A stretch of 20,000 nucleotides of DNA from the sequence record SRR31156797_961. One strand, 5' to 3'. Shown piece by piece: positions 1 to 20,000 of this stretch. A program made the translations under genes and the position numbers. The notes under the pieces were generated by a model. The model did no database searches. It saw only the letters and a program-made list of their open reading frames with translations, and was not told the DNA's origin. Numbering within the stretch: the stretch's first letter is position 1; the number at the start of each line of letters is the position of its first letter.

Positions 1-1
1 C

Positions 2-292
2 AAACCGGTATCTTATGATAAACTGGACAAAATCATCGAAACCATGCAGGAATACCCCAATGCAAAGTTTGCAATAGAAGGCCATACCGATAATGTTGGC
101 ACAGATAAGGTAAACCAGACAATTTCAGAAAGCCGCGCCTATGCGGTCAGACAGTACTTTGTTGACAAAGGAATTAATCCCGACAGATTAACATTTAAGG
201 GATATGGCGAATCACGTCCAAGAGACACGAATGATACCGTGTCAGGCAGAGCCAAAAACAGGCGCGTGGAAATCAGGCTCATTCAACAGTAA
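2..292 (+). CDS. OmpA-family C-terminal peptidoglycan-binding domain protein (5'-truncated by window edge)
   Basis: Frame is open from position 2 (KPVSYDKLDKIIETMQEYP...). OmpA_C motifs IEGHTDNVG, NQTISESRA, KGYGESRP and NRRVEI are present. Confidence 0.93.
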   Translation, partial: KPVSYDKLDKIIETMQEYPNAKFAIEGHTDNVGTDKVNQTISESRAYAVRQYFVDKGINPDRLTFKGYGESRPRDTNDTVSGRAKNRRVEIRLIQQ

Positions 293-445
293 AATGAAAT
301 CACTAAGGATAGCGCATCAGCATCAGGCTTTTCAATAATTACAAATGTGTGAATTATGTAAATTTTTGAAGAACTTTTGTAAGACAATTTGAGGCTGGTG
401 GGCTTTCCTTTGTAAAATAGTTTAATCATTGTAACAAAAGAAATC

Positions 446-601
446 ATGTCACACGAAAAAGTATCAAAAGAAAAGTCAGGTAAAAAGGTAGCTGCCAAAA
501 ACCTGAAGGAAAAACGCGCTGCCAAAGCGGCAAAACGTGATGAAAAAAAATCCGGGTTCAAAATTGAACTCGCTGCTCCGGTATCAAAAACAAGAAAATA
601 G
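446..601 (+). CDS. Small Lys/Ala-rich basic protein, 51 aa (not in the ORF track)
   Basis: ATG at 446 after an A-rich leader, TAG at 599-601. Translation: MSHEKVSKEKSGKKVAAKNLKEKRAAKAAKRDEKKSGFKIELAAPVSKTRK. Co-directional with both neighbours. Confidence 0.7.
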   Translation: MSHEKVSKEKSGKKVAAKNLKEKRAAKAAKRDEKKSGFKIELAAPVSKTRK

Positions 602-720
602 CAGCGCATGTTTTTTTTCAAATGTAGTACATTTCCATTGGCTTCGTATCTGACCGGCACAGCACAAAAAGCCGGGGCGTAAGCGAAAAGCAATAAGAAT
701 TAAAATTAATTATATGAACA

Positions 721-1122
721 ATGAAAAATCTTAAAATCGCATTGCTGTTTTTTGCCATACTATTCATGGCCTCCTGCACAGATAAAGTAAAATTCCCGGT
801 TTCAAATGTCACCCCTTCGGCTGATATAACGGCCAGTTTTGAGAAAGACAAAAACGGAAATTACGAGATTTCTATCACCGCAAAAAATCTGGCTTCGGCC
901 GATCGATTGAATCCACCTCAAAAAGTGTATGTTGCCTGGATTGTCAAAGATAAAGGAGGAATATTAAACCTGGGTCAGCTAACGCATAATAATGCAAGCA
1001 CAGTTTCTTTCGAAACCCTTACATCCCAGGAGTTTTCAGAGGTTTTTATAACTGCTGAGCAGAATGGGAATATTTCTTTTCCGGAAGGGGTGGAGATATC
1101 CAGGATAAAATTTAAAAAGTAA
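721..1122 (+). CDS. Hypothetical lipoprotein
   Basis: Signal peptide with lipobox (MKNLKIALLFFAILFMAS-C), AT-rich start context, beta-rich mature region containing VYVAW and NLGQL. Confidence 0.8.
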   Translation: MKNLKIALLFFAILFMASCTDKVKFPVSNVTPSADITASFEKDKNGNYEISITAKNLASADRLNPPQKVYVAWIVKDKGGILNLGQLTHNNASTVSFETLTSQEFSEVFITAEQNGNISFPEGVEISRIKFKK

Positions 1123-1342
1123 AATCATTTTGCCTGACCTGTTAATATGGTTAGCGGCAAAGTAAATTTCGGGGTTTACTACTGCCGGCGCTGTAAATGT
1201 TCGGTTCCCCTTTTATAACTCCCCTTATAATTCTCCCCCTGTCTCGGGTGAAAGATGAACTCCTTTCAGAGTTCATCTTACCCGGTCAGGAACAATTGGA
1301 AACACACCTCACAAAAAGTATCAAACGCTACAGAAAGTTAAT

Positions 1343-1693
1343 ATGGAACATACAGAACAGGAAAAATCGAAATCCTTCATTATTGTTGAGATCATTGAAT
1401 ACGTTCCAAATTCAGTGGTAATCAAAACGATAATCAAGAAAACAACAGGCAATGTAAGCGCGGTATCTTTTGATTCCGGTGAAACATTAACCGATAGAAT
1501 GTCGCCTTTTGACAACTTCATTCAGATCATCGATGGAAGTGCTGAAATCATCATCGACCGGAAAAGCAGCAAGCTCAAAACCGGTCAATCCATCATCATA
1601 CCGGCGCATGCTTATAATACGATCATGGCAAAAGAACGTTTTAAGATGATTACAACCATCATAAAAAGCGGGTATGAAGAGGTGAGTGTATAA
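1343..1693 (+). CDS. Cupin domain protein
   Basis: Cupin barrel pattern SFDSGETL...FIQIIDGSAEIII...LKTGQSIIIPAH. Most canonical metal-binding His residues are absent. Confidence 0.85.
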   Translation: MEHTEQEKSKSFIIVEIIEYVPNSVVIKTIIKKTTGNVSAVSFDSGETLTDRMSPFDNFIQIIDGSAEIIIDRKSSKLKTGQSIIIPAHAYNTIMAKERFKMITTIIKSGYEEVSV

Positions 1694-1901
1694 GAATGCT
1701 TTTAAATGTTATGCGCAGATTATTTCTCAGATAACTGGTCAACTGCTTCGTAGTCGTCAAGATTGCACAAATGTTTGATGATGATTGAACCGACGACAAC
1801 TCGTGGGTTTATTGGTGGACGACCTGTTGGACTGACACCTACCTGCTTGAGGTTCACTCATATGTTGACTCGAAGTCATCGTATGAGTAACAAAAACCGG
1901 A

Positions 1902-4661
1902 TCATTTGAGTACCACCTTTTTCATGCAACCGCCTGCTTCATTTTCAATCCAGAAAAAGTAAATGCCTTTGGGTTGCGATGCTATGTTGATCTCGGTATC
2001 CGAAGTTATTTGGGTTTCCTGAACCGTTTGCCCCTTGGTATTCAGGATGGTGAGTCTGGCGGGATTTCCTGTTTTGCTTAATGAAATATTGAACCGGCCA
2101 CTACCCGGATTTGGAAATACCTGAACTGCAGATACGGTTGATGCATCAGCCCCGGTACTGAAAATTTTCCCGGGTAATACGGTTTCCCAAAGCCCCCGCC
2201 CAAAAGTGCCGGCACGCAGTTTTTGGCCGGTATAATTCACCTCTAACCAGTTTACAATCACGGCAGGGAGGTTTTCCGAAAACGGCTCCCATTGATCCAT
2301 GTCTGCATCCCTGAAATATACACCCACATCCGTTCCCACAAAAAGAGCATCATCACTTCCGTTTACATGAACAATGCAATTTACCGGCAGATTGGGCAGC
2401 CCTTCGTTCATGTCAGTCCAGTTTAATCCGTCGAAAATCTTCACTTTATAATTCTGGAGGTAACCACTGTAAGAAACCCATATTTTTTCAGGATTGGAGC
2501 TGCTAACGGCAATGTCGGTTACAAAATAGGTTCCATCTTCATTTCCGGGTGTTGGCGGGGTGATGTCTGTCCAGCCTGAAGCATTCAGGCCCCCTCCGGA
2601 GTTTGTTTGGAAAACCCTTACCGCATCAAAATCGGTTACCCAGCTATCCAGCTTGACAGATGAAAAATAAATGTAATCCGGATTAGCTGGTGCAATTTCC
2701 AAAGCATAAATGGCGCTGTTGAAGTTGTTCCAGCCTTCGGGTAAAATGGTGTTAACATCGGTAATTTTGTACCAGTCGGCTGGCACGGAGGCAGGGGCAT
2801 CATCCACTTTCCAGAGGTTTATCCTGGCCTGAAAAAGCGTTTTGTTGTTAAAGGGATCGGCAACCAGTGAAGCGCCAAACCAGGAGGATTCGTTTACAGC
2901 AGGATCATAGCCAATCATACTGAAATCCCACTTGGGATTTTCAAAGCTTTGACCCGACCGGAAAATGGATCCATTAAACGGATAGCTTACCGTGGCATAC
3001 ATCAGGTTCTGGTCGTCTTTGTCCATAAGGCATTCGAAACCATCAGCATTATTAATTTCGGTGAACCACTTGCCGCCTGTGCGATAGAAAATTCCCAAAT
3101 CCTGACAACCCATCATAACCTGGTCAGGGTCGATGGCTGAGCTTCCCAGGTTGTAAATGGTTGATAACCCCAATCCATTGTTTAGCTCTTCGGTTGAATT
3201 GAATTTGGATTCGGATTCAAAAACCCGCTGATTATAAGCCCGTTTAAAACTACCGCCATCTGTAAATGCTTCGGGTATGTTTAAGTCCTGTTTAAACAGA
3301 CCGCCATCTGTACCCACAAAAAGGACATTTTCTTCCCAGGGTGAAAAGGCAAGCTCATGGTAATCCACGTGCGCGTTCAGGATTAGGATTTTCCACCTTT
3401 CATCAGGATTACTGCAATCCTTGATATAAGGCCTCACGCCGGCAGTATAAAGGGTTTCTGAGTTTGACGGGGATACGACCATTTCATTTCGCCCGCCTGT
3501 GATGGGTGCACGGCCTCCGGAATTAATGGTTGCGTTGAGTTCTGTCCAGGTTTCAAGAGCAATATCATATTGATAGAAATAAAAATGTGAAGCCGATTGC
3601 CAGTTGTAGGGAGGTGGTGTATCGCGGGTCATACAGTTGATGTAGAGGTAGTCACCCTGAGGTGCAACAGCTAAATTGCATACATGCACATATTCTTCGC
3701 CACCAAACTGCGCTGCCCATGGGGTATTTGTGAAATCCAGCCCGCTGCCGGGTAGAGCAATGCGCTGCCATGATCCTGACTGGCCAAGCTGTTCAGAAGA
3801 AATAATATCGGTTCCGGAAGCAAACAGGATATTTAAATCATCAGGATGGAAATCCATATTCCTGATTAATTCGTATTCATTATTCACCGATGGATAGACT
3901 TTGCTCCAGGCCGGATTTTGAGCGTTGCGGTTTTCTGTTCTGAAAATGCCCAGTGAGGTAGCTGCAAATGCAAGGGATTGATTTTGTGGATGCAGCAGCA
4001 CTTTACCGATGGTGAATGCTGTATCCAGGTTGTTCAGGCCTGCCGGCTGCCAGTTTTCGCCGGCATCATCCGACCGGTAAACGCCTATTGACCAGGTCCA
4101 CTCGCTGTCCACATCCCCGGTTCCAAGGAAAATAATTTCAGGATTTTGTGGGTCGGGTGCAATAGATGAAACACCAAGGAAAGGCAGCTGAGAATCGGTG
4201 TTCAGGTTTACCCAGTTTTGTCCGGCATTGTAGCTCACCCAGGCTCCTCCTGATGGCGCCCCAACGTACATCGTATTGGTGTCGGTAGGGTGAAAAGCGA
4301 TGGCGTCGATGCGGCCGGTGCCTCCAAGCCCATTCTTTTTGGGGCCCAGTTCCACCCAGTTGGATTCCAGTTTTTCTGAAGTTCGTTTTTCCGGACAGTA
4401 GTTTTGAAGGTAGTTGTGCTGGTGATTTACTGCTTTGGTGAAATCGTAATCCGGCATCAGCCGTGGCCCCCAGAACTTTTCCAATCTCCTGAACTGGTTG
4501 TGCTCGCTGCTTTCATCGTATTTTCCATTATCCCCGTTAAAATTATTGTAATAGGATTGCTGGATTTCTTCGAAGTTGTGGCCGCAATTCTTTTGTGCAT
4601 TTGCAGTAGGGGCTGCAATCAGGAATATTACAATGAGTAAAATTGTGTTTCCGGGTTTCAT
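1902..4661 (-). CDS. Secreted BNR/VPS10-like beta-propeller protein with T9SS type A sorting domain (919 aa from ATG 4661)
   Basis: Signal peptide MKPGNTILL...ANA/Q. Motifs WVELGP..GTGRIDAIAFHP, Asp-box repeats (SYNAGQNW, SDDAGENW), AGTFGRGLW, and CTD VFPNP...GIYF...KKVVLK. The track's start at 4706 lies next to the upstream terminator and upstream of the -7 box. Confidence 0.88.
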   Translation of the reverse strand: MKPGNTILLIVIFLIAAPTANAQKNCGHNFEEIQQSYYNNFNGDNGKYDESSEHNQFRRLEKFWGPRLMPDYDFTKAVNHQHNYLQNYCPEKRTSEKLESNWVELGPKKNGLGGTGRIDAIAFHPTDTNTMYVGAPSGGAWVSYNAGQNWVNLNTDSQLPFLGVSSIAPDPQNPEIIFLGTGDVDSEWTWSIGVYRSDDAGENWQPAGLNNLDTAFTIGKVLLHPQNQSLAFAATSLGIFRTENRNAQNPAWSKVYPSVNNEYELIRNMDFHPDDLNILFASGTDIISSEQLGQSGSWQRIALPGSGLDFTNTPWAAQFGGEEYVHVCNLAVAPQGDYLYINCMTRDTPPPYNWQSASHFYFYQYDIALETWTELNATINSGGRAPITGGRNEMVVSPSNSETLYTAGVRPYIKDCSNPDERWKILILNAHVDYHELAFSPWEENVLFVGTDGGLFKQDLNIPEAFTDGGSFKRAYNQRVFESESKFNSTEELNNGLGLSTIYNLGSSAIDPDQVMMGCQDLGIFYRTGGKWFTEINNADGFECLMDKDDQNLMYATVSYPFNGSIFRSGQSFENPKWDFSMIGYDPAVNESSWFGASLVADPFNNKTLFQARINLWKVDDAPASVPADWYKITDVNTILPEGWNNFNSAIYALEIAPANPDYIYFSSVKLDSWVTDFDAVRVFQTNSGGGLNASGWTDITPPTPGNEDGTYFVTDIAVSSSNPEKIWVSYSGYLQNYKVKIFDGLNWTDMNEGLPNLPVNCIVHVNGSDDALFVGTDVGVYFRDADMDQWEPFSENLPAVIVNWLEVNYTGQKLRAGTFGRGLWETVLPGKIFSTGADASTVSAVQVFPNPGSGRFNISLSKTGNPARLTILNTKGQTVQETQITSDTEINIASQPKGIYFFWIENEAGGCMKKVVLK

Positions 4662-4681
4662 GGTGGAAATTTTTAGTTCTC

Positions 4682-4689
4682 CAAAATTA
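4682..4689 (-). promoter_or_regulatory. Bacteroidota sigma-A -7 element (TAATTTTG)
   Basis: Exact TAnnTTTG on the minus strand about 20 nt upstream of ATG 4661. Confidence 0.55.
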
Positions 4690-4701
4690 CGATTTCCTGC
4701 A

Positions 4702-4741
4702 AACAAAAAAGGTGGTTTGCACGGATTGGCAAACCACCTTT
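4702..4741 (-). terminator. Intrinsic terminator after the C25 peptidase gene
   Basis: Minus strand reads AAAGGTGGTTTGC-caatccgt-GCAAACCACC-TTTTTTGTTT, about 22 nt after the stop at 4764. Confidence 0.85.
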
Positions 4742-4763
4742 ATGATGTTTTATTTAGTTCAGC

Positions 4764-7700
4764 TTATTCAACCACTACTTTTTCAACAAAAGTTTTTTCA
4801 TCGGTTTGCATGTGGATGAAATATATTCCTTTTGCGTGTGATGACAGGTCTATCATGGTTTCTGCATATGCAAGTTGATCCAAAATCAACCTTCCGAATG
4901 CGTTGTAAATTTTGAGTTCAGCATTTTCGATGCCTTCCGGGATTGAAATGGTAAACCGGCCCTGGTTAGGATTTGGTGATATGGTGAAATCCTTTTCAGA
5001 AATCTCTTCAAAGCCAGGAGTCAGGTCAATCATAATTTCCAATGATTCAGAAAACGCACTTTCACCACATGCATTTACCGATCTTACATGAAGAAGAGCG
5101 GTACCACTATAACCTGCCGGAAATGAAACTGTGATTTCATTGGTATTTCCATCAATAACACCAGCATCCTCTGGTATAATTTCCCAGATGTATTCCTGGA
5201 TGCCTGTTATTTCAGCAGTGATATAAGTTTCGGTTTGTGGATAATTGGAATTTATAAAAATGGGGCCGTCGGGCATCCCGGGGGTTTGTGGGTTGTCATG
5301 GATATAAAGCATCACGTCATCACTTACCGTTCCTCCACTCATGCCATCGGCAGTAACTGAAAGCATCACCTCGCCGTTCTGGATATCCTGGCTGCCTGGT
5401 GTATACGTTGGTTTCATCATATTTGTGTTATTGAATTCACCGTCACCATTGGTACTCCATGTAATACCCTGCACAAAGTATCCGGTAGCATCGGGCTGGA
5501 AGGTCTCGCCCTGGCATATGTTGCCGTCATCGCCGGCATTCATCGTGGCCTGTGCCAGTGGGGGGAACAGGATAAAGTCGATCCATGCGCAGTCGTTGCC
5601 ACTTTGAACGCCCTGATCTTTTTCATAAGCCCAGCGTAGGGTGTGCATTCCGGCGGGTACAACATATTCAACCAGCTGCCAGGCTTCCTCGCCCGACCAC
5701 TGGCCTTTCAGTGAATTATCTACATAAAAGCTGAGGTAATCGTAGTTGGATTCCGAAGAAACCTTGCGGTAAAACGAAATGGTGTCGGTTTGCAGGATCA
5801 TGATATCCAGCGAAATTTCGCTGTTGGCGTTATTGCCGATTGCACCAGACTTGATGCAGTAGCTTCCTTCCCACGGATCGTCGGTGCAGATCTCCCAGTC
5901 GGCGTTGCCGGAGAATTCCCAGTTGTGGGCTGAGAAGTCTCCGGTTTCGAAATTCTCGCTGATGGTACCCAAATCAAAAGTGTAGTTCCGTGTGATTTGA
6001 TAAGCACCCGCTGAAACATCGGCAAAAACTTTGGCCACATCTCCTGTGGCTGCATCTTCGCTGATCAGCACTTCAAATCCCATGGTGCCGTTTTCGTTCA
6101 CGCCAAGTGCAGGGCAGTCCATCGTTCCGGAAACAACGGTGATAAACTCATTCATGGCTTCCAGTTCCATCACGATATCCGGCGACAGGCAATGGCCCTG
6201 GTTCATCAGTTCAAATTCAAGTATGGCTGTTTCGCCCGGATCAAGCATGCTGTTGCCATTTCCGCCATCAAAATCATCTATCGTAATATTGGTGAAGTTT
6301 AACGCGGGTGCACAGGCAACAATATCAAAATCAGAATTCCAGGTATCCTGACCGATAGCATTAACCTCAATTTCGATGTTATGAAGATCCGGGATGTCAT
6401 CTGCAATAATCACTTCAAAAGCGTTTTCGATGGTGATGATCTGGCCGGGATCAAAATCGCCAAATTCTACGGCAAGGTAGGGGATGTTGATGAAAGGATC
6501 AAGCGAACTCAGTGTAACTGTGACTCCCTCAGCTGATTGGTTTCCTACATTTTCAAGTGACAGGCTCAGCTCGATTGTTTCACCAAAATCTGCTTCACCA
6601 TTGTTATTTCCAGAAGCATCGTTAATTTCAAAAGCATCAAAAATCACATAGGGCTGGTCGGTGATAACGGCAATATTTTCAGTGTACGTTGTTTTGTTGT
6701 GTGCTGTGATGAAAACATCGATGATTTCGTTTGAGGCCAGAGGATAGAAAAATTCAACATCAACGTCACCGGATTCATCAGCCACGCCACGGCCAATAAG
6801 TATCCCGTCCTGTACCAGGCCCACCCGGGCAAATGGCGCGTCAGTTGAAACGCTGATCTCGCCCGAACCGATGGGTAAAGCATCGGGGTGGCTGGCCGAA
6901 ATTGCCGTTGGCTGTGCCGTCCAGATATCCATGGTTGGGTCACCAAACAATGTGATTTCATAGGCACACCAGCGGATGACTCCACTGCTGAGAATCCTTG
7001 CGGTGTTATCCTCACGCGAATCACTGTTGGCAACGCCAATCTGGGTCATATCCTCACCAAAAATGGCATCATAAAATTCACGGTCGAGATATTGTGATGC
7101 GCCATTCGTGTTGCCCGGTGAGTACCAGCCATATCTCGAGTTACCAAGTGTAGCCACTTCGGCTGTGGCAAGCACAGTAATATTTTCGCTAAAACAATCA
7201 CCGGAATATCCACCACCTGATCCGCGGTTATCGAAAGCCCCGTTGTAGCATCCCTGCGAATAGCCAATCACAAATCCACGCGAGATTCCATCATTTTGGA
7301 AATTTGAAACCGTAATGTCATTGTTATACATTTTCATGTTATAACTTGTTGAGCTGTGCCCCAGGTGATTCAGCAGGTGACAACCCACATTGTTGAACTC
7401 ATTGAAAACATCGTTTTTGTTCCAGTTCGACAGTTTCTCGTATAGCTTGTTGATGTTAAAATTATCAGAAACCCCGGCAGTTGTATATCCAAAACTGGAA
7501 CTTCCATAAACAACATCATCTTTGGAATCACCGCCCCAGGTTTGTTCATCAAGGGCTTCACCGACCATAAGCGACATTTCGATGTCTTCAACAACCGGTG
7601 TTTCCTGGTACTTGATTAATTTGTTGATCATATTTGATATTTCGGTTGGCGAGTCCACGCACATCCTGCCTATCATCACCTCGGCATATATGTCTTCTTC

Positions 7701-8726
7701 GCCCGGTTCGCCCCACCAACTGTTGTTGTTGCTGTTCCAGTTGCCGTCGAGACAGCAGTAGTACATGTCGGAAGGTAAATCGTCGTCAACGTTACCGCCG
7801 CCACCTGTTGTAACATAAAATCCACGGTGTGGAACTATCCGGCTACTGGCATTGTTTGGGTCGGCATCGCCACCGAGGATCACGTAAGTAAGGCCATGGT
7901 TTTCATAATAGTCGATGATGCAGTTGCGGATCATCTCCTGATCGTCATCCCCGGGGTAGCTATTGTAAATATCTTCAACGGTTACCACCTGAATGGCAAA
8001 TCCCCGTTCGGTTTTATAATCAATATAGGTCTGGAAAACATCTACAAAACTTTCTTTGGTAATCAGTAGAATATCAATGTTTTCATCGCGGGTAGGAGCG
8101 AATGAATATCCGGAAATCATTTCAGGGTTTTCCACCAGGTTTGCAATGCGCTTTTGCGTGAGTGGGTTTGTGTGTCCCGATCTTATATCAGCCCTGGCGA
8201 TGGGTTCTGTTTCAATTTCGAGGGTGATCTCTTCGAGGCACCTCACCATATTTTGTGCCGGGAAATATTCCATCGGGTTAATTCCTATAACTGCTATGGA
8301 GTAACCACCCAGGAATTGTGTGCTTTGAATACCAATTGTTTTCGCAGGAAAGGGTTGGTCAGTATTGTAAATAGACAAATCAGCCACCGGCCGGTAATTT
8401 GCCGGAGCCGGTTTCGAAATCGGGAACTGGCGGCTGGCAGGCAGGATTTTTATGTTACCGATGTCATTTCTGTAAGTGGCAGATTTAACATGAACGGATT
8501 TGATTTGCGTACCCTGGGGGAGCAGGATTTCAGTGCTGTAGGATGGTAGCAGAGGCTGTCCTTCTTCGCCAAGGTTAAAGCAGTTTTGTAGTTGTGGTTC
8601 AACATACCCATCATATTTTTCGATGAATTTGGGTGTGTGGAAGTTAAAGGTTTGTGTGAGTGTTTGTGCATTCATGCATATGGAAAAAAACATGAACGTT
8701 GAGAGTAGAAAGATTTTAGATTTCAT
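4764..8726 (-). CDS. C25-family (gingipain-like) cysteine peptidase with propeptide, Ig-like/accessory domains and T9SS sorting domain
   Basis: Signal peptide; propeptide GQPLLP; YVILGGD; SDMYY; IGRM; putative catalytic His (NHLGHSS) and Cys (SQGCYNGAFD); LFGDP; CTD ISPNPNQGRF...KGIYF...EKVVVE. Confidence 0.93.
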   Translation of the reverse strand: MKSKIFLLSTFMFFSICMNAQTLTQTFNFHTPKFIEKYDGYVEPQLQNCFNLGEEGQPLLPSYSTEILLPQGTQIKSVHVKSATYRNDIGNIKILPASRQFPISKPAPANYRPVADLSIYNTDQPFPAKTIGIQSTQFLGGYSIAVIGINPMEYFPAQNMVRCLEEITLEIETEPIARADIRSGHTNPLTQKRIANLVENPEMISGYSFAPTRDENIDILLITKESFVDVFQTYIDYKTERGFAIQVVTVEDIYNSYPGDDDQEMIRNCIIDYYENHGLTYVILGGDADPNNASSRIVPHRGFYVTTGGGGNVDDDLPSDMYYCCLDGNWNSNNNSWWGEPGEEDIYAEVMIGRMCVDSPTEISNMINKLIKYQETPVVEDIEMSLMVGEALDEQTWGGDSKDDVVYGSSSFGYTTAGVSDNFNINKLYEKLSNWNKNDVFNEFNNVGCHLLNHLGHSSTSYNMKMYNNDITVSNFQNDGISRGFVIGYSQGCYNGAFDNRGSGGGYSGDCFSENITVLATAEVATLGNSRYGWYSPGNTNGASQYLDREFYDAIFGEDMTQIGVANSDSREDNTARILSSGVIRWCAYEITLFGDPTMDIWTAQPTAISASHPDALPIGSGEISVSTDAPFARVGLVQDGILIGRGVADESGDVDVEFFYPLASNEIIDVFITAHNKTTYTENIAVITDQPYVIFDAFEINDASGNNNGEADFGETIELSLSLENVGNQSAEGVTVTLSSLDPFINIPYLAVEFGDFDPGQIITIENAFEVIIADDIPDLHNIEIEVNAIGQDTWNSDFDIVACAPALNFTNITIDDFDGGNGNSMLDPGETAILEFELMNQGHCLSPDIVMELEAMNEFITVVSGTMDCPALGVNENGTMGFEVLISEDAATGDVAKVFADVSAGAYQITRNYTFDLGTISENFETGDFSAHNWEFSGNADWEICTDDPWEGSYCIKSGAIGNNANSEISLDIMILQTDTISFYRKVSSESNYDYLSFYVDNSLKGQWSGEEAWQLVEYVVPAGMHTLRWAYEKDQGVQSGNDCAWIDFILFPPLAQATMNAGDDGNICQGETFQPDATGYFVQGITWSTNGDGEFNNTNMMKPTYTPGSQDIQNGEVMLSVTADGMSGGTVSDDVMLYIHDNPQTPGMPDGPIFINSNYPQTETYITAEITGIQEYIWEIIPEDAGVIDGNTNEITVSFPAGYSGTALLHVRSVNACGESAFSESLEIMIDLTPGFEEISEKDFTISPNPNQGRFTISIPEGIENAELKIYNAFGRLILDQLAYAETMIDLSSHAKGIYFIHMQTDEKTFVEKVVVE

Positions 8727-8980
8727 TGTAAATTATTTGTATTTAGAAAAAAAGAACGGATGTTAGAGACCGTAAAATTAGGGAATTGGAACAAAATTCA
8801 TAGTGTTATATCTAATATAAAATCATTCTGAATAGCATAGAAAGTGTTATGGTTTGGTGGATGTATATAAAATGGCAAAGTTAAATTTCAAATTGCTAAT
8901 TATCACATCATGCATCTTCCCAAAATTGTTAAAGTGTTGTTAAACAGCATCCATGATCGCTGAAGCTACTAAAAGTGAGT

Positions 8981-8988
8981 TATATTTG
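8981..8988 (+). promoter_or_regulatory. Bacteroidota -7 element (TATATTTG)
   Basis: Exact TAnnTTTG about 72 nt upstream of the VOC gene ATG at 9061. Confidence 0.55.
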
Positions 8989-9060
8989 CTTACGATCAAA
9001 TTTTGCTTGTGATAAACCCCATAAGCAATGATAATTAACCATTAATAAATAATTTATACC

Positions 9061-9453
9061 ATGAAAGAACAGAAAAACAATGCAGTTGGTTGGTTTGAAA
9101 TTCCTGTGAATAATATGGACAGGGCCATAAAATTTTATGAAACTGTATTTGATACAAAATTAGAGCGAAACCAAATGGGACCGCTGGATATGGCCTGGTT
9201 CCCCTGGGTGGATAATGGCCTGGGAGCTGCTGGATCGCTGGTACACCATAAGGATATGTACAAACCTTCGCAGGGTGGTGTTGTAGTTTATTTTACCGCC
9301 CATTCAGGTGATCTTGCCAACGAGCTTGCCAGGATCGAACCTGCAGGAGGCAAGGTAATCCAACCAAAAACCCTCATCACCGAGGAGATTGGCTACATGG
9401 CACTTTTCATCGATTCGGAGGGTAACCGTATCGCGCTTCATTCACGGAAATAA
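9061..9453 (+). CDS. VOC (glyoxalase/bleomycin-resistance) family protein
   Basis: WFEIPV..MDRAIKFYETVF, AGGKVIQPKT and FIDSEGNRIALHS are typical VOC motifs. Confidence 0.92.
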   Translation: MKEQKNNAVGWFEIPVNNMDRAIKFYETVFDTKLERNQMGPLDMAWFPWVDNGLGAAGSLVHHKDMYKPSQGGVVVYFTAHSGDLANELARIEPAGGKVIQPKTLITEEIGYMALFIDSEGNRIALHSRK

Positions 9454-9467
9454 CAGGATAAGCTTTA

Positions 9468-9839
9468 CTATATGTGTTGATCCACCAGAATGGGATTCCC
9501 ATCCGGGTCAACAACAATAAAACTTGCAGGGCCGGTGGTTTTTTCATCGGCTTCGCTTTCAAATTTAACGCCCTGTTCTTTTATTTTTTTCTGAATTTCC
9601 CGTACATCATCAAAACCTTCAACCGTATTGGCATCCTGATCCCATCCCGGATTGAAGGTCAGGATGTTTCCTTCGAACATGCCCTGGAAAAGTCCGACCA
9701 GTGCATCCCCGTTTTTCATGATCACATAGTTTTGGGTGATGTCTCCACCAAAAATTTCAAAACCCAGTTTTTCGTAAAATGTTTTCGATTTGTGAATGTC
9801 TTTCACATTCAGGCTTACAGAAAAGGCTCCTAGTTTCAT
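9468..9839 (-). CDS. VOC family protein
   Basis: SLNVKDIHKSKTFYEKLGF and SFIVVDPDGNPILVDQH. Confidence 0.92.
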   Translation of the reverse strand: MKLGAFSVSLNVKDIHKSKTFYEKLGFEIFGGDITQNYVIMKNGDALVGLFQGMFEGNILTFNPGWDQDANTVEGFDDVREIQKKIKEQGVKFESEADEKTTGPASFIVVDPDGNPILVDQHI

Positions 9840-9887
9840 ATTTGAATATATTTTAGATTGCTAATTTTCTAGCTTATTTATTCGTGT

Positions 9888-10667
9888 TTATTCCCCCGGA
9901 AAATCCGGCTTTCGTTTTTCGTGGAAGGCTTTTCTGCCTTCAAAATAATCCTTGCTCGTAAATGCCTTAAGACGCAGTTCTTCGATGAACTCAAATGTAG
10001 AAGTGCTTAAGGCTTTGGATTGGGCTATGGCGTTGATTTGTTTTTTGGCCACCGTAACGCTTACCGGGGAATTTTTACTGATCGACGTTGCAAGTTCCCG
10101 CGTAAACGATTCAATTTCTGTGGCTTCAACGAGGTGGTTGAGTGCACCCATCCTCGATGCTTTTTCAGCGGAAATGGGTTTGGCTGTAAAAAACATTTCC
10201 TTGGCCGTTTGAAACCCAAATACCCTGATCACGTGCAAGATGCCTGAAGAATTATAAGCTACTCCCAATTTTGCCGGGGTGATGGCAAAAGTGGTTTTTT
10301 TTGTTCCGATGATAATATCACAAACTGTTGCCAGATCGCAGGCTCCGCCCCAGATGCTGCCTTCTGCCATGGCGATTACCGGTGCCGGAAAATTGGTGAT
10401 GGCACGGAGTGTTTGTTCAAAAGGGTGGGTATAGGTTAAGGGGTCTTTGCCATCTTCGGGCAATTCATCAATGGCCATCCCTGCCGACCACACTTTTGCT
10501 CCGGGATTGGCTCTGATGATCACAACCCGGGCTTTTCCCATTTCAAAATATTTGAGCGCTTCTATAACTTCATTCAGCATTTGTTTGGTCAACGGGTTTC
10601 GGCGCTCATCGTTGTCGAAAGTGATGATTCCGATGTTGTTTTCCAGCGCATGTTTGGTTTGCTTCAT
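9888..10667 (-). CDS. scpB: Methylmalonyl-CoA decarboxylase-like protein (crotonase superfamily)
   Basis: Resembles E. coli ScpB along its length as I recall it: KVWSAG..I.ELP.DGKDPL, EGSIWGGA, TPAKLGVAYN, DYFEGRKAFHEKRKPDF. Confidence 0.75.
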   Translation of the reverse strand: MKQTKHALENNIGIITFDNDERRNPLTKQMLNEVIEALKYFEMGKARVVIIRANPGAKVWSAGMAIDELPEDGKDPLTYTHPFEQTLRAITNFPAPVIAMAEGSIWGGACDLATVCDIIIGTKKTTFAITPAKLGVAYNSSGILHVIRVFGFQTAKEMFFTAKPISAEKASRMGALNHLVEATEIESFTRELATSISKNSPVSVTVAKKQINAIAQSKALSTSTFEFIEELRLKAFTSKDYFEGRKAFHEKRKPDFPGE

Positions 10668-10795
10668 ATATGTGGATTTGATGCGTTAAAAATAGCATAA
10701 ATATGGCACAGCATATAGAGTAACATGATTTCGAAATATGGATTTGAATAACATATTGAAATCATACATGCTACAAGGAAAAAATTGGCTATTGA

Positions 10796-11731
10796 TCAGG
10801 CATCAGCCTGTTTTTTTCTGTGTTTTTTGGGGGTGTATTGATCCGGATTCCCGGTCCTTATGGCATGTCCTGTAGGCTTGATCTGCTTGCCAATTTCCCG
10901 GGCATACACCTGCGTGATTTCTGCACCCAACAAAAGGATCATCGTTGAGAAATAAACCCATACCAGGATCACCACCACTGAACCGGCTGCGCCATAGGCT
11001 GTAGTTACAGTGCTGTTCCCGATGATCATTCCGATAACGAATTTACTGCCAACAAAAAGTAAGGCAGTAATCACTGTACCTGGCAATACATCCTTCCATC
11101 GGATACTTGCATCTGGTAATACCTTGAATATTACAGCAAAAACAACGGATAAAAGGCCGAACGACAGCAGGAAATTAATAAGCCATACTACGTTGGTTGA
11201 GAACCCAATTTCACTTTTGGTGATAAAACTGGAAAAAGCAGCAATAATCGGATCGAATGTTAGCGATATGGCCAGCAAAATTCCGAGGCCGATTACAATT
11301 ACAAATGAAATGCCTCTGTCCTTGAGAATTTTCAACCATTCTCTTTTGGGTTTCGGTTTTACATGCCATATATTGTTGAGTGCTCTTTGCAGCAGTGTAA
11401 ACACAGTAGTAGATGCAATGATCAGGGTGACGATACTGATAATTGTTGCAATAATTCCACTTTCGCTGAGTGTGGCGTTTTTTACAATTTTTTGAACCTG
11501 TTCGGCACTCTCGTGTCCTATGAATGACTCAACATGACTGGCAAGTTCGCCTGTGATGGCTTCTTCTCCAAACAGGTTTCCGGAGGTGTTAATGATGAGC
11601 ACAAGAATAGCCGGTAGTGCAAAAATGGTAAAAAAAGCAATGGAACTGGCATAGATCATCGGATCGCTGGCACCAAATTCTTTGAAGAGGTTCTTAAGCA
11701 GGCCAAAAAAAAATTTGAGTTTACGTGTCAT
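10796..11731 (-). CDS. YihY/virulence factor BrkB family membrane protein
   Basis: ASSIAFFTIFALP, LQRALNNIW, FKVLPD, AYGAAGSVVVILVWVYFS, LLGAE. Likely start is ATG 11731 (MTRKLK); the ORF extends to 11791. Confidence 0.92.
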   Translation of the reverse strand: MTRKLKFFFGLLKNLFKEFGASDPMIYASSIAFFTIFALPAILVLIINTSGNLFGEEAITGELASHVESFIGHESAEQVQKIVKNATLSESGIIATIISIVTLIIASTTVFTLLQRALNNIWHVKPKPKREWLKILKDRGISFVIVIGLGILLAISLTFDPIIAAFSSFITKSEIGFSTNVVWLINFLLSFGLLSVVFAVIFKVLPDASIRWKDVLPGTVITALLFVGSKFVIGMIIGNSTVTTAYGAAGSVVVILVWVYFSTMILLLGAEITQVYAREIGKQIKPTGHAIRTGNPDQYTPKKHRKKQADA

Positions 11732-11942
11732 GTGTACTATAATTAACGATTGGCATATTTTAATGTTTAATACCTTTCCTGCTTTATTCATACATTAAAT
11801 CTTGTTGATTTTACAAATAACTCCTGCTTCATCATTTTATCATGGCATTGAAAAAAACTACTTTTGATGAGTTAAGATGAACCCTTTACAGGGAAAATCG
11901 ATCACTTTACTGATTCGTCTGCTGTTCTCAATAATAAATTGA

Positions 11943-11950
11943 TACTTTTG
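11943..11950 (+). promoter_or_regulatory. Bacteroidota -7 element (TACTTTTG)
   Basis: Exact TAnnTTTG 18 nt upstream of GTG 11969. Confidence 0.45.
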
Positions 11951-11968
11951 AGTTGTAATTCCAGGGTT

Positions 11969-13123
11969 GTGAAAAAATTAAACGTATACAGATATTTGCT
12001 GTTTTTGTTAATGCTTTTTGGTGTAACAGCCTGCGAGGATGAATTCAGGCCGGAGCTCGACAAATATGATGACCTGCTGGTTGTTGATGGATTGTTAACC
12101 AACGGAGATGATCCGTTGTATGTTAAATTGTCTGTTGCCAGTTCAGTTTATGAAAACACCTATATTCCACTGCCAGGTGCCGAAATCCATCTCACCGATC
12201 AAAATCAGGAAGTGGTTTTGCTTACCGAATCTGAACCGGGGACCTATGTAGCAGCTGATTTAATGTTCAGAGGCATACCCGGAAACACCTATCAATTGCA
12301 CATTACCCTGCCGGATGGGCGAAAGTATATTTCAGAAGAAAGCTTGCTCAGGCCTTCCATTCCCATCGATTCGGTGATCGCTATCCCTGAAAACCCGGAA
12401 CTGGGAGAGACTGAGCATGATCTCCCCGGCGTACAGTTTTATGTGGAAAATCATGGCCCCAGTTCCGATACGCTCTTTTATTTATGGCGGTTGAGCCAGA
12501 CCTATAAGTACCGCTCAAGCTTTGATATTGATTACATTTGGGTGGGTGAATATGTTCCGTACCCTGACCCTGACTCCCTCCGCACATGCTGGATCACCGA
12601 AAATGTAAGGCAGTTGTTTTTTGCATCCACCGAATATGTTGATCCTTCTGCTGTAAACCGATTCCCTCTTCACTTTATCAACACAGCCGAGAAAACCCTG
12701 AGCATTCGATACAGCCTGCTGGTTAAGCAACTAAACGTGGAAGAAAGGGTTTATCATTTTTTCAATGCCATCGAGGAACAAAATATTGAACAGGGAGATT
12801 TGTGGTCGCAACAGCCCATACAAATTCGCGGAAACATATATAGGGTAGATAATGTACAGGAACCGGTACTGGGATATTTCATCGTGGCCGGCGAAACCCA
12901 AAAACGCATTTTCATCGATCAGCCTGATTTGCCTTTTTATTATACTGAGTGCACACCCGAATTCGACCTGCGGTGGGTTCCCTTTGAGCCGCCTGCCAAC
13001 TGGCCCATTTACTTTGATGATATTATGTTTCTGGGTTTGGCATTTGCCAGCCAGAAGTCCTGTTTCGATTGTCGTTTGAGTGGAGGGGAAATTACTCCTC
13101 CCGGGTTCTGGGTGAGTAAATGA
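11969..13123 (+). CDS. DUF4249 family lipoprotein
   Basis: Lipobox GVTA-C followed by EDEF, LLVVDGLLT, YSLLVKQ, IRGNI, EPVLGYF, C-terminal CFDCR. Probable start is GTG 11969. Confidence 0.85.
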   Translation: MKKLNVYRYLLFLLMLFGVTACEDEFRPELDKYDDLLVVDGLLTNGDDPLYVKLSVASSVYENTYIPLPGAEIHLTDQNQEVVLLTESEPGTYVAADLMFRGIPGNTYQLHITLPDGRKYISEESLLRPSIPIDSVIAIPENPELGETEHDLPGVQFYVENHGPSSDTLFYLWRLSQTYKYRSSFDIDYIWVGEYVPYPDPDSLRTCWITENVRQLFFASTEYVDPSAVNRFPLHFINTAEKTLSIRYSLLVKQLNVEERVYHFFNAIEEQNIEQGDLWSQQPIQIRGNIYRVDNVQEPVLGYFIVAGETQKRIFIDQPDLPFYYTECTPEFDLRWVPFEPPANWPIYFDDIMFLGLAFASQKSCFDCRLSGGEITPPGFWVSK

Positions 13124-13485
13124 TGGCTATATCGGTTGGAGATCAATGCATATAACGAAAGCTCACAATCAAAACTGACTGGGATATTTGCATCAGCATT
13201 AAGCCTGTTAGGATTGCATTTTTTGCTTCATCTTCAGAGATCCCTTTTGACAACAACATCAAATGCCTGCGCTATTTTTTTATGATTTACATTTCGTTAA
13301 CAAAAGAAAAAGATAAAATTTTTCTTCCGTGGATGGAGCTTATACTTAGCACATATCTGGTAAGCAATTGAAAATATTAAAGTTAGATGCAGCTTTTAAA
13401 AATGGCCTCCCGGGATCATATGCATGTATAATTGATGTTTATCAATAAAAAATTGTTAAATGAAAAATCTACCTTCTTTTATATC

Positions 13486-13493
13486 TACATTTG
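13486..13493 (+). promoter_or_regulatory. Bacteroidota -7 element (TACATTTG) of the DUF1573 gene
   Basis: Exact TAnnTTTG 33 nt upstream of ATG 13527. Confidence 0.6.
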
Positions 13494-13526
13494 TCCATCA
13501 ACAAATATTAATTAATCATTGTAAAG

Positions 13527-14087
13527 ATGAACAAAACAATTTTAACAATTCTCCTGTTTTGTTTTGTTGCTTTTTCCGCCGGTGCCCAGGTAGGAAATAA
13601 GCAAACTACCACCGATACTAAAAAAACTTCGGTGGAACAAAGCAAAATACAAAAAGAGAAATTGGCCAAACAGCGGGCGGCGGAGGCCAGTCAGGTCAAT
13701 CCGCAGGTAAACAATCCAAATGCACCTGTTATCAAGTTTGATAAGATGGAGCATGATTATGGAACACTTGCTTATGAGGCTGATGGTAACTGTGAGTTTA
13801 AATTCACCAACGAAGGTAAAGAGCCATTAATTCTTACCAACGTTAAGGCGAGTTGAGGCTGCACTATTCCAGCATGGCCAAGGGAGCCTGTATTACCTGG
13901 TAAATCTGAGGTTATAGTCGTCAGATACAATACCAAAAAGGTAGGAACAATAAACAAAAGAATAACAGTATATTCAAATGCAACTGAATCTCCAATTGTA
14001 TTGAGGATTAAAGGAAAAGTTGTGAAAGCCCCTGCTAATACTATACCTGAAAATGGTAGCAGTGGAGCACCTGTAAAGAAAAGATAA
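13527..14087 (+). CDS. DUF1573 domain exported protein with in-frame TGA (13854-13856) at a conserved Cys; candidate selenoprotein, 186 aa
   Basis: Read-through translation: ...FKFTNEGKEPLILTNVKAS-[TGA]-GCTIPAWPREPVLPGKSEVIVVRYNTKKVGTINKRITVYSNATESPIVLRIKGKVVKAPANTIPENGSSGAPVKKR-TAA. This matches the DUF1573 pattern F.F.N.G..PL.I..V..SCGCT.P.W...PI.PG. Signal peptide at the N-terminus. Confidence 0.85.
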
Positions 14088-14102
14088 GTAATAAACCATT
14101 TT

Positions 14103-14144
14103 AAAAAAAAAAGCCGGGATTACCAATAATCCCGGCTTTTTTTT
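14103..14144. terminator. Bidirectional intrinsic terminator
   Basis: A10-GCCGGGATTA-ccaa-TAATCCCGGC-T8, starting 15 nt after TAA 14087, between the convergent DUF1573 and yfcC genes. Confidence 0.93.
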
Positions 14145-14359
14145 GCCTTTGGTTGATTGGAAGAATGGAATGACAAGAGGATGGTATGGCGGGTAAAATA
14201 AATTTAAATGATCACCATAAACCATGCTTCTATTATTAGATTTTATTGATGTCTGATTCCTTGCTTTGCATCTTCAAGGTTAAAGTTTGGATTAGAAATT
14301 TTTGATATGGGCATCTTAAACAAATTTATGCCAATCCCGGAGGGTACAACCCTCTATCT

Positions 14360-15961
14360 TTAAAACCCGCTTAACTCCATCATCACCGTTGGGATAAGCA
14401 AAAGGAAACCAAGCAATACAAGTACAATCATAAAGGGAGTGATCCACCGCACCCACTTGTCGTAGGGGATTTTGGCCACGCCCAGCACACCTATTAAAAC
14501 TCCTGATGTTGGCGTGATCATGTTGGTGAACCCATCGCCAAACTGGAAAGCCATCACTGTGGCCTGCCGCGAAACACCAATCAAATCACTAAACTGCGAC
14601 ATGATGGGCATGGTGAGTGCTGCCTTGGCCGAGCCCGATGGGATAACCACATTGATGATGGTCTGAAAAACATACATCATTCCCACCGAGGCAATTTCAC
14701 CCATGTTGTCCATTGATTCTGAGATTGAATACAGGATGGTGTCGATGATGCGGCCGTTTTTCAGGATGATGATGATGCCACCGGCAAGGCCCACTACCAT
14801 TGCCGCTGATAATATATCTTTTACACCATCCAGGAACATGCTTGTGATTTTATTGGCCGAATTGTTCATGGCTACCCCCGAAGCAATGCCCATAGCAAAA
14901 AACAGTGTGGCAATTTCCATTACATACCAGCCATAGCCCATCACGCCTACAATCAGGTAAAGGATGGTAAACATCAACAGGTTGAGTACAAAAAAGTGGG
15001 CCGATTTTCTGAGAGACATGATTCCGGTGATCAGAAATACAACTGTGAGGATAGGAATAACCGGAAATGTAGCAGATGAATTACCTACCGTCAAAGTAGT
15101 TTGCGGCAGGATCACCGAGTAGATGATCATGGCGGCAAGAATAAAGAAAAAGGTAAACCATGCTGATTTTGGCCTATGATATTTGATGTTTTCAATGTTC
15201 TCGGTATCCCCTTTTTTACGCCAGTATTCATCATCATTGTAAACCACCGAGGCTTTGGGGTTCTTTTTGATTTTGGCAGCGTATCGCAAAATCCAGCCAA
15301 TGCCAATCACATTAATCACGATCCAGCAAAAGAAGCGGTATTCGATGCCCGAAAACAGGGGCAGATCGGATAGGCCCTGTGCAATACCAATGGTAAATGG
15401 ATTGAGTAATGCTCCGGCAAAGCCCAGGCCTGCAGCCACAAAGCACATCGAAACGCCTACAATCGAGTCGTAGCCCATGGTGATGGCCAGCGGCACAAAA
15501 ATGATGATGAAGGCGATGGTTTCCTCGCTCATCCCAAAAATGGCTCCGAAGGCGCTAAACATCAGCATGATGAGCGTAATCACCATGTTGTTCACCCCAA
15601 CGGATTTGATCAGTTTGTTGTGTTCCAGTTTTTGGGTAAACTTTAGGAATGAATAAATGCCGACGTCAATTGCCCGGCTGCTGTTCATGATCCAGAAAGC
15701 ACCGCCGATGAGCAGGATGAAAACGATGATATCGGCTTTGTCCACAAACCCGTCAAAAATGGCTGAGAAAATCTGCCAGGTTTGAGGCTCGCTTTCAGTA
15801 TATTCAAACGATTCACTTTTGATGATCTCGCGTTCTGTTTCGCCAACCATTACTGTGGTCCTTTCAAACTCGCCCCCGGGTACAAACCAGGTGAGCATAG
15901 CTGCCAGAACGATGATGGCAAAAACGATAACGTAGGTGTGTGGTATTTGTCTTTTCTTCAT
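14360..15961 (-). CDS. yfcC: YfcC family transporter (C4-dicarboxylate anaerobic carrier / basic amino acid antiporter-like)
   Basis: IPHTYVI, LTWFVPGGEF, FGMSEETIAF, NPFTIGIAQ, PSGSAKAALTMPIM, AFQFGDGFTNMITPTSGV; many hydrophobic segments. Confidence 0.9.
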   Translation of the reverse strand: MKKRQIPHTYVIVFAIIVLAAMLTWFVPGGEFERTTVMVGETEREIIKSESFEYTESEPQTWQIFSAIFDGFVDKADIIVFILLIGGAFWIMNSSRAIDVGIYSFLKFTQKLEHNKLIKSVGVNNMVITLIMLMFSAFGAIFGMSEETIAFIIIFVPLAITMGYDSIVGVSMCFVAAGLGFAGALLNPFTIGIAQGLSDLPLFSGIEYRFFCWIVINVIGIGWILRYAAKIKKNPKASVVYNDDEYWRKKGDTENIENIKYHRPKSAWFTFFFILAAMIIYSVILPQTTLTVGNSSATFPVIPILTVVFLITGIMSLRKSAHFFVLNLLMFTILYLIVGVMGYGWYVMEIATLFFAMGIASGVAMNNSANKITSMFLDGVKDILSAAMVVGLAGGIIIILKNGRIIDTILYSISESMDNMGEIASVGMMYVFQTIINVVIPSGSAKAALTMPIMSQFSDLIGVSRQATVMAFQFGDGFTNMITPTSGVLIGVLGVAKIPYDKWVRWITPFMIVLVLLGFLLLIPTVMMELSGF

Positions 15962-16035
15962 GCTGTGGAGTTTCTGATTTTGGGTACAAAAAAAGTGAAT
16001 TTTTTGGGTAGAATGATTTTGAATTGCATGATTTG

Positions 16036-16141
16036 GCGAAGTGGCGACGAAGGCGAATGAAGCGAACGAAGCGAAGGGGAGACTTAAGCGAACGAAGTGA
16101 ACTTGGCGAGCGAAACGAAGGGGGCGAGTGAGTTGAGCGGG
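16036..16141. repeat. Degenerate tandem repeat, about 12 units of about 9 nt, consensus GCGAACGAA
   Basis: gcgaagtg gcgacgaag gcgaatgaa gcgaacgaa gcgaagggg agacttaa gcgaacgaa gtgaacttg gcgagcgaa acgaagggg gcgagtgag ttgagcggg. Confidence 0.75.
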
Positions 16142-16278
16142 ATGGGGTGGTTGTGATTGGTGGTTTTAACCAGTGGGAAAAAGTAAATCCTGCGGTTACG
16201 ATCGCAGGATTAACATTAATTGTGCGATTTGGATCGCAAACTATACAGAAACAAGTTAAATGGGTTAAAAGTAAATGA

Positions 16279-17466
16279 TCACTCCCCAACCCTGCATTTC
16301 AAAATCCGCAAGGGAAATTCCGCGCCTTTTTTCAGCGCCAGGGTATATATAAATCCATCCTTAAATTTGAAATGTCCCATGTTGGATAGCAGGTCGTAGC
16401 CATCGATCTTAAATTCGGAGCTGCCCAGCGATGTTCCATCCAGCGCGTAGGCCTGAAAAGCATAATCCTGGTTTTCGTTATTGGTATAAATAAATAGTAA
16501 TGCATTGTTTTGTTCGTCCAATATCATATTGTAGAAATAGGGGAGGTGCTCAGGGAAAAATCCTTCAACTTTCACAAATTCGGCACTTGCTGTATCCGAT
16601 CCTTTGCTTTTGAGCCTTTCCTTAAAATTTTGATAGTATTCATTTTTTACTTCCTCGGTGATTTGTCCGGGTTCAATCTCCAGGTTAAATCCTGATTCCT
16701 GGTATTTGCCGTTAACACGCGAAAAAATTTGAATATTGCCACTTTGGTGGTTGGCTACCACCATCTTGTCGTGGCTGGTTATTCTTATGGTTTTTTTTCT
16801 GTGCGAATAAGCTGTCATCATGATTGTTTCGCCCCATTTGGTTTCCATGGTAATATAATCCGGTTGATCGTAGTGTTCGATTTTTTCAAAAAAGACATTG
16901 TATTTTTCACTTGTAAAATCCAGTTCGGCCAATACATCCTTTGACTTTCTTCCCGACATGGGAACGTGGCCCCAAATGATCAGATTCCCTGAGCTAAGCG
17001 GGAAAATATCTTTTGGCATAAAATCGATGCGTATCACCTTGACGAAGTTGCCATCCAGGTCGAAAAAGTTGATTCTTCCGGTATTATCGCTTACCACAAG
17101 GAGTTCATTTTTGAGAAGTCCATGAAAATCCTGGTTATTGATAAATTCACCATCCTTGTAGCCTTTCTTACCAAAAGTTTTTAAGAGTTTTCCTGTATTA
17201 TCCAGAATGCTAATTGTAAAATTACTCCGATCTGAAATATATATACGTTCATCAGGGCCAATGGCTACCTGTTTGTCGAGGCCGGCTTTTTCAGCGGCAT
17301 TCGTTTTGGATGGGTCATAGAAAAGCGATTCCCAGTCTGCATTGGGCAAATACGATGTTTCCGGAATGAGTTGAATCGTTTTTGCATTGTAGTTAACTGA
17401 TTGTGTAAATGCTGTTGACAACATCAGAAATAATAAAATTGTTAATCCGGTTCTTGAGGTTTTCAT
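16279..17466 (-). CDS. Exported 6-bladed (NHL-like) beta-propeller protein
   Basis: Signal peptide; IYISDRSNFTISILDNTGKLLKTFGKKG..DGEF; INFFDLDGNFVK. Confidence 0.8.
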   Translation of the reverse strand: MKTSRTGLTILLFLMLSTAFTQSVNYNAKTIQLIPETSYLPNADWESLFYDPSKTNAAEKAGLDKQVAIGPDERIYISDRSNFTISILDNTGKLLKTFGKKGYKDGEFINNQDFHGLLKNELLVVSDNTGRINFFDLDGNFVKVIRIDFMPKDIFPLSSGNLIIWGHVPMSGRKSKDVLAELDFTSEKYNVFFEKIEHYDQPDYITMETKWGETIMMTAYSHRKKTIRITSHDKMVVANHQSGNIQIFSRVNGKYQESGFNLEIEPGQITEEVKNEYYQNFKERLKSKGSDTASAEFVKVEGFFPEHLPYFYNMILDEQNNALLFIYTNNENQDYAFQAYALDGTSLGSSEFKIDGYDLLSNMGHFKFKDGFIYTLALKKGAEFPLRILKCRVGE

Positions 17467-17485
17467 TTCTGTATTTATTTAATAA

Positions 17486-17947
17486 TTATTCATCTAAGTT
17501 CACGTAGGTGTAAACCAATTCCCGCCTGTTCCAGCAGCGATTTGGGCTGATGTAATAATCCAGTTGGCTGCAATATTCAGGTTCTTCAGTTTTTTGAACG
17601 GAAGTATTTTCGGCGGTCTGCATGATTTCAGGCTTCTGATCTGTACGATTGAAAAAAGCGATTGAAGCTGCAATCAGAATCAGGATGGCTGCGGCAACCT
17701 TCCACCATCGCCGTATAAACAGATTTCGCTTATTACCGGGTTGTGGCAATGAATTGAGGTCGGGAATTTCAACCGCACCAGCCGGATCAAGGGAGCCAAT
17801 GGCCTCCAGTGTATCCCGGCGCTTTGCAAGTACTTCTTCCAGTCTGCGTTTTAAATCCGGCTCTTGAAAGAGCTTTTCTTCGAATGCTTTTCTTTCTTCA
17901 TTCGAAAGTTCGTTGTCTAAGTATTTTAAAATGTCCTGTTCATGCAT
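17486..17947 (-). CDS. Membrane-anchored anti-sigma factor (153 aa)
   Basis: ILKYLDNELSNEERKAFEEKL anti-sigma domain and TM segment WWKVAAAILILIAAS. ATG 17947 overlaps the sigma stop (ATGCATGA). Confidence 0.85.
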   Translation of the reverse strand: MHEQDILKYLDNELSNEERKAFEEKLFQEPDLKRRLEEVLAKRRDTLEAIGSLDPAGAVEIPDLNSLPQPGNKRNLFIRRWWKVAAAILILIAASIAFFNRTDQKPEIMQTAENTSVQKTEEPEYCSQLDYYISPNRCWNRRELVYTYVNLDE

Positions 17948-18443
17948 GATTTTCCTGTTTTTTGATGGTAGCTGATAAACCTTCAATAATCCGCCACAGT
18001 GTTTTGCCAATGGATTGCTCTTTTATTCCGGTTGCTTCGGCCATTTCGCGGTATGACAACCCATCCTTGTACATCATGATCAGCAATCGTTTTTTGGGCT
18101 CCAGTCCTGAAATTGCTTGCCTCACCCGATCCCGTTTCTCGTTTTCGATCATTTCGGCTTCCGGGTTGGAACGCTCCACCTTGTCAGCTTCCAAATGTTT
18201 ATTTCTGTCGAGATGAAGCTTGTTTTTCGAAAGTTCGTTCAGGCAAAGGTTTCCGGCTACTTTGTAAAGCCATGCCCTCGGATTTTCGATGGGCTGATTC
18301 TTGTGGTTCTGTCTGTCCAACATTTTTAAGAACGTATCCTGCGCAACATCCAAAGCGGGTTCACGGCTGCCGAGCATCCGGTAGCAGAATTTGTAAATCT
18401 GCTCATAATGTTTTCTGTAAATCGCTTCCAATATTTCGTGCAA
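17940..18443 (-). CDS. ECF RNA polymerase sigma-70 factor
   Basis: Region 2 (DVAQDTFLK...RAWLYKVAGNLCLNELS) and region 4 (GLSYREMAEATGI). TTG start. Confidence 0.93.
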   Translation of the reverse strand: MHEILEAIYRKHYEQIYKFCYRMLGSREPALDVAQDTFLKMLDRQNHKNQPIENPRAWLYKVAGNLCLNELSKNKLHLDRNKHLEADKVERSNPEAEMIENEKRDRVRQAISGLEPKKRLLIMMYKDGLSYREMAEATGIKEQSIGKTLWRIIEGLSATIKKQENHA

Positions 18444-18456
18444 TTGATGTTGCTTT

Positions 18457-18464
18457 CAAAGATA
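18457..18464 (-). promoter_or_regulatory. Bacteroidota -7 element (TATCTTTG) upstream of the ECF sigma gene
   Basis: Exact TAnnTTTG on the minus strand 13 nt upstream of the TTG start. Confidence 0.5.
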
Positions 18465-18572
18465 AGAACAGTTGGGCGATGGGTTTGTGACTAATGAAAT
18501 GGAATTATTTATCTTCATATCTATCGTCTCTAAAAAGTTTAGGTTTAACAACAACACAACAAAATATTGGTG

Positions 18573-18628
18573 ATATTGCGATTGTAATCGCAATATTAAC
18601 GTTATATTTGCGATTATAATCGCAATAT
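18573..18628 (+). promoter_or_regulatory. Promoter (-7 TATATTTG at 18603-18610) overlapped by two palindromes TTGCGATTRTAATCGCAA
   Basis: TTGCGATTGTAATCGCAA at 18576-18593 (extends to 18573-18596) and the perfect palindrome TTGCGATTATAATCGCAA at 18608-18625. Confidence 0.8.
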
Positions 18629-18636
18629 TTACGGAA

Positions 18637-19770
18637 ATGATCAATAGAATTTTAGTACAAAAAATCGAAAATGAAATTTTTAAGGGAAAGGCTGTTATTG
18701 TAATGGGTGCCCGACAGGTTGGTAAAACAACCCTTCTCAGAGAAATATGCAAAGACAAGGAAAGTGTGCTCTGGCTCAATGCCGACGACCCGGATACCTT
18801 GGTACTTTTTGAAAATCCTAGCTCATCAAGGTTAAAAAGCATTATCGGAAAAAATAAAATCTTAGTACTTGATGAAGCACAAAGAATTCATAATATTGGT
18901 ATTAAGCTTAAACTGATTACTGATCAAGTCCAAGGGGTTCAGTTGTTTGCCACGGGTTCTTCTTCGTTTGAACTTACCAATGAAATTAACGAACCCCTCA
19001 CCGGACGAAAATGGGAATTTCAATTGTTCCCGGTTTCTTTTTCTGAAATGGTAAATTATCATGGTTTTTTGGAAGAAACACGCATGATTCCACACCGTCT
19101 GGTATATGGATATTATCCGGAAGTTGTTACCGGCAATGGCAGCGAAATAAAGATTTTGAAAGAAATTTACAACAGTTACCTGTACAAGGATATTTTAAAG
19201 TTTGAAAACATCAAAAAACCTGAGAAGATTATTAAGCTTTTGCAAGCATTGGCTTTTCAGGTTGGCAATGAAGTTTCATACAACGAATTGGCCAGGATGA
19301 TTGGGCTTGACAATCAAACCATCGAAAAATACATTGATGTACTGGAGAAAGCATATATTGTTTTTCGGCTCCCGGCCTTTTCACGCAATGCCCGAAAAGA
19401 AATTGTTAGGGGAAGGAAAGTGTATTTTTATGACAATGGAATCAGAAATTCCATAATTGCCAATTTCAATATCCCCGAATTAAGACAGGACATTGGTGCG
19501 TTATGGGAAAATTTCCTGATCAGCGAACGGATGAAATACCTTCATTATAATGAGAAATGGGCTAATAGCTTTTTTTGGCGAACCCATGATCAGCAAGAGA
19601 TCGACTATATTGAAGAAAGAGACGGGAAATTGTTTGCTTATGAGTTTAAATGGAATCCAAAAAAAAAGGCTAAACTCCCATTAACCTTTGCCCGAGCTTA
19701 TCCCGAGCATGAATTTAAAATAATCAACAAGGATAATTTTGAGGAGTTTATTTATGAATCCCTCAACTAA
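18637..19770 (+). CDS. AAA_14 ATPase with DUF4143 (HTH plus PD-(D/E)XK-like C-terminus)
   Basis: Walker A GARQVGKT, Walker B LVLDEAQ, TGSSS, LTGR, GYYPE, HTH VSYNELARMIGLDNQTIEKYIDVL, GALWENF, EIDYI...EFKW. Confidence 0.93.
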   Translation: MINRILVQKIENEIFKGKAVIVMGARQVGKTTLLREICKDKESVLWLNADDPDTLVLFENPSSSRLKSIIGKNKILVLDEAQRIHNIGIKLKLITDQVQGVQLFATGSSSFELTNEINEPLTGRKWEFQLFPVSFSEMVNYHGFLEETRMIPHRLVYGYYPEVVTGNGSEIKILKEIYNSYLYKDILKFENIKKPEKIIKLLQALAFQVGNEVSYNELARMIGLDNQTIEKYIDVLEKAYIVFRLPAFSRNARKEIVRGRKVYFYDNGIRNSIIANFNIPELRQDIGALWENFLISERMKYLHYNEKWANSFFWRTHDQQEIDYIEERDGKLFAYEFKWNPKKKAKLPLTFARAYPEHEFKIINKDNFEEFIYESLN

Positions 19771-19800
19771 AAACGAAAAGCCTGTTTACTGCACAAAAAG

Positions 19801-19836
19801 AAAAGTCAGCCCCTCGTGAAGCTGCCTTTTTATTTT
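19801..19836 (+). terminator. Possible intrinsic terminator after the AAA gene
   Basis: AAAAGtCAGC-ccctcgtgaa-GCTGcCTTTT-TATTTT; imperfect stem. Confidence 0.45.
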
Positions 19837-20000
19837 GGAAATTCCGGAATGGAATTATTTTGCCAGATTGTGTTTTGCAACGAATTCATCAATGATGCCT
19901 TCGAGGTTTGGGAAGCAGGGTTGAAATAATTAGAGCTTGCTTAAAAAGCCTTAATCTATTGAATACTTATAAGTTAATTCAATAATGTCTTATTTCTTGT

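Follow-up and report, generated by a model that had tools for sequence, protein, structure and literature searches.

Selenoproteins that carry a DUF1573 domain have been in print since 2007, when OS_HP2 was first described, from deltaproteobacterial worm symbionts, as a new selenoprotein family of the Olavius symbiont metagenome, with two selenoproteins listed in Table 2 of that paper (Zhang and Gladyshev, 2007, PMC1976440). The GOS paper of 2008 (PMC2398784) equates OS_HP2 with pfam07610, gives its motif as UxC and counts two Sec and 354 Cys sequences, and tables in reviews of 2022 and 2026 give the motif of OS_HP2/pfam07610 as UGC. NCBIfam holds a model, NF041425 ('OS_HP2 family (seleno)protein'), with a cut-off of 100 bits. 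An earlier sequence-only reading of the DNA studied here had left it undecided whether Sec forms of DUF1573 were catalogued, and this record shows that they are. In the literature we found no description of a DUF1573 selenoprotein from Bacteroidales, and the main texts of BSepDB and deep-Sep contain neither 'Bacteroid' nor 'DUF1573'; their supplements, and the BSepDB website, may list such genes.

Here we examine a DUF1573 gene in a 20,000-nt stretch of DNA from sequence record SRR31156797_961 (hereafter the window), and we are confident that the UGA at its codon 110 is decoded as selenocysteine in a real selenoprotein gene. The gene is of the known DUF1573/OS_HP2 selenoprotein kind, in a Bacteroidales subclade beyond the reach of NF041425: against that model the window protein scores 49.4 bits, under the cut-off of 100, and other members of its clade, together with sister forms, score 51.9–58.4 bits. 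A two-domain gene of a Bacteroidales genome that we call G288 (locus L156), with U at the same site, scores 115.3 bits and passes the cut-off, so that OS_HP2-type selenoproteins are present, and recognisable, in this order.

Read directly from the letters, the gene is a single 186-codon plus-strand frame from an ATG to the TAA at 14085–14087, and its sole interruption is the TGA, in the context gcg agt TGA ggc tgc act (A-S-U-G-C-T), after which 76 further codons precede the TAA (Table 1). Re-reading thus bears out both the open frame past the TGA and the 186-residue read-through product that had been claimed, with U at codon 110 and the TAA following the last codon. Gene calling under table 11 yields a 109-residue product at this locus. 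The −7 box noted earlier is present as the letters TAcaTTTG, which we take to fit the Bacteroidetes consensus TAnnTTTG and to mark a putative promoter, and the strong terminator said to follow the TAA can be seen as a terminator-like hairpin with a T-run. Elsewhere in the window TGA is an ordinary stop, because at least six ORFs end on it and none occurs within two long ORFs, of 934 and 1320 codons; the six comprise the five (1902, 10796, 13123, 16279 and 17940) on which the sequence-only reading had based its correct statement that UGA is not globally reassigned, and a further one at 18456. The neighbouring genes, which include one for a C25 peptidase and one for another protein with type-IX-secretion sorting domains, place the window in Bacteroidota. 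Gene neighbourhood is not conserved, in that tblastn of 13 window ORFs against the loci of nine relatives recovered the DUF1573 gene and two unrelated weak matches, and context therefore gives no hint of function.

Table 1. Features of the DUF1573 gene and its flanks, in window coordinates.
Feature	Position	Strand	Basis
Bacteroidetes-type −7 promoter-box look-alike, TAcaTTTG	13486..13493	+	letters present, 34 nt upstream of ATG
Selenoprotein CDS (very probable)	13527..14087	+	186 codons + TAA; frame and C-terminus common to 11 other distinct full-length TGA-bearing sequences
Predicted signal peptide, residues 1–20, MNKTILTILLFCFVAFSAGA, then Q	13527..13586	+	basic N-terminus, hydrophobic core, small residues before Q21
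K/E/Q-rich helical linker, residues 32–55 (predicted)	13620..13691	+	AF2 helix
DUF1573 / ASH-PapD-like Ig domain, residues 69–165	13731..14021	+	Pfam, AF2, Foldseek
UGA very probably read as selenocysteine (U110), first Cys of S-C-G-C-T motif	13854..13856	+	sequence and alignment
Frozen synonymous sites, codons 111–145, candidate SECIS-containing region	13857..13961	+	codon invariance, dS, fold z
Candidate small bulged hairpin CA-U-GGC / GCC-UG, 7-nt loop	13873..13890	+	proposed from alignments, at canonical SECIS distance
Candidate long-range helix, 13891–13902 with 13931–13949, enclosing variable inner hairpin	13891..13949	+	RNAalifold, 12 sequences
Intrinsic-terminator-like hairpin and T-run	14105..14144	+	18 pairs, 6 G-C, then TTTTTTTT; 3' of true stop

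A TGA in the middle of a domain raises the question of whether it belongs to the gene at all, and its distribution among relatives speaks to this directly. When TGA and TGY were tabulated at this codon, a scan of species-representative genomes gave 35 loci, four with TGA (L001–L004), 28 with C-G-C and three that are unscorable, and a scan of JGI metagenomes gave 36, with TGA in nine (L059–L066, L068) and Cys in 27; the TGA is thus not unique to one strain. The four genome loci lie in Bacteroidales MAGs at 61–72% identity, and each has its TGA at the same codon and a frame open to the same C-terminus. Together the window and its relatives supply 12 distinct full-length Bacteroidales TGA coding sequences, at 61–74% protein and 73–80% nucleotide identity to the window, and no second stop or frameshift occurs in any of them. 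Wherever the DNA of a relative at 61% identity or more was readable, the TGA stands at the identical codon; at about 57% identity and below, Cys forms predominate. Five more distant genes also have TGA at the same motif, always in place of the first Cys of C-G-C.

At the protein level, the column of U110 holds C in 110 of the best 120 database proteins, W in seven and R in one, while two entries break off at residue 109, and an alignment of 116 sequences shows hardly any variation at C110; the UGA does then fall, as had been proposed, on the conserved Cys of the S-C-G-C-T motif of DUF1573. The prediction that gene callers would truncate such genes holds for the two entries that stop at residue 109. 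In the seven others W is most simply explained by code-4 gene calls on short contigs.

Independent assemblies agree with the window at this codon. A contig of one run (X1), possibly from the source sample, matches the locus at a word depth of 362 with zero differences, and contigs of two further runs (X2, X3), from relatives in two other studies, cover 13854–13856 with no other letter recorded at the TGA. The one contig from an RNA library (X6), also from a relative, covers 13667–13822, upstream of the UGA. A single-base sequencing or assembly error, by which TGC or TGT was misread as TGA, finds no support in the data; it would have to recur in assemblies of different projects and in the contigs of three runs, and its probability is practically nil. 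Since the TGA is common to distinct relatives and to independent assemblies, sequencing error and a strain-specific nonsense mutation are both excluded. The broader possibility of a recent nonsense mutation or a pseudogene, with the frame behind the TGA as a mere leftover, could draw on the 109-residue product of table 11 calling and on the two database entries that end exactly there, but the TGA is found in 12 distinct full-length coding sequences, those of the relatives differing from the window at 20–27% of nucleotides, and in the five distant genes, and downstream frame, length and C-terminus are kept throughout; we regard decay of this sort as exceedingly unlikely.

Selection on the downstream codons points the same way. 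Across 11 sequence pairs, dN/dS over codons 111–166 is 0.20–0.57; relative to the upstream domain half, dN is much the same and dS about halved, and the codons behind the TGA, which had been singled out for a comparison of dN/dS before and after it, are under purifying selection, as would not be expected of a pseudogene. The low dS has a counterpart in codon usage. Of the columns that hold one degenerate amino acid throughout, 14 of 20 over codons 111–145 also hold a single codon, as against 12 of 51 over the rest of the gene (Fisher p = 7e-4); for the upstream domain half the figure is two of 22. In 21 distinct Cys-form homologues, P121, L123, P124, G125, T136 and G140 are each encoded by three to four codons, in a control that is imperfectly matched insofar as the Cys set is more diverged than the TGA set. 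Only TGA forms show the synonymous freeze, which is what an overlapping SECIS-like RNA would be expected to produce.

Unusually conserved synonymous sites would also be expected if termination at UGA110 were intended, the 109-residue fragment being the functional product and the downstream sequence being kept for RNA reasons only. Against this, the downstream amino acids follow the DUF1573 profile to its final position and include family-invariant residues, dN/dS in this stretch is below 1, and a stop at codon 110 would, according to the predicted fold, halve the beta-sandwich. We therefore consider intended termination very improbable, and return to the reading of UGA110 as selenocysteine.

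Decoding of UGA110 would proceed through the bacterial Sec system, in which tRNA-Sec(UCA), charged through SelA and SelD, would be brought to the codon by SelB. We assessed this machinery in eight genomes that carry TGA-form DUF1573, all of them relatives of the window organism. In seven (G001, G003, G004, G085, G207, G277 and G288) ARAGORN identifies tRNA-SeC(tca), and selA and selB are both above their cut-offs; in G001, G003 and G004 the tRNA-SeC is clustered with selA and selB, and selD, searched for in G001–G005, is above cut-off in the same three genomes. The eighth, G002, has an intact selB, a selA and a selD broken by stops and frameshifts, and a selC homologue with indels that ARAGORN rejects. 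Assembly error is a plausible cause of these broken genes, poor assembly and real decay being indistinguishable in this case.

The co-occurrence gains weight from the distribution of these genes in the order at large. A survey of 2006 detected no Sec-decoding trait in Bacteroidetes, and the sequence-only reading had held Sec use to be uncommon in the phylum. Of 401 genomes sampled from this order, 343 contain relatives of the window protein, and selA is above cut-off in only 46; that claim needs qualifying, since within the order Sec use is not especially rare. Among the matches listed (150 of 560), at least four genomes (G001, G085, G207 and G277) have one TGA form each, and all four are selA-positive; the hypergeometric chance of four out of four falling among the 46 is about 1.5e-4, by our own arithmetic and with relatedness ignored. 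The DUF1573 matches listed for the 46 selA-positive genomes (150 of 196) add G288, with two TGA forms. These counts of TGA forms are lower bounds, from a sampling of selA-negative genomes that was non-exhaustive.

A second likely selenoprotein in these genomes, a secreted protein of thioredoxin fold that bears the motif FFSTxUGxC and ends in a type-IX sorting-like sequence, indicates that their Sec system is in use; these candidates came from AhpC-TSA matches only. No in-frame stop was found in the molybdopterin enzymes (PF00384) of G001–G005, and Rdx/SelW (PF10262), sought as a second source of SECIS elements, gave no match. G001–G004 each contain one or two Cys DUF1573 paralogues beside the Sec form, and in the G002 MAG another gene, too, is frameshifted.

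These data also bear on a selenium-free read-through of the UGA, whether through suppression by a near-cognate Trp or Cys tRNA, aided by RNA structure, or through a lineage-wide reassignment. The W at this site in seven database gene calls, a conserved downstream structure that does not resemble a textbook SECIS, and the TGA form of G002 beside an apparently broken selA and selD would all fit such a reading. Reassignment is at odds with the TGA stops and the long TGA-free ORFs of the window, and read-through of either kind does not account for a codon that replaces a nearly invariant family Cys, which is the Sec signature, or for tRNA-Sec, selA and selB in seven of eight carrier genomes against selA in 46 of 401 in the order. 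We leave it a small chance. The core of the sequence-only reading, a Sec-decoded UGA in a secreted DUF1573 protein, is instead supported by conservation of the TGA, by selection, and by the co-occurrence of selA, selB and selC in relatives.

Delivery of Sec to UGA110 would be directed by an RNA element in the coding region just 3' of the codon, of which the fold proposed here is a candidate. The 107 nt from the UGA onward fold with z = −2.37; the 81 nt proximal to it, with z = 0.06, fold no better than shuffles. The two frozen synonymous blocks are complementary to each other, and RNAalifold on 12 sequences pairs 13889–13902 with 13931–13949, a long-range helix that is also found in the single-sequence MFE fold of 11 of the 12. 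Its double-sided changes are U:A to C:G in G207 and A:U / G:C at 13902:13931; in the distant G277 form this helix is unalignable. Closer to the UGA, a small bulged hairpin (13873–13890) lies at the distance at which the loops of bacterial SECIS elements are usually found. It pairs in 92.9% of alignment cells and shows one double-sided change, A:U to U:A in G277, and it is weak, at −3.2 kcal/mol and, in three sequences, −0.4.

Covariation over the 12 close sequences is not significant, since 48 of 500 shuffles reach it. When three distant Sec forms are added, double-sided changes appear in three pairs, a number that 5 of 500 shuffles attain, and none of the 500 attains the covariation score, for a structure that was drawn after inspection of the same sequences and with a warning about relatedness from the tool. 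Another candidate, a UGA-proximal stem that RNAalifold had proposed on five sequences, was rejected when uncompensated mismatches appeared on 12, pair 12:39 being unpaired in five and pair 14:37 in six of 11 distinct rows. The FFSTxUGxC gene, for its part, has a solid hairpin of 8–10 bp that begins 16 nt after its UGA. In our judgement the UGA forms in all likelihood contain an RNA element of their own, and we offer the hairpins named here as candidates for the part that would bind SelB.

The product of the gene would be a precursor, 186 residues long, of a selenoprotein that is secreted or lodged in the envelope. A20 and Q21 hardly vary across 116 homologues and the AF2 model has a helix at residues 5–19, from which we infer that the N-terminus is a signal peptide with a conserved A-Q junction. 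With this peptide removed, the mature protein would consist of a helical linker rich in K, E and Q and of one ASH/PapD-like Ig beta-sandwich, the DUF1573 domain. The linker is present throughout the orthogroup, as distinct from short DUF1573 paralogues that do without it. PF07610 (DUF1573) matches residues 69–165 over profile positions 1–98 of 98, right across the TGA, with 117.3 bits against a gathering threshold of 26.1 (E = 3.3e-34), and PF22544 also matches the domain (E = 3.7e-14). The AF2 model, built from the 116 homologues, has a mean pLDDT of 84.7, rising to 93–98 per 10-residue block across the domain, and forms a beta-sandwich over residues 67–166 in which U110-G-C112 sits at the turn between strands 103–108 and 113–116; W117, P118, P121, P124, G125 and Y134 are among the family-invariant residues downstream of U110. 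Foldseek matches the model, with probability 1.00, to PapD-like domains of HYDIN (2e6j and 2ys4), to Porphyromonas gingivalis 2qsv and to the Ig domains of VesB/VesC; for 2e6j, E is 1.8e-8 and target-normalised TM 0.73. A search of solved structures by sequence gave no match to the window protein.

An additional Cys, at position 89, is V in L059 and S in L001, and since it is not retained in all Sec forms, the U/C-G-C pair is the candidate active site. Sec/Cys pairs reportedly mark redox-active residues, an argument associated with Zhang and Gladyshev, and it is on this that our best guess at the chemistry is based: the U-G-C site, at its turn between two strands, would most likely act as a selenylsulfide/selenol redox centre, with a soft-metal site as the alternative. 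In the literature on DUF1573 we found no functional account of the domain.

How often Sec arose at this site can be approached from the phylogeny. A tree of 80 proteins groups 16 Sec forms in one clade (SH-aLRT 99), and three W forms constitute a second group within the same polytomy as the Cys forms; because the W group sits apart, in that polytomy, at least two changes of state are needed. Along with the G277 and G288 forms, this tree suggests that Cys may have been replaced by Sec repeatedly at this one position. Joining this with the RNA data yields a wider reading, which we put forward tentatively and think rather doubtful as a whole. In it, the clade uses an atypical two-part SECIS outside current bacterial models: the small, weak hairpin with its bulge, at the distance usual for a SECIS, would stack on a conserved long-range hairpin of about 60 nt with its apex about 60 nt from the UGA. 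Sec would also have taken the place of the first Cys of C-G-C on several independent occasions, once each in the long-linker clade and the short form of G277 and, in G288, in both the lipoprotein-like and the two-domain form. If this were so, the atypical SECIS would help to explain why selenoprotein finders and the NCBI pipeline miss the subclade, and recurrent replacement would single out this position as the catalytic centre in an envelope family that is very common.

Family, motif and mechanism being already in print, no new kind of biology is at issue here, and the lineage and subclade are the new part. DUF1573 is very common in Bacteroidales, as the survey of the order shows. A Sec/Cys pair points strongly to a redox-active or metal-binding residue, and these genes thereby suggest a target for mutagenesis and a chemistry to look for in assays of the family. 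In all entries examined the subclade is mis-annotated, as 109-residue truncations or with W, and because its scores do not reach the threshold of the NCBI selenoprotein model, annotation pipelines overlook it, so that counts of the Bacteroidales selenoproteome are likely too low.

Set beside the systems that it most resembles, the window gene combines familiar parts in its own way. Its predicted fold is like that of the ASH/PapD-like Ig domains (2e6j, 2ys4, 2qsv and VesB/VesC), with target-normalised TM scores of 0.41–0.73 and rmsd of 2.4–3.6 over 101–112 columns; it differs from them in sequence, at 15–20% identity, and the titles of those entries mention neither Cys-x-Cys nor Sec. The SECIS of fdhF type in E. 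coli sits within the coding sequence, immediately 3' of the UGA, and the element proposed for the window shares this placement, together with a small hairpin whose 5' arm bears a bulged U and whose loop is about 25–31 nt from the U of the UGA. The likeness ends with the stem, which in the window has merely five pairs and is weak, and with the second conserved hairpin, of about 60 nt, that follows it.

The Bacteroidales Cys-form DUF1573 proteins (L005, which is P0014, and P0007/P0008) are 50–61% identical to the window protein and share its architecture, the S-x-G-C-T motif and the C-terminal tail, but have TGY for TGA, and their downstream synonymous sites are unfrozen. With OS_HP2 the gene shares the Pfam domain pfam07610, many Cys homologues and Sec at the first Cys of C-x-C, the identity of the site resting on the motif, and it is set apart by its predicted signal peptide, helical linker and single domain and by its Bacteroidales clade. 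Behind the UGA of the OS_HP2-type gene of G288 we read, by eye, a compact hairpin (GGUUAG-CAAAA-CUAACC), from which the candidate RNA of the window differs.

The C-terminal tail of the DUF1573 selenoprotein in the window (14022-14084) and of its homologues carries a conserved end motif, P-E-K ... (A/T/S)-P-V-(N/K)-K, which is common to the Sec (TGA) and Cys (TGY) forms of the orthogroup. A single homologue, the 146-aa database protein P0105, has arginine at the Sec/Cys position (K-S-S-R-G-C-S); this could reflect a CGA codon derived from TGA, or an error.

Among the relatives' genomes, the selC-selA-selB-selD region of G002 (L048, L053 and L058; G002:C5:46957-52044) contains many stops and frameshifts, and both the variable arm and the T arm of its tRNA-Sec homologue carry indels. 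Despite this damage, the DUF1573 gene of G002 keeps both its TGA and an intact frame; the state of the sel region reflects either assembly error or recent loss of the Sec trait. SelD appears to be fused to another domain in G001 and G004, because the matches sit inside open frames as long as 739 residues in G001 and 762 in G004 (see table). A second selD of ordinary length adjoins selA and selB in these two genomes.

Elsewhere in the window, two large secreted proteins with type-IX secretion C-terminal sorting domains are encoded side by side, one of them a C25 peptidase. An overlapping pair of ORFs, of which the member at 17486-18010 gave no match in a Pfam scan, may be one gene broken by a frameshift, or just two separate small genes. 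Five sequencing runs labelled as hypersaline or salt-lake metagenomes (X2, X3, X4, X7 and X8) each share a small part of the words sampled from window 13400-14200. For X2 and X3, where contigs were compared, the runs contain relatives that are 85-95% alike, not the window's organism.

The relatives' genomes also hold another candidate selenoprotein, a secreted protein of ~270 residues with an AhpC/TSA-thioredoxin fold. In these candidates (L121-L123) the TGA lies within an FFST-x-U-G-x-C motif, a hairpin of 8-10 bp starts 16 nt 3' of the UGA, and the C-terminal region resembles a sorting domain for type-IX secretion. The G002 copy, which has a frameshift downstream, lies ~6 kb away from the DUF1573 Sec gene of that genome.

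Features in the window and in relatives' genomes
Feature	Location	Strand	Details
AhpC/TSA-type candidate L121	G004:C43:25300-27300	-	
AhpC/TSA-type candidate L122	G005:C2:85600-87600	-	
AhpC/TSA-type candidate L123	G002:C18:97300-99300	+	
DUF1573 TGA gene L155	G288:C199:2900-4400	-	150 residues; lipoprotein-like, ...FFAC near N-terminus
DUF1573 TGA gene L156	G288:C3:30400-32600	-	385 residues; two-domain
Tandem short DUF1573 genes L154	G277:C42:9400-11100	one strand	matches 9613-9906 and 10113-10406
SelD match	G001:C102:47954-48874		in long open frame
SelD match	G004:C57:93525-94442		in long open frame
C25 (gingipain-family) peptidase	window 4764-8726	-	1320 residues; propeptide, Ig-like and PKD-like domains
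Secreted protein	window 1902-4706	-	934 residues; weak Sortilin/Vps10-like match
Overlapping ORF pair	window 17486-18010 and 17940-18443	both -	71-nt overlap, different frames

Further TGA forms occur within DUF1573 itself. In a tandem pair in G277, the motif holds Cys in the first gene and TGA in the second, an arrangement suggestive of a duplication with one copy in each state. The single genome G288 holds two additional DUF1573 genes, in both of which TGA stands in place of the first Cys of C-G-C. In the two-domain gene of G288, a compact hairpin (GGUUAG-CAAAA-CUAACC) lies ~12 nt 3' of the UGA, and the product scores 115.3 bits against the NCBIfam model NF041425, 'OS_HP2 family (seleno)protein', over its cut-off of 100 bits.
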